Part shown: in pieces, positions 1-53,552 of the stretch
Layout: every line of letters begins with the position of its first letter
Position numbering within the stretch: the stretch's first letter is position 1
NCBI GenBank assembly: GCA_016182385.1
Contig: JACPGV010000002.1
Coordinates: 1-53,552, forward strand
Direction of reading: 5' to 3'
DNA from: Candidatus Moraniibacteriota bacterium
Lineage (GTDB): Bacteria > Patescibacteriota > Minisyncoccia > Moranbacterales > UBA1568
Length of the DNA: 53,552 nucleotides
Notes under the pieces: generated by a model
What the model was told of the DNA's origin: nothing
The model's input: the letters and a program-made list of their open reading frames with translations, nothing else
Databases searched by the model: none
Made by a program: the position numbers and the translations under genes

Positions 1-79
1 AAGGAAACAAGAGAAAAATACCACAAAGAAGCATCTTTGAGAGAAAGGAGAGAAAAGGGAGAAAAGAGGAAGAAGGCAT
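1..79 (-). CDS. 5' end of a gene running off the window; hydrophobic, signal-peptide-like N-terminus
   Basis: ATG at 79 on the minus strand reads MPSSSFLPFLSFLSKMLLCGIFLLFP to the window edge. Confidence 0.35.
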   Translation of the reverse strand, partial: MPSSSFLPFLSFLSKMLLCGIFLLFP

Positions 80-143
80 ACGAAAGAAAGAGTTTTTGAC
101 CTCTTTAGTATACCGTACTTTTCTGTGGTGTGGGAAGGGAGCT

Positions 144-1340
144 TTACTTATAACGGAGGGCATCAAGTGCGTCAATATGAGAGGCTTTGCGTGCCGGAAA
201 GACACCGGTGAGAAAGCCGACAAAGGCACCGAAAGCAATAACTGTTGAAATAAACCAAAGCGGACTGAAGAAAAGATCGACAGATTCTCCGCCAAAGCGA
301 CTGGCCACGAGGTTGATAAGAGCATTGAGCACTTGTCCTTCAATGTATCCTAAAATGACCCCGCCGAGCGCTCCCAGAAAACCCATAAGAGTCGATTCCA
401 TAATGAACATCATTGAAATACTCATGCGAGAAGCGCCGATAGCTTTCATGATACCAATTTCTTCGGTGCGTTCAAGCAACGCTATGGTCATGGTATTAAA
501 CATTCCGATAGCGGAAACAACGAGAGCAATCATACCAAACACCATAAGAACAATTTGAACGGCACGGAATACCTTGTTTGCTTGATCAATGGTCTCAGAA
601 ATAGAAGATGCGATGAATCCGCGTTGTTCAATTTCTTGACGTACCAAATTGAGGATATCTGTAGAACGGCACTTCACTTTAAGTTTCGTGTAGCTAGTAA
701 GAGGAAATCCAGTGAGCGAATCAAGAGAGAGATACACGATATTTTCTTCTCCTGAAACAACGCCGACGATGGTATAAGTATTTTCAGGAGTGAAAGAAAG
801 GCCCTGACTTGTTTGTTCGCTTTCTTCGTTTTGAAACAAAGCAAGAGTAACGGGTGTTCCGATCATTTCTTCCGCTGGCTTGCTAAAGACTTGCGCGACG
901 GCGGTGGTGATAACAATACTGGTTGTTTCTTCTTTCGTAAAAAGCTTGCCCTCTTGTATTTTGAGACCTTCGTTTTTGAGAAGAGAAGCAGTCGAGCTTA
1001 CGGTGTTAACGTCGAGCGTGATATCACCGAATTTTCCTTGGCCGGCCAGTTCCAATATCGGAATAACGTCGGCAACGTTGGGAATATTTTTTATTTCCGC
1101 GATGGTGGCACTGTCGAGTGCCTCCGGTCCGTTTTCATCGCCTAGTGTGACATCGAGCGTAACAAGGGCGTCAGAAGTAGTAATTTTTTTGAGGAGGGTG
1201 TTTTGCAATCCATAGCCGAAAGAAACGAGAAAAATAATGGCGGCGATACCGACGCTCATACCGAGAATAGTCAAAAGCGTTCGCATGGTGCGTGCTTTAA
1301 ACATACGGAGAGAAAGTTTGAGGATATCGAAGAAGCGCAT
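144..1340 (-). CDS. ABC transporter permease, MacB/FtsX family
   Basis: N-terminal RTLLTILGMSVGIAAII, large extracytoplasmic domain, C-terminal ERTEEIGIMKAIGA and PARKAS..D..DALRY motifs. Confidence 0.9.
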   Translation of the reverse strand: MRFFDILKLSLRMFKARTMRTLLTILGMSVGIAAIIFLVSFGYGLQNTLLKKITTSDALVTLDVTLGDENGPEALDSATIAEIKNIPNVADVIPILELAGQGKFGDITLDVNTVSSTASLLKNEGLKIQEGKLFTKEETTSIVITTAVAQVFSKPAEEMIGTPVTLALFQNEESEQTSQGLSFTPENTYTIVGVVSGEENIVYLSLDSLTGFPLTSYTKLKVKCRSTDILNLVRQEIEQRGFIASSISETIDQANKVFRAVQIVLMVFGMIALVVSAIGMFNTMTIALLERTEEIGIMKAIGASRMSISMMFIMESTLMGFLGALGGVILGYIEGQVLNALINLVASRFGGESVDLFFSPLWFISTVIAFGAFVGFLTGVFPARKASHIDALDALRYK

Positions 1341-1343
1341 AGA

Positions 1344-2648
1344 TTAACTGTATTTTATAAGCATAATAATCTCTATTTCACGCACTATTTTTTCGGCGGT
1401 ATGTTTATGAAGTCCGGCACCGCCCTTGGCAACGGGCGTATCGAAATATTTTGCGAGCTCCACTTGTCCTACTTGGCTAGCAAGGCGCATCTGCAGGGCC
1501 TCCTCGAAATTTTTTTCTTGCTCAGTGGAGAGATGAAGATTGAACAATTCTTTGAGATAGCGGGAAAGAGAAGTGGTCGCTTGCCCCGGTTTTTCTTTGA
1601 GTGTTTGTGATTGTTCGATGATTTGATTTGTACGTATGGCAAAAGAATTGGCGCGTAATTTGTTCCAGCCAGCCCCACCATCATCGAGATCAAGATCGAG
1701 GCGATCGGCAAATGTTTCGGTAGTAATATTTTTGAAGAGGAGTTCTTTCAGGAAGGCTTCCGCCATACTAATTTGTTCTTCGGTGAGTTGCGAGAGAAGG
1801 TGTGCAAGAAGCTGTTTGGCTTTGAAGGGAACAAGGAGCACGTCAACCTGTTGAGGAAGAAGACTCTTGAAGGAATTCATAAGCATTTGCAATTCATTTG
1901 ATTCTGGAGATTTTTCGACCTCTGTTTTTTTGACGGATTCGATGGGCCGTTTTTCTTTGTGAACCTCTTCTTTGATAATGCGACCGTCTTTCATGTAAAT
2001 AACCCGATCCGCGTAAGGGAGATGTTCCGGGTTATGCGTTACCATGATGACGGTTTTTTTGTCGACCTCATTCAACTCTTTGAGAATTTTGAGTACGTTT
2101 TCAGCGCTTTCGCTATCGAGGTTTCCGACCGGTTCGTCGGCAAGAATAATTTCTGGATTATTGACAAGAGAGCGGGCGATAGCAACACGTTGTTTTTGAC
2201 CGCCGGAAAGTTGACTGGGAAATTTGTCTGCTTGTTCGACAATGCCGAAACGACGTAGGAGCTTGATACCTGATTGCTTGCGTTCACGAGGAGCTTCCCC
2301 GATGAACATTTTTGGGAGACAGACATTTTCGAGAATGTTGAGTGAGGAAATGAGATAAAATGCCTGAAAGATCATGCCGATCTTATTTTGATGAAGATCG
2401 AGCTCTTCTTTGCGGGACATTTTGGCGATAGAAATTCCCTGGATGGAAACGTCTCCGTACGTGGGAGATTGGAGCCCGGAAATAGAGTAAAGGAGCGTTG
2501 ATTTACCACAACCCGAGGGACCAAAAATAATCACATATTCATGTGGATAAATGGCGAGATTTGTTTCTTCGAGTGCGCGCGTTTCGTTGGATTTTCCCTG
2601 ATTGTAGATAATGCGCAGTTTATCAACAACAATAATAGGTTCACTCAT
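1344..2648 (-). CDS. ABC transporter ATP-binding protein (LolD/MacB type) with a ~200-aa C-terminal extension
   Basis: Walker A GPSGCGKST, LSGGQ signature, ILADEP, H-loop VTHN; start taken at MSEPII (2648). Confidence 0.9.
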   Translation of the reverse strand: MSEPIIVVDKLRIIYNQGKSNETRALEETNLAIYPHEYVIIFGPSGCGKSTLLYSISGLQSPTYGDVSIQGISIAKMSRKEELDLHQNKIGMIFQAFYLISSLNILENVCLPKMFIGEAPRERKQSGIKLLRRFGIVEQADKFPSQLSGGQKQRVAIARSLVNNPEIILADEPVGNLDSESAENVLKILKELNEVDKKTVIMVTHNPEHLPYADRVIYMKDGRIIKEEVHKEKRPIESVKKTEVEKSPESNELQMLMNSFKSLLPQQVDVLLVPFKAKQLLAHLLSQLTEEQISMAEAFLKELLFKNITTETFADRLDLDLDDGGAGWNKLRANSFAIRTNQIIEQSQTLKEKPGQATTSLSRYLKELFNLHLSTEQEKNFEEALQMRLASQVGQVELAKYFDTPVAKGGAGLHKHTAEKIVREIEIIMLIKYS

Positions 2649-2839
2649 GATTTTTCTTTCAGTAATGTTTTTATCATACCACATATTTTTTCTCATATTA
2701 AGCCTTTTTGTTTGCTCAGCAGTTTATTTTTTGATAATATGAAAGACATGAAAGAATTGCGTGTTGTGATATTATTCGGGATGGTGCAGGTCATTTTTTT
2801 GACTCTTTTGGGTATATTTTTTCTTTGGTTTTGATAAAA

Positions 2840-3568
2840 ATGCTTACGATACTATTGCACAAGTTGTTTTTTGCTCATGATATTGCGAGCGGCATTCTTG
2901 CCAGACATCTTTTTTTTGTAAAACGATTCTTGCTATTCATTGCTCACGCAAGCCTTTTGGGATTCTTGTTTCCGGAATGGAGGAAGGAGTTTGGTTCACT
3001 TGCGGCTACAGTGCTTATTATTATTTTGTTTTTAAGTCCGCTTGCCAAAATATCGGGAATGCGATTGTTGGCGCAGTGTTTGGCCTTACGACGAGAACTG
3101 GGGATTTTGATGGGATATCTTGCTTTGGTGCACGGACTCGGGTTTTTATTGGATCCAAGATTTTTTCATCGTTTTATAGAGCCGTTTCTTTGGTCGGAAG
3201 TTTTTTTTATCAATCCCGGAATTCTTTTTGGTGGCGTAGCTCTTTTTGTAACATTTCCCCTTTTGTGTACCTCTAATGATCTTGCTTTGCGATTTTTAGG
3301 TGGAAAAAAGTGGAAGCTGCTGCATCGTTTAGTGTATGTCCTTTTCGCTACCGCTCTTTTTCATCGTTTTTTTATGCGAAGCGGACAAGCTCTGGATGTC
3401 GTAAGTTTGTTACAGGCTTTTCTACTTGGAGGAGGATATGTTTTAGTAAAAATACTGGCGTGGAAGAATTTTTCTCCTTCTTTGGAGAAAGGAATTTTTT
3501 TTGTAGCGAATCAATATAAAAAATATACGGAAAACAAGATAATGGTAAGAGGAGAAGAAAATAAATAA
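2840..3568 (+). CDS. Ferric reductase-like heme-binding membrane protein (MsrQ/YedZ-like)
   Basis: RRELGI..Y...HG, TSN...R.LG..WK.LHRLVY motifs, multiple TM helices. Confidence 0.75.
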   Translation: MLTILLHKLFFAHDIASGILARHLFFVKRFLLFIAHASLLGFLFPEWRKEFGSLAATVLIIILFLSPLAKISGMRLLAQCLALRRELGILMGYLALVHGLGFLLDPRFFHRFIEPFLWSEVFFINPGILFGGVALFVTFPLLCTSNDLALRFLGGKKWKLLHRLVYVLFATALFHRFFMRSGQALDVVSLLQAFLLGGGYVLVKILAWKNFSPSLEKGIFFVANQYKKYTENKIMVRGEENK

Positions 3569-3589
3569 ATTACTGATTTTATGTAGAGT

Positions 3590-4816
3590 ATGCGATACGC
3601 GTTGTATTTTTTGGGATTCTTTTGGGTATATTTTTTTTCGGTGCCGGTTTTGGCGAGCGAGGTTGTTTTTCCGCCTGTTTCCATAGATGTTTTTGAGCGA
3701 CAAGATTGCGCTCATTGCCAGGCAGAAAAAGCCTATCTTCTTGATTTGCAAGGAAAACGTGACGATTTTGCTGTTCGTTTTATTGATATTGATACAGAAG
3801 AAGGAAAACAATTGTTTGATCGTTTTACCGCCTCGCAGGAGCTTTCTCGAGCGACGCCCATCACCGTTATTCACGGTACCGTGTTGCAGGGTTTTGATAG
3901 CAAAGAAACAACCGGTACGCGCATTGAAGCTCTTGTGGAGATTGCTTCAGGGGCGGATGCTATCACGATTGACGATCTTCTTTCGGGAAAAAAAAGCACC
4001 ATAGAAAAATCCCAAGGAGCGATTTGTGATAGCGAGACGGGTATTTGTACTATGCCAAAAGCCGATTCTTTTTTGATAACACTTCCATTTTTTGGCACGG
4101 TCATCGATGTGGCTGAATATTCTCTCCCTGTTCTTTCCGGAGTTTTGGGACTTATTGATGGCTTTAATCCTTGCGCTATGTGGGTATTGGTTACGTTTCT
4201 TATTGTCTTGGTTCAGATGGAGTCACGTGAACGCATGTTCATGGTTGCCGGGCTTTTTATTGTGGCGGAGGCTATCATGTATTATCTTATTTTAAATGTA
4301 TGGTTTACCGCGTGGGATTTTGTTGGGCTTGATCGAATCGTGACGCCTATCGTTGGTATGGTAGCGGTCGGTGGTGGATTATTTTTTCTTTACGAGTGGT
4401 ATACATCGGATGGGACATGTAAGGTGGTTGATCTTGAGGGACGAGCGAAGATTTCCGGCAGAATAAAAAAATTAGCAAGCGAACCTTTCACGTGGATGAC
4501 GGCTTTTGGGGTGATAGCGCTTGCATTTTCCGTGAACGTAATCGAATTTGCTTGCTCGATCGGTATTCCGCAGGCTTTTACCAAGATCATTGAAATAAAC
4601 AATCTTGGTTTTTGGCAGACGCAATTCTATATGTTCGATTACATTTTCTTTTATATGGTTGATGATTTCCTTGTTTTTGGGTTGGCGTTTTGGGGCTTTG
4701 AAAAGCTTCATTTGACGGAAAAATATTCCAAGTGGTCGAATCTTATCGGGGGAATTCTCATGATTCTTTTGGGATATTTGCTTATTTTTGAGCCGGCGTT
4801 TTTGCGTGTTCTCTAG
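3590..4816 (+). CDS. Glutaredoxin-like domain fused to a DsbD/CcdA-like membrane domain
   Basis: Signal/TM, CAHC motif, then DGFNPCAMW and EFACS in a polytopic C-terminal half. Confidence 0.75.
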   Translation: MRYALYFLGFFWVYFFSVPVLASEVVFPPVSIDVFERQDCAHCQAEKAYLLDLQGKRDDFAVRFIDIDTEEGKQLFDRFTASQELSRATPITVIHGTVLQGFDSKETTGTRIEALVEIASGADAITIDDLLSGKKSTIEKSQGAICDSETGICTMPKADSFLITLPFFGTVIDVAEYSLPVLSGVLGLIDGFNPCAMWVLVTFLIVLVQMESRERMFMVAGLFIVAEAIMYYLILNVWFTAWDFVGLDRIVTPIVGMVAVGGGLFFLYEWYTSDGTCKVVDLEGRAKISGRIKKLASEPFTWMTAFGVIALAFSVNVIEFACSIGIPQAFTKIIEINNLGFWQTQFYMFDYIFFYMVDDFLVFGLAFWGFEKLHLTEKYSKWSNLIGGILMILLGYLLIFEPAFLRVL

Positions 4817-4872
4817 GAAGATTACGCAATAAATGCTATACTGTGACGGTAAGTTATAATTATCAATATTTT

Positions 4873-5712
4873 ATGGAGACAGAAAATCTTCCAGTTTCGC
4901 CAGAAACGGAAAAAAGAAGTTGTGTTTGTGGTGCCAGTAAAGATGCGATGGTCATTGCCGGAGCTATTCTTTTGGGGAGTCTTATTATTGCCGGAGTGCT
5001 TTTTATGACACTCTGGAAACCCGTTTCTGAGAGCGCGGTGCCGACTACTAAACAGGAAGAAGCAAAAAAACCGGAAAAGCCGGAAGTAACCATGGATGCC
5101 ATCAAAGCACTCTTTAATGAGAGAAATCTTGTTTTTGGTGATAAAGAAAGCAAGGTATTGTTTGTTGAGTTTAGTGATCCAAGTTGTCCTTATTGTCATG
5201 TTGCCGCTGGAAAAAATCCCAATTTGAATAAAAAGATTGGCACGCAGTTTACCATGGTTAAGGACGGTGGAGCGTATGTGCCGCCGGTTTTGGAAATGAA
5301 GAAATTGGTGGATGCCGGAAAGGCCGGATTTGTTTGGTTGTATACCAATGGTCATGGGAATGGCGAGATGGGAACCAAGGCTATGTATTGTGCTCATGAG
5401 AAGGGAAAGTTTTGGGAAGTGCATGATTTGCTCATGAGCGCGGCCGGATACGATGTTTTGAATACCACGGTAAAAAATGAAAAAAGTAAAGCTAATGTTT
5501 TGGCAAACTTTTTGAAGAGTGCTGTAGCGCCTACTGATATGAGAAGCTGTTTGGAAAGCGGTCGTTATGATGACCGTATTGCTGAAAATAGCGCCGCGGC
5601 CGGAAGTCTCGGTGTTGGTGGTACCCCGAATTTTTTCGTGAACACAGCCAATTTTACAGGGGCATACAGTTTTAAGGATATGCAACCGATTGTTGACCAG
5701 TATTTGCAGTAA
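4873..5712 (+). CDS. DsbA-family thioredoxin-fold protein, membrane anchored
   Basis: EFSDPSCPYC, KFWEVHD, GVGGTPNFFVN; N-terminal TM; start taken at METENL. Confidence 0.85.
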   Translation: METENLPVSPETEKRSCVCGASKDAMVIAGAILLGSLIIAGVLFMTLWKPVSESAVPTTKQEEAKKPEKPEVTMDAIKALFNERNLVFGDKESKVLFVEFSDPSCPYCHVAAGKNPNLNKKIGTQFTMVKDGGAYVPPVLEMKKLVDAGKAGFVWLYTNGHGNGEMGTKAMYCAHEKGKFWEVHDLLMSAAGYDVLNTTVKNEKSKANVLANFLKSAVAPTDMRSCLESGRYDDRIAENSAAAGSLGVGGTPNFFVNTANFTGAYSFKDMQPIVDQYLQ

Positions 5713-5729
5713 GAAAGATTTGATAGACG

Positions 5730-5758
5730 AGAGCGGCCCCTGTAAGGCCGCTCTTTTC
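5730..5758 (+). terminator. Intrinsic terminator
   Basis: AGAGCGGCC/GGCCGCTCT stem followed by a T-rich tail. Confidence 0.7.
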
Positions 5759-5795
5759 GTTTCTTCTGAAAGCGAAAATTGCTATACTGATAGAT

Positions 5796-7337
5796 ATGAA
5801 AATGACATTACAGGATGTATTGCGACAATGGAGAGATAATCAGGCTCGCATGGAGGGAGTGGAGGGTTTTCGTGTTTTACCGAACGCCACTCTTTTTTCT
5901 TTGGCCGAAAAAAAACCGCAAACAAAAAACGACCTACTTTCCATAAAGGGCATCAAAGAAGGAAAATGCAGAAAATATGGCGCTGCATTGTTACGTATCA
6001 TCGAAGAACAAACTATCGAGAAAGAGACAGGAGAAGAATTTTTTCAGGAAGGAGCCGAGAAGTCTTCTCGCGGCGAGAGCGATATTTTGTCTGTTGGTCA
6101 ATTTCTTGATGGTGTTAATGCCGAACTTTCTGGAATGGCGGCTCGAATACGTGGCGAGGTATCAAGCGTCGATGAGCGTGAACGAGTGGTTTATTTTACA
6201 CTCAAAGATGAGGAAGGAACCCTCTCCTGTCTCATTTTTCAGTATCAATATCGAATATCTGGCGTGATGCTTAAGATTGGTGACGAAGTTATTGTTGAAG
6301 GAGTTCCGGAAGTATATAAACCAAACGGTCGTTTAAGTCTTCGGGTGGGAGTCATTGAGTTGTGCGGTGAGGGTGCTTTACAGAAGGCCTATGACGCGTT
6401 GAAATTAAAATTGGAACAAGAAGGGGTTTTTTCTCCTGAGCGGAAACGTCTTTTACCCGAGCTTCCCCAGCGTATCGCGCTTATTACGTCCGAACAAGGT
6501 GCGGCTATTGGTGATTTTACTACCAACCTTGGGAGACACGGATTGACTGTGCATTTTTGTCCGACAAGCGTTGAAGGAAAAAGAGCGACAGTTGAAATTA
6601 TTGAAGCCATTCGTTTTTTTCAACGACAGAAAGAATCTTACGATATTCTCGTTCTTGTTCGTGGTGGAGGAAGTCTGGAGAGTTTACAAGCATTTAATAA
6701 TGAAATGTTGGTGCGGGAAATAGCTTCTTCAAAAATACCAACGCTTCTTGGGGTTGGTCATGAAAAAGATATCACTTTGGCCGCTCTTGCTGCCGACACA
6801 ATGGTATCTACGCCCACCGCCGCCGCACGAACACTTTCTTTTTCTTGGGAAAAGGCGAGTGGTCTGTTGCGGCAGATGGAACAGCATATTTTTCAGGCAT
6901 ATGAAAAGGCTTTTCTGGTAACCAAGTATCGTTTACGTCAATATGCTCAAAATCTCTCCGAACAACTTGATGTGTATATTAAAGTACAGAGTGGTTTTCG
7001 GGAGAGACTCTTTCTTTGTTTTTCAAAAATAGAGTATGCTTTACGGGAACAGAGACAAAAAAGCATATTTTTCCAGGAAACGTTATTGCGGCGTTTTGCC
7101 GTGGCGCTTGAGACAATAGGGCAATCCTGTAAGCATACTGAGGAGGCGCTTCATCGATACGATCCAAAGCGAGCGCTTCGTTTGGGATACAGTCTCATTA
7201 AAAAAGAAGGTCAATTGGTGCGGAGCGTACGCGCGGTGCGTGCGGGAGATATGCTTTCTGTCCGCTTGGCTGACGGACGATTGGATTCACAGGTATTGAA
7301 CGTGTATAATGAAGAGGCTGAAACAGAAACCCTATGA
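5796..7337 (+). CDS. xseA: Exodeoxyribonuclease VII large subunit with N-terminal HRDC domain
   Basis: YFTLKD, ITSEQGAAIGD, RGGGSLESL..FN.E, GVGHEKD, TPTAAA; the first ~70 aa match the HRDC pattern. Confidence 0.9.
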   Translation: MKMTLQDVLRQWRDNQARMEGVEGFRVLPNATLFSLAEKKPQTKNDLLSIKGIKEGKCRKYGAALLRIIEEQTIEKETGEEFFQEGAEKSSRGESDILSVGQFLDGVNAELSGMAARIRGEVSSVDERERVVYFTLKDEEGTLSCLIFQYQYRISGVMLKIGDEVIVEGVPEVYKPNGRLSLRVGVIELCGEGALQKAYDALKLKLEQEGVFSPERKRLLPELPQRIALITSEQGAAIGDFTTNLGRHGLTVHFCPTSVEGKRATVEIIEAIRFFQRQKESYDILVLVRGGGSLESLQAFNNEMLVREIASSKIPTLLGVGHEKDITLAALAADTMVSTPTAAARTLSFSWEKASGLLRQMEQHIFQAYEKAFLVTKYRLRQYAQNLSEQLDVYIKVQSGFRERLFLCFSKIEYALREQRQKSIFFQETLLRRFAVALETIGQSCKHTEEALHRYDPKRALRLGYSLIKKEGQLVRSVRAVRAGDMLSVRLADGRLDSQVLNVYNEEAETETL

Positions 7338-7540
7338 CCACAAAAAAATCTCTCAATGAATCTTTGAAGAAACTGGAAACGATTGTTCGCTGGTTTGATG
7401 ATCAGGAGGCAGTAGATGTCGAGCAGGGTTTGCAAAAGGTCAAAGAAGGAGCGCTTCTTATTCAAGAAAGCAAGATCCGACTCAAAGAGATTGAGAACGA
7501 ATTTATAACAGTAAAAAAAGAATTGGAAAAAGAAGAATAA
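7334..7540 (+). CDS. xseB: Exodeoxyribonuclease VII small subunit
   Basis: 68 aa, L..LE.IV pattern, 4-bp overlap with xseA. Confidence 0.85.
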   Translation: MTTKKSLNESLKKLETIVRWFDDQEAVDVEQGLQKVKEGALLIQESKIRLKEIENEFITVKKELEKEE

Positions 7541-7563
7541 GTTTTATTGATTCAATCATCTTT

Positions 7564-8799
7564 ATGGGACAACTTCTTCAATTTTTGCGGGTAGTATTGT
7601 TGCAAGCGGCCGGACTGGTGATTGCTTTTGGAGCCGGCTTCGGATTCGCTTGGTCTTTGTTGAAAAGAATTTTTATTACCAGAACACGGAAAGTATTGTT
7701 TGTGGTATTTTTGTTTGGTGTCGGCCTTTTTTTCATTTCTTCGCAGGTGCTTCCCAATACGGTGGAATATCCGTTATTTATGAAAACGTTCGGACCGTCA
7801 ATGACTCATCCGGGGTTGCCGTTCAAAAATATTATAAGTTTTTTTCGTCATCTTGACGGATTTGAGAGAGTGGAAAACATCGCTCGCAATCCGAATGAAG
7901 TACCGGCACCGATTTCCCGTGATCATGAGGAAACGGTAGATGTTTTTTTGGAAACAAAAGAAGTGATTGCGGAAATCGCTCCCGGAATTTTTTATAATTA
8001 CTGGACATTTGATGGAAAAGTTCCCGGCCCCTTTTTGCGGGTGCGGGAGGGCGATAAGGTACGGGTGCATATAAAGAATAATGACACGAGTTTACATCCG
8101 CATAACGTTGATTTTCACGCTGTTACCGGACCGGGTGGTGGTGCAACGGTTTCTACAGTGATGCCCGGGGAGACAAAAGAATTTTCTTTTAAAGCGCTTC
8201 AGCCGGGACTGTATATTTACCATTGTGCGATTCCCAATGTGGCGGTGCATATGACCCATGGCATGTATGGACTTATTTTGGTAGAGCCAAAAGAAGGATT
8301 GCCGAAAGTGGACAAGGAATTGTACGTGGTTCAGGGGGAGTTTTATTCGACGGGAGCGCTTGGCAAGGAAGGATTGCAGGTATTCGATGGTGAGGCCATG
8401 CTTGATGGTCATCCGCAGTATATTGTATTTAATGGAAAAACCGGCGCTCTTGTTGATACCATGGAAGCAAAAGTTGGTGAGCGGGTACGTGTTTTTTTCG
8501 GAAATGGTGGAGTGAATCTGATTTCGTCGTTTCATGTGATTGGAGAGATATTTGATAGGGTGTATTCGGAAGGCGGCATTGGTGGAGATGTGCATCATAA
8601 TGTTCAGACGACACTTGTTCCGGCCGGTGGAGCCACGATGGTAGAGTTCACTCTTGAAGTTCCTGGAAAGTACATGTTCGTTGATCATGCGCTCGCGCGT
8701 TTGGATCGAGGGTTATGGGGGGTGCTTTCGGTAAGCGGGGAAGAAAACAAAGAAATTTTTGATGGCGTCATGGACACCCGTCCAATAACCGGCCATTAA
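7564..8799 (+). CDS. nirK: Copper-containing nitrite reductase with N-terminal membrane anchor
   Basis: PHNVDFHA, YHCA..VAVHMTHGMYG, SSFHVIGE, FVDH: type 1 and type 2 Cu ligands. Confidence 0.9.
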   Translation: MGQLLQFLRVVLLQAAGLVIAFGAGFGFAWSLLKRIFITRTRKVLFVVFLFGVGLFFISSQVLPNTVEYPLFMKTFGPSMTHPGLPFKNIISFFRHLDGFERVENIARNPNEVPAPISRDHEETVDVFLETKEVIAEIAPGIFYNYWTFDGKVPGPFLRVREGDKVRVHIKNNDTSLHPHNVDFHAVTGPGGGATVSTVMPGETKEFSFKALQPGLYIYHCAIPNVAVHMTHGMYGLILVEPKEGLPKVDKELYVVQGEFYSTGALGKEGLQVFDGEAMLDGHPQYIVFNGKTGALVDTMEAKVGERVRVFFGNGGVNLISSFHVIGEIFDRVYSEGGIGGDVHHNVQTTLVPAGGATMVEFTLEVPGKYMFVDHALARLDRGLWGVLSVSGEENKEIFDGVMDTRPITGH

Positions 8800-8822
8800 A
8801 GAAAAAATAAAAGGAGGGTGAT

Positions 8823-10526
8823 ATGAAACATTTTTCAGGCGATATTTCTATCGTTTTGGGCGGTGCGGCGGGACAAGGAGTGCAAACCGTTGAAGAGTTG
8901 CTGGTAAACGTTCTCAAACGCGAGAAGTATAATGTTTTTGCGTGCAAAGAGTATATGTCTCGTATTCGTGGTGGATCGAATTCGACGGAGATCCGCGTGA
9001 CAGATAAGAAGCGCGCAGCCTTTGTCAATCGCATCGATTTTTTATTTGCGCTTGATAAGGATGTGTTACCGCACTTGAAACATCGAATTTCTTCCAAGAC
9101 GGTTGTGCTTGGAGAAAAAAATAAAATTGTTGATACACAAGAACTGCATGTTATTGATGTGCCGTTTACGCGTTTTGCTCATGAGTTGGGAAATCCTCTT
9201 TATACGAGCACGGTAGCGGTTGGTGTGGCACTCGGATTACTCAAGGCAGACGTGGTGATTTTTCAGGAATATTTACGGACACATTTTGCTCGTAAAGGAG
9301 ATGATATCATAAAGAAAAATCTTGAAGCGGCGGAGAAGGGGTATGTGTTTGGCAAGCATCTTGCCTATAGCGAGGGTATCGAGGTAGTTATGAAAAAAAA
9401 TGAAACGGTAAAAAACGAATTGCTTCTTGATGGACATGAAGCGGTCGGATTGGGAGCGCTTGCCGGTGGATGTGATTATATTTCTTCGTATCCGATGACA
9501 CCAGGAACAGGCGTACTGACATTTCTTGCGCAAAAAGGGAGAGCTCTTGGTGTTATCGTCGATCAAGCGGAAGACGAGATTGCCGCTATCAATCAGGGAT
9601 TGGGTGCGGGATATGCCGGAGCGCGAGCTTTAGTGACAACATCTGGTGGAGGATTTGATCTTATGACAGAGGGAGTGAGTCTTGCTGGAATGATTGAAAC
9701 ACCAATAGTCATTCATATTGCAGGGCGCCCAGGACCCTCGACGGGGTTACCGACGCGGACAGAACAAGCTGATTTGAATTTGGCTTTGTATGCCGGACAT
9801 GGCGAATTTCCACGGGCTATTTTTGCTCCCGGAACGTTAGCTGAGGCTTTTTCTGTTATGGTACAAGCATTTCATATTGCTCATGCTTATCAGATCCCGG
9901 TTTTTATTCTTACGGATCAGTATTTTGTTGATGCTCTCACTACTGTTGCTGAAGAAGATTTTCCTTTTATCGCGTGGCAACAGCATATTGTGAAAACAGA
10001 TGCTTTGTACAAGCGTTATGCTGTTACAGAGAATGGAGTTTCTCCTCGTGGTATTCCCGGCTATGGAGAGGGATTGGTCGGTGTTGATAGTGACGAACAC
10101 GACGACGAAGCGCATATTACGGAAAGCGCCGTCGTACGCGTCGCGATGCATGAAAAGCGTTTGCGAAAAATATCCGGCATAAGAGATGAAGCGTTTTTAC
10201 CGACGGAATTTGGTGATGTGAAGCGCGCGGATACGATTGTGGTTTCGTGGGGATCCAATCGAGGGGTATTGGAAGAGGCATTGGAACATCTCTTGCGTGA
10301 CGACGTGGCGGGAGTGCATTTTTCTCAGGTATATCCGTTGCCGAAAGCGGCAAAAAAAATATTTACTCGCAAAGAGATTATTGTCATTGAGAATAACGCC
10401 AGCGGGCAATTTGCCGAATTATTACAGCAAGAATACGGAGTGAAAGTAAAGAAAAGAATTTTGCAATATGATGGATCGCCGTTTTCGGTTGAGGAAATTA
10501 TTGAAAGAGTAAAGATACTTTTATGA
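8823..10526 (+). CDS. 2-oxoacid:ferredoxin oxidoreductase alpha subunit (fused gamma-alpha)
   Basis: [40 protein letters not shown]. Confidence 0.92.
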
Positions 10527-11383
10527 TTGATAAGAAACTATATGATATGCCACTCCATACGGATATTGCATGGTGTCCGGCGTGTGGAAATTTTCCTATT
10601 TTGACTATCGTGAAACATGCTTTGGCCGAGCTTGATATTGCGCCGCAGGAGGCCGTTATTTGTTCCGGCATCGGTCAGGCGGCGAAAACACCGCACTATT
10701 TGCGTGTTAATTATTTCAATGGTTTGCATGGACGAGCGCTCCCACCAGCGATAGGAATCAAAAATGCCAATCCGAAACTTACCGTCATCGCGGAATCGGG
10801 TGATGGCGATACCTATGGCGAGGGGGGCAATCATTTCCTTCATACGATTCGGCGCAATCCCGACATCACGAACATCGTCCATAACAATATGATTTACGGA
10901 CTGACGAAAGGACAAGCGTCGCCGACGTCTGAAAAAGGCTTGAAAAATCCGCTTCAGCCGAATGGCGTCGTCGTGGAACCGTTCAATCCGGTAGCGGTAG
11001 CGCTCGCGGCCGGAGCGACATTTGTGGCACGTGCATTTGCTGCGGATATCGCTCAGTCCAAAGAAATCGTCAAGGCGGCCATTTTACACAAGGGGTACGC
11101 GCTCGTCGATATTTTCCAGCCCTGTGTGGTATTCAACAAACAAAACACGTATCAGTGGTTCAAAGAACATACGTACTCTCTCGATGAAACGTATGACAAG
11201 ATGGACAAGATGAAAGCAATGGAACTCGCCTTCGATCAGGAAAAGTTCGCCTTGGGCGTGATATATCAAGAAACCGGCCGCCCCACCTATGAAACTCTTG
11301 TTCGTGAGGGTGAGGAACCTTTGTTTTTACGTAAACAAAACAACGCGGAAATGTTTCAGCAATTATTGCAAAGTTTCAAATAG
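10523..11383 (+). CDS. 2-oxoacid:ferredoxin oxidoreductase beta subunit
   Basis: WCPACG, HGRALP, GDGD TPP motif, [19 protein letters not shown]. Confidence 0.92.
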
Positions 11384-11397
11384 CGTCGAGAACACAG

Positions 11398-11431
11398 AAT
11401 AAAAAGAGGTCTCTACGGACCTCTTTTTATT
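11398..11431. terminator. Bidirectional intrinsic terminator between convergent genes
   Basis: Perfect 14-bp inverted repeat AATAAAAAGAGGTC/GACCTCTTTTTATT. Confidence 0.8.
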
Positions 11432-11750
11432 ATTCCAAACCTAATTGTATTCTCGCTTCGGGGGATATTTTTTCCGGTGTCCATGGTGGATCGAAAACAA
11501 GATCAATTTTTACATCTTCAATATCGTCAATTTCCATTATTTTATCCTCAATTTCTTTTTGGATCGTACCGAAAAGGGGACAGCCGATAGTGGTGAGAGT
11601 CATCGTGATAAGACAGACACCGTCTTTGGAAATGGCAATAGCATAAATGAGCCCCAAATCCCAAATGGAAATACCAAGTTCAGGATCCATTACCTTTCTG
11701 AGTTGGTCTTGGACGGCGGTTTTTAAATTTTTTGATGATTTTTGCTTCAT
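11430..11750 (-). CDS. DUF59/SufT-like metal-sulfur cluster assembly factor
   Basis: DPELGISIWDLGLIY, MTLTT.GCP, FDPPW. Confidence 0.88.
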   Translation of the reverse strand: MKQKSSKNLKTAVQDQLRKVMDPELGISIWDLGLIYAIAISKDGVCLITMTLTTIGCPLFGTIQKEIEDKIMEIDDIEDVKIDLVFDPPWTPEKISPEARIQLGLE

Positions 11751-11858
11751 AGGCAGATGAATATGGAACGCAGTAGAGAGAATATAATTTTTTTGAACAA
11801 CGATCCTTCATAGAGAGGACCGTCTCTATACTCTCCAGTATTCAATATTCCTGAAGGT

Positions 11859-12128
11859 CTAGGCGGGGAAAATAATTTTCCCAGTTTCGTCCTTGATGAT
11901 GATAGCGGCGACGGGGCAGGCGCGCGCGGCATTGAGAATAGTTTCCTGATCATCCTGATCGACAGAGGAAAGGATGTTGGCTTTGCCGGCATCGTTTAAG
12001 GCAAACGTGTTTGGTGCCATAGCGGTACAAGGGGCCGCACCGATACAGACATTTTCATCGACTTCCACGGTCCAGCCGTTTTTGAGAGTTACCGGACCCG
12101 CGGGTTTGCTTTCATCTTTCCAAGCCAT
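11859..12128 (-). CDS. Ferredoxin (single cluster, possibly 3Fe-4S)
   Basis: CIGAAPC...ACPVAAI; the second Cys of the usual CxxCxxC is replaced by Ala. Confidence 0.85.
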   Translation of the reverse strand: MAWKDESKPAGPVTLKNGWTVEVDENVCIGAAPCTAMAPNTFALNDAGKANILSSVDQDDQETILNAARACPVAAIIIKDETGKIIFPA

Positions 12129-12198
12129 ATTTTTATGATTACATTGTTACATAGCTACAGTGCTTTATTGTTTTTCAACCATAAAACAATCTAACCAT

Positions 12199-12567
12199 TC
12201 AACGGGTATTTTTTAGAAACGCCTTCTTGAATGTCTCGAGCGAGAGAAGACCGCATTTGAGCCGCGCAGGGGAAAGCGTCACGCCGAGGAGTTCAAATAC
12301 GTTTTTTGGTTCGAGAGCGAGGGCTTCTTTTACGGATTTGCCTTTGATCGCTTCGGTAAGAAGTGAGGCGCTGGCCTGTGAAATAGCGCACCCAGAACCG
12401 GAAAACTTCACGTCTAGAATAGTATCATTTTTTACGAGAATGTGCATCCCAAGCCGGTCGCCGCAGGTGGGATTATTCGCTTGTGCGCTATGCGTGGCGT
12501 GTTTCAATTCGCCACGATTGCGGGGATTGCGGTAGTGGTCGAGGATGAGATCGTGGTAAATACTCAT
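12199..12567 (-). CDS. sufU: SufU/IscU-type scaffold or sulfur-transfer protein
   Basis: ILDHYRNPRN, NPTCGD, GCAISQAS, RLKC. Confidence 0.9.
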   Translation of the reverse strand: MSIYHDLILDHYRNPRNRGELKHATHSAQANNPTCGDRLGMHILVKNDTILDVKFSGSGCAISQASASLLTEAIKGKSVKEALALEPKNVFELLGVTLSPARLKCGLLSLETFKKAFLKNTR

Positions 12568-13784
12568 AGGATTTTTCTTATTTCCTTCAATCGTTTGATC
12601 AGTCTATCAATGTCTTCTTTTGAATTATAAACCGAGAACGAAAGCCGGGTCGTCGCGTCGAGATTAAGGGCGCGGTGGAGAGGAGCGGCGCAATGTTCGC
12701 CGGCGCGGACGCAGATGTTTGATTCGCCCAAAAGGTGCGCGATATCGTGCGGATGCATACCGTGAATAGCAAAAGCGATGATACCACTACGCTTTTTCGC
12801 ATCTTTCGGGCCAATGAGGCGGATCGTTTTACCGAAAGCTCCGCTCAGTTTTTCGAGAGCGTATTTTGTGAGGGTTTCTTCGTGTGCGCGGATATTTTCG
12901 ACACCGATATTTTTCATAAAATCGATAGCCGCGCCCCATGCGATGACACCTCCGATGTTTGGCGTACCGGCTTCGAAACGAAAGGGGATTTCTCGGTATT
13001 TTGGTGTTTCCGCACAGCTCTCAAGCACCATTCCGCCGCCGAAAGAAACGGGGGGAAGCGTTTCAAGAAGCGCTTCTTTGCCGAAAAGTACGCCGACACC
13101 GGTCGGACCGAATGCTTTGTGTGCGGAAAAGGCGACGAAGTCGGCGTTCCACAAGGAAACATCGATTGGTTGGTGCCCGATCGCCTGTGCCGCATCGACG
13201 ACGACGACAGCGTGTGGATTTTTCTCTTTGATGCGCTTCACGATCTCGGAAACCGGATTGATGCCGCCTATGACATTGGAGACGGCGGAGAAAGCAACAA
13301 TTTTTGTGTGTTCGTCCGTCATATCGACAAGGGCGTCTCTGTCGACGCATTCGTCCGTATCGATCGGCGCGACACGGAATTCGGCGCCCGTTCTTGTGGC
13401 GAGTTCTTTCCACGGAAGGAAATTGGAATGGTGCTCGAGCACGGTTGCAAGGATGTTGTCTTTCGGAGTGACGAGGGATTCGAGGAGTCTCGCGGCGAGG
13501 TTGAGCGAGGCAGTGGCACCATCCGTGAAGATCACCTCTTTTTCGTTTCGAGCGCCGATAAAGGCCGCTGTTTTTTGGCGTGTCATTTCGAACGTGTCCG
13601 TCGCTTTTTCGGCCAGGGGGTAGAGTCCGCGTCCGACATTCGTGGAATACCGTTCCAGATATTCCCGTTCGGCGTCGATTACTGTTTCCGGTTTGAGCGT
13701 CGTCGCGGCCGAATCGAGGTACGTCAAATCAGGATGGTGGCGGAAGATGGGGAAATGGTTTCGAATATCGCTTGTATAGGCCAT
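12564..13784 (-). CDS. sufS: Cysteine desulfurase, SufS family
   Basis: YLDSAATT, EHHSN, DAAQ, FSAHK, EAGTP, RAGEHCA. Confidence 0.93.
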   Translation of the reverse strand: MAYTSDIRNHFPIFRHHPDLTYLDSAATTLKPETVIDAEREYLERYSTNVGRGLYPLAEKATDTFEMTRQKTAAFIGARNEKEVIFTDGATASLNLAARLLESLVTPKDNILATVLEHHSNFLPWKELATRTGAEFRVAPIDTDECVDRDALVDMTDEHTKIVAFSAVSNVIGGINPVSEIVKRIKEKNPHAVVVVDAAQAIGHQPIDVSLWNADFVAFSAHKAFGPTGVGVLFGKEALLETLPPVSFGGGMVLESCAETPKYREIPFRFEAGTPNIGGVIAWGAAIDFMKNIGVENIRAHEETLTKYALEKLSGAFGKTIRLIGPKDAKKRSGIIAFAIHGMHPHDIAHLLGESNICVRAGEHCAAPLHRALNLDATTRLSFSVYNSKEDIDRLIKRLKEIRKIL

Positions 13785-13791
13785 AAAATAG

Positions 13792-13820
13792 AAAAACAGA
13801 CTGAAAGAGTCCGAATTACA
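13792..13820. promoter_or_regulatory. Putative Rrf2 (IscR-like) operator, copy 2, upstream of sufS
   Basis: AAAAACAGACTGAAAGAGTCCGAATTACA matches 21/29 positions of the reverse complement of 19681-19709. Confidence 0.6.
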
Positions 13821-13829
13821 CTACTCACA

Positions 13830-13858
13830 AAGATAACATAGCTTCTCGTAATTGACAA
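13830..13858 (-). promoter_or_regulatory. Putative sigma70 promoter for sufS-sufU
   Basis: Minus strand TTGTCA-17 bp-TATCTT with extended TG. Confidence 0.5.
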
Positions 13859-13880
13859 GAGTCACAAAAAGTGCTATAAT
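13852..13880 (+). promoter_or_regulatory. Consensus sigma70 promoter of the DGR target gene
   Basis: TTGACA (13852-57), 17 bp, TATAAT (13875-80) with extended TG; AGGAG RBS before ATG 13968. Confidence 0.85.
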
Positions 13881-13967
13881 GAATCGTTTCGTAGTCATTG
13901 TTTTATTCGACTGCAAACCGCATCTTCCCGGGCGTATCGGGAATGTACTTTTGAAAAGGAGACTGCG

Positions 13968-14672
13968 ATGACGACTCAGTCGATCACGCAAGACCAGGAA
14001 AAGCAACTGAAGCGTTTTCTCGAAGACGCTTCCGTATCAGCGACTCGCTCGGCCCTCGCCCAAGTGCCTCTCGACAAGGAAGGCGCACAGCAGGTCATCG
14101 AGCGGGGGGACGCACTCAAGGCCGAAATCGAACGGGCCACCATCAACGCCCTGAAGAGACTCGGCTCGCGCTACCCGGTGCTTACGGAAACGCGGCTTCT
14201 CAAGCCCGTGGCCCAAGCAACCGTTCCGGCACGAACGAAGCCCTTCAATGTGGCGGAGTTCTACCAGACCGGCCCCGGCCTCTACGTCTACGACACCTTC
14301 GCAGACCGTCTCGACCTCCACGCCAGACAGGCGGTGGACTCGGCTCCCGAGCGTCCCTACGTGGCCTCGCTTCTCAAAGCGAACGCCTACGACAAGGACA
14401 TTCGCAAGGAACTGCCGGAAACCCACCTGTCGACGCTCGAAGACATCGCAGGCCTGATCGAAGCACAGCCCAACGGCAAGTCGGGCTTCCTGCTGAACAA
14501 CGGCTACGCGAACATCTTCTACGTCGAGGGCAAAAACGGTGAAGTCTTCGCCGTGGATGTCTACTGGGGCTCGGACGACCGCGAGTGGGACGTCGGCGGC
14601 TGGGAGCTCGACGAGGATGGCCACTGGGACGCTGACTTCCAGGTTCTCTGCCCAGGCAACGCAGCGCTCTGA
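13968..14672 (+). CDS. DGR target (variable) protein with C-terminal VR
   Basis: 234 aa; the last ~43 codons align to the TR; visibly GC-richer than typical genes in the window. Confidence 0.93.
   Translation: MTTQSITQDQEKQLKRFLEDASVSATRSALAQVPLDKEGAQQVIERGDALKAEIERATINALKRLGSRYPVLTETRLLKPVAQATVPARTKPFNVAEFYQTGPGLYVYDTFADRLDLHARQAVDSAPERPYVASLLKANAYDKDIRKELPETHLSTLEDIAGLIEAQPNGKSGFLLNNGYANIFYVEGKNGEVFAVDVYWGSDDREWDVGGWELDEDGHWDADFQVLCPGNAAL
14542..14662 (+). repeat. DGR variable repeat (VR) including IMH
   Basis: Aligns without gaps to 14992-15112; 16 mismatches opposite TR adenines and one non-A mismatch (14658 A vs 15108 C) at the 3' end. Confidence 0.95.
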
Positions 14673-14673
14673 C

Positions 14674-14695
14674 CCTTTCGCCACTTCGGCAAAGG
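14674..14695 (+). other. Post-VR hairpin, candidate DGR target-recognition element
   Basis: CCTTT(C)GCC-ACTTC-GGCAAAGG immediately after the target stop codon. Confidence 0.5.
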
Positions 14696-14726
14696 ACCCT
14701 TGGACCCTTAGTCTCTTAGACCCTTG
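14695..14726 (+). repeat. 8-bp tandem repeat x4 downstream of the VR
   Basis: GACCCTTG GACCCTTA GTCTCTTA GACCCTTG; a further GACCCTT at 14671. Confidence 0.7.
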
Positions 14727-14760
14727 GAACTACAACAAGTTCCCGGGGTCTTTTTCTTTT
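14718..14760 (+). terminator. Intrinsic terminator of the target gene
   Basis: AGACCC(TT)GGAACT/AGTTCC(CG)GGGTCT stem followed by a T-rich run. Confidence 0.65.
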
Positions 14761-14902
14761 GATACAATGAAAGAGGTGTGTTGGAAATTTCTTTCGGCTA
14801 CGGCTGAAAGGTCAGGATACTGGAAGTGAAATGTGCCAGAGTAGTTGCGGAAACTTTCTTCAACTAGAGTGCCACTTTGTTTTCAAAAAATATAATGCGT
14901 TG

Positions 14903-15150
14903 GTGTCTTGAACTGGCGGACTTCTATGTCCCGCATACGATACAATCCTAAGAGTATTCAAAGGGTGGTGGAATGGATGGTTCAAGGCACAAAGTCTTCG
15001 CCGTGAATGTCAACTGGAACTCGGACAACCGCAAGTGGAACGTCAACGACTGGAAGCTCGACGAGAATGGCAACTGGAACGCTGACAACCAGGTTCTCTG
15101 CCCAGGCCACGCTTCAAATTTCTCTCGTCTTTAAGGCGAGAGTTTTGTTT
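14903..15150 (+). ncRNA. Predicted DGR template RNA (structured 5' leader, TR, 3' hairpin)
   Basis: TATAAT at 14891; stem 14903-14915/14978-14990 closes at the TR start; 3' hairpin 15122-15142 with T tract. Confidence 0.55.
14992..15112 (+). repeat. DGR template repeat (TR) with IMH*
   Basis: AAC/AAT-rich copy of the VR, reading KVFAVNVNWNSDNRKWNVNDWKLDENGNWNADNQVLCPG in the VR frame. Confidence 0.95.
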
Positions 15151-15515
15151 TTAGGCCTTTCTTCCAGCCCCCAAGCATCCGACCGATTTCCTGAAGTTCC
15201 GTAGAGAGTCCGAGGTATTTTTTGTTATCGATTAGCTTATTTTCCCAGCCGATTTGTAGGAAGAATTTGAGAAGATCGGTTTTACCGATGATAGCGGTCA
15301 GATACTGGATTTTAGTTTCCGGCTTTGCGTATTGGGCTCGGAAGAGGAGCTCAAGCGTATCGAGGAAGAGACGATCGATTTTTTCGCCAAATGTGTAACG
15401 ATGAATTTTTGGAATATGAGCGATAAAACTTTGCCACAGCTGATAGGCGGCCTTCAGTTGAACAATGACGCTGATTTGTCCCGATCCTGCGGGGGGGGGT
15501 ATTTCCAGGAATCAT
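15131..15515 (-). pseudogene. avd: DGR accessory variability determinant (Avd), frameshifted at the G9 tract 15491-15499
   Basis: Minus-strand frame reads GQISVIVQLKAAYQLW...PKIHRYTFGEKI...DLLKFFLQIGWE...LQEIGRMLGGWKKGLKTKLSP*; no in-frame ATG/GTG/TTG near the 5' end; ATG 15515 is in frame if one G is removed (127 aa). Confidence 0.85.
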
Positions 15516-16556
15516 TATAGGAAAAAGAAGAAAAAATTAGTCGTTTCTTATGATGATATCATATCCCTCGAGAATCTCCTTGCCGCGTGGAAGGAATTCC
15601 TGAAAGGAAAAAGGAACAAAAAGGACGTCCAGGAATTCGAAGCACATCTTATGGACAATCTCTTCGTGCTCTACGAAGATCTGAAAAACAAGACCTACGA
15701 GCACGGCGGCTATCAGGCTTTTAAAATCAATGATCCGAAGCCGCGCGATATTCACAAGGCGTCAGTGAGAGATCGTCTCGTACATCGCGCCATTTACCGG
15801 ATTCTCTATCCGTTCTTTGACACGCTCTTCATCGCTGATTCGTATTCCTGCCGAGAGGGGAAGGGCACGCACAAGGCACTCGATCGTTTCAGGGTCTTTT
15901 CCCGAAAGGTTTCTTGCAACCATACCAAGACCACTTGGGTGCTCAAGTGCGACATCCGGAAATTTTTTGCATCGATCGATCAGGATATCCTCTTGCGTAT
16001 TCTTCGTGAGTGGATCCAAGACGAAGATATTCTGTGGCTGCTGGGGAAGGTAGTACGAAGTTTTTCTTCTTCGACAGCGCGAAATGTCGGATTGCCGCTT
16101 GGCAATCTTACCTCACAGCTTCTCGTGAACATCTCTATGAATGAATTTGATCAATTCGTGAAACATCGATTGCGGGCAAGATATTACATTCGATACGCCG
16201 ATGACTTTGTCATCTTGTCTCGGGACAAAGTATGGTTAGAGTGTATCTTGGCAGAGATAGGGAGGTTCTTGGATGAAAGGCTACATCTCAAATTGCATCC
16301 GGACAAAGTGTTTATCCAAACAGTCGTTTCGGGTGTCGATTTTCTTGGCTGGATGCACTTTTCTGATCATTGCGTGCTGCGGACGGTGACAAAAAAGAGG
16401 ATGTTCCGGAAACTCTGCGAGAAGAACATTTTCTCGTATCTCGGATTGCTTTCGCATGGGAACGGGTATCGGTTGCGAAGAAAACTCACTTCCTTATTTT
16501 TCAGCGATGGAAAGAAACTGTCTGAGGGTAGGGAGGATATCTTTTTCGACGAGTAG
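15465..16556 (+). CDS. DGR reverse transcriptase
   Basis: ISLENL..AW, PKPRDI...VRDR.VH, CDIRKFF.SI, GLPLGNLTSQ, YIRYADDF, GVDFLG; no maturase or endonuclease domain. Confidence 0.95.
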   Translation: MTLICPDPAGGGISRNHYRKKKKKLVVSYDDIISLENLLAAWKEFLKGKRNKKDVQEFEAHLMDNLFVLYEDLKNKTYEHGGYQAFKINDPKPRDIHKASVRDRLVHRAIYRILYPFFDTLFIADSYSCREGKGTHKALDRFRVFSRKVSCNHTKTTWVLKCDIRKFFASIDQDILLRILREWIQDEDILWLLGKVVRSFSSSTARNVGLPLGNLTSQLLVNISMNEFDQFVKHRLRARYYIRYADDFVILSRDKVWLECILAEIGRFLDERLHLKLHPDKVFIQTVVSGVDFLGWMHFSDHCVLRTVTKKRMFRKLCEKNIFSYLGLLSHGNGYRLRRKLTSLFFSDGKKLSEGREDIFFDE

Positions 16557-17090
16557 CTTCATTTTTTCCAAAGTTTCATTGAAGAATCCGTCGACTAGAA
16601 GTTGTTGTGCTTGTTTTTTTGAAAGACCTCTCGACTGGGCGAAGAAGAGCTGTTTTGGATCGAAAGATGCGATAGCAGCGGCGTGGTGACATTTCACGTT
16701 ATTCGTAAGAATTTCGAGCGTCGGCTTGGCGGATGCTTGGGCGAACGGCGAGAGAAGGAGCGCACGACATTCGTATGAGGCGTCACTTCTCGCGGCCTTT
16801 TTTTCAATTTTTATCAATCCTTCCGAAGAAAACGTCGCCTCATCGAAGAGAGCCGTTTTTACGATCGCACGGGAGACGGTATTGGGCGCGGAATGTTTTT
16901 GGACGAGAGAAAGAGTTTTTTGTTCCGTATTTTTTCCCGTGAAAAGGGCGAAAATATGCGCCTCGGCGCCAATGTCTGTGAGTTCGAACGTGATACTTCC
17001 AAAACGATTGAGAAGAAAGAAAACAGCCTTCTCATTCTTTTTGAGACGATAGGTGTTGTTTGTGTCGGTTGAAATATCAAGAAATCGCAT
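16494..17090 (-). CDS. sufD: SufD-like protein, short form
   Basis: KPTLEI..NNVKCHHAA, FFAQSRGL; follows sufB. Confidence 0.8.
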   Translation of the reverse strand: MRFLDISTDTNNTYRLKKNEKAVFFLLNRFGSITFELTDIGAEAHIFALFTGKNTEQKTLSLVQKHSAPNTVSRAIVKTALFDEATFSSEGLIKIEKKAARSDASYECRALLLSPFAQASAKPTLEILTNNVKCHHAAAIASFDPKQLFFAQSRGLSKKQAQQLLVDGFFNETLEKMKLLVEKDILPTLRQFLSIAEK

Positions 17091-17101
17091 AGAGAGGATG
17101 T

Positions 17102-18508
17102 TTATCCGATGGCGTTTTCCATCTCGAGATTGATCAGGCGGTTGAGTTCGATGGAATACTCCAAAGGAATTTCTTTGACGATGGGGTCGATGAAGCCGTT
17201 CACGAGGAGTCCCGTGGCATCTTCTTTTTTTATGCCGCGTGAGGCGAGATAGAAAAGTTTTTCTTCGTCGATTTTTTCGGCGGTGGCCTCGTGTTCAACG
17301 CGCGCGCTCGCGTTTTTTACGTTCATTGTTGGAAACGTATCGGAGCGGGAGCGTTCGTCAAGGATGAGCGCGTCGCAAACAACAGAAGACTTCGCGTTTT
17401 TCGCGCCTTTGGCGATGTGGACGAGACCGCGATAGGAAGAGCGGCCGCCGTCTTTGGAAATGGATTTGGAGATGACGCGCGAGCAGGTATCGGGTGCGAG
17501 ATGGATCATCTTGGCACCGGTGTCTTGATGCTGGTGGCGCCCGGCGTAGGCGATAGAAAGCACTTCACCGCGTGCGCCTTTGCCCGCGAGGTAGACAGCC
17601 GGATATTTCATCGTGACACCGGACCCGATGTTGCAGTCCACCCATTCCATCACGGCGTTTTCTTCGGCCCGGGCGCGTTTGGTGACGAGGTTATAGATGT
17701 TTTTGCTCCAATTTTGAACGGTGGTGTAGCGGACGCGCGCGTTTTTTTTGACGAAGATCTCCACGACGGCGGAATGGAGTGACGAGGTGCGATAGATGGG
17801 AGCGGTGCAGCCTTCGATGTAATGCACGTAGCTTCCTTCTTCCGCCACGATGAGCGTGCGTTCGAATTGGCCGAAAGATTCGGCATTGATACGGAAGTAG
17901 GCCTGGAGAGGGAGGGTGACGTGGACGCCTTTGGGGATGTAAACGAACGAGCCGCCCGACCAGACGGCGGAATTGAGCGCGGCGAATTTGTTGTCTTGGG
18001 GCGGAATAAGCGTGCCGAAGTATTCCCGAACGATGCTCGGATATTTTTTTACCGCCGTGTCCATATCGCAAAAGATGACACCTCTTTTTTCCAATTCTTT
18101 GTGGACGCTTTCGTAGACGACCTCCGATTCGTATTGCGCGCTGACACCCGCAAGAAAATTCTTTTCTGCTTCCGGTACGCCGATCCGGTCGTACGTTTCT
18201 TTGATTTCTCGGGGAAGATCTTCCCAATTTTTTGATTGTCGGTCAGTTGCTTTGAGGTAATAGGTGATGGCATCAAAGTCGATCGTCGAAAGATTGGCAC
18301 CCCACTTCGGGAGCAGCTTTTGTTTGAAGATCTCATAGGCACGCAGACGGAAATCGCGCATCCATTTCTCTTCGCCTTTGACGCGGGAGATTTCCGTGAC
18401 GACTGCTTTACGCAAACCGACATTTGTTTTGTGAACGGATTTTTCCGGCATGGAAAAACCAAATTGATAGTCGAAGTCGATTTTCTTATGTTGCTTCTTG
18501 TTCTTCAT
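17102..18508 (-). CDS. sufB: Fe-S cluster assembly protein SufB
   Basis: AQYESEVVY, GQFERTLI, EGCTAP, HEAT, YLASRG. Confidence 0.95.
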   Translation of the reverse strand: MKNKKQHKKIDFDYQFGFSMPEKSVHKTNVGLRKAVVTEISRVKGEEKWMRDFRLRAYEIFKQKLLPKWGANLSTIDFDAITYYLKATDRQSKNWEDLPREIKETYDRIGVPEAEKNFLAGVSAQYESEVVYESVHKELEKRGVIFCDMDTAVKKYPSIVREYFGTLIPPQDNKFAALNSAVWSGGSFVYIPKGVHVTLPLQAYFRINAESFGQFERTLIVAEEGSYVHYIEGCTAPIYRTSSLHSAVVEIFVKKNARVRYTTVQNWSKNIYNLVTKRARAEENAVMEWVDCNIGSGVTMKYPAVYLAGKGARGEVLSIAYAGRHQHQDTGAKMIHLAPDTCSRVISKSISKDGGRSSYRGLVHIAKGAKNAKSSVVCDALILDERSRSDTFPTMNVKNASARVEHEATAEKIDEEKLFYLASRGIKKEDATGLLVNGFIDPIVKEIPLEYSIELNRLINLEMENAIG

Positions 18509-18562
18509 GAGAAAAATAAAAATATCAAAAATGGAAAAAAATGAACGTTTGAACTTTTGATT

Positions 18563-19282
18563 TTAAATAGGGATCACATCAAAACCAAAACGTTCGATTT
18601 TTTTTGCCAGTATCACGCTCCCGGTTTTTACCAGTCGCCCTTCCTTCATGACGAGCACGTGATCCGGTTTTACGTATTGTAAGAGTTTGGCTGAGTGCGT
18701 GATAAAGACGCGGGTTGTTTTTTTTGGGAGATGTTTTTTGAGAAATTGAGTTATTTTTTTTAGAGCATCGACATCAACGCCGGTATCAACTTCATCAAAA
18801 AGAGCGAATTGTGGCGCAAGTAATACGGCCTGGAGCGCTTCCATTTTTTTCTTTTCACCGCCTGAAAAACCGTCATTGAGCGAGCGCCGAAGAAGCTCTT
18901 CTTTGATATCGAGCTCTTTGGCATATTCTTGTATTTTTTTGTGGAGCGTTACCGGATCAATTTTTTTTTCAAGCGCCAGTCGCAGAAGATCAAAAATGGT
19001 TACACCGGGAAGCGCTAGCGGTGTTTGAAAGGAAAGAAAAAGACCGAGCGTCGCACGTTTGTTCGGAGAGAGTGATTGTATGTTTTTTCTCTGAAAAGTG
19101 ATTTTTGCGTTACGAGAAAGTAAAAAATTCGGATGACCAAGGAGGGTAGATGCCAGTGTCGATTTGCCGGAACCGTTGGGGCCGAGAATGGCATATGTTT
19201 TTCCCGGTTTGAAATCGAAAGAAATATCCTGGAGAATTTTTTTTCTTTCGATGGAAACAGAGAGGTTTTTGATGGAGAGCAT
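18563..19282 (-). CDS. sufC: Fe-S cluster assembly ATPase SufC
   Basis: GPNGSGKST, FSGGEKKK, DEVDTGVDVD. Confidence 0.93.
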   Translation of the reverse strand: MLSIKNLSVSIERKKILQDISFDFKPGKTYAILGPNGSGKSTLASTLLGHPNFLLSRNAKITFQRKNIQSLSPNKRATLGLFLSFQTPLALPGVTIFDLLRLALEKKIDPVTLHKKIQEYAKELDIKEELLRRSLNDGFSGGEKKKMEALQAVLLAPQFALFDEVDTGVDVDALKKITQFLKKHLPKKTTRVFITHSAKLLQYVKPDHVLVMKEGRLVKTGSVILAKKIERFGFDVIPI

Positions 19283-19288
19283 AGGGGG

Positions 19289-19681
19289 TTATATCAATGA
19301 AGCAAGTGTAATTTTTGAAAGTGAGCGTTCAATTTCATTTTCAAATTTTCGTAGTACTTCGTTTGTTTGGCAATGACTGACGTTGAGACAGGGGAGTTCT
19401 CCCCGAGTGAAAAGTGAAAATGTTCGCAGTGGTCCGTCGAGTTCGCGAATAACATCCCACGCGGAGATTTTTTGTGCCGGACGAGCAAGCAAATATCCCC
19501 CCTCAACGCCTTTTTTGGCTTCAACGATACCGGCCTTTCTGAGTTTTTGAAATATTTTTTCAAGATAATCTTCCGGCAGATGTTCCTTTTTTGCGATGGC
19601 GTGGATAGAAAGTGATGTTTTGGCTTGCGCAAGGGTTAAAATTGCACGCAATCCATAATATGTTTTTTTTGAGAGTTTCAT
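19289..19681 (-). CDS. Rrf2-family (IscR-like) transcriptional regulator
   Basis: YGLRA, YLEKIF..L...G, G..GGY.LA; two Cys near the C-terminus; heads the suf genes. Confidence 0.9.
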   Translation of the reverse strand: MKLSKKTYYGLRAILTLAQAKTSLSIHAIAKKEHLPEDYLEKIFQKLRKAGIVEAKKGVEGGYLLARPAQKISAWDVIRELDGPLRTFSLFTRGELPCLNVSHCQTNEVLRKFENEIERSLSKITLASLI

Positions 19682-19709
19682 ATAATTCGGACTAAAATTG
19701 TCTGCTTTT
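19681..19709. promoter_or_regulatory. Putative Rrf2 autoregulatory operator, copy 1
   Basis: GACT-AAAA-TT-GTC dyad resembling IscR type 1 sites, lying over the predicted TSS. Confidence 0.6.
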
Positions 19710-19710
19710 A

Positions 19711-19739
19711 AGACTAACAGGAAGAAAAATGATTGTCAA
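19711..19739 (-). promoter_or_regulatory. Putative sigma70 promoter of rrf2-sufCBD
   Basis: Minus strand TTGACA-17 bp-TAGTCT with extended TG. Confidence 0.6.
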
Positions 19740-19829
19740 TAAAAACAATTTCTAGACAAAAAAGATATTTGATGATAATGAAGAAGAGTGTAAACGCGAG
19801 TTCCTTGAATCTTTTTTGGAGGAAAAAAA

Positions 19830-20339
19830 ATGAACGATCCTATAATGATGTTTCCCTCTTACGGGGAACCGATTGTTATGAAAAGACTGAGTGTTGACTC
19901 CGTTCGGGGAACTTTTCCCGTCCAGCCCTTCCTCGGCATCAAGCCCGCAGAAGGAGTGTATCCGCCACCGGAAATTGGTCCTGGATTCATATGGCGACAC
20001 GAAGAAAAACCAAGAGTTGTCTTTGTCTCTTTTGTTGTTTCTCCTCATCGGAGACAGCCAGAGTTTTCCGTTGAGCATTTATTGCGCGCGGTGCGCGCGG
20101 TGTATAGCGTAGAAACAATCGACATCTTCCACCCAATGGAGAACACACTGTGTTTTTGTTGGGGAGTAGCCAAGAAACATCTTGCGCCGGAGTGGGAGCG
20201 TACCCTGCAAGAAAAGCTGGGAAGAGAAGTGTTTCAGCAGTTGCGGGAAGAAGTCTTTCATCGGTATCAACCGGATGAAGAAGAGCGTGTTCGCCTTACG
20301 CAAGCCTTGATAGCACATCGAATTCCTTTCACGCAGTAG
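19830..20339 (+). CDS. Hypothetical (orphan) protein
   Basis: 169-aa ORF with GGAGG RBS and a downstream hairpin; no motif recognised. Confidence 0.6.
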   Translation: MNDPIMMFPSYGEPIVMKRLSVDSVRGTFPVQPFLGIKPAEGVYPPPEIGPGFIWRHEEKPRVVFVSFVVSPHRRQPEFSVEHLLRAVRAVYSVETIDIFHPMENTLCFCWGVAKKHLAPEWERTLQEKLGREVFQQLREEVFHRYQPDEEERVRLTQALIAHRIPFTQ

Positions 20340-20441
20340 GCGTACATGATAAAAAACGTAAAGAAAAAAAGCATAATCCCGTCCGTAACAATGGTCGGGG
20401 TTTATTTTTGGTAAAAAATAGAGTACACTGATCGGACGTTT

Positions 20442-21692
20442 ATGATACGACCAGAAACAATTGAAATTATGTCTCCGGCTGGGAGTTTTGAGAGTTTGGC
20501 AGCGGCCATAAAAGGTGGTTGTCACAGTGTTTATTTTGGCGTGACACAGCTTAATATGCGGGCGCGAGCGGCGGCTAATTTGACGCTTGCCGATTTACCC
20601 GAGTTTATGCGTCTCTGTCGGGAAAAAAACGTGAAAGCATATCTTGCTCTCAATACTCTTTTGTATGATCATGATGTGACGGTGATGCGTTCGCTCGTTG
20701 ATGCCGCGTGTGCGCAGGGAGTGCACGCTGTTATTGCTTTTGATTTTGCAACGATACAGTATTGTAATGAAGTGGGCATGCCCGTACATGTTTCTGTGCA
20801 GTTTTCCGTTTCTAATTATGAGTCTCTGGCTTTTTTTGCGACGATGACCAACCGTGTTGTTTTGGCACGAGAATTGACTATTGAACAAATTCGGGCAATA
20901 CATGAGCGTATTGAAAAAGAACAATTGATAGGGAAAGAAGGGCGTTTGATGGAAATTGAAGCATTTGTCCACGGAGCCCTTTGTGTCGCGCAATCAGGCA
21001 GATGTTTTATGAGCCTGTATACTGATAATGCATCGGCTAATCGTGGTGCGTGTTTGCAGAATTGTCGTAAGCAGTACCTCGTGACTGACGTGGAGACAGG
21101 GAAGGAATTGGTCGTTGATAATCAATACGTGATGAGCGCGGCCGATATTTGCACGATAGATTTTTTGCCCGAGCTTATAGCTTCCGGCATAGGCGTATGG
21201 AAGATTGAGGGTCGAGGACGCTCGCCGGAATATGTGTACACCGTGACGAAAACGTATCGAGAGGCGCTCCAAGATATTATTCGTGGAGAGTATACAAAAG
21301 AAAAGGTGAAGAAATATCTTGAGTGTTTGCGTACGGTATATCATCGCGGGTTATCTCATGGGAATTATTATCTTGGTCGTGAGTTGGAGGCATATAGTCA
21401 TACGTATGGTTCTCAAGCGGAGAAAGAAAAAAAATTTGTTGGTACGGTAAAAAAATATTTTTCTCGAGCAGGTGTCGCGGAGATGATGATGGAAGCCGGA
21501 GAAATTGCTCTTCATGATGAAATACGAATTATGGGGATTACGACCGGCGTTTATGAGGGGAAAATAGAATCTTTGCGAAATGGTGGCGCTGTGTCGGTAC
21601 AAAAAGCGATAAAGGGTGAGACGATAACTTTTCCGGTGACTGAGCGAGTGAGAGTGAATGATAAAGTGTATATTTGGAAGGATCGGAAATAA
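20442..21692 (+). CDS. Peptidase U32-family protein (probable Fe-S RNA hydroxylase, TrhP/RlhA-like)
   Basis: SPAGS, VLAREL, EAFVHGALC..SGRC, NRGACLQNCR, KIEGR. Confidence 0.9.
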   Translation: MIRPETIEIMSPAGSFESLAAAIKGGCHSVYFGVTQLNMRARAAANLTLADLPEFMRLCREKNVKAYLALNTLLYDHDVTVMRSLVDAACAQGVHAVIAFDFATIQYCNEVGMPVHVSVQFSVSNYESLAFFATMTNRVVLARELTIEQIRAIHERIEKEQLIGKEGRLMEIEAFVHGALCVAQSGRCFMSLYTDNASANRGACLQNCRKQYLVTDVETGKELVVDNQYVMSAADICTIDFLPELIASGIGVWKIEGRGRSPEYVYTVTKTYREALQDIIRGEYTKEKVKKYLECLRTVYHRGLSHGNYYLGRELEAYSHTYGSQAEKEKKFVGTVKKYFSRAGVAEMMMEAGEIALHDEIRIMGITTGVYEGKIESLRNGGAVSVQKAIKGETITFPVTERVRVNDKVYIWKDRK

Positions 21693-21707
21693 TGTTTATC
21701 GGAGTAT

Positions 21708-21941
21708 ATGGGCGTAAAAAAAATCACGATTTGTCATAAGCGGAATGACTGTATTGGTTGCGGTTCGTGTGTTTTGCTTTCCCCGCATTGTTTCGTTATG
21801 AATCGTGACGATGGCAAGGCGGATTTGGTAGATGGCGTTTGGAAGGGGAAGGAGTTTGTGGTGGCAAAAGCGGATGAGGAACGTTTCCTTGAAAGTAAGC
21901 ACGCGGCAGATGCTTGCCCTATGGGAATTATTCGTGTATGA
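21708..21941 (+). CDS. Ferredoxin
   Basis: CIGCGSC...ACPMGII. Confidence 0.85.
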   Translation: MGVKKITICHKRNDCIGCGSCVLLSPHCFVMNRDDGKADLVDGVWKGKEFVVAKADEERFLESKHAADACPMGIIRV

Positions 21942-22927
21942 AGTCATATCTTGGATTTTGGGAACAATTACAGAAACCGTTTTTTGTCTTGGCCCCGATG
22001 GCGAATGTCACGGACGTCGTGTTTCGTCGCATGATCGCGAAATATGGTCGACCGGACGTGATGTGGACGGAATTCGTTTCAGCGGACGGACTGTGTCATC
22101 CGAAAGGGCGACAGGCGCTTTTGCGCGATCTTGAATACGTCGAGTGTGAACGACCAATTGTCACACAACTTTTTACCGCGCATCCGGAAAAAATGTATGA
22201 AGCGGCAAAGTTTGTCGCGAGTCTTGGTTTTGATGGCATAGACATCAATATGGGATGTCCGGACAAGAATGTGATGAAGCAGGGCGCCGGGGCGAGCCTC
22301 ATGAAAGATCCGGCACTCGCGCAAGCGGTCATCCTCGCGGCGATGGAAGGAGTGGAGGCTTCCGGAAAGCGTATTCCCGTGTCTGTGAAAACGCGTCTCG
22401 GTTTCAATGAGGATACTTTGGATGAATGGTTACCGAAATTATTGGAAACAAAGCCGGCGGTGATTACGGTACATTGTCGGACGAAAAAAGAAATGTCCAA
22501 AGTACCAGCCAAATGGGAGCGCGTGAAGCGGGCGGTAGAAATCGCGCGCGGATCAGGCACGCTCATCGTCGGCAATGGCGATGTACGCGATTGTGCCGAC
22601 GCGGAAGAGAAAGCGCGTGAGACCGGCTGCGACGGAGTGATGCTTGGGCGGGCAGTATTCGGCAATCCGTGGCTGTTTGATCGAAAGAAACAGGATGTGA
22701 CGGTGCGGGAAAAATTGGAAGTGGCGATCGAACATACAAAGCTTTTTGAAGAAACGTGGCGTGATACAAAAAGTTTTGATTTAATGAAAAAACATTATCA
22801 GGCGTACATCAATCATTTTCCTTTGGCCAAAGAATTGCGAGTGGAATTGATGATTTGTCAGAACGCCGAAGATGTAAAAAAGAGTATTGAGAAATTTTTG
22901 AAAACGCACGGTGACATCGCCGCGTAA
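21938..22927 (+). CDS. dus: tRNA-dihydrouridine synthase
   Basis: LAPMA, DINMGCP, PVSVKTR, GNGDV, GVMLGR; start taken at MKSYLG, overlapping the ferredoxin stop. Confidence 0.9.
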   Translation: MKSYLGFWEQLQKPFFVLAPMANVTDVVFRRMIAKYGRPDVMWTEFVSADGLCHPKGRQALLRDLEYVECERPIVTQLFTAHPEKMYEAAKFVASLGFDGIDINMGCPDKNVMKQGAGASLMKDPALAQAVILAAMEGVEASGKRIPVSVKTRLGFNEDTLDEWLPKLLETKPAVITVHCRTKKEMSKVPAKWERVKRAVEIARGSGTLIVGNGDVRDCADAEEKARETGCDGVMLGRAVFGNPWLFDRKKQDVTVREKLEVAIEHTKLFEETWRDTKSFDLMKKHYQAYINHFPLAKELRVELMICQNAEDVKKSIEKFLKTHGDIAA

Positions 22928-22935
22928 ACTCTCGT

Positions 22936-24156
22936 ATGAACACTGCAGTACTGGTATCCGGTGGGGTGGATAGTTCGGTAGCGCTCAGGCTTTTGCAAGA
23001 AGAAGGGCAGACGCTTTCTGCTTTCTATCTCAAAATTTGGCTGGAAGACGAGTTGTCTTTTCTCGGGGAGTGCCCATGGGAAGATGATTTGTCATATGTG
23101 CGAGCAGTGTGCGAAGAGGCGGGTGTACCGCTTACCGTGGTACCGTTTCAAAAGGAGTATTGGGAACGCGTGGTATCGTATGTGATTGGTGAGGTGAAAG
23201 CGGGTCGCACGCCCAATCCGGATATGCTTTGTAATGCGCGGATCAAATTCGGCGCGTTTTATAACGCGTTCGGGCGTGATTTTGACAAGGTGGCGACGGG
23301 GCATTACGCGCAGGTGGAGGCAGATGAGATTCCTTCGCAAGATATTTTTTTCTCGTCTTCAAAACTCATCGGCGCTTCCGATGACCGAAAAAATTCCCTC
23401 ACTCGACGGCAACCAATGGAATTTTTTCGAACTGCAAGCGCCGCTTCAGACACGTTGAAGATAGCGAAAAAAACACTTGCGAAACAATCTCAAAAAAACA
23501 TATTTCGATTGAAAATGTCCCCTGATTTGGTGAAGGATCAGACCTATTTTCTCTCGCAGCTTTCGCAGGAACAGGTGTCGAAAGCGCTGTTTCCGATTGG
23601 TGGATTCGAGAAAAGAGAGGTGCGGCGATTAGCAGAAAAATTCGAATTGCCCAATGCTAAGCGCAAAGACAGCCAAGGCATCTGTTTTCTTGGCAAGATT
23701 CCGTTTGATAAATTCCTCGAATACCATCTCGGCAAGCGGCCGGGCAAGCTGATCGAATATGAGACCAGTAAGATCTTGGGTGAGCACGATGGCTTTTGGT
23801 ATTTTACGGTGGGGCAACGCCGCGGTATAAGACTCTCCGGCGGCCCGTGGTACGTGGTGGCAAAGAATTCTGAGACGAACGAAGTGTTTATTTCGCACGG
23901 TGAGCATCACGAGCTCATCGCGCGCGATACGTTTATGGTCGGTGGACTGAATTGGATTTCCGGTATGACGCCGGAGAAACAAGAGTGTATGGTCAAGGTG
24001 CGCCACGGCGCCAAAATATATCCGGCGAGCATCAAGTATATCGGGAACGACAAGTTGAAAGTGACGCTCAAAGAAAAAGATTCAGGAATTGCCGCGGGTC
24101 AGTTCGCCGTATTTTACGATGGAAAATACTGTCTTGGTGGCGGTGTGATTTTGTAA
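22936..24156 (+). CDS. mnmA: tRNA-specific 2-thiouridylase with a 56-aa in-frame insertion
   Basis: SGGVDS, TPNPD..CN, ATGHY, KDQTYFL, DSQGICF, GQFAVFY. Confidence 0.93.
   Translation: MNTAVLVSGGVDSSVALRLLQEEGQTLSAFYLKIWLEDELSFLGECPWEDDLSYVRAVCEEAGVPLTVVPFQKEYWERVVSYVIGEVKAGRTPNPDMLCNARIKFGAFYNAFGRDFDKVATGHYAQVEADEIPSQDIFFSSSKLIGASDDRKNSLTRRQPMEFFRTASAASDTLKIAKKTLAKQSQKNIFRLKMSPDLVKDQTYFLSQLSQEQVSKALFPIGGFEKREVRRLAEKFELPNAKRKDSQGICFLGKIPFDKFLEYHLGKRPGKLIEYETSKILGEHDGFWYFTVGQRRGIRLSGGPWYVVAKNSETNEVFISHGEHHELIARDTFMVGGLNWISGMTPEKQECMVKVRHGAKIYPASIKYIGNDKLKVTLKEKDSGIAAGQFAVFYDGKYCLGGGVIL
23325..23492. mobile_element. 168-bp palindromic element inserted in frame in mnmA
   Basis: Terminal inverted repeats TGAGATT(CC)TTCGCAAG.../...CTTGCGAA(AC)AATCTCA, internal stems, length a multiple of 3. 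Confidence 0.7.
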
Positions 24157-24157
24157 G

Positions 24158-24296
24158 AAAAAAACCACCAGAACTGCGTCAAGATGATACAAGTCCGCGT
24201 TGCAGGACTTCCTTGACTCTGGTGGTGGCCGTTAGACCATGACGCCTGTAATGCTTTATCAGGTGGTGGGAACTTGGCCCATTCCCACAGGTCTAA
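24158..24296 (-). ncRNA. Candidate structured non-coding RNA, family unknown
   Basis: Six stems fill the intergenic space; minus-strand TTGACA-17-TATTCT promoter at 24329-24301 and terminal U tract. Confidence 0.5.
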
Positions 24297-24322
24297 AAAA
24301 AGAATAATATAGTGAACTTTGT

Positions 24323-25309
24323 ATGTCAATTGCGAAAGAAAAAATCGTATGGTTCGAGAAAAGGATAGCTGATTTTTTCAAAAAAGGCGGACGGGAGCAT
24401 CTGCCTTGGAGAAAAAAGAGAGTCTTGGCCTATGAGGTGTGGGTGAGCGAGATTATGCTCCAGCAGACCCAAGCGTCACGCGTCATTTTGTATTATGAGC
24501 GATTTTTGAAAAAGTTTCCGACTATCGAAGCACTCTCAAAAGCGAGTTGGGAAGAGTTTCTTTTGTACTACGCGGGACTCGGCTACTATGCGCGTGGGCA
24601 CAATATGCTTGAAACCGCGAAAACGGTAATGAAAGAATATGGGGGAATTTTTCCCCGCGATCGGAAATTACTTGAGAAATTGCCCGGGATTGGTCCTTAC
24701 ACGGCGGCAGCCATTTTGAGTTTTGCCTATGATGGCGATTATTTGGCATGGGATACGAACCTCAGGCGCGTTATGGGTAGATTTTTCTTTGGCGGAAAAC
24801 ATCTTGTTTCTGATGAAACATTTTGGGAGAACAAATACGCGATGCCAAAAAAGGAAATGAACGCCGCGCTGATGGATTTTGGAAGTTCTCTGTGTGTCGC
24901 GCGTCCGAAATGTGAGGCGTGTTCGCTCAAAACGCGGTGTGTGTATTATCGGGAAAAAGGAAAACGGGAAAAAATGACGCAGAAACGGAAGAAATGGACA
25001 TTGTCCGGTAATCCAAAGGATATGCGGGCCATCGTCTATCTTCACGAGTGTCACAAGAAGTATTTCTCTTCCGTAAGGGAATCGTACAAACCGTTTTTTC
25101 TTCCGGTCGGGTACGCCACACGTGCCGGTATCAAGGAATATTTCAAGAAAACATATGGGCTCGACGTCTCTGTCCGTCCGCCACATAAGAGAATTTTGGT
25201 GAATAAAAAGTCAGCGATTTTGATTCGTGCCCAGATTCTTTTAGGACGGCCCTGTTTCAGAGTGTTCCCCCGCGAGGCTATTAGCAAAAAAATTTTGGAA
25301 ATGTTATAA
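24323..25309 (+). CDS. mutY: A/G-specific adenine glycosylase, MutY-like
   Basis: LPWR, VSEIMLQQT, GLGYYAR, LPGIGPYTA HhH motif, 4-Cys Fe-S motif; divergent C-terminus. Confidence 0.85.
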   Translation: MSIAKEKIVWFEKRIADFFKKGGREHLPWRKKRVLAYEVWVSEIMLQQTQASRVILYYERFLKKFPTIEALSKASWEEFLLYYAGLGYYARGHNMLETAKTVMKEYGGIFPRDRKLLEKLPGIGPYTAAAILSFAYDGDYLAWDTNLRRVMGRFFFGGKHLVSDETFWENKYAMPKKEMNAALMDFGSSLCVARPKCEACSLKTRCVYYREKGKREKMTQKRKKWTLSGNPKDMRAIVYLHECHKKYFSSVRESYKPFFLPVGYATRAGIKEYFKKTYGLDVSVRPPHKRILVNKKSAILIRAQILLGRPCFRVFPREAISKKILEML

Positions 25310-25321
25310 TAAGGGAAAAGT

Positions 25322-26380
25322 ATGGAACTTCGCGCATTTAATGTTTATTTCTTTTTCTTTTTATTTTTTGCCGTGGGGACGGTTGTTTTTTTCATTTTCC
25401 AGCCATTTTTGACCGCTATTATCGCCGCCGCTATTTTGACGGCTTTGTTTAAGGGGCCGTATCATTATTTTGAACGTTTTACGCGCGGACACCGTGGGTG
25501 GAGCGCTTTTCTTACCTGTCTTTTGGTTATCCTTATTATCGTAACCCCGATATTTTTTGTTTTGAGCTTGGCGATCAGCGAGGCAAATACCCTGTATCAC
25601 GCTCTTGGAGAGGAATCGTCTCTTGAGCGAGTCGTCGGGCAGGTAGTGGGAGCTTTACAGTCTCTGCCATATCTTAATATTTTTTTTGATACCGAAACCT
25701 TTCATCAAGAGCGTATTTTGGAGGATATCAAAAATTTTGGTCAAAACGCTCTTGGTCTCATTCAGGCGGCGTATCAGGGGGTTACGCATTTTGTTTTCTG
25801 GGTGTTTGTGATGTTTTTTACCTTGTTTTATTTTCTTATTGATGGGAAGAAAACATTAAGATTTCTTATGCAGCTTTCTCCGCTTCGTAATGAGCACGAC
25901 GCGCTTCTTATCAAAAAATTTATCTCTATCAGTCGGGCGGCGCTGAAAGGAACTATTGTTGTTGGTATGGTGCAAGGTTTTCTGGGAGGTATCGCTTTCT
26001 GGATCGCCGGTATTCCATCCCCGGCCATTTGGGGTTTGGTCATGGTGCTTTTTTCCATCATACCAATGGTCGGTTCGGCCATTGTATGGGTACCGGCGGG
26101 AATTATTATGCTCCTTCTTGGTTACGTGTGGCAGGGAGTTTTTGTTCTTGTTGTCGGTGCCGGAGTTATTTCCGTCATTGATAATATTTTGCGCCCAAAA
26201 TTAGTCGGGAAAGACACACAAATGCATCCGCTTATGATTTTCTTCGCCACTCTTGGAGGAATTTCTTTGTTTGGTTTACCGGGATTTGTCATCGGACCAA
26301 TCATCGTTTCTCTTTTTATGGCTCTCGGCGAAATTTACAGTATTGAATTTAAAGAGCAACTAAAAGAGTACAATCAATAG
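25322..26380 (+). CDS. AI-2E family transporter
   Basis: Polytopic; DNILRP, HPL.IFF..LGG, GFVIGP. Confidence 0.9.
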   Translation: MELRAFNVYFFFFLFFAVGTVVFFIFQPFLTAIIAAAILTALFKGPYHYFERFTRGHRGWSAFLTCLLVILIIVTPIFFVLSLAISEANTLYHALGEESSLERVVGQVVGALQSLPYLNIFFDTETFHQERILEDIKNFGQNALGLIQAAYQGVTHFVFWVFVMFFTLFYFLIDGKKTLRFLMQLSPLRNEHDALLIKKFISISRAALKGTIVVGMVQGFLGGIAFWIAGIPSPAIWGLVMVLFSIIPMVGSAIVWVPAGIIMLLLGYVWQGVFVLVVGAGVISVIDNILRPKLVGKDTQMHPLMIFFATLGGISLFGLPGFVIGPIIVSLFMALGEIYSIEFKEQLKEYNQ

Positions 26381-26449
26381 ATTTTTTATTTGGCAGAAGA
26401 TTTTTGGAAAAGACGGGGAAGGTGAAACGAAGGCGAGAAATTCAAAAAT

Positions 26450-27310
26450 ATGGAGAAGTGGCAATATATTCCTTTGCTTCTTGACCCGATCGCTTTTACG
26501 ATCGGTTTTTTTTCTGTTCGTTGGTACGCTCTCTTTTTTCTGGGAAGCGCTTTTCTGGTGTTTTTTTTTATGCGAAGAAATATATTTTATGAGGGCACTC
26601 TTTCTCAAGAGCAAAGAATAGATCTTTTTTTCATACTTTTTTTTGGTGCTTTTATTGGTGGACGTGTCGGGTATTTTGTTTTTTACTCTCCAGAAAGTTT
26701 TTTTGAGAATCCTTTGAGTATTTTTTCCCCCTATGATTTTGAAAGAAAATTGTGGGTTGGACTATCGGGAATGAGCTATCATGGCGGAATTCTTGGCGCT
26801 CTTTTTTCTTTGCGATGGTTTACTTGGAAAAAGAGACTTTCTTTTTGGCGGATAGCAGATAGCGTTATTCTGTTTGTTCCGCTTGTGACATTTTTTGGTC
26901 GTGTAGGAAACTTTTTTAATCTGGAACTTTTTGGTAGGGTAACGGAAAAACCATGGGGAATGTTTTTTTTGGATACGTCGTCGGGAAACATCTTGCGCCA
27001 TCCCTCTTCCTTGTACGAGGCGTTTTTTGAAGGATTGTTTCTTTTTGGTGCTATTTTTTTCTTAAGAAGATTTATTCGCATCGATGGTTTGTTGACGTGT
27101 TTGTATATACTGCTGTATGCGGTAGTTCGTTTCGGCGTGGAATATTTTCGTGAGCCAGACGCATTTTACGGCATCTTTTTCTTGAATATCTTTCCTTATG
27201 GTCTTTCTTTTGGCCAGATACTTTCCTTTTTTATGTTTCTTTTGGGGAGTATTTTATTTTGGTGGCTTCAGAGAAAGAAAAATGATACAATAAAAACAAG
27301 TAATAATTGA
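26450..27310 (+). CDS. lgt: Prolipoprotein diacylglyceryl transferase
   Basis: RWYA, GGRVGY, GMSYHGG, GRVGNFFN.E, RHPSSLYE, RFGVEYFREPD. Confidence 0.92.
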   Translation: MEKWQYIPLLLDPIAFTIGFFSVRWYALFFLGSAFLVFFFMRRNIFYEGTLSQEQRIDLFFILFFGAFIGGRVGYFVFYSPESFFENPLSIFSPYDFERKLWVGLSGMSYHGGILGALFSLRWFTWKKRLSFWRIADSVILFVPLVTFFGRVGNFFNLELFGRVTEKPWGMFFLDTSSGNILRHPSSLYEAFFEGLFLFGAIFFLRRFIRIDGLLTCLYILLYAVVRFGVEYFREPDAFYGIFFLNIFPYGLSFGQILSFFMFLLGSILFWWLQRKKNDTIKTSNN

Positions 27311-27316
27311 TATCAT

Positions 27317-27718
27317 ATGCCAGATAAAAAATTTTTGTTTGTTTTCGGAGGAGCGTTTTTGTTGATTGTTGCCCTTATTTGGTGGGGACTTGGTGAAGAT
27401 CAGGCAAAAGACGATCCCGCCGCCATTGTCTATTATTATGGTGAGGGGTGTCCGCACTGTAAAACGATTAATGAGTTTCTTGAAGAAAACAAGGTATCTG
27501 AAAAAGTTTCATTTGAAAAAAAAGAAGTGTGGGGCAATAAAACGAACGCCCGGGAGCTTGATCGTCGTGCTCAAGCGTGCAAGGTAAGCCCTGAAGGTAT
27601 GGGCGTGCCGTTTGTCTATGGTGGTGATGGACGTTGTTATATTGGCGAACCTGATGTGCGAAAGTTTTTTAGCGAAAAAGCCGGAATAGATCTTTCCTCT
27701 GGCGAGAAAAAAGAGTAG
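27317..27718 (+). CDS. Membrane-anchored glutaredoxin-like protein
   Basis: N-terminal TM, CPHC, GVP. Confidence 0.75.
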   Translation: MPDKKFLFVFGGAFLLIVALIWWGLGEDQAKDDPAAIVYYYGEGCPHCKTINEFLEENKVSEKVSFEKKEVWGNKTNARELDRRAQACKVSPEGMGVPFVYGGDGRCYIGEPDVRKFFSEKAGIDLSSGEKKE

Positions 27719-27781
27719 GGGGCAAAAGAGAGAGGAGAGCTCGTTTTGTTGTTGGGGGGATAAAATTAAAAATCATTTTCA

Positions 27782-28753
27782 ATGAAGAACAAAAACTTCA
27801 ATCAAAAAAAAATTGAAAATTTTCATACAAAACGTGTCCAGTCTTTTGATATACGGACAACACGCCTTGGAAGAACCAAGGTTTTTCTGAATACCGTAAA
27901 AAAAACATCGAGGACGACAAAGGAAACCGTTGGACAACGGACGGTTGATGGAATATGTCGAGAACAAAAAGTTCTTTTGGCAATCTTTCGTGAGCAATCT
28001 TTTCGTGATATCTTGTGGCGGGTATTTCGTCGCGTGGAAATGTATGCACGACGGGTGAGAAGAATTATCTTGCAAGCGCTTCCCGATATCGCTCCGCGCA
28101 AGATGCTTTACGGATCTCTTATGGGAGGAGTTATGTTTGGTATGATTTCAATGGCTTTTATGGAACATTATTTTGGTCCGGGAGTTTTCGCTCGGTTTCA
28201 GGAAGCCGACCAACCGGTGACAATACCGGAAGAAGTAAGTATGAATGAGTCAGAAACGGTCATATCCCCTCAGGCATATGAGGGCGGGGCAGATATTTTT
28301 TTTGAGTATTTTAACGAGGCGGCCGACCAAGAGTATGAAGAAAGCGTTCGCTCCATGGTAGAGGGGTACCCGATTGAGGCGATGCTCCCATACATCTTTG
28401 AACAAGATCGGTTGACGGCGGCTTTTCTCGTGGGTATCGCCAAAAAAGAAAGCAATTGGGGGAAGCGCGTGCCCGTGCTCGATGGTCAGGATTGTTTCAA
28501 TTATTGGGGATATCGAGGAATACGACGAATGATGGGGACGGGTGGTCACACATGTTTTAATAGTCGAAAAGATGCCGTGGAAACGGTTGCTAAACGTCTC
28601 AATAAACTTATTCATTCTGAAAAGCTCAATACGCCTGAAAAAATGATTATTTGGAAGTGCGGATTTAGCTGTCAGGGTCATAGTCGGGAAAGCGTCAAAA
28701 AATGGATCAGTGATGTGGATATGTATTTTCAAAAGCTGAATCAGGAAGAGTGA
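27782..28753 (+). CDS. Membrane-anchored protein with putative lysozyme-like C-terminal domain (paralog 1)
   Basis: TM, then GIAKKESNWGK...NYWGY, resembling the A..ES..G...N.WG core of lysozyme-fold enzymes. Confidence 0.55.
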   Translation: MKNKNFNQKKIENFHTKRVQSFDIRTTRLGRTKVFLNTVKKTSRTTKETVGQRTVDGICREQKVLLAIFREQSFRDILWRVFRRVEMYARRVRRIILQALPDIAPRKMLYGSLMGGVMFGMISMAFMEHYFGPGVFARFQEADQPVTIPEEVSMNESETVISPQAYEGGADIFFEYFNEAADQEYEESVRSMVEGYPIEAMLPYIFEQDRLTAAFLVGIAKKESNWGKRVPVLDGQDCFNYWGYRGIRRMMGTGGHTCFNSRKDAVETVAKRLNKLIHSEKLNTPEKMIIWKCGFSCQGHSRESVKKWISDVDMYFQKLNQEE

Positions 28754-28774
28754 AAAGTTTCAGAGAATAAAAGA

Positions 28775-28802
28775 AAAAATCCCTTATAGAAGGGATTTTT
28801 TT
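28775..28802. terminator. Intrinsic terminator
   Basis: AAAAAATCCCT/AGGGATTTTTT inverted repeat. Confidence 0.6.
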
Positions 28803-28847
28803 GATGTTTTCTGTATTTTTTTGTTGACAATATATTAAAAATTTGGT

Positions 28848-29738
28848 ATGTTAAGACCTGTGTCTTTGAGAGAAAGAAGGATGGAAGTATCTTACGATAT
28901 GCATCAAAGAAGAGAGTCTTACGGTAGTGACGAAAGCCAGTTGTCCGGAGGGAACGCCTTGGTAAGTCGAATTCTATCGCAAAAAAAATACCTTCTTACC
29001 TACAAGCTTTTTTTTGAGAAAAGCCTGTTTTTTTCTATTATTTCTCTCGTTTTTGTTGGGGTAATTTCCTTTTTTCCCGGAGCGGATGGTGTTTCTGGTG
29101 CCGTGGCGCAGGAAGAAAAAAAGCAATCTGATAAGGAGGGTGAGTGGTGCCGTTGGCGAGAAGACGTGCAGATATTTTCTTCTTTTTTGGGAAATGACGA
29201 TCAAAAACAATCAAAAATTTCTTGTTCTGAGAATCGCGCGTTACGCGAACGGATAGAAAAACAATCAAAGGCACATGTATCAAAAAAAGATACCGGAGAG
29301 AAACAAGATATTGAAGCAATGCTTGAGGATATTGTTGTTGGATATCCTATTGAAAAAATGATTCCGACCATCGCCACATATGACCGGGAAATAGCGGCAC
29401 TGCTTATCGGTATCGCCAAAAAAGAAAGCAATTGGGGGAAGCGTGTCCCGCTTGATAAAAACGGCGATGATTGTTTTAATTACTGGGGATATAAGGGTGC
29501 CGGTAGTCGTGGTGTCGCTATGGGGCACAGTTGTTTTGGAAGTCGGGAAGAGGCCGTCAAAACAGTAGGCAATCGTTTGGCAAAATTGGTAGAGTTGAAA
29601 CAAACGAGTGACCCGAAACACCTGATCGTTTGGAAGTGTGGATCAAGTTGCAAAGGACATAGTAGCGAAAGCGTTAAAAAATGGATCAGTGATGTGGATC
29701 TGTATTATCGAAAAATTACCGAACAAGAACGTCTCTAA
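28848..29738 (+). CDS. Membrane-anchored protein with putative lysozyme-like C-terminal domain (paralog 2)
   Basis: C-terminal ~135 aa closely similar to paralog 1; start uncertain (may be 28881 or 28899). Confidence 0.55.
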   Translation: MLRPVSLRERRMEVSYDMHQRRESYGSDESQLSGGNALVSRILSQKKYLLTYKLFFEKSLFFSIISLVFVGVISFFPGADGVSGAVAQEEKKQSDKEGEWCRWREDVQIFSSFLGNDDQKQSKISCSENRALRERIEKQSKAHVSKKDTGEKQDIEAMLEDIVVGYPIEKMIPTIATYDREIAALLIGIAKKESNWGKRVPLDKNGDDCFNYWGYKGAGSRGVAMGHSCFGSREEAVKTVGNRLAKLVELKQTSDPKHLIVWKCGSSCKGHSSESVKKWISDVDLYYRKITEQERL

Positions 29739-29872
29739 CAGACGTTTTTTTGTTTTATGAGGTATAATGAAGATAAGGTGAAAGAGAAACGTTGTCAGGG
29801 TATTTAAATTCCGTTGCTCGTCTCAAGGGGAAATAAGCGTTCGCTTGTGACTCACTAAGAATTACAAAAAAT

Positions 29873-30811
29873 ATGTCGTGGACATTTGTGGCATTGGCAG
29901 GGTATTTTTTTAATGCGGTTGCCGCTTTATTTGATAAATATCTTTTAGCTGATCGTATCAAGGCGCCAGCGGTGTACGCTTTTTTTGTTTCTCTTTTTAG
30001 TTTGTTCGCTCTTGTTTTTGTGCCGTTCGGTTTCCAGTTTTTTAGTTGGTATAATACGTTTATTTTACTTTGTTCCGGATTCCTTTTTTTATACGGGCTG
30101 GTGGCTTTTTATGTGGCCGTCAAGGGCAATGAAATATCGCGAGTGGCTCCTTTGGTAGGAACGGTTGTTTCGCTTACGGCACTCCTTGTTGTTTTTTTTC
30201 CGAGCGCGTTAGAAATGCATGGCATAACGAGTGGGCAGGTTTTCTCGTTATTTCTTCTCATCGCCGGCGGACTTTTACTTTCTTTTGATTTACCACTTCG
30301 TAGAGACGAGCGCATTCCGGGACTTGTTTTGGTAGCGGGGGTGCTTATGGCTTTTTCTCTTTTGTTACTCAAATATGGTTATGCGGAGGCAAACTTTGCG
30401 AGCGGTTTGGTGTGGTCACGCTTGGGAATATTTTTGGGTGGACTGACGCTTCTTTTTGTTCCGTCTTATCGAAAACATATTTTCGCTGATTGTTGTCATT
30501 TTTCCAAACCGACGCGTTTCGCCATCGGCACGGGAGCTATTTTTGTTGTGAATAAGATTTGTGCCGGCGTGGGAAGTTTTCTTATCGCGTATGCCACGTT
30601 TCTTGGTCCCGTAGCTTTCGTACAGGCGCTTTCCGGCATGCAGTATGTGTTTCTTCTTGTTTTGGCCTTGCCGCTTGCCGCACGGTATCCGTTTGTGTTT
30701 GATGAAAAATTGTTTTTTTGGGACTGGTTTCAGAAGATATTCGCCATTACGCTTATCGCCACCGGCATCTGGATCGCTTCGATGAGCGGTATTAAATTAT
30801 TGACGATATGA
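29873..30811 (+). CDS. EamA/DMT-like membrane transporter
   Basis: About 10 TM helices, DKYLL near the N-terminus, two-repeat layout. Confidence 0.65.
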   Translation: MSWTFVALAGYFFNAVAALFDKYLLADRIKAPAVYAFFVSLFSLFALVFVPFGFQFFSWYNTFILLCSGFLFLYGLVAFYVAVKGNEISRVAPLVGTVVSLTALLVVFFPSALEMHGITSGQVFSLFLLIAGGLLLSFDLPLRRDERIPGLVLVAGVLMAFSLLLLKYGYAEANFASGLVWSRLGIFLGGLTLLFVPSYRKHIFADCCHFSKPTRFAIGTGAIFVVNKICAGVGSFLIAYATFLGPVAFVQALSGMQYVFLLVLALPLAARYPFVFDEKLFFWDWFQKIFAITLIATGIWIASMSGIKLLTI

Positions 30812-31836
30812 AACATTTTTTGAAGGTCAGTATCATTATTATGAGTGGCGTGGGCATATTGCTTGGGCTGCTTTTTTGGTACTTGAATCTCCCCGGACCG
30901 CAACCGCGTGAAGATGTCCATTTGGGTATGACGTTTTCGTCGCGGTACGCGAGTGACTTGGGTCTTGATTGGCGTGAGACATACGAGGCGCTTCTTGATG
31001 ATATGAAGATAAAGAAAATGCGTATTCCTGTTTATTGGGATCTTGTGGAACGTACGCCCGGGCAGTATGATTTTTCCGATGTTGATTGGCAGGTGGCAGA
31101 AGCTGAACAGCGTGGTGTTGAAATTATTCTTACTCTCGGACAGCGTGTACCGCGGTGGCCAGAGTGTCATATACCATCATGGGCAAAAAACGATGAAGTG
31201 ATACGTCAGGCAGCGCTGCTTCGTTTTATGACCGCTACCGTGGAACGTTATAAAGATGCGAAAACCCTTCGGATGTGGCAGGTCGAAAATGAACCATTTC
31301 TTGTTTTTTTTGGAGAATGTCCACCGCTTGATAGTGATTTTTTGGATTGGGAAGTTTCGTTGGTGAGAACCCTTGACCCGACTCGTCCGGTGCTTCTTAC
31401 CGATAGTGGCGAGCTTTCTATTTGGATACGAGCCGCCAAAAGAGGAGATGTTTTTGGTACGACGCTGTATCGCCATATTTGGAGTAAAAACACCGGTGGC
31501 TACTTCACCTACCCTATTGGTCCGAACTTCTTTCGATTGAAGGAGCTTATGGTACGCGTGCTCACGTCACAGAAAAATTTTATCGTTATTGAGTTGCAGG
31601 CAGAACCATGGGCATCGGGTTGGATCGCTACCGTACCGCTTGCTGAACAATTTCGTACTATGGATGAGACAAAATTACGAGAAAATGTCGAATATGCCAA
31701 ACGTGTTGGTTTTTCGGATATCTATTTATGGGGAGGAGAATGGTGGTATTGGATGAAAACGAAAAAAGAATACCCAGCTTTGTGGGAAACCGGAAAAATG
31801 ATTTTTCAAGATAATGCCAAAGAAGAAAGCAGATAA
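30808..31836 (+). CDS. Membrane-anchored clan GH-A glycoside hydrolase-like protein
   Basis: RIPVYW, PRWPECH.P, WQVENEP acid/base motif, ELQAEPW, YLWG. Confidence 0.7.
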   Translation: MKHFLKVSIIIMSGVGILLGLLFWYLNLPGPQPREDVHLGMTFSSRYASDLGLDWRETYEALLDDMKIKKMRIPVYWDLVERTPGQYDFSDVDWQVAEAEQRGVEIILTLGQRVPRWPECHIPSWAKNDEVIRQAALLRFMTATVERYKDAKTLRMWQVENEPFLVFFGECPPLDSDFLDWEVSLVRTLDPTRPVLLTDSGELSIWIRAAKRGDVFGTTLYRHIWSKNTGGYFTYPIGPNFFRLKELMVRVLTSQKNFIVIELQAEPWASGWIATVPLAEQFRTMDETKLRENVEYAKRVGFSDIYLWGGEWWYWMKTKKEYPALWETGKMIFQDNAKEESR

Positions 31837-32323
31837 AAAAATTGTTTTGATTATCCATAACGTGCGGAGCGCTCACAATGTTGGGGCGATGTTTCGGACG
31901 GCAGATGGCGCCGGAGTGGAGCGTATTTTTTTGACCGGGTACACGCCGTGCCCGCCAAAAAAAGAAGCTCTCTATCGAACAGGAGCAGAAAAAGCCTTTT
32001 GTAAAACGGCTTTGGGGGCGGAAAAATATATACCATGGAAAAAAAATGTTTCTTTCGCGAAAGTTGCCCGGGCTTTGAAAGAGGAGGGTTACGCGCTCGT
32101 TTCTTTGGAACAGGCTACGGGAAGCACGGCATATGATGCTTATAAAAGTACTTCGCGAACGGCGCTTGTCGTGGGGAATGAGGTGACCGGTATAGACAAA
32201 AAGATTCTTCGACAGTGTGAAACGATTTTAGAAATACCGATGCACGGTAAAAAAAACTCTTTGAATGTTTCGGTGGCAACGGGTATTGTTTTGTATGAAC
32301 TTCGTCGTCTTTTGAGAGGGTAG
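31814..32323 (+). CDS. TrmH/SpoU-family RNA methyltransferase
   Basis: HNVGAMFRT, VGNE..G, IPM.G..NSLNVSVA. Confidence 0.9.
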   Translation: MPKKKADKKIVLIIHNVRSAHNVGAMFRTADGAGVERIFLTGYTPCPPKKEALYRTGAEKAFCKTALGAEKYIPWKKNVSFAKVARALKEEGYALVSLEQATGSTAYDAYKSTSRTALVVGNEVTGIDKKILRQCETILEIPMHGKKNSLNVSVATGIVLYELRRLLRG

Positions 32324-32372
32324 ATTTTTTCCGCGATCCCGTTTACAATGGTGAAAGAAGTGTGATATTGAT

Positions 32373-33077
32373 ATGACTACCAAGAAAAACAAGATAGCTG
32401 TGTTTGATATTGATGGAACGATTTTTCGAAAAAATCTTCATTTTGAGTTGATCAATGAACTTTCTTGGATGAAAATTTTTCCGGTGGACGTACGGAATAC
32501 GTTGACGGAGATTTATACTAATTGGTTGGAACACGAAGGAACATACGAGGATTATCGCAAAGCCTTGGTTCAGCTTTATGCCAAGTATATCAAAGGATGT
32601 TCACAGGAGGACGTTTTTCGGGCAAGCAAAATTGTCATTCCATTTCACGCGAAACGGACCTATATTTTTGCCGAGAAACTTATCAAGAAACTTCGAGCCG
32701 AAGGGTACCACCTTATTGCTGTTTCTGGTTCGCCTACGGAGATTGTTGAAGAATATAATCGTCATTATCTCAAGTTTGATAATGTTTTTGGGAGCGTCTA
32801 CGCGATGGATAAGGATAAAAAATATACTGGCGAAGCTTCTTTTGAACCATCAAAAAATAAGGGACACTTGGTGGAGCAGTATATTTACGAGCATAAATTT
32901 TCTTTGAAACATTCATACGGGGTTGGAGATACGGAATCAGATATCAGCTTTCTTGATATTGTGGAATACCCCATCGCCTTTAATCCGAATCAAAATTTGA
33001 AAGAGGTGGCTGAGCGGAAGAATTGGCGCATCGTTGTTGAAAAAAAGGATGTTGTTTATGAAATAAAAAACTCATAA
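32373..33077 (+). CDS. HAD-superfamily IB hydrolase
   Basis: FDIDGT, VSGS, GDTESD. Confidence 0.88.
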   Translation: MTTKKNKIAVFDIDGTIFRKNLHFELINELSWMKIFPVDVRNTLTEIYTNWLEHEGTYEDYRKALVQLYAKYIKGCSQEDVFRASKIVIPFHAKRTYIFAEKLIKKLRAEGYHLIAVSGSPTEIVEEYNRHYLKFDNVFGSVYAMDKDKKYTGEASFEPSKNKGHLVEQYIYEHKFSLKHSYGVGDTESDISFLDIVEYPIAFNPNQNLKEVAERKNWRIVVEKKDVVYEIKNS

Positions 33078-33212
33078 AAAAATCGTTGCTTATGGATCTT
33101 ACAAAAATTCTGGATAACTTTCTTAAGAAGACATTGTGGCTTTGGTTGCCCCTCTACGCTTTTTTTGATTTGTTGAAAGCGTTAAGCGAGCGAACAGAAA
33201 AAAAATAAATAC

Positions 33213-33617
33213 ATGGCACCGTCTTTTTCAAAAAGAGTTTGGGGAATATTGTTTTTTCTGTGGATGGTGGTGATTTTTATTTTTTCTTCATTTCCTGGGA
33301 GCGAATATCCTTTTGATCCACCTCTTTGGTATTATCTCGAGCGTAAAGGTGCACATGTTTTTGAATACGCCGTTCTCGCCGTTCTCGCCGCCTATTTTTA
33401 TTCAGCGATGTTTCCAAAAGAAAAAAGGTATTCTATCGCTGTTCTTTCTTTGGTGACCGCTATCGCTTACGGTATAAGCGATGAATTGCACCAATATTAC
33501 GTTTTATATCGTGGATCGAGAATAGGCGACGTTTTTTTTGACGCGGCTGGGGCGTTGCTGGGATGTTTTTTCTGGTATAAAAACTTTTTTCTTCGAAAAA
33601 AGCCTTATAAAAGGTAA
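33213..33617 (+). CDS. VanZ-family membrane protein
   Basis: RKGAHVFEY, SDELHQ..V..R...D. Confidence 0.85.
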   Translation: MAPSFSKRVWGILFFLWMVVIFIFSSFPGSEYPFDPPLWYYLERKGAHVFEYAVLAVLAAYFYSAMFPKEKRYSIAVLSLVTAIAYGISDELHQYYVLYRGSRIGDVFFDAAGALLGCFFWYKNFFLRKKPYKR

Positions 33618-33766
33618 AGGTGAGGCATATTGACAAAAGAAGGATTTTTTAGTACCATAGAAGAGTAAAAGGTAAGCGTCTGTGGTCGATGGGTTCGCGT
33701 AAGCGAGCTTTTTTTGTTCCAAAGTCGCTTTTCTCTTTTTTCTAATTTATTTACATAGAGAGCAGT

Positions 33767-35074
33767 ATGCCAAAGAAAAAAAATACGACCGAGGAGGTTT
33801 CGCAAGATGAAGGGACTCTTTCCGGGCGTTTGGGAGAGTTTGGAAGCGCGGTCATGCAGATTGCCGAGGAAAAAGGTATTTCCAAGGAACGAGTTCTTGA
33901 GGTTGTTGAGGCAGCACTCTCAGCGGCATATAAAAAAGATTACGGTAAAAAAGGGCAAGTTATTCGTGCTGAATTTGATGAGGTAAAAAAAGACGCGAAG
34001 TTTTTTCTTGTGAAAGAAATAGTTGATGAGACTACTCGAGAGTTTGTTGAAGAGACGGAAGAATCTCATGACGAGAAAACTGAATCTGGGCGGGGAGCCG
34101 ATGCGACAAAGGAAGTGAAAGAGGAGTTGATTGTTGAAGAAAGTGATGAGGATCGTTTGCCTCGTTTTAATCCCGAAAGAGATATTCTTCTTGAAGAAGC
34201 AAAGAAGCTTAAGAAGAGCAGTAAAATTGGTGAAACGATTGAGCTTCCTCTTGAATCGCATAGCGAATTCGGACGGGTGGCCGCGCAGACTGCAAAGCAG
34301 GTGATTATTCAACGTATCCGTGAAGCAGAACGAGAGACGATGTTTCAGGAGTATAAAGAAAAAGAAGGTCAAGTCGTGAATGGTCAGGTGCAGCGCATCG
34401 AAGGGCGAAACGTGTTTGTTGATTTGGGGAAATCTATTGGAATTTTGTTTCCGTCTGAGCAGATTGAAGGTGAAAACTACCGCGTTGGTCAACACTTGAA
34501 GGTTTACCTCGTGCGTGTCGAGTCGGATACCAAAGGACCGGGACTCCTGTTGTCGCGCGCTCATCCGGAAATGGTGCGACATCTGTTCACTCTTGAGGTC
34601 CCAGAGATTTTTACCGGCACAGTGGAAATAAAGGCTATCGCCCGGGAAGCCGGATCGCGAACAAAAATCGCTGTTTTTTCGGCGGAAGAAGGGGTTGACC
34701 CGATCGGTTCGTGTGTCGGACAGAAAGGAACTCGAGTGCAGGCTATCATTGATGAGCTTGGTGGTGAAAAAATTGATATTATTGAATGGCGTGATGATCA
34801 AGAAAAGTTTATCAGCGCCGCTCTTTCGCCGGCGAAGGTGCTTTCCGTTGAGTTGTTTGAAGAGGAGAAGCGCGCTTTGGTGAAGGTGCCGAGCGATCAA
34901 CTGTCACTTGCTATTGGAAAAAGAGGACAAAATGTTCGTTTGGCGGCGAAGTTGACGGGATGGAAGCTTGATGTTGTTCCGCCTGAAGAAGGAAGCGAAA
35001 CGGAGAAAGAATCTGCTGAAGAAGGAACTGTTACGGAAAGCGATTCTTCCGAGAAGAATGAGGCAGAAAAATAA
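33767..35074 (+). CDS. nusA: Transcription termination/antitermination factor NusA
   Basis: FGRVAAQTAKQ, S1 and KH domains, AIGKRGQNVRLA. Confidence 0.95.
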   Translation: MPKKKNTTEEVSQDEGTLSGRLGEFGSAVMQIAEEKGISKERVLEVVEAALSAAYKKDYGKKGQVIRAEFDEVKKDAKFFLVKEIVDETTREFVEETEESHDEKTESGRGADATKEVKEELIVEESDEDRLPRFNPERDILLEEAKKLKKSSKIGETIELPLESHSEFGRVAAQTAKQVIIQRIREAERETMFQEYKEKEGQVVNGQVQRIEGRNVFVDLGKSIGILFPSEQIEGENYRVGQHLKVYLVRVESDTKGPGLLLSRAHPEMVRHLFTLEVPEIFTGTVEIKAIAREAGSRTKIAVFSAEEGVDPIGSCVGQKGTRVQAIIDELGGEKIDIIEWRDDQEKFISAALSPAKVLSVELFEEEKRALVKVPSDQLSLAIGKRGQNVRLAAKLTGWKLDVVPPEEGSETEKESAEEGTVTESDSSEKNEAEK

Positions 35075-35097
35075 GTATAATTTTTAAGAAAAAAAGT

Positions 35098-35628
35098 ATG
35101 AATCTTTGGCACGAAATTTCCGCGGGTGATGATGTTCCAAACGTTGTGAATGTTATCGTTGAGTGTCCGAAAGGAACAAAGAATAAGTATGAAATTGACA
35201 AGGAAACAGGATTGATCAAGCTTGATCGAGCAATGAAGACGAGTCAGGATTATCCTTTTGACTATGGTTTTGTGCCACAAAGTTTGTGGGAGGATAATGA
35301 CCCGCTTGATGTGGCGCTTTTGACGACCTACCCGCTTGCTCCCGGCATTCTTGTTGAAGCGCGGCCAGTTGGTATTATGAATATGATAGATTGTGGGGAG
35401 GGAGACGATAAAATTATCGCCGTTCCCAAAGACGATCCTCGTTTTGATGATATCATTGACCTTGATGATATTAATAAGCACACCCTGAAAGAAATACGAC
35501 ATTTTTTTGAGACGTATAAAACGATCGATGGCAAAAAAGTCGTTGTGAAGGGATTCAAGAAGAAAGCACAGGCACTTTTGGCTATTAAGAAAGGTTTGCA
35601 AATGTATAGCAAAAAATACGCAAAGTAA
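35098..35628 (+). CDS. ppa: Inorganic pyrophosphatase, family I
   Basis: NKYE, YGFVPQS..ED.DPLD, FFETYK. Confidence 0.95.
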   Translation: MNLWHEISAGDDVPNVVNVIVECPKGTKNKYEIDKETGLIKLDRAMKTSQDYPFDYGFVPQSLWEDNDPLDVALLTTYPLAPGILVEARPVGIMNMIDCGEGDDKIIAVPKDDPRFDDIIDLDDINKHTLKEIRHFFETYKTIDGKKVVVKGFKKKAQALLAIKKGLQMYSKKYAK

Positions 35629-35750
35629 ATTTTTAATTTCCCGCCCACCAGCGGAACAGTTTCCAGAGAATATTTTCATGAGAATGAATTTCAAAGAGAA
35701 AGGCCGACTCATGTTTTGAAAGATTGGAAATTGAAAACTCGTAACAGTCT

Positions 35751-37040
35751 ATGGATGTCACAGTAAAAAAGCTTCCTCAGTCGAGAATAGAGTTGCATAT
35801 AACTTTGTCGTGGGACGAATGGAAGAATGAGAAGGATCACGCAGCGGAAGAACTTGCTCGGGAGAGTAATATAGCCGGTTTTCGCCCCGGAAAAGCACCA
35901 CGTGATCTTATTGAAAAACGTTTTGGGAAACAAGCGCTTCTTACGCAGGCGGCAGAGCACGCTGTGCATCATTCTTACCCTCAGGCGCTTGCCAAAGAAC
36001 ATGTGGAGGCTATCGGACAACCAGAGGTGCATTTGGGGACTTTTGCTGAAGGGGAGGCGATGGAATATACCGTTACGACAGCAGTGATGCCAGAAGTAGT
36101 GATTTCTTCATGGAAAAGCGCCATAGAAAAAATAAATAAAGAGTACGCGAAACAAGAAGAAGGAGTGCGTGATGACGAAGTGGAGAAAGAGCTTTCTAGG
36201 ATTGCTGAAATGCGAGCAAAACTAGTCACTGTCGATCGAGAGGCTCGTTTGGGAGACAATGTGCTTGTTGATTTCACTGTCTCGCAACAAGGAGTGATTA
36301 TTGAGAATGGTAAGAGTGAAAAGCACCCCTTGGTATTGGGAAAGGGGGCGTTTATTCCCGGGTTTGAAGAACAATTGGTGGGAATGAAAGAGGGCGAGGA
36401 AAAAACATTTGAACTTACTTTTCCTGATGCGTATCACGCGAAACATTTGGCGGGAAAGCCGGCAACTTTTTTGGTAAAACTTGGCGTGGTGCAGGAGCGT
36501 GAGATCCCCGTGGTGAACGATGAATTTGTCAAAGGATTAGGGCGCTTTGATTCTCTTGAGATGCTGAAGAAAAATATACAAAGCGGTATTTTGGAAGAAA
36601 AAAAGATGGCAAAAAAGGAAGAGTGGCGCACGAAGATTCTTGATGCGTTGACTGAGAAAACGACCATCGAATACCCGAGCATCCTTGTGGATGAAGAGAC
36701 AAAGAGGATGATTCATGAATTTGAGTCGCAAGTTCGTTCTTTGGGGTTTCATTTCGATGATTACCTTGCCCATGCGAAGAAAACACAAGATGACTTGAAA
36801 AAAGAATGGGAGCCTCAGGCTAAAAAACGTTTGGCAGCCCAATTTGTTTTGGGAAAGCTCGCTGACGAAGAAGAGATTATGGTGAGCAATGAGGATATCG
36901 AAGAAGAAATGAATAAAACGCTTCGTCAGTATGGTAATATAAAAGATGTTGAAAAAAACATTGACATGGAGCGTTTGTATACGGCTGTACGCGGACAGTT
37001 GCGTAACGAAAAGGTTTTTGAATTTTTGGAGAAGATCTAA
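35751..37040 (+). CDS. tig: Trigger factor
   Basis: GFRPGKAP, FIPGFEEQL. Confidence 0.95.
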   Translation: MDVTVKKLPQSRIELHITLSWDEWKNEKDHAAEELARESNIAGFRPGKAPRDLIEKRFGKQALLTQAAEHAVHHSYPQALAKEHVEAIGQPEVHLGTFAEGEAMEYTVTTAVMPEVVISSWKSAIEKINKEYAKQEEGVRDDEVEKELSRIAEMRAKLVTVDREARLGDNVLVDFTVSQQGVIIENGKSEKHPLVLGKGAFIPGFEEQLVGMKEGEEKTFELTFPDAYHAKHLAGKPATFLVKLGVVQEREIPVVNDEFVKGLGRFDSLEMLKKNIQSGILEEKKMAKKEEWRTKILDALTEKTTIEYPSILVDEETKRMIHEFESQVRSLGFHFDDYLAHAKKTQDDLKKEWEPQAKKRLAAQFVLGKLADEEEIMVSNEDIEEEMNKTLRQYGNIKDVEKNIDMERLYTAVRGQLRNEKVFEFLEKI

Positions 37041-37075
37041 ATAGGTGAAAGGAATTTTTTGAGAAACAGAAGAAT

Positions 37076-37666
37076 ATGAATGAAAAAAATCAATACCTTG
37101 TTCCCATGGTCGTGGAAAAAACAAGTTTTGGCGAGCGAGCGTATGATATTTACTCTCGTTTGTTGAAAGACAGAATTATTTTTATCGGTTCGCCGATTGA
37201 TGACGCGGTCGCCAATACGGTAATCGCAGAATTATTGTTTCTTGAATCGCAAAATACAAAAGAGGATATTAAAATGTATATCAATTCTCCCGGTGGAGCG
37301 GTAACGGCGGCTCTCGCTATTTATGACACGATGCAGTATGTTAAGCCGGAAGTGCAGACGATTTGTGTCGGTATGGCGGCATCGGCAGCGGCTCTTCTTT
37401 TGTCTGCTGGACGTAAAGGGAAAAGGATGATTCTTCCTAACGGCGAGGTGATGATTCATCAAGTGCTCGGCGGCGCTTCAGGACAAGCGACTGATGTCGA
37501 TATCCATGCCCGACATATTTTGAAGACGCGTGATCGTCTGAATAAGATTCTGGCCAAACATACCGGTCAAAAACTTACAAAGATTGAAAAGGATACGGAA
37601 AGGGATTATTTTATGAGTGCGGAAGAAGCTCTTAGGTACGGTATTGTTGATAGGGTAATAGCGTAG
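37076..37666 (+). CDS. clpP: ATP-dependent Clp protease proteolytic subunit
   Basis: DIYSRLL, YINSPGG, GMAASAA, MIHQ. Confidence 0.95.
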
Positions 37667-37680
37667 TTTTTATAGGAGAA

Positions 37681-37710
37681 AAAGCACCTGGCGGGCCGGG
37701 TGTTTTTTTT
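37681..37710 (+). terminator. Intrinsic terminator after tig-clpP
   Basis: GCACCTGGC/GCCGGGTGT stem plus T run. Confidence 0.7.
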
Positions 37711-37771
37711 GTAAGGAAAACTCGTTTGTAGAATTCGAAAAAAGAGGTATAATGAAAAAAAATCTTCTTCT

Positions 37772-38020
37772 ATGAATAAAGAGATTCTTTCAAGGTTTTG
37801 CGGAAGAATAAAAAATCTTTTTTCGGCTCTTGAGTTTCGGCTTTTTATTTTTTTTCTTGCCCTTTTAGTGTTAAGTGGTCCGTTCATGGTTCCTTCGGCG
37901 GAACGGACACTCCACTTTCCTTTTGTGTATTATTTTTCCGTTTGGTGTGTTCTCATAGGTATTATCTTTGGAATCAATATTTGCAAAGAAGAGTCGGATG
38001 ATGATGATCCAAAAAAGTAA
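37772..38020 (+). CDS. Small two-TM membrane protein upstream of the solute symporter
   Basis: 82 aa, two hydrophobic segments, 9 bp from the next gene. Confidence 0.55.
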   Translation: MNKEILSRFCGRIKNLFSALEFRLFIFFLALLVLSGPFMVPSAERTLHFPFVYYFSVWCVLIGIIFGINICKEESDDDDPKK

Positions 38021-38029
38021 TTATATCCT

Positions 38030-40189
38030 ATGATTGATTCTTCCATCATTATTATCGTAACCGCCCTTTATTTGTTGGTTCTTTTTGCGGTCGCGTTTTT
38101 TTTCGAAAGAAAACATGCCCAGGGAAAGAACTATACTGACAATGCCTTTATTTATGTGTTGGCCTTGGCTATTTATTGTACGACGTGGACGTATTATGGC
38201 AATGTTGGTCTGGCAACTTCCAATGGGTATCTTTTTTTGGGGGTATATTTGGGACCAACACTCTTTTTTATCTTTTGGGCGCATATTATCAAGCGCATTT
38301 TGCGTTTGAAACGGGAATACAATATTACGAGTCTTGCCGAACTCATTTCCATTCGTTATGGGAAATCTGCAGGAGTGGCGGCACTCGTAACGATTATCGC
38401 GGTTATAGGCATTGTCCCGTATCTTGCCCTTCAGATTAAGGCAATCTCTTCCTCATTCGCCTATTTGACGACTGGGAGCGGTGTGGGACGTGTGGATACT
38501 TCCTTAGGAATCATTCTTTTGTCCGTTATCATTTTGTTTACTATTGTTTTCGGATTTCGAAAACTTGATCAAACAGAGCGTCACCCCGGGGTTATTATGG
38601 CCATCGCCGTTCAATCGGTAGTGAAACTTCTTGCCTTTCTCGTGGTAGGGGCTTTTATCGTGTACTTTGTTTATGATGGCTTTGGCGATATTTTTTCTCG
38701 TGTAAGCCAAAGCGGTTCATTTTTTTCTCAACAAAAAGCCAACGCTCCATCGTACTCGCTCTTTTTGGCGCACATTCTTCTGTCTATGTCAGCTATTATT
38801 TTTCTCCCGCGCCAATTTCAGGTGACCGTTATAGAAAACGTGAGGGAAAAGCATTTGGATATTGCTTCGTGGCTTTTGCCTATTTATTTTGCGTTAATTC
38901 TTCTTTTCGTTTTTCCACTTGCTATGGCGGCTATGTTGCAGGGATACGACATAAAGGCGGCTGATCTTTTTATGCTTATGCTCGCCAATGAAGAAGGCGG
39001 GCAATGGCTTGCTATCCTCGTCTTTATCGGAGGGGTTTCCGCTGCCTTGGGAATGATTACCTTTGAAACGATCGCTCTTACGACAATGACGTCGAATCAT
39101 CTCCTCCTTCCGTTTTTGGAAAGAGTCAAAATATTCGGATTTCTTCGACAGCATTTACTTTCGTTGCGGTGGATGATTGTGACGATCATTTTATTTGTAG
39201 CTTTTATTTTTGAGCGAGCCATCGGTTCTTCCTATCTCTTGGTAAAAATAGGCATGATTTCTTTCGCGGCGGTTTTTCAATTTGTCCCATCCGTTATTGG
39301 GGGTATCTATTGGAAAAAAGGATCGCGGGCGGGAGCGCTTCTTGGTATGACTGGCGGATTTCTTGTTTGGTTATATATGTCGGTATTGCCGGCGTTTGTG
39401 AAAAGCGGTTGGTTGTCTGGAACAATCCTTACTGATGGACCCTTTGGAGTGCGTTTTCTCCGTCCGGAACATTTGTTCAATATTACCGCTCTTGATCCGT
39501 TGGCGATGGTGGTCTTGTTCTCATTTGGTGTAAACGCGAGTCTGTACGTGATTGGCTCTCTTCTTTTTCCGCAAAATAAAAATGAGGATGATGCCACGGA
39601 GGAATTGGTGCGTATTATGGAAAAACGACAAGCCGCGTATGTTCCCGCCATTTCGCAAGAGGCAAACATTGGCGTTGCTGAAAAAAAAGAGATTCTCACA
39701 AATATTTTTGGAAGATACCTTGATAGAGATGAGGCCAAGCGACTCTCCCAGTCATGTTTTGAGAAGAGCGGATTGGAAGAAAAGGAGATAATGTTCGTGC
39801 ATGAACTGGTGACGCTCCGTGGAACGGCGGAAAAAATACTGGCCACGTATATTGGGACGCCCGCGGCCAATGAGGCGCTCAAAACAGGGGGGCTCTTTAC
39901 GGAAGAAGATACCAAAAATCTTTCGTCTGTGTATGTTCAAATGGCCGAACGGCTCAAGTTGACACCGGAAGAATTCAGTCAGAAAATAGATTATTATACG
40001 GAAAAAGAAAAACTTTTTTCGGAACAAAAGGAAGAGCTTGAGAAAAAAGTAAGGGAACGAACAAAAAAGATGGAAGAGGCAAATATTGAATTGAAAAAAA
40101 TCAACGATGTGGCGATTGGGAGGGAACTTAAAATGATTGAGCTGAAAAAGAAAATACATGAACTTGAAGAAAAAACCTCTCTTTCGTAG
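38030..40189 (+). CDS. SLC5/SSS-family membrane protein of the CbrA/CrbS sensor type, without a kinase domain
   Basis: YCTTWTYYG, PYLALQIKA, LPRQFQV, then helical STAC-like region and coiled coil ending GRELKMIELK. Confidence 0.75.
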   Translation: MIDSSIIIIVTALYLLVLFAVAFFFERKHAQGKNYTDNAFIYVLALAIYCTTWTYYGNVGLATSNGYLFLGVYLGPTLFFIFWAHIIKRILRLKREYNITSLAELISIRYGKSAGVAALVTIIAVIGIVPYLALQIKAISSSFAYLTTGSGVGRVDTSLGIILLSVIILFTIVFGFRKLDQTERHPGVIMAIAVQSVVKLLAFLVVGAFIVYFVYDGFGDIFSRVSQSGSFFSQQKANAPSYSLFLAHILLSMSAIIFLPRQFQVTVIENVREKHLDIASWLLPIYFALILLFVFPLAMAAMLQGYDIKAADLFMLMLANEEGGQWLAILVFIGGVSAALGMITFETIALTTMTSNHLLLPFLERVKIFGFLRQHLLSLRWMIVTIILFVAFIFERAIGSSYLLVKIGMISFAAVFQFVPSVIGGIYWKKGSRAGALLGMTGGFLVWLYMSVLPAFVKSGWLSGTILTDGPFGVRFLRPEHLFNITALDPLAMVVLFSFGVNASLYVIGSLLFPQNKNEDDATEELVRIMEKRQAAYVPAISQEANIGVAEKKEILTNIFGRYLDRDEAKRLSQSCFEKSGLEEKEIMFVHELVTLRGTAEKILATYIGTPAANEALKTGGLFTEEDTKNLSSVYVQMAERLKLTPEEFSQKIDYYTEKEKLFSEQKEELEKKVRERTKKMEEANIELKKINDVAIGRELKMIELKKKIHELEEKTSLS

Positions 40190-40270
40190 GGAGAGGGATT
40201 TTTTGCAGACGAAGCATTAAGAGATGAGCGTGGGAGTGCGGGATGGTGCTCGTTGAGTGATAAAAAGTTT

Positions 40271-41836
40271 TTATTGAAGGGCGGAAAGAAGACTTGTGCC
40301 ATTCATCTCTTCCGGTTTTTCTAGCTCCATAAGCTGAAGAACAGTGGGAGCAACATCGGAAAGAAGACCGTTGACTTCGTTTTGTTCCCGCATCATTCGT
40401 TCAGCGCTTTTTTCACGGTGATTGTTTGGCGTGATATACCAAAGAGGAATTGGATTGGTGGAATGTTCCGTATCTATTTCTCCGGTCACCACTTTTTTCA
40501 ACTCTTCCACGTTGCCATGATCGGCGGTGATAACGATAGCCCCGCCAACCTTAAGAATGGCAGGAATAAGAATAGAGAGGCTTTTATCGGTGGCTTCGAC
40601 TGCTTTGATGGAAGCTTCTTCATTACCGGTATGGGCTACCATATCCGGATTGGCATAATTGACAAGAATGAAGTCGTATTCATTTTTTTCCAGGATACCA
40701 AGGAGCGTTTCAGTAATTTGAGGCGAACTCATTTCGGGGATCTCATCAAAGTGAGCAACAGTAGGCGAGGGGATGAGGAGGCGGTCTTCTCCAGGAAAGG
40801 CTTTTTCTTTGCCACCGTTAAAAAAATATGTGACATGGGCGTATTTTTCCGTTTCGGCAATGCGGAGTTGTTTTTTACCGGCAGTACTGAGAATTTCACC
40901 GAGACTGTTGTGAATATCCTCTGGAGGGAAGGCAACATTAAGTGGGAGCCCGCGCTCGTACTCGGTAAGGGTGGTGAAATGGATGTCAAGGAGAGATCGT
41001 TCAAACCCATCAAATTCTGGAACGACAAAGGCCTTGGCTAATTCGCGAGCGCGATCTTCTCGAAAATTGAAAAAAATAACCGAATCTTTATCTTGGATAA
41101 GTGCTACGGGAGAGCCCTTTTCAGTGATTATGGTTGGTTCAATGTATTCATCCGTTACTCCTTTGGTGTAGGATCGTTCGAGGGTTATAAGCGGATCCTC
41201 GGTTGTTTCCCCAGCACCTTCCGTCAGAAGACGGTAGGTTTTTTCTATGCGATCCCAATTGTTGTTGCGATCCATGGAAAAATTACGACCGGAAAGACTG
41301 GCGATTTTTCCAATGCCAATGAGATGGGTTTCGCGAATAAGTTCTTTGATCTGTTGAATACCGGCTGTAGGAGCGGAATCTCGGCCGTCAGTAAAAATAT
41401 GTATATAGACCTCGTCTAATCCTTCATTTTTTGCCAAACGAAGAAGAGCCAGCAAGTGATCTTTGTGCGAATGTACCGATCCGGAGCTGACAAGACCCAT
41501 AACATGGAGTTTGCCACCATTTTTTTTGACAGCATTGACGGACTCAAGAAGAGTAGTGTTTTTAAAAAAACTGCCATCCTGAATGGAAAGGGAGATACGC
41601 GGCATGTTTTGATAGAGTACGCGACCGGCACCCATAGTCATATGGCCAACTTCGCTATTGCCGGCGGTATTCCATGGAAGACCAACAGAAATGCCCGATG
41701 CTTGCAGAGTCGTCATCGGATAGAAACGATTGAGTTTGTCAAAGGTAGGCAAGGTGGCTTCGCGGATGGGGTTTCCTTGAATACTATTACTTATGCCCCA
41801 ACCATCAAGAACAACAAGAACAACAGGCTTATACAT
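40271..41836 (-). CDS. gpmI: 2,3-bisphosphoglycerate-independent phosphoglycerate mutase
   Basis: LDGWG, GNSEVGH, DGRD, AETEKYAHVT, TADHGN. Confidence 0.95.
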   Translation of the reverse strand: MYKPVVLVVLDGWGISNSIQGNPIREATLPTFDKLNRFYPMTTLQASGISVGLPWNTAGNSEVGHMTMGAGRVLYQNMPRISLSIQDGSFFKNTTLLESVNAVKKNGGKLHVMGLVSSGSVHSHKDHLLALLRLAKNEGLDEVYIHIFTDGRDSAPTAGIQQIKELIRETHLIGIGKIASLSGRNFSMDRNNNWDRIEKTYRLLTEGAGETTEDPLITLERSYTKGVTDEYIEPTIITEKGSPVALIQDKDSVIFFNFREDRARELAKAFVVPEFDGFERSLLDIHFTTLTEYERGLPLNVAFPPEDIHNSLGEILSTAGKKQLRIAETEKYAHVTYFFNGGKEKAFPGEDRLLIPSPTVAHFDEIPEMSSPQITETLLGILEKNEYDFILVNYANPDMVAHTGNEEASIKAVEATDKSLSILIPAILKVGGAIVITADHGNVEELKKVVTGEIDTEHSTNPIPLWYITPNNHREKSAERMMREQNEVNGLLSDVAPTVLQLMELEKPEEMNGTSLLSALQ

Positions 41837-41887
41837 CTTTATTTTCTAGTGGGAATTACCTTTGCATGATACTCTTTTTCGTGTCTT

Positions 41888-41916
41888 TTGACAAAAGGCG
41901 ATGACAAGACTATGAT
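41888..41916 (+). promoter_or_regulatory. sigma70 promoter ~200 bp upstream of rny
   Basis: TTGACA-17 bp-TATGAT. Confidence 0.65.
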
Positions 41917-42117
41917 AGATGTGCATTCGTAAATAGTGATTTTGCTTTCGTTTTACAGTTGTGAAAGATGATGAGAAGCGCTTTATGATGAGAGATTCTT
42001 CTGACAATATCATTTTTGGAGAACATCTTTTTACCGGTCTATTGTGGTCTCGATAAAAAAGACCATTTTTTCGTCTCTTTTCTTTTCGTACTGTTTAATT
42101 GAAGGCAATATATTCTT

Positions 42118-43653
42118 ATGTTGTCTTTTAGTGTTTTTTCCGTTATTTTCGCTTTAGGTTCTCTTGCTTTGGGAATTTTCTTGGGATATTTGACCCGTCA
42201 AAATCTTGCCAAGAAACAGCTCTCTACTGCCGAAGGTCAGGCGGCAAAGATGCTTTCTGAGGCGGAGGCTCAGGCGAAAGAAGTGACCTTGGAAGCGAAA
42301 AATAAGGCTATTGAAATCTTGGAAGAGGCAAAGAAAAACGAGCAAGCCCGCGAAGAAAAGTTTTTATTACAGGAACAGCGTATTGAGAAGCGCGAACTGC
42401 AGGTAGAGAAAAATTTGCAAGAGACAGAAACGGAAAAAAAGCGTCTTTTGCAAAAAGCTGAAGAAGTGAAGTCTATTCGCGAAGAAACGGAAAAGCTCCG
42501 AGAACAAGAGCTTTCTCGTTTGGAAAAACTTTCCGAACTTTCGAAAGAAGAAGCGTCTGAACGGATGTTTCGTTTGGTGGAGGAAGAAAGTAAGGATGCT
42601 TTGGTGAAACGCATGTCAAAGCTTGAAAAGGAAGGTCAAGAGGAGCTGGAGAAGCGTTCATTGAGTATCATGGCCACCATCATTCAGAAATATTCACGCT
42701 CACACGTTTCCGAGTTTACGACGACGACGGTGGTTATTCCCTCGGACGAAGTAAAAGGAAAAATCATCGGTAAAGAAGGGCGGAATATTCGAGCGTTGGA
42801 AAAAGAAACGGGAGTGGAACTTATTGTTGATGATACGCCGGAGACGGTCATTATTTCCGGTTTTGATCCGGTACGAAGAGAGATCGCTCGCATTGCTTTG
42901 GAAAAACTGATTACTGACGGACGTATTCACCCGGCTCGTATTGAAGAGGCGGTCGAAGAAGGAAAGAAAGAGATTGACACCAAGATAAAGGAGGCTGGAG
43001 AAGCGGCGGCTTATGATGCCGGTATCGCGGGACTCCACCCCAAGCTTCTGTACATTCTTGGCCGTCTTCGTTATCGCTATAGCTATAAACAAAATGTTTT
43101 ACTCCATTCTTTGGAGGTCTCATATTTGGCAGGGGCGTTAGCGGCTGAATTGGGCGCTGATGTTTCTTGTGCCAAGAAGGCCGGACTGTTACATGATATT
43201 GGCAAAGCGGTAGATCATGAAATTGAAGGAACGCACGTAAAAATCGGTATGCGTATTTTGGAAAAGTTCGGGCTGGGTCAAAATGTCATTGATGCCATGA
43301 AGTGCCATCATGACGAGTACCCGCATCAAACAATCGAGTCGTTTATTGTGACCGCCGCCGATGCCATTTCCGCCGCTCGTCCGGGAGCACGCAAAGAGAC
43401 CGCAGAAAAATATATCAAGCGTCTTGAAGAGTTGGAGATTCTGGTTAATTCTTTTCCGGAGGTGGAAAAGTCTTACGCGATTTCTGCTGGACGAGAAGTG
43501 CGCATTTTCGTCAATCCGGAAAAAACGGATGATCTGGGCGCTATGAAATTGGCGCGCGATATTGCCAAGCGTATTGAAGAAGAATTGAAATACCCGGGAG
43601 AAATCAAGGTGAATGTTTTTCGAGAAACGAGAGCCGTAGAATACGCTCGATAG
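42118..43653 (+). CDS. rny: Ribonuclease Y
   Basis: N-terminal TM, coiled coil, KH (IIGKEGRNI), HD (LLHDIGK). Confidence 0.95.
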
Positions 43654-43865
43654 AGAAAAGGAGTAAAAACTGTTTTTGGTAGCATTGATTTAGTGGCTTT
43701 TATAAGCCGTATATTTAAAAAATGGCTTGGGTATTGCATAGTTTAGAGAAATGGCTTATTATAGCGGACAGGAGGTTGTAATCTGTACTTTCTTTCTTTC
43801 TTCTTTCGTTCATCGCGATAAGAAGAGAAGATGGAGGTTCTAAACTAGAAAGGCAGGTGAGAAGT

Positions 43866-44147
43866 ATGAAAAATGTAAACAAAGACACGCTCGTTCACGC
43901 GATCGTTGAAAAGACCGAACTCTCGAAGAAAGATGTTGAGGCTGTTATCGAGTGTATGGTTGATGAGATTACCGCGGAACTCCGTAAGGGGAACAAGGTA
44001 ACACTCACCGGTTTTGGTACGTTTAAAGTCTCTAATCGCGCCGCTCGTGAGGGTATTAATCCTCAAACGAAGGCTAAGATCACCATTCCGGCAATGACGG
44101 TTCCGAAATTTACCGCTGGAAAGACTTTGAAAGAGGCAGTAAAGTAG
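43866..44147 (+). CDS. hup: DNA-binding protein HU
   Basis: GFGTF, R.GINPQT, PKFTAGK.LK; promoter TTGCAT-17-TATTAT at 43734-43762. Confidence 0.93.
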   Translation: MKNVNKDTLVHAIVEKTELSKKDVEAVIECMVDEITAELRKGNKVTLTGFGTFKVSNRAAREGINPQTKAKITIPAMTVPKFTAGKTLKEAVK

Positions 44148-44197
44148 TTTTGAATGTTTGTGACGCTTTCGGCGTTTTCATCAAACAAAAAGATAGA

Positions 44198-44242
44198 GTT
44201 GTGACCCGTCTGCCACGGTTGGCGGACGGGTCGTAGCTTTTT
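44198..44242 (+). terminator. Long hairpin/terminator after hup
   Basis: ~19-bp stem AGTTGTGACCCGTCTGCCA/TGGCGGACGGGTCGTAGCT with G-U pairs, then T run. Confidence 0.65.
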
Positions 44243-44302
44243 AAGAGGAAGGTGTTTTTAAGGATTTTTTTTGAGGACATATACAGTGAGCCATAATGGT
44301 AT

Positions 44303-44373
44303 CGGGGCATAGTATAGTGGTAGTACGAGTGGTTTGGGACCATTTAGTCTCGGTTCGATTCCGAGTGCCCCGA
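44303..44373 (+). tRNA. tRNA-Pro(TGG)
   Basis: Acceptor CGGGGCA/TGCCCCG, anticodon loop TTTGGGA, GGTTCGATTCC T arm; CCA not encoded. Confidence 0.9.
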
Positions 44374-44408
44374 CAGAATATTCAGAAAAACGGCAAAAAC
44401 ATATCTCT

Positions 44409-45431
44409 ATGAAAAAAGTCGTTACTATTGGTGGAGGGACAGGAAGCTTTACTCTTCTTTCTGGTTTGAAAAAATATCCAATTGATCTTTCAGCTATCGT
44501 TTCTATGGCGGACGATGGTGGATCAACGGGTGTATTGCGTGATGAACTTGGGGTTTTGCCTCCGGGAGATGTCCGTCAGTGTTTGGTAGCGCTTTCTGAC
44601 TCTTCGGAAAAACTTCGTGAACTCATGAATTATCGCTTTACTGAAGGTGGGTTATCCGGACATAGTTTTGGCAATCTTTTTTTATCGGCTTTGGAAAAGA
44701 TAGAGGGTGGATTTACCGCTGGCGTGGCGGAAGCGGCCAAAATATTGAATGTAAAGGGCGAGGTGATACCGGTAACGGCGACAGATACCAGTCTCAAGGT
44801 AAAATTGAAAAATGGTAAAATTCTTTCCGGAGAACACGAGATTAATACCAGTCTTGCGGTAGGAAAGGTAGGGGTTGAAAAAGTATTCCTCGATCCTGTT
44901 GCCAAAGGAAATCCGCGCGCTAGAGAAAAAATTTTGGAGGCCGATCTTATTGTTATTGGTCCGGGGAATCATTATTGTAGTATTATTCCCAATTTTTTGG
45001 TGAACGGTATTGCTCAGAGTATAAAAAAATCTCAAGCCAAGGTTGTCTATAATTGCAATTTGGTGAATAAGCGCGGACATACCGATGGATACACGCTTGA
45101 GAGATACGTAAAAGAGATAGAGGACTTTATCGGTGTTGATCGGATTGATTTTGTCACCTTTAATACTCGTTTGCCCGCTAAAAAAATAATGGAGCGCTAC
45201 AATAAAGAAAATGGAGAGCTTGTTTCTTTTGAAGCGAATGAGAGACTGAGCCGTCGATATCGTGTTTTTCAGGCGGATCTTTTGAGTCGTTGTGGTGTTG
45301 AGAATCGTCCCGGTGATACGCTTGCGGCGACGCGATCATTTATTCGTCATGATGCGGAAAAGCTGGCTAAAATGCTTATGATGGTGCTCGAACTGGGAGA
45401 ATACGAGAGTATTATTAAGGATATCGTTTGA
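44409..45431 (+). CDS. YvcK/GlmR (UPF0052) family protein
   Basis: IGGGTG, DDGGSTG.LR, PPGD.R, GHSFGNL, RHD; start MKKVV at 44409. Confidence 0.9.
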   Translation: MKKVVTIGGGTGSFTLLSGLKKYPIDLSAIVSMADDGGSTGVLRDELGVLPPGDVRQCLVALSDSSEKLRELMNYRFTEGGLSGHSFGNLFLSALEKIEGGFTAGVAEAAKILNVKGEVIPVTATDTSLKVKLKNGKILSGEHEINTSLAVGKVGVEKVFLDPVAKGNPRAREKILEADLIVIGPGNHYCSIIPNFLVNGIAQSIKKSQAKVVYNCNLVNKRGHTDGYTLERYVKEIEDFIGVDRIDFVTFNTRLPAKKIMERYNKENGELVSFEANERLSRRYRVFQADLLSRCGVENRPGDTLAATRSFIRHDAEKLAKMLMMVLELGEYESIIKDIV

Positions 45432-45726
45432 CTTTTTTCATATTTAGGTGTATAATATAAGAGAGTAAAGCGTCCTTTTTTTGATCGGTAGACAAGTGTC
45501 TTTTTGTCAAAGAAGATAATTCTCTGCCGACCACACATTGATTGTTGTGGCGGTGGGTTTTGAAACAGGAGAAAGGAGGAATTTTTTAGCCCGAGCCCGT
45601 TTCTGCCCAAAGCGCCCCCAAGAAAAACACTTCTTGGGGGCTTTACATTTTTCTTGACATTTTATTTTAAAAGAGGTATTTTTTGAAAAAGTTCTTTGGT
45701 TTTTCAATCTCAGGAAGGAGCAGAAA

Positions 45727-46296
45727 ATGAGAGCCTGCACGTTTCGGGCAATGACCGGGAAGCTCTTTCAGGGCATCTCGTTCGTGGAAGTTTCCACGGC
45801 GGAAAGAGGTCGTCTTGCAAGAGGCGTCCTCTTGGGAGGAAAGGGGGGGAGTGAGAGAGTTTTGTTCGATGAATACATCCCTCCAACATTGTCGGGAGAA
45901 AGTATTTTCTCCATGGCCGGGGTTACTCGGATTATTTCTCAAGAGGGTTTTCAAAGAACCCTTATTCGTGCCTCCGAGGAGGATGGGAAAATTCTCATCT
46001 TTGTTTCTACCAGGGGTCTTGATGTCAAAGGGCGAAGCGGATTTATTCGTATCGCCGATGGACTTCCTGATTTTGTCGGGAAAGGTTTTGGGTGGTGTGG
46101 AGAGCCGAAAAACTTAAAATACGGGGTGCGTGAGATGCATCCTATAGGAAGATGGGAAGAGGCCCTGGTAGTACTTTCTTTTGGTGACGCTTTATTGGTC
46201 GCTGCGGAAGAGGGGTTCGTTTATCGAATCTCTTATGAAAGAGGGGAGGTACAAATAAAAAAAGAAAGTGAGATTCCACATCAGGTTCCCGCGTAA
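45727..46296 (+). CDS. Hypothetical (orphan) protein
   Basis: 189 aa, AAGGAG RBS, TTGACA-17-TATTTT upstream, hairpin plus T run downstream. Confidence 0.6.
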   Translation: MRACTFRAMTGKLFQGISFVEVSTAERGRLARGVLLGGKGGSERVLFDEYIPPTLSGESIFSMAGVTRIISQEGFQRTLIRASEEDGKILIFVSTRGLDVKGRSGFIRIADGLPDFVGKGFGWCGEPKNLKYGVREMHPIGRWEEALVVLSFGDALLVAAEEGFVYRISYERGEVQIKKESEIPHQVPA

Positions 46297-46400
46297 ATTT
46301 CGCCCCTATACCACAAAGATGGTACGGGGGTTTTGTTTTGGAAAAACCTTTGACAGAGGGAGAAAAAGACCATACAATAAGGAAAGATAAAAAAGAGAAT

Positions 46401-47141
46401 ATGGGCGTTTATACGGTACAATTAAAAGAAACGCATGACGTGGCCGACGGGACACGCATGTTTGTTTTTGAGAAACCAGAAGGGTATCAATTTTCCGCTG
46501 GCCAATACGTGGCTTTGACAGTGATGGTCCCTGAGGGTATGGTGGTTGATAATAAGGGTTTGTCGCGCTCTCTTTCCGTCGCTTCTGCTCCGTGTGAGAA
46601 AGATATAGCTTTTGTTATGCGTGAGGGTGAAAGCAGTTTCAAGAAAATCTGTTGGCAGATGCGTCCGGGAGATGTGGTTACCATTACCAAGGCGGTCGGT
46701 TTTTTTACTTTAGAGAAGGAGGATGTTTCACCGATTGTTTTTTTAGTGGGAGGCATTGGAATCACTCCGGTACGCAGTATTTTGAAACAGGCGGAAAGCG
46801 AACAAGACAATCGATCATTCACGCTTTTTTATGCCAATCGCTTTCTGAAAGATGCCGCTTTTCAAGAAGAGCTCCAAGAGATTTCTTTGCCACAGTTTCG
46901 TTTGGTGGCGGTGTTGAGTAAATCGCCTGATGTGTGTGCCGCAACCAATGATGAACGCGGATATATCTGTGGAGCTTTGGTACAAAAATATGTAAGTGAA
47001 ATTGCGAGTGCCTGGTATTATCTTGTTGGCTCACCACAATTTTCGGAGGCAATGGAAAAAATGCTTATTGAATTGGGTGTTCCAAAAGAGCGATGCAAGA
47101 AAGATCCGTTTACCGGTATTGTGTCGCAGTCGGCAAAGTAA
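46401..47141 (+). CDS. FAD/NAD(P)-binding oxidoreductase, FNR-like
   Basis: F.AGQY, RSLSVAS, GGIGITP, YANR. Confidence 0.88.
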   Translation: MGVYTVQLKETHDVADGTRMFVFEKPEGYQFSAGQYVALTVMVPEGMVVDNKGLSRSLSVASAPCEKDIAFVMREGESSFKKICWQMRPGDVVTITKAVGFFTLEKEDVSPIVFLVGGIGITPVRSILKQAESEQDNRSFTLFYANRFLKDAAFQEELQEISLPQFRLVAVLSKSPDVCAATNDERGYICGALVQKYVSEIASAWYYLVGSPQFSEAMEKMLIELGVPKERCKKDPFTGIVSQSAK

Positions 47142-47150
47142 TAACAAAAC

Positions 47151-47225
47151 GCGGGCGTCGTATAGTGGCTATTATATCAGCCTTCCAAGCTGAGGATGCC
47201 GGTTCGATTCCGGTCGCCCGCTCCA
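47151..47225 (+). tRNA. tRNA-Gly(TCC)
   Basis: GCGGGCG/CGCCCGC acceptor, TCAGC-CTTCCAA-GCTGA anticodon arm, T arm, encoded CCA. Confidence 0.93.
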
Positions 47226-47299
47226 AAAAAACACCCCATCTTGAAGAGGGGTTTTTAAATTCTTATTTTTTCCTGGGGGGTGTATAATGAGATATTCCT

Positions 47300-48565
47300 A
47301 TGGATTTTTCTTTTTTTCGAAAATTTTCTTTGTATAGCAGCACTCAATTTGTTGTTGTGGGTATTGGTTTTTTGGTAATGGGGGTATTTTTTTGGTTTTT
47401 CTTTACCCAAGAAAAAAAAGAGGAACGCGATCTTTCGGAAGAACCTTTGTCCGCATATGGTGAAATAACACCCCTTTCTGAATGGGTGGATGAAGAGCCG
47501 GTATTTGATAGTGGAAATGGGGTAAAAGTTGAAACGGAAGATGGCGATGAGGAAACGCTTCTTCCGCCACCACCTCCGCCTATAATGGAACGTATGAAAG
47601 CGCAGGGATGTGTTACGGACGGATTTTTGTCCGGATACGGTGGTGATATTAATAGCTCTATTGCTCTTGTGAATCGTTCGAAATGTTATTATTTGCATCG
47701 GGCGCTTGAGACATGGCTTCGCCCGCCAGATTTTAAATTGGCTCGAAAAATACAGAAAAAAGTAACTAAGCCAAATACCGTCTACGGAATGTTTATTGCT
47801 GAAGCGATTGATACCAAGGCAAATTATCATTATCCCGCGGAAGATCGAGACTTTGATTTTTCAGAGATGTGTCGTTCGGGAAGTAAGAATTATTGGGGGG
47901 AACACACATGTAAACCATCGCTTGAACGTGAGGAGTACCGGAAATACGTGCAGTATATCGCGGAGCAAGCGATGGACATGGGTATACAGAGTTTTCTTTT
48001 CGGACAGGTGTTTTATCAGGATACGAGCGATCTTTCCAAGACACGTATGCCGGAGATTATGCAAAATATGCGAGAGTATGCCGATTTTCGTGGGATAAAA
48101 ATTTTTATTGGCGCGCAAACAAATGATATTACGGACGAAAATTATTTGCGGTTGTTTGATTATATTGAAGGCGGAGTTGGATTGGCGTCGGATGGCAGCA
48201 TTGAAGAAGGACCGTGCTTTTCTCGTTGGTGGAAAAAACCGGGAGATTGGTGTTGGGCGCTTTTGTGGCACGAACAATTCTCTTCGCGCGTGAGCAATGT
48301 TTTTCTTCATTTTGATTGGAGCGGAAAACTCGGCGATGATATGGATGTTTTTACCAAAATGAACAAAGAAAAACGGGCCGAAACTCTTCGTTCGTTACAT
48401 CAATTTTTTCTCAAGAAAAAAATGGGATTTCTTTTGCCGATGCTTGCGACACTCCATAAAGACGATGTCGGCTGTCATGGTCCGAAAAAACGTTTTTATT
48501 CCGCCAGTCGTAAATATTCTTGTCAGGATGAAGACGCGATCAACGCGATCCTCTCGGGAAGATAA
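47300..48565 (+). CDS. Membrane-anchored hypothetical protein
   Basis: N-terminal TM, acidic/Pro linker, Cys- and Trp-containing globular domain. Confidence 0.7.
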   Translation: MDFSFFRKFSLYSSTQFVVVGIGFLVMGVFFWFFFTQEKKEERDLSEEPLSAYGEITPLSEWVDEEPVFDSGNGVKVETEDGDEETLLPPPPPPIMERMKAQGCVTDGFLSGYGGDINSSIALVNRSKCYYLHRALETWLRPPDFKLARKIQKKVTKPNTVYGMFIAEAIDTKANYHYPAEDRDFDFSEMCRSGSKNYWGEHTCKPSLEREEYRKYVQYIAEQAMDMGIQSFLFGQVFYQDTSDLSKTRMPEIMQNMREYADFRGIKIFIGAQTNDITDENYLRLFDYIEGGVGLASDGSIEEGPCFSRWWKKPGDWCWALLWHEQFSSRVSNVFLHFDWSGKLGDDMDVFTKMNKEKRAETLRSLHQFFLKKKMGFLLPMLATLHKDDVGCHGPKKRFYSASRKYSCQDEDAINAILSGR

Positions 48566-48661
48566 TCAAAGAAAGATATTTTTTAATCAATCATTTTTCC
48601 TCTAGGGCACGCGCTTGTTATTTGCTATACTGAGAACATGTTCTCTGTTTCTATGGTAAGA

Positions 48662-48964
48662 ATGTTTCAAAAAAAGATTGAAAACTTTCGGTGCGGTCAT
48701 TGTCATCAAGACGTCCGCGGGAATGGCTATACCAATCATTGCCCCCAATGTCTCTATAGTCGGCACGTAGATATATACCCCGGTGATCGTTTGGCAATCT
48801 GTGGTGGACTTATGGAACCGATTTCTTTGCAGGCACATGGGAAAAAACAGATACTCGTACATCGATGCCTTGTTTGCGGCCATGAAAAAAAGAACAAAGT
48901 TGATGCTGAAGATGATTTTGAGATGTTGCTTGCTCTTGCTAAAAAAAACGACAAACATTGTTAG
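48662..48964 (+). CDS. RNHCP-domain zinc-binding protein
   Basis: F.C.HC, YTNHCP.CLYS.HVD..PGDR...CGG.M. Confidence 0.85.
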   Translation: MFQKKIENFRCGHCHQDVRGNGYTNHCPQCLYSRHVDIYPGDRLAICGGLMEPISLQAHGKKQILVHRCLVCGHEKKNKVDAEDDFEMLLALAKKNDKHC

Positions 48965-48984
48965 AAAAAATACAAAAAGAGAGT

Positions 48985-51501
48985 ATGACATGGAAAAAAT
49001 TTTCCATTAAAGATATTGCGCAAATATTCTTGGAATTTCAAACCGCTGCGGGCGGTCTTGTTCCGTCCGTAGCGCATGATCGCTTGCAGAGAGAAGGGAA
49101 AAATAGTATTGAAGAGCAACCCTTTTCTTTGTCTGTTCTTGTGAAACGACGTTTTCGTTCCTCGTTTTTGTATATTTTGCTTTTAGCTTCTCTCCTTTCT
49201 TTTTTTCTGGGAGATCGTTTTGAAGCAGGTCTGATTCTTCTTTTTGTCGGTATCAATGTTTGTTTGGAAACATATCAGGAATATCGCTCGTTTCATGCTT
49301 CGAAACTGCTGAAACGGTATCTGGTAACTTTTGTTCGGGTACGACGAGAGAATCAGATTTTTTCGATTGAGAGTGAAAATGTTGTTCCGGGTGACATTAT
49401 TCTTCTTGAGCCAGGCAATCGTTTGGCGGCGGACGTGCGTTTTATTCATACCAACGGACTCGTTATTGATGAAAGTGTTTTGACCGGAGAATCCGTGTCC
49501 GTGCACAAGATAGCAGATACGGCTCTGGCGGAGCCAAAAGAGATGTCAGAGGCGAAAAATATCGGTTTTGCCGGCACTGTGGTGACGGCGGGTATCGGAG
49601 AAGGTGTGGTGTTCGCGACGGGACGACATACGGTTATTGGTGATATCGCCGCTCTTACGGAAGAGGGGGAACACAAGACGGAATTTGAAAAAGATATAAT
49701 TGAGTTTAATCGTTTCATCATCAAGTTGGTCTTTTTGACGATCACGCTCATTTTTTTGGCCAATATTTTTATTCGAGATGGAAGCATAGAAACCGCCAAA
49801 CTTTTTATTTTTTCTTTGGCCTTGGCGGTCTCTGTCATACCTGAGGCGTTGCCGGTCATCGTGACGGTGGCGCTTTCTCGCGGATCGCTTCGTTTGGCTC
49901 AGAAAAAAGTTATTGTCAAAAGACTTTCGGCAATTGAAGATCTTGGAAGCATTGAAGTTCTTTGTACCGATAAAACCGGAACGCTCACGGAGAATGTGCT
50001 TTCTGTGAGTCGCGTAGAGGCGGATGAGCCGAATCTTTGTTTGCGATTGGCGTTTGCGGCGGCACTGGTGACGCCAATGAAACGACAAGCGCTCCACGAT
50101 GCTTTTGATCTTGCTTTGTGGCATAAACTTTCCTCTGCGGAAAAAGAAGCGGTATGGCGCATGGAACGACTGGATCATATTCCTTTTGATCCGGAGCGCC
50201 GACGGAATAGTGTTCTTTTGAGCGTTCCTCGTGGGAAGAATGAAATCATAGTACGTGGCGCGCCGGAAGAAATTATGAAACGTTCTCACAATGTGGATAC
50301 TTTCGCCATAAAGCATCTTACGGAAAAGATAGAGGAGGCAGGACGAAAAGGGGAGAGGGTGTTGGCTGTCGCGCGTCGGATATTTCCTCATCATCGATAT
50401 ACGATGTTTGAAGAACAACAACTGGAATTTATCGGACTCATTTTTTTCGTTGATCAACTCAAAAAAACAGCTAAGCATACTTTGGATCAGGCCGCCTCTT
50501 TGGGTGTGGAGGTAAAGATTTTGACGGGAGACAGTAAAGAAGTGGCTGGTGCTATTGGGAGCGCCGTTGGGTTGATACAAAATTGTGATGATACGGTGAC
50601 GGGCGCGGAGCTTTTCGCTTTGTCCTATGAAGAGAGACGGCAGGTGGTTTTTGCCAAGAAAGTATTTGCACGAGTTTCGCCACGTGAGAAATATGAAATT
50701 ATCAAGATGCTTAAAGAACGAAAGACGGTTGGTTTTCTCGGGGAGGGAATTAACGATGCGCCGGCGCTCGGACTTGCCAACGTGGCGCTCGTCGTGCAAC
50801 ACGCTTCCGATATCGCGCGGGAAGCGGCAGATGTCGTATTGCTTCAAAAAAGTCTGGAAACGGTTATTGATGGTATCAAGGAAGGAAGAACTATTTTCGC
50901 TAATATTCGCAAGTATTTGAAAATTACGCTTGCCTCGAATTTCGGTAATTTTTATTCCGTAGCGTTGGCATCGCTTTTTTTGCCGTTCGTGCCTTTGTTG
51001 CCGATTCAGATACTTCTCCTCAATCTTCTTTCGGATTTTCCTATGATCGCTATCGCTACCGATACTGTTGATGAAGAAGAACTTGAACAGCCGAAAACAA
51101 CCTCAGTTCACTCTATTATTCTTCTGGCAACTTTTTTTGGTATGATCAGTTCCGTTTTTGATTTTATTTTGTTCGGATATTTTTCCCAAATTTCCGAGAC
51201 TGCTTTGCAGACAGCGTGGTTTTTTCTTAGTTTGGGAACAGAAATTATTCTCATTTTTTCTTTACGTACCAAACTTCCTTTTTTCTTTTCTCAGCCAGCG
51301 TCGTTTTTTTTACGAGGATTTTCCTTGTTTGCCGTTTTTTTGGGTATTGGTATTTTTTTCACCCCGCTCGGAGAGATGATGCATTTTTTGCGGCCGACAC
51401 AAGAACTGCTTATCGTGGTAATGGTTTTGATCGGTGGATATTTCTTGGTCACGGAGATTGCCAAGCGTTTTTATTATCGAGGAATTGGAAAAGTTGTTTG
51501 A
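48985..51501 (+). CDS. P-type cation-transporting ATPase (Mg2+/Ca2+-type)
   Basis: LTGES, PEALP, DKTGTLT, TGD, GEGINDAP. Confidence 0.92.
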   Translation: MTWKKFSIKDIAQIFLEFQTAAGGLVPSVAHDRLQREGKNSIEEQPFSLSVLVKRRFRSSFLYILLLASLLSFFLGDRFEAGLILLFVGINVCLETYQEYRSFHASKLLKRYLVTFVRVRRENQIFSIESENVVPGDIILLEPGNRLAADVRFIHTNGLVIDESVLTGESVSVHKIADTALAEPKEMSEAKNIGFAGTVVTAGIGEGVVFATGRHTVIGDIAALTEEGEHKTEFEKDIIEFNRFIIKLVFLTITLIFLANIFIRDGSIETAKLFIFSLALAVSVIPEALPVIVTVALSRGSLRLAQKKVIVKRLSAIEDLGSIEVLCTDKTGTLTENVLSVSRVEADEPNLCLRLAFAAALVTPMKRQALHDAFDLALWHKLSSAEKEAVWRMERLDHIPFDPERRRNSVLLSVPRGKNEIIVRGAPEEIMKRSHNVDTFAIKHLTEKIEEAGRKGERVLAVARRIFPHHRYTMFEEQQLEFIGLIFFVDQLKKTAKHTLDQAASLGVEVKILTGDSKEVAGAIGSAVGLIQNCDDTVTGAELFALSYEERRQVVFAKKVFARVSPREKYEIIKMLKERKTVGFLGEGINDAPALGLANVALVVQHASDIAREAADVVLLQKSLETVIDGIKEGRTIFANIRKYLKITLASNFGNFYSVALASLFLPFVPLLPIQILLLNLLSDFPMIAIATDTVDEEELEQPKTTSVHSIILLATFFGMISSVFDFILFGYFSQISETALQTAWFFLSLGTEIILIFSLRTKLPFFFSQPASFFLRGFSLFAVFLGIGIFFTPLGEMMHFLRPTQELLIVVMVLIGGYFLVTEIAKRFYYRGIGKVV

Positions 51502-51552
51502 TGGCAAGTTTTTTTTGATAAAAATCGTAACGATTACTTTCTTGAGTTTTGT

Positions 51553-51587
51553 AAAAAAAACAAAACCCGCTTTCTTTGAAAGCGGGT
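51553..51587 (-). terminator. Intrinsic terminator of the minus-strand orphan gene
   Basis: ACCCGCTTTC/GAAAGCGGGT stem, then T run on the minus strand. Confidence 0.7.
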
Positions 51588-51600
51588 GGGTGAAGAACAC

Positions 51601-51951
51601 CTAACAGCCCTGACAGAGGATTTTTCCCCTGCGCACGAGAGTCTTTTGGTTCAAAGCCCCCGTTTGCGCTTCGAGGTGACACTGGGACCGATGGGGGCAT
51701 TCTTCTCCCTCTTCGATGAGCGGCGGAAGCGTCCGATCAATGAAGAAGGGAGATGGCTTCGATCTTTTTTGATCGAATTTGCCATCATCATTCCAATCAC
51801 CATCTGTCTCGTCCTCTTCTTGGAAAAAGTGTGGGGATTGGGCGATTCGCCCACCCCAAGGAACAGTCATCGGCTCTTCGTTGTCGAAACAATGACCCAT
51901 TCCCGCTGGCGGAACAAACAGGCTCATGAGAGCCGTCACTGGCTGAGACAT
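51601..51951 (-). CDS. Hypothetical (orphan) protein
   Basis: AAGGAGG RBS 7 nt before the ATG and a terminator right after the stop. Confidence 0.5.
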   Translation of the reverse strand: MSQPVTALMSLFVPPAGMGHCFDNEEPMTVPWGGRIAQSPHFFQEEDETDGDWNDDGKFDQKRSKPSPFFIDRTLPPLIEEGEECPHRSQCHLEAQTGALNQKTLVRRGKILCQGC

Positions 51952-52079
51952 TTTATACCCTCCTTACCCTGATGAAAAAAACCAACCATTTCTTCATTGA
52001 TACAGCGAAAGAAACGGTGTAAATAGCATAATTCTTTTTTTGAAAAAAAACAACCCCATCTTTTTGATGGGGAAGTGAA

Positions 52080-53339
52080 TTATTTTTTATTGGCGATTTC
52101 TTTGGCGAGTAAAGAAATGACGTCATTGAGTGGCATGGTGCCGATTTTCCCTTGGTCACGGCTTTCCAGAGTAACCGTATCATGTGAAACCTCTTCATCG
52201 CCAACGATAAGAAAAAAGGGAGTTTTTTGCATTTTGACGGTTCGGATACGCTTACCGAGTGATTCATCGCCCGCGCTTATTTCCGCGCGCAGTCCTTCTT
52301 GGAGGAGATTTTTGTGAATCTTTTTCGCATAAGCAAGATGTTTTTCGCTGACAGGGAGAACCATAATCTGTACGGGAGAAAGCCACAAGGGGAAAGCACC
52401 AGAAAAATGTTCGATAAGAAAAGCGATGACACGCTCAATGGCCCCGATAGAGGAACGGTGTACGACAACAGGACGTTTCTCTTTTCCGTCCGCGTCGATG
52501 TAGTTTAAATTGAAGCGATCTGGCATACAGAAATCGTATTGTACGGTAAAGGCCGTGTTTTCTTTTCCGCGAACATCTTTCATTTGGATATCGATTTTTG
52601 GACCGTAAAAAGCCGCCTCATTGGTCGCTTCGACAAATTTTCCACCGCGTTTCGAAAGAACGTCACGAAGCATAGCCTCTCCTTCTTCCCATGCCGTATC
52701 GTTTTTATAATATTTTTTTTCATCGTTTCTGTCACCGAGGGAGAGTCGATACCAGTAATCTTTCCCAAGTGTGAGATTGAAAACTGAGGCGATGTGTTCG
52801 ATGAGATCAAGTGCGCGACCAATTTCTTCGGCCGCCTGATTTTTGTCAGCGCAAATGACGTGAGCGTCAGCTAGACAAAAACTTCTCACGCGCACAAGTC
52901 CGGCGAGTTCTCCGGAACCTTCGTATCGATACAACTTGGAGAGCTCGGCAATACGCATGGGGAGTTCGCGGTAGCTATGGGGACAGCGGTTGTATACTTC
53001 AAAATGGTGAGGACAAGTCATTGGTCGGAGCATGAATTCATGTTCATCGATCTGAATGGGAGCATACATGGAATCCTTGTAGTACGGATAATGCCCTGAT
53101 TTTTTGTAGAGATCAAGTTTGGCAATATCTGGAGTGACGACATGTTGATAGCCCCAAGAGATTTCGGTATCGATGACAAAACGTTCAAGAATGCGGCGAA
53201 GAGTCGCTCCCTTGGGAAGCCAAAGGGGTAATCCTGATCCGACAAGGTCAGAAAAAGTAAAAAGATCCAATTCTTGACCTAAGCGACGATGGTCATTTTC
53301 AGCAAGCGATTCTTTATCTTTTTGTTCATGGGAAGACAT
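52080..53339 (-). CDS. thrS: Threonyl-tRNA synthetase, short form without N-terminal TGS/editing domains
   Basis: Starts at DHRRLG; LRPMTCPHH, YRYE.SG, AFYGPKID, VHRS..G..ER. Confidence 0.93.
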   Translation of the reverse strand: MSSHEQKDKESLAENDHRRLGQELDLFTFSDLVGSGLPLWLPKGATLRRILERFVIDTEISWGYQHVVTPDIAKLDLYKKSGHYPYYKDSMYAPIQIDEHEFMLRPMTCPHHFEVYNRCPHSYRELPMRIAELSKLYRYEGSGELAGLVRVRSFCLADAHVICADKNQAAEEIGRALDLIEHIASVFNLTLGKDYWYRLSLGDRNDEKKYYKNDTAWEEGEAMLRDVLSKRGGKFVEATNEAAFYGPKIDIQMKDVRGKENTAFTVQYDFCMPDRFNLNYIDADGKEKRPVVVHRSSIGAIERVIAFLIEHFSGAFPLWLSPVQIMVLPVSEKHLAYAKKIHKNLLQEGLRAEISAGDESLGKRIRTVKMQKTPFFLIVGDEEVSHDTVTLESRDQGKIGTMPLNDVISLLAKEIANKK

Positions 53340-53365
53340 AGGAATGAAATCAATTTTTGTGTGAC

Positions 53366-53552
53366 TTAGCGGACTTTTTCCTCGACTGTTTGAATGGAAA
53401 GATTGATGTCTTTTTGCAGTTCCAGTGATTGAGTATACTCTTTTTCGTTTGTTTTGATAACTACGGTTACTGGAATGGTGCCGGCACCGGATTGTTTTTG
53501 AATGAGAAGGCGGTAATTTTCTACGGTGATAGTTTCCGGTAATTCATATTGT
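53366..53552 (-). CDS. 3' end of a probable DUF4012-like surface protein (partial)
   Basis: Minus frame ...YELP...YRLLIQKQSG...VR*. Confidence 0.5.
   Translation of the reverse strand, partial: QYELPETITVENYRLLIQKQSGAGTIPVTVVIKTNEKEYTQSLELQKDINLSIQTVEEKVR

Follow-up and report, generated by a model that had tools for sequence, protein, structure and literature searches.

A G/C homopolymer in the avd-RT overlap of a Patescibacteria diversity-generating retroelement as a candidate slippage switch

A run of nine G residues lies within the 5' coding ends of two head-to-head genes of a diversity-generating retroelement (DGR), the accessory gene avd and the reverse transcriptase (RT) gene, and the explanation that we consider most likely, with a probability of roughly one half, is that this run, G9 on the RT strand and C9 on the avd strand, serves avd/RT as a slippage switch. 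The gene at issue is, close to certainly, the avd of a complete DGR of the Patescibacteria/CPR type, with the architecture known as B3. It is found in a stretch of 53,552 nucleotides from an uncultured Candidatus Moraniibacteriota bacterium (contig JACPGV010000002.1), the whole of which is referred to here as the window.

An antisense avd within a complete retroelement

The components of the retroelement follow one another in the order target gene with its variable repeat (VR), structured leader RNA, template repeat (TR), terminator-like hairpin, avd on the opposite strand and RT. The target gene (13968..14672, plus strand, 234 aa, taken from the ORF list) had no Pfam or NCBIfam match in profile searches. 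The VR is located near its 3' end (14542-14662) and is 86% identical over 121 nt to the TR (14992..15112, plus strand). Sixteen of the 17 mismatches between both copies fall at adenines of the TR, which contains 34 of them, and all of these are at codon position 1 or 2; the remaining mismatch is a C-to-A change close to the 3' end. Directly 5' of the TR there is an RNA element with three helices (14910..14983, plus strand) that is conserved across loci. Compensatory changes were seen in 9 of its 17 predicted pairs (21 loci), and no Rfam family matches it, the lone Rfam match over 14600-15700 being mir-219 with an E-value of 0.21, a chance match. A consensus promoter scan gave a promoter-like site upstream of the template RNA (14869..14896, plus strand; GTGCCA and TATAAT separated by a 16-nt spacer), the sole one found against 1.3 expected in shuffled sequences, so that it counts as weak evidence.

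The TR is followed by a hairpin and a T-run (15122..15152, plus strand). The hairpin has a stem of 9 bp (15122-15130 with 15134-15142) and a loop of 3 nt (15131-15133), and its predicted energy on the plus strand is -14.8 kcal/mol (z -3.27, with 1 of 200 shuffles as good), while on the minus strand it is -9.1. With the T-run that follows it, the structure looks like a terminator of the TR RNA. Another hairpin, located after the VR (14674-14695), was not better than shuffles (z -0.57). The stop codon of avd is exactly the 3-nt loop, as the initial annotation of this DNA had placed it, and the hairpin, the TTTTG run and the position of this stop codon recur in most of the 32 family loci.

The identity of the minus-strand gene leaves little room for doubt. 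The stop-to-stop frame 15131-15511 (126 codons) matches the Pfam family bAvd (PF22296) with an E-value of 9.3e-13 and 49 bits, over a cut-off of 40, and the NCBIfam model DivGenRetAVD (NF033474) with an E-value of 1.8e-17 and 63.5 bits, under the 80-bit cut-off of that model; the NCBIfam match begins at residue 22. The AlphaFold model of the protein (pLDDT 90.8) consists of four helices (residues 6-26, 31-56, 60-86 and 92-120), and the best PDB match in a fold search was the Avd chain of the Bordetella DGR complex (8ub7_B, TM 0.79), followed by 4dwl (TM 0.79-0.89). An Avd profile run against the PDB sequences gave no matches at E up to 0.01, and the kinship with these structures is therefore visible only by fold and through the Pfam and NCBIfam profiles. 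The coding region of the four-helix bundle with its stop codon, hereafter the body (15131..15490, minus strand), has no stop along its 122 codons, and the 9 invariant and 17 near-invariant residues of the family are all retained in it, as listed for the first sequence. The predicted protein is basic (pI 9.77), and the main text of Wu et al. (2018; PMC5758913) gives a pI of 9.5 +/- 0.7 for Avd.

The RT ORF (15465..16556, plus strand, 363 aa) matches RVT_1 with 92 bits. Its best PDB match is the Bordetella bRT (8ub7_A, E 2.2e-41), with query residues 29-318 aligned to chain residues 9-285, and the matches to retron and group II RTs are far weaker (5e-23). The stretch L-G-N-L-T-S-Q is aligned with I-G-S-L-T-S-Q of bRT, and the S-Q motif is, to our knowledge, specific to DGRs. 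The initial annotation had read an Avd-like protein on the minus strand, between TR and RT, and had pointed to Avd profiles and to the fold as the way to check it. The protein passes the Pfam threshold and has the four-helix fold of Bordetella Avd, and the gene does lie between the TR and the RT ORF on the opposite strand.

The antisense position of avd is not new and is ordinary for these bacteria. The arrangement TR-(avd)-RT, in which avd runs on the reverse strand, corresponds to the architecture B3, which according to the main text of Wu et al. (2018, NAR 46:11, PMC5758913) makes up 90% of the CPR DGR set. We found the same layout in 31 of the 31 family loci that hold both genes and in 79 of 80 wider Patescibacteria loci, and the nearest records to the window locus are from Candidatus Moranbacteria or Moraniibacteriota.

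The frame of avd at the G9 run

The initial annotation had drawn avd as a single gene at 15131-15515, and this stood only in part. Both the Avd body and an ATG at 15515 are there, but the interval measures 385 nt, which is not a multiple of three, and contains no single open frame. The ATG (15515-15513) and the short leader that it opens (15500..15515, minus strand) belong to another frame, a 54-aa ORF (15351-15515), and are one base out of register with the body across the G9 homopolymer (15491..15499), which codes for Gly-Gly-Gly in the 5' end of RT and for Pro-Pro in the 5' end of avd. From this ATG the body is reached by exactly a +1 shift, equal to one base fewer in the run. Before residue 108 the Avd frame contains none of the codons ATG, GTG and TTG, and for this reason the ORF track missed the gene, an omission that the initial annotation had pointed out; for the same reason its product is missing from a collection of 5.8 billion proteins in which the RT of the window is present (P0121).

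ATG 15515 is, judging by sequence comparison, the real start of avd, because five close relatives have the same leader in frame. These proteins, five of the closest in the databases (P0001-P0005, 77-83% identity), begin with this short leader, which ends in N-T/P-P-P, and their reading frame continues across the run into a body with the same G-x-x-Q-I. One of them (P0005) is 91% identical (115/126) to the Avd of a locus that is out of frame at G9 (L005). In 20 of the 27 family loci an ATG is located at 15-21 nt from the run, even though the flanks have otherwise diverged. Of the 27 closest database Avd proteins, 15 had been given internal starts that remove part of helix 1, which we count as a sign that the length of the run drifts relative to the frame. 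As for RT, the leader that starts at ATG 15465 is shared with a relative (P0129), and 12 of 30 close RT relatives were called from an ATG downstream of the run position, which we count against a switch located at the run. RT has two alternative starts, TTG 15458 and TTG 15476, that are in frame at G8 or G11. In an in-silico frame table for the window locus, G9 gives RT only, G8 or G11 give both proteins, and G7 or G10 give neither.

The distance between ATG 15515 and ATG 15465 amounts to a head-to-head overlap of 51 bp, in agreement with the initial annotation. If both ATGs are used, the mRNAs would be complementary over at least 51 nt and might pair, with antisense regulation of one or both genes, something that would be compatible with the other explanations considered here. 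The start codons are separated by only ~8-11 bp even in run-less relatives (L032, L033), which speaks for such pairing and implies that each promoter must sit inside the other gene. In a consensus promoter scan, though, neither avd nor RT had a sigma-70-like site, the length of the overlap is not conserved (from none to 73 bp), and divergent overlapping transcription is commonplace without any regulatory role. The RNA sequencing runs contained 5% of the sampled words at most. Taken together, regulation through antisense mRNA seems to us rather improbable.

Occurrence of the run and its possible roles

The 775,714-bp genome carries three DGRs and has exactly three G/C runs of 9 or more, all of them at the avd/RT junctions of these DGRs, with lengths of 9, 10 and 11. 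Among the family loci, 27 of 31 have a run of at least 8, and so do 65 of the 79 wider Patescibacteria loci, where the lengths go from 8 to 13. The run thus appears to be selected and specific to the avd/RT junction, which we take as support for a role as a switch. A full-text search of the article literature found no description of a homopolymer in DGR genes; the term 'poly-G' in preprints referred to read trimming and not to a feature of a DGR gene.

This wide occurrence weighs on the reading that the avd of this copy is simply broken, a fixed frameshift in a decaying DGR in which the run would be a functionless mutational hotspot. At G9 no canonical start yields Avd, one of three DGRs in a genome could be redundant, and the avd of another locus (L001) is likewise out of frame with its ATG. 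A neutral hotspot, however, would not persist uninterrupted in 65 of 79 loci whose proteins are 43-77% identical, and a decaying gene would hardly be expected to keep a stop-free body with its invariant residues and a confident fold model, next to an intact RT and to TR/VR differences that are cleanly adenine-specific. We regard decay as quite unlikely.

With the run as a slippage switch, the assembled G9 would let RT be read through from ATG 15465 and leave avd frameshifted, and a full-length Avd (127-128 aa) would be produced only after slippage at the run. The likeliest route would be a slipped-strand change in the DNA to G8 or G11, lengths at which RT would also be in frame, from TTG 15458 or 15476; slippage of the RNA polymerase or of the ribosome would be a less likely route. 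Hypermutation would thus become stochastic, with both proteins present only in the subpopulation that has the right run length, provided that the RT requires Avd, as it does in the analogous system of Bordetella. No MutS domain V was found in the genome, which is 98.55% complete, and we list this in favor of the switch.

A way to look for such changes is to compare loci that are otherwise nearly identical. The run length differs in one of two independent near-identical pairs, which are few comparisons: L016 (G9) and L018 (G10) have flanks with identities of 100% and 97%, and G10 is found in L011 as well as in L012. A metagenome pattern scan with the two tract flanks of the window and a variable gap gave no matches, and a second one, with a degenerate left flank followed by G8, gave six contigs, of which only two (L038 and L041) were DGR-like, without any added near-identical pair. 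In the window itself, the run is G9 in the Logan contigs of three sequencing runs (depths 16-21), with 0 differences and 0 gaps across 14400-16600, although the three belong to one study and may be the source data, and such contigs drop minor variants. In a fourth sequencing run (X4) a contig of low depth (2-5) starts at 15508, just past the homopolymer, and this depth is too low to tell anything.

The Logan contigs also have a bearing on whether G9 is real. Homopolymers are error-prone and one base fewer restores the frame, so that an assembly or sequencing error could hide a true run of G8 or G11 with an intact avd. Against this, the three Logan assemblies are identical across the region, even if they come from one study and perhaps from the same reads, RT at G9 is in frame from an ATG whose leader recurs in P0129, and a frame mismatch is likewise seen in two thirds of the related loci, which stem from many separate assemblies. 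An error of this kind appears very improbable.

The frames of the related loci speak both for and against a switch. Measured from the nearest avd ATG, the 27 family loci are evenly divided, with 9 in frame, 9 one base off in one direction and 9 in the other. In the wider set the same count gave 19, 19 and 27 of 65; the class of 27 is the one with one base fewer, and this class includes the whole subclade of the window (the window locus, L005, L006, L007 and L010). We take this spread as a sign that the length of the run drifts relative to the frame, in favor of a switch, but a distribution that is flat over the three phases would be equally expected of an element that works independently of frame. 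Furthermore, when any canonical start in the frame of the body is accepted, also downstream of the run, 18 of 27 family loci and 48 of 65 wider ones would allow both genes to be translated, so that the run would not be obligatory for expression in most of them. These last two points count against the switch. Joint switching of the two genes by the run was also considered and is not claimed here. For 24 of 27 family loci there is a run length that puts both genes in frame, where ~17.7 would be expected (counted by hand), a hint that did not hold in the wider set, with 38 of 65 against 37.0 expected (by a crude automatic method).

A frame-independent element is indeed what the run would be if it were not part of the coding sequence of avd. 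The gene would then start downstream, at a non-canonical ATC (15475-15473) or ATT (15466-15464), and the run would belong to the 5'-UTR or promoter region of the two divergent genes, acting on transcription or on ribosome binding. The flat frame distribution fits such a role, and so do several details of the sequence. In the family alignment, 13 of 28 sequences have TTG in the column of the window's ATT, where TTG accounts for 13 of the 18 Leu codons. An AGGA precedes the ATC by 9 nt, a start at residue 13-16 would keep the whole domain, given that the NCBIfam match begins at residue 22, and the only other long G run of the genome, a G8 on contig C4, is located between promoter-like hexamers. 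On the other hand, the five close relatives are in frame from the upstream ATG through the run, and from the run to the ATT column the residues are maintained while their codons change synonymously, with Pro encoded by all four of its codons in one group (L-L-P-L-L) and Ser by AGC, AGT and TCC in the group of the window. In addition, the window has no canonical start downstream, and where the run is lacking the starts are canonical and in frame, as they are for both genes in 4 of 4 such family loci. We give a non-coding run little credence.

The exact +1 shift required by the window is also what would be expected of recoding in place of DNA switching. In this case the run would be sufficiently stable and full-length Avd would be produced at a constitutive low level, by slippage of the RNA polymerase on C9 or by a +1 ribosomal shift on CCC-C (Pro-Pro), and the frame in the DNA would be of little consequence. 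CCC-C sites and long homopolymers can promote such slippage. The class with one base fewer is the commonest in the wider set (27 of 65 versus 19 and 19) and takes in the whole subclade of the window, and a flat frame distribution together with intact Avd bodies would suit a frame-insensitive expression. Still, 27 over 19 is a small excess among loci that are mutually related. A low-yield shift would also be a poor way to make Avd, because the Bordetella complex uses it in molar excess over RT; the matches of our fold search within 8ub7 were to the Avd chains B, C and E, and Avd is a homopentamer according to the main text of Wu et al. (2018; PMC5758913). Recoding is to us an unlikely explanation, if one that deserves to be kept in mind.

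Returning to the slippage switch, its most elaborate form can be put forward only tentatively. The run shared by both genes in the avd/RT overlap might be a three-state stochastic controller of hypermutation in a MutS-less host, in which lengths of 3k would give RT alone, 3k+2 RT and Avd, and 3k+1 neither, and the same device, with a frame logic specific to each lineage, might be present in most Patescibacteria DGRs. Lengths of 3k+2 would then be the ones competent for mutagenesis, and a small, constantly renewed fraction of the cells would diversify the target protein while most cells keep the VR fixed.

DGRs are very common in CPR bacteria. An avd that is invisible to gene callers could lead surveys to score such DGRs wrongly as avd-less or as having a short Avd, given that no product of the window's gene is in the protein collection and that 15 of its 27 closest relatives are annotated with a cut N-terminus. 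If the switch is real, the gating of two essential proteins by a conserved run prone to slippage would offer a simple way in which the DGRs of CPR bacteria avoid constant mutation of their targets.

Comparison with known systems

The closest counterparts are the CPR DGRs of type B3. They belong to the same host lineage, their TR, reverse-strand avd and RT are ordered and oriented as in the locus studied here, and their VR likewise occupies the 3' end of a target gene next to them. The passages of Wu et al. (2018) that we consulted make no mention of an overlap between the 5' ends of avd and RT, of a homopolymer or of an avd with a disrupted frame.

The DGR of the Bordetella phage BPP-1 (mtd-avd-TR-brt; 8ub7, 4dwl) has the same Avd fold (TM 0.79-0.89), an RT recognizable at an E-value of 2.2e-41 and the same adenine specificity. 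The avd of BPP-1 is co-oriented and upstream of the TR, whereas here it is antisense and downstream. Moreover, the conserved structured RNA lies here 5' of the TR and not in the TR-RT spacer, the RT is extended by a leader of ~28 residues in which the run is located, and the Avd profile is without a PDB match at the level of sequence.

The run itself resembles the poly-G/C contingency loci of Campylobacter, Neisseria and Haemophilus. Examples of these are given in the abstracts of PMC8355987 and PMC3786947. In common with them, the locus has a G/C homopolymer (8-13 nt) near a coding 5' end, its length sets the frame, and it far exceeds the other runs of the genome. The function that would be gated here is a mutator and not a surface structure, and switching within a population is for this locus a prediction. 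Unlike in the contingency loci, a single run would serve two genes on opposite strands, with in-frame lengths that coincide in part (G9 for RT only, G8 and G11 for both).

The antisense avd and its architecture

The window carries a complete DGR. Its target ORF (13968-14672, plus strand) contains the VR (14542-14662, plus), which matches the TR (14992-15112, plus) over 121 nt with 17 differences; 16 of them fall at TR adenines (the TR has 34 A), all 16 at codon positions 1 or 2. The RT ORF (15465-16556, plus) starts at ATG 15465, and its best solved relative is the RT of the Bordetella DGR (8ub7_A, E 2.2e-41, query residues 29-318 against chain residues 9-285). Directly after the TR there is a 9-bp hairpin (15122-15142, plus) with a T-run 3' of it. 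The plus-strand RNA folds more stably (-14.8 kcal/mol, z -3.27) than its minus-strand counterpart (-9.1), consistent with a role as a terminator or 3' element of the TR RNA. As the initial annotation had indicated, the avd stop is located in this hairpin, the 3-nt loop being the exact complement of the stop codon. The hairpin, a TTTTG run and the position of the stop codon recur in most of the 32 family loci compared, with differing stem sequences. Another small hairpin (14674-14695, plus) is found just 3' of the target gene's stop codon, where inverted repeats often follow the VR in DGRs, and folds no better than its shuffles (z -0.57).

The minus-strand product between TR and RT is Avd. Translation of the stop-to-stop frame (15131-15511, minus, 126 codons) gives a basic protein (computed pI 9.77) that matches Pfam PF22296 (bAvd; E 9.3e-13, 49 bits, cut-off 40) and NCBIfam NF033474, "diversity-generating retroelement protein Avd" (E 1.8e-17; 63.5 bits, under the equivalog cut-off of 80 bits). 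The structure model, built from a 28-sequence family alignment, predicts four helices (mean pLDDT 90.8), and its best PDB match is the Avd chain of the Bordetella DGR ribonucleoprotein (8ub7_B, TM 0.79, rmsd 1.9), with the Avd crystal structure 4dwl also among the best matches (TM 0.79-0.89). The Avd-like identity first proposed from the sequence is thus borne out by both profile and fold.

The layout had also been presented as a departure from the Bordetella prototype; it corresponds to architecture B3, TR-(avd)-RT with the parentheses marking the reverse strand, as defined by Wu et al. (2018; PMC5758913). An Avd match was found in 37 of 107 genomes of the same family, and avd and RT are divergent, abutting or overlapping in all 31 distinct family loci that hold both genes (one locus, L009, is interrupted by the contig end). 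A scan of species-representative genomes detected at least 560 related loci; a divergent adjacent pair is present in 79 of the best 80 (six of these 80 are the same records as family loci), the remaining one having no RT match. These wider loci are named Patescibacteria, the nearest being Candidatus Moranbacteria, followed by Paceibacterota, Nomurabacteria, Uhrbacteria and others. Given the definition of B3 and our own sampling, the antisense avd is ordinary in position and strand for a known kind of element. Some wider loci with Patescibacteria-type Avd and RT (L043, L045, L047, L051, L060 and others) carry the names "uncultured Bdellovibrionales", "Gammaproteobacteria" or "Saccharibacteria", automatic names that look inconsistent with their gene content and their near-identity to Moranbacteria records. 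The 776-kb genome of the window has a high DGR load, with three elements, all of B3 layout.

A homopolymer between the avd start and body

The more interesting part of the locus is a conserved homopolymer, common to RT, that splits the start of avd from its body and for which we infer a function; a full-text literature search retrieved no published description of such an arrangement. The initial annotation had placed avd at 15131-15515. The gene is there, but these 385 nt are not a single open frame: ATG 15515 opens an ORF of 54 codons (15351-15515, minus) in a frame other than that of Avd, and the Avd frame has its first ATG, GTG or TTG not before residue 108. Nine consecutive G on the plus strand (15491-15499; nine C for avd) separate the two, and the RT ORF from ATG 15465 crosses them as Gly-Gly-Gly. 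This break explains why the ORF track missed avd, as had been noted, and why a collection of 5.8 billion proteins contains no product of the window's avd, though its RT is present (P0121).

A way to locate the true start is to look at the relatives. Among the 27 best Avd matches (65-87% identity), 12 start upstream of a Pro-Pro(-Pro) stretch, and the five nearest full-length Avds (P0001-P0005, 77-83% identity) have a leader M-T-x-x-x-N-T/P-P-P that continues in frame into the G-x-x-Q-I-S/N-V body. The frame of ATG 15515 encodes the same leader, M-I-P-G-N-T-P-P. One of these in-frame proteins (P0005) is 91% identical (115/126) to the Avd of locus L005, which is off-frame at G9 like the window. 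Although their flanks have otherwise diverged, 20 of 27 family loci have an ATG at a distance of 15-21 nt from the run, and the family loci without the run (4/4) have canonical in-frame starts for both genes. From these sequence comparisons we take avd to start at ATG 15515 and its coding sequence to include the run. A rival reading puts the start at an internal ATT or ATC, and the aligned column is indeed TTG in 13 of 28 sequences; against it, relatives read in frame from the upstream leader, and the codons that separate this column from the run vary at synonymous sites. The remaining 15 of the 27 relatives, 99-114 aa long, have start calls at varying depths within helix 1, as expected of a gene caller that meets a true start lying out of frame. 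In two close relatives a truncated Avd and a truncated RT are encoded on contigs of equal length (P0006 with P0141, 6878; P0008 with P0159, 7179); if each pair comes from one contig, both genes are out of frame together there.

If ATG 15515 and ATG 15465 are both used, the avd and RT mRNAs have at least 51 nt of complementary sequence, which might provide the antisense regulation raised in the initial annotation. The two start codons are only ~8-11 bp apart even in relatives without the run (L032, L033), so overlapping transcript 5' ends would be inherent to B3. A promoter scan detected no promoter-like site for either gene.

Conservation, drift and possible role of the run

G/C runs of 9, 10 and 11 occur once each in the 775,714-bp genome (43.3% G+C), and these three, its longest, are exactly its three avd/RT junctions; one run of 8 and nine of 7 come next in length. 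At the second DGR (G000:C2:205643-208918, L001) the run is G11 and the avd ATG is off-frame by one base; at the third (G000:C6:6809-10111, L003) it is G10, with avd (129 aa) and RT both in frame from an ATG and overlapping by 73 bp. Of 31 family loci, 27 have a run of at least 8 (length 8 in three, 9 in seven, 10 in 13, 11 in four), as do 65 of the 79 wider loci from the best 80 of at least 560 (lengths 8-13, mode 9-10), down to Avd identities of ~43%. The only other G/C run of at least 8 in the genome (G8, G000:C4:8434-8441; L123 1035-1042) lies between TTGACT and TAGAAT hexamers (15-nt spacer) and could be a length-variable promoter spacer; ~230 nt downstream of it there is a 118-aa ORF that lacks a Pfam match and whose N-terminus resembles a signal peptide. 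A pattern scan of metagenomes also caught an unrelated length-variable poly-G locus in three contigs (L039 358-377, L040 1175-1194, L042 3654-3673), with a common left flank, G8, G11 and G10, and a G+C-rich, non-DGR context.

We altered the run length alone in silico. G9, as assembled, gives an RT of 363 aa from ATG 15465, and for avd only the 54-aa out-of-frame product; G8 or G11 gives an Avd of 127-128 aa from ATG 15515 and an RT of 359-366 aa from TTG 15476 or 15458; G7 or G10 gives neither. ATG 15465 is probably the real RT start, as its leader is common to the relative P0129. Of 27 family loci, nine have their nearest avd ATG in frame, nine have it one base off in one direction and nine in the other (19, 19 and 27 of 65 wider loci), indicating that run length drifts freely relative to frame. 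Upstream starts put both genes in frame in 8/27 family and 10/65 wider loci. In one near-identical pair (L016 and L018, flanks 100% and 97% identical) the runs are G9 and G10, and in the other such pair (L011 and L012) both are G10. MutS domain V (PF00488) was not found in the window's 98.55%-complete genome, while a control search was positive in 11 of 14 reference genomes; its absence would mean unusual instability of long homopolymers in this host.

The most economical reading is a slippage-prone run that would make the expression of Avd, and to a degree of RT, stochastic. Length variation was not seen at the window's locus, with G9 in contigs from three sequencing runs of one study, possibly the source data. 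Both genes could be translated in 18/27 family and 48/65 wider loci when any canonical body-frame start is allowed, including those downstream of the run, and for 12 of 30 close RT relatives the called start is an ATG downstream of its position. Live alternatives are recoding, by slippage of RNA polymerase or a +1 shift of the ribosome on the C run, and a role of the run that does not depend on frame. We also considered a single run switching avd and RT together. Of 27 family loci, 24 have a length that puts both genes in frame, against ~17.7 expected (hand count), but in the wider set the figure is 38/65 against 37.0 expected (crude automatic method). We therefore do not claim joint switching, and in the window the run does not switch the two together, since at G9 RT stays on while Avd is off.

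A structured RNA upstream of the TR

Directly 5' of the TR there is a conserved structured RNA of ~75 nt (14910-14983, plus), with three predicted helices (14910-14914/14979-14983, 14918-14921/14928-14931 and 14945-14954/14957-14966). Compensatory changes appear in 9 of 17 predicted pairs among 21 family loci, and an Rfam search returned no family for it. This element may be where RT and Avd bind the template RNA, on the 5' side of the TR instead of the 3' side. Together with the terminator-like hairpin immediately after the TR, it points to a template RNA whose protein-binding or priming part is upstream of the TR in B3 elements, whereas in the Bordetella DGR that part is located in the TR-RT spacer. 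The TR-RT interval would thereby be left free for an antisense gene in B3 elements.

Follow-up and report, generated by a model that had tools for sequence, protein, structure and literature searches.

One of the described systems closest to the element considered here is the diversity-generating retroelement (DGR) of the Bordetella phage BPP-1, a cassette formed by the target gene mtd with its variable repeat (VR), avd, the template repeat (TR) and the reverse transcriptase (RT) gene brt. In the Bordetella phage DGR, Avd is needed together with the RT for mutagenic cDNA synthesis. To our knowledge, the regulation of DGRs is largely unknown, and unchecked mutagenic retrohoming would keep destroying working variants. 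The DGRs of Patescibacteria form a clade of their own, clade 2, according to the available sections of a DGR survey (PMC8144416).

Homopolymers are a characteristic feature of two other kinds of system. In simple-sequence-repeat (SSR) contingency loci, a pure G/C run of 8-11 is located in the 5' coding region, mixed frames are found over intact gene bodies, and the run changes in length between otherwise identical sequences. The known loci of this kind control surface antigens or restriction-modification enzymes, and Campylobacter, one of the genera that carry them, is not known to have mismatch repair. Poly-G/C contingency runs located in coding starts or in promoter spacers have been described for Neisseria, Campylobacter and Haemophilus (PMC4965091 and PMC3786947, in the sections available). 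The second kind is the recoding that takes place at homopolymers of IS elements, dnaX and the herpesvirus thymidine kinase (TK), where two frames meet at the run, in some cases beside a hairpin, and where both the run length and the direction of the shift are fixed. It is also known that tRNA-Pro slips +1 at CCC-C. On the G run of the herpesvirus TK, compensatory low-level frameshifting is described in the available part of PMC5009743.

The locus described here is located in the window, i.e., the whole stretch of 53,552 nucleotides from a Candidatus Moraniibacteriota bacterium that was analysed. Open reading frames, repeats and profile searches revealed a complete DGR formed by a target gene with its VR, a TR, avd and an RT gene. 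The target gene (13968..14672, plus strand) encodes a protein of 234 aa that matched no family in Pfam and NCBIfam searches, and its last codons, at the 3' end, contain the VR (14542-14662, plus strand). The TR (14992-15112, plus strand), defined like the VR by comparison of the two repeats, follows 450 nt downstream; both repeats differ at 17 positions, 16 of which correspond to an adenine of the TR, and the TR has 34 adenines versus 19 in the VR. The body of avd (15131..15490, minus strand) is intact and encodes 119 aa plus the stop codon (15134-15490 without it) of an Avd with the four-helix-bundle fold; it matches PF22296 with an E value of 7.7e-13 and 49.3 bits, which passes the cut-off of 40, and NF033474 with an E value of 1.5e-17 and 63.8 bits, under the cut-off of 80. 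The RT ORF (15465..16556, plus strand) has 363 aa as it stands, with a conserved body that starts near 15537; it matches RVT_1 with an E value of 5.3e-26 and is 55-69% identical to the RTs found beside avd genes in 78 loci. The DGR-type RT, the adenine-specific TR/VR differences and the presence of Avd confirm that this element is a diversity-generating retroelement.

The RT, the Avd four-helix bundle and the adenine-specific TR/VR differences are shared with the BPP-1 DGR. In contrast with the latter, avd is inverted in the window, its 5' end overlaps the 5' end of the RT gene, and it contains a homopolymer. A further difference concerns the TR, which appears to be equipped with a promoter-like site and a terminator of its own. 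The promoter-like site, GTGCCA-16-TATAAT (14869..14896, plus strand), was detected upstream of the TR by a consensus scan and is a weak lead, given that one such site was found and 1.4 are expected; the terminator-like hairpin (15122..15152, plus strand), with a 9-bp stem and a T-run, is located just 3' of the TR. From these two elements it follows that the TR RNA may be a separate transcript, i.e., the TR may be a short transcription unit of its own whose template RNA is not co-transcribed with avd or the RT gene.

The homopolymer (15491..15499) is a G9 on the plus strand, 5' of the RT body, and a C9 on the minus strand, where it encodes proline residues in the N-terminal tail of Avd. Its distance from the VR is approximately 830-950 nt. 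It is the only G/C run of at least 8 in the window, and by composition alone it is unremarkable, since at least two G8 matches were obtained in 28 of 100 shuffles. The start of avd, i.e., the ATG at 15515-15513 and the first codons up to the run (15500..15515, minus strand), is displaced by one base from the frame of the Avd body. This ATG opens a frame of 54 aa (15351..15515) in which the ATG is followed by five codons, the C9 and a continuation that soon reaches a stop, and the frame of the Avd body has no ATG, GTG or TTG after its upstream stops. When one CCCC is read as a single step, so that one C is skipped, the ATG at 15515 is joined to the Avd body in a product of 127 aa; an exact look-up in a protein collection found neither this joined-frame Avd nor the 119-aa body. 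The C9 between the ATG and the body is uninterrupted, and a change of a single unit alters the avd frame.

The sequence statements of the initial annotation were all reproduced in the window. It had placed the avd ATG out of frame at G9, which the ORFs bear out, and the product of 127 aa that it predicted for G8 corresponds to the protein obtained by skipping one C. Likewise, the ATG at 15465 that it proposed for the RT is in frame across the run at G9 (ORF 15465-16556), the ATGs at 15401 and 15416 are in the frame that G8 would join to the RT, and the CTG at 15508, suggested as an alternative start, falls in the frame of the Avd body.

The genome from which the window was obtained (775,714 bases in 11 contigs, 98.55% complete) contains only four G/C runs of at least 8 across its 775,714 bases, and three of these (G9, G10 and G11) occupy the same place in three avd genes. 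These genes are 40-49% identical to one another and each is divergent from an RT gene. Besides the G9 cassette of the window (C2:15491), in which avd is out of frame, there is a G11 cassette (C2:207487-207497), also with avd out of frame, and a G10 cassette (C6:8631-8640), the only one of the three in which avd is in frame with its ATG; the latter two are complete and have the same architecture as that of the window. The mismatches between TR and VR correspond to TR adenines in 16 of 17, 14 of 14 and 23 of 23 positions in the three cassettes. Since the differences in the two off-state cassettes are adenine-specific, both have been active.

The initial annotation had suggested that homologous DGRs be examined for a conserved poly-G of variable length, and such a run is indeed present in most of them. 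Species-representative genomes and metagenomes contributed 80 loci each to this comparison; all are Patescibacteria-like, and together with the three cassettes of the genome they make 163. In five of these the 5' end of avd is at a contig edge, leaving 158 usable loci. A C run of 6-15 was found directly 5' of the avd body in 148 of these 158 loci, and it has a length of at least 8 in 138. The most frequent lengths are 9 (48 loci) and 10 (52 loci), followed by 8 and 11 (17 each), 7 (eight) and 6, 12 and 15 (two each). Among the 81 loci of the first set and of the genome itself with an avd match, an RT match was present in 78, and in all 78 the RT is divergent from avd and begins at a distance of 24-120 nt from where the avd match starts. 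A second copy of the locus from the species of the window was not found, the best relative reaching 76% and the exact look-up being empty. As an outgroup, 30 viral DGR loci with an Avd about 30% identical were used; these have avd and RT on the same strand in the classical order, their avd ORFs start with ATG in 29 cases and with TTG in one, and none of them contains a G/C run longer than 6.

The loci that lack the run are informative on the start of avd. In six of ten such loci, which represent five lineages, the Avd body continues the frame of the upstream ATG, from which it follows that the ATG upstream of the run is the start of Avd and that the run is coding sequence. None of these six loci encodes Pro-Pro-Pro or a proline-rich peptide at that place, which argues that the homopolymer is kept at the nucleotide level and not for its prolines. 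Another locus of the ten has an interrupted run with avd out of frame, and one more has a truncated avd. In the locus L033 (2967-2983) the C run is replaced by (AG)8A, which leaves avd one repeat unit out of frame. The run belongs to an N-terminal tail outside the Avd family domain, since the family models start 10-18 residues downstream of it. Among the database homologues of Avd, 12 of 27 were called with an N-terminus that goes through TPP or PPP, and the other 15 begin downstream of the run. Gene callers thus truncate or miss avd genes that have the run, and surveys in which the completeness or activity of a DGR is scored from an intact avd will misjudge the Patescibacteria clade.

After removal of duplicates, 120 flank groups were obtained, and 118 states with an upstream ATG open to the run could be assigned; for the on and off calls, an ATG was accepted if its frame was open up to the run and its distance upstream was no more than 75 nt, GTG and TTG were left uncounted, and the five contig-edge loci and one locus without an ATG were dropped. 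Avd is in frame in 34 of these states; the run is one C too long in 58 and one C too short in 26. The three classes, given as in frame, one too many and one too few, account for 7, 0 and 6 states at a run length of 8; 11, 24 and 2 at 9; 8, 24 and 9 at 10; and 4, 6 and 7 at 11. At least two frame classes are present in each of the 11 clades with two or more members (clusters at 75% identity), and in all four large clades the most frequent class is the one with an extra C; the excess of this class (58/118) gives a chi-square of 14.1 and a p of approximately 9e-4, uncorrected for kinship. The in-frame share of 29% is the expectation for random frames, and a model in which the frame of the DNA is irrelevant would fit it too.

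The avd bodies of the 83 off-state loci have a median length of 118 aa and a minimum of 114, and those of the 33 on-state loci have the same median of 118; avd tblastn scores are the same in both groups and their RTs are equally intact. Given that length and scores equal those of the on-state bodies, the out-of-frame avd genes are not decaying.

The length of the run differs in seven of the 38 locus pairs that share an identical 300-nt avd body, and many of the 31 concordant pairs are probably one assembly deposited twice. The differing pairs belong to four sets with identical flanks and run lengths of 9/9/10, 9/9/8, 9/10 and 9/8/8, which cover all three frame states; homopolymer noise may be responsible for some of these differences between assemblies. 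At a divergence of at least 10%, 75% of the pairs differ in run length. Four of the five contig-edge loci end within the run or a few bases from it, and several further runs of relatives are located within 150 nt of contig ends; breaks at these positions fit either within-sample heterogeneity or poor reads. Searches for MutS (TIGR01070) and MutL (TIGR00585) gave no match in the genome, which at 98.55% completeness is not proof of their absence; the elongation factor EF-P and TrmD are present.

These results lead us to favour, at somewhat better than even, the reading in which a hypermutable repeat makes the production of Avd, and hence mutagenic retrohoming, phase-variable. According to this model, the G9/C9 would be a hypermutable simple-sequence repeat that spans approximately codons 6 to 9 of avd. 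Its length would change one base at a time through slipped-strand mispairing in replication, in a lineage in which no MutS or MutL was found, and each change would move the Avd body in or out of frame with its ATG. Each DGR cassette would be on or off in different cells, reversibly and independently of the others, and in the assembled genome the G9 and G11 cassettes would be off and the G10 cassette on. The interpretation as a contingency locus is based on the pure and conserved repeat, the mixed frames over intact genes, the changes that affect only its length, the (AG)8 replacement and the lack of a detectable mismatch repair system. Since Avd is needed in the Bordetella phage DGR, the run can be read as a stochastic switch on mutagenic retrohoming. 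We infer changes of length within populations, a need for Avd in this DGR and a gating of VR diversification by switching. The phase-variable switch proposed in the initial annotation for both genes finds good support for avd in the comparison of loci, given the conserved run of variable length, the mixed frames, the intact bodies, the different lengths between identical flanks and the in-frame ATG where the run is missing, and none as a general rule for the RT.

The likeness to the SSR contingency loci of Neisseria, Campylobacter and Haemophilus comprises the uninterrupted G/C stretch of 8-11 in the 5' part of the coding region, the mixed frames with intact bodies, the changes in length, in this case between homologous loci, and the mismatch repair genes that were looked for and not found. 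The main difference is that the gene controlled would be that of the Avd of a hypermutation machine instead of a surface antigen or a restriction-modification enzyme; in addition, the host is an uncultured member of the Patescibacteria, the run is also located in the 5' region of a divergent and overlapping RT gene, and the system is known from sequence alone.

A plain on/off switch does not predict the excess of the class with one C too many, nor the presence of a hairpin next to the run. Slippage on the C run, by the RNA polymerase or by tRNA-Pro, probably makes the off states leaky, above all the one with one C too many. A broader model, to which we give slightly less than an even chance, goes further: the poly-G/C tract in avd would act as a stochastic gate that flips each cassette between diversifying and frozen, the state with one C too many would be a dimmed setting read by +1 slippage of tRNA-Pro, and the run with its hairpin would serve as the leader or ribosome-binding site of the RT.

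The hairpin is perfect, has a stem of 5-10 bp and, read on the avd strand, begins 0-3 nt beyond the 3' end of the run; it was present in 52 of 120 loci versus 2 of 120 control windows; a hairpin adjoining the run appeared in 2.4% of shuffles. It was counted anchored on the run, since its position differs by one codon between clades (as in loci L021-L083 and others). It is GC-rich, and at least nine different stem sequences, which differ between clades, were observed; in the window it is weak. RNAalifold gave no consensus structure for 40 run-flanking sequences, and a search of Rfam returned only two chance-level matches and no known RNA family. The RT-sense strand gives the more stable fold in 43 of 62 loci (mean difference 0.58 kcal/mol), a count dominated by one clade. 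The hairpin hints at a role at the RNA level, one that the switch model does not need.

The strongest alternative is programmed recoding, in which slippage of the RNA polymerase or a frameshift of tRNA-Pro on CCC-C would always yield some in-frame Avd, the length of the run in the DNA would matter little, and the run with its hairpin would keep Avd low relative to the RT. This explanation accounts for the near-random frame states, for the fact that the commonest state requires exactly a +1 shift, the one that tRNA-Pro makes at CCC-C, for the hairpin that follows the run at 0-3 nt in 52 of 120 loci, as frameshift stimulators do, and for the diversified VRs of the off-state cassettes of the genome. 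However, the required shift is not conserved and all three classes are present in every larger clade; the single shift direction expected of a programmed frameshift was not found, given that 58 states need +1, 26 need -1 and 34 are in frame. The likeness to the homopolymers of IS elements, dnaX and the herpesvirus TK is limited to the run at the junction of two frames and the hairpin that is sometimes adjacent to it, whereas both run length and shift direction vary here. The hairpin is equally common in on-state loci: its presence is distributed as 27/10/14 and its absence as 31/16/20 among the states with one C too many, one too few and in frame, so that it is no commoner in off-state loci, and as a candidate frameshift stimulator it shows no association with the frame class. 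EF-P and TrmD, which suppress such shifts, are both present, and the idea that the loss of either promotes frameshifting was discarded. The replacement of the run by (AG)8 fits slippage on DNA better, and the slippage study in E. coli (PMC6260861), in the part available, covers only A/T runs. Programmed recoding is considered rather unlikely, and a similarly low probability is given to the view that RNA-level or ribosomal slippage adds leaky expression or is the main route.

The next alternative is that the run serves the RT or a nucleic-acid structure, as a G-rich ribosome-binding site, an element of the 5'-UTR, or, jointly with the hairpin, a site for protein or RNA binding; the consequence for the avd frame would be a tolerated side effect. 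This possibility is linked to the position of the RT start. According to the initial annotation, the RT must be read through the run, because no canonical start is present between the run and its conserved N-terminus. Such a start is indeed lacking in the window, but obligatory read-through fails as a general rule, since an ATG is present between the run and the conserved N-terminal Tyr in 95 of 113 unique loci, often 9-10 nt after the run; only GTG or TTG is found there in five, and an in-frame stop separates the run from the RT start in 40. The 13 loci without a canonical RT start in this region include the three cassettes of the genome and their nearest relatives, and in all three cassettes the RT frame reaches an upstream ATG or TTG across the run. 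In 12 loci without a canonical start, the RT was joined to an upstream start in 8 of 12 at the assembled length versus 14 of 24 at the two neighbouring lengths; the assembled length is thus not enriched for read-through of the run. For the RT of the window, the start is possibly the ATG at 15465 across the run or a near-cognate codon just after it. The RT genes of this clade (window 15537-15560; L006-L014 and L020) have no ATG, GTG or TTG near the conserved N-terminus, and a TTA is often present about four codons before the conserved Tyr, near the position of the ATG, GTG or TTG of some related loci.

The downstream ATG in 95 of 113 loci, at a spacing with modes of 9-10 nt that resembles a Shine-Dalgarno arrangement, and the enrichment of the hairpin next to the run with at least nine stem sequences, are what an element of the RT would predict. 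Nevertheless, about 45 of the 95 loci have a spacing of at least 15 nt, with a maximum of 74, a ribosome-binding site needs no unbroken run of 9-11, (AG)8 takes the place of the run at one locus, and no Rfam family matches; in addition, this explanation does not account for how 84 of 118 states make Avd. We regard it as improbable.

The weakest alternative, an artefact in which G9 is a homopolymer assembly error for G8 or decay in which avd is a frameshifted pseudogene, draws on a single base that decides the frame and on contigs that end at or near the run (four of five edge loci and several other runs), a sign of assembler trouble, and an error is possible for the run of the window taken alone; nevertheless it cannot explain the pattern across loci, since 84 of 118 states, from many independent studies, are out of frame and errors of both signs would be needed, the intact avd bodies indicate purifying selection and the VRs are diversified, all of which makes it very improbable.

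Phase variation of avd, if confirmed, would offer a simple route, both heritable and reversible, by which a few cells diversify while a good variant is preserved in the others, and it would be a first case of a hypermutation machine under phase-variable control. In full-text searches that did not extend to the main survey of CPR DGRs by Paul et al. (2017) or to supplements, no paper was found connecting Avd or DGRs to a homopolymer, to slippage or to phase variation; likewise, the available text of two DGR surveys (PMC5758913 and PMC8144416) makes no mention of a homopolymer in avd.

Other poly-G runs are present in this genome and its relatives. The fourth run of the genome is a G8 (C4:8434-8441) located between the hexamers TTGACT and TAGAAT. 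In relatives (L198, L203, L204, L205, L207 and L211), runs of G9-G12 are found between -35-like and -10-like hexamers, e.g., TTGACA, 7 nt, G9, TATACT, some of them upstream of genes for small secreted or unknown proteins; phase variation through the promoter spacer is possible at these sites, judging from their arrangement. These further runs in promoter-like spacers suggest that contingency loci may be a general strategy of these small-genome, probably host-attached bacteria. In one relative, a G9 run splits an ORF similar to GTP cyclohydrolase II (L206:1501-1509), and in another a single nucleotide separates a C9 run from the downstream ATG of a glycosyl hydrolase of family 1 (L212:1501-1509).
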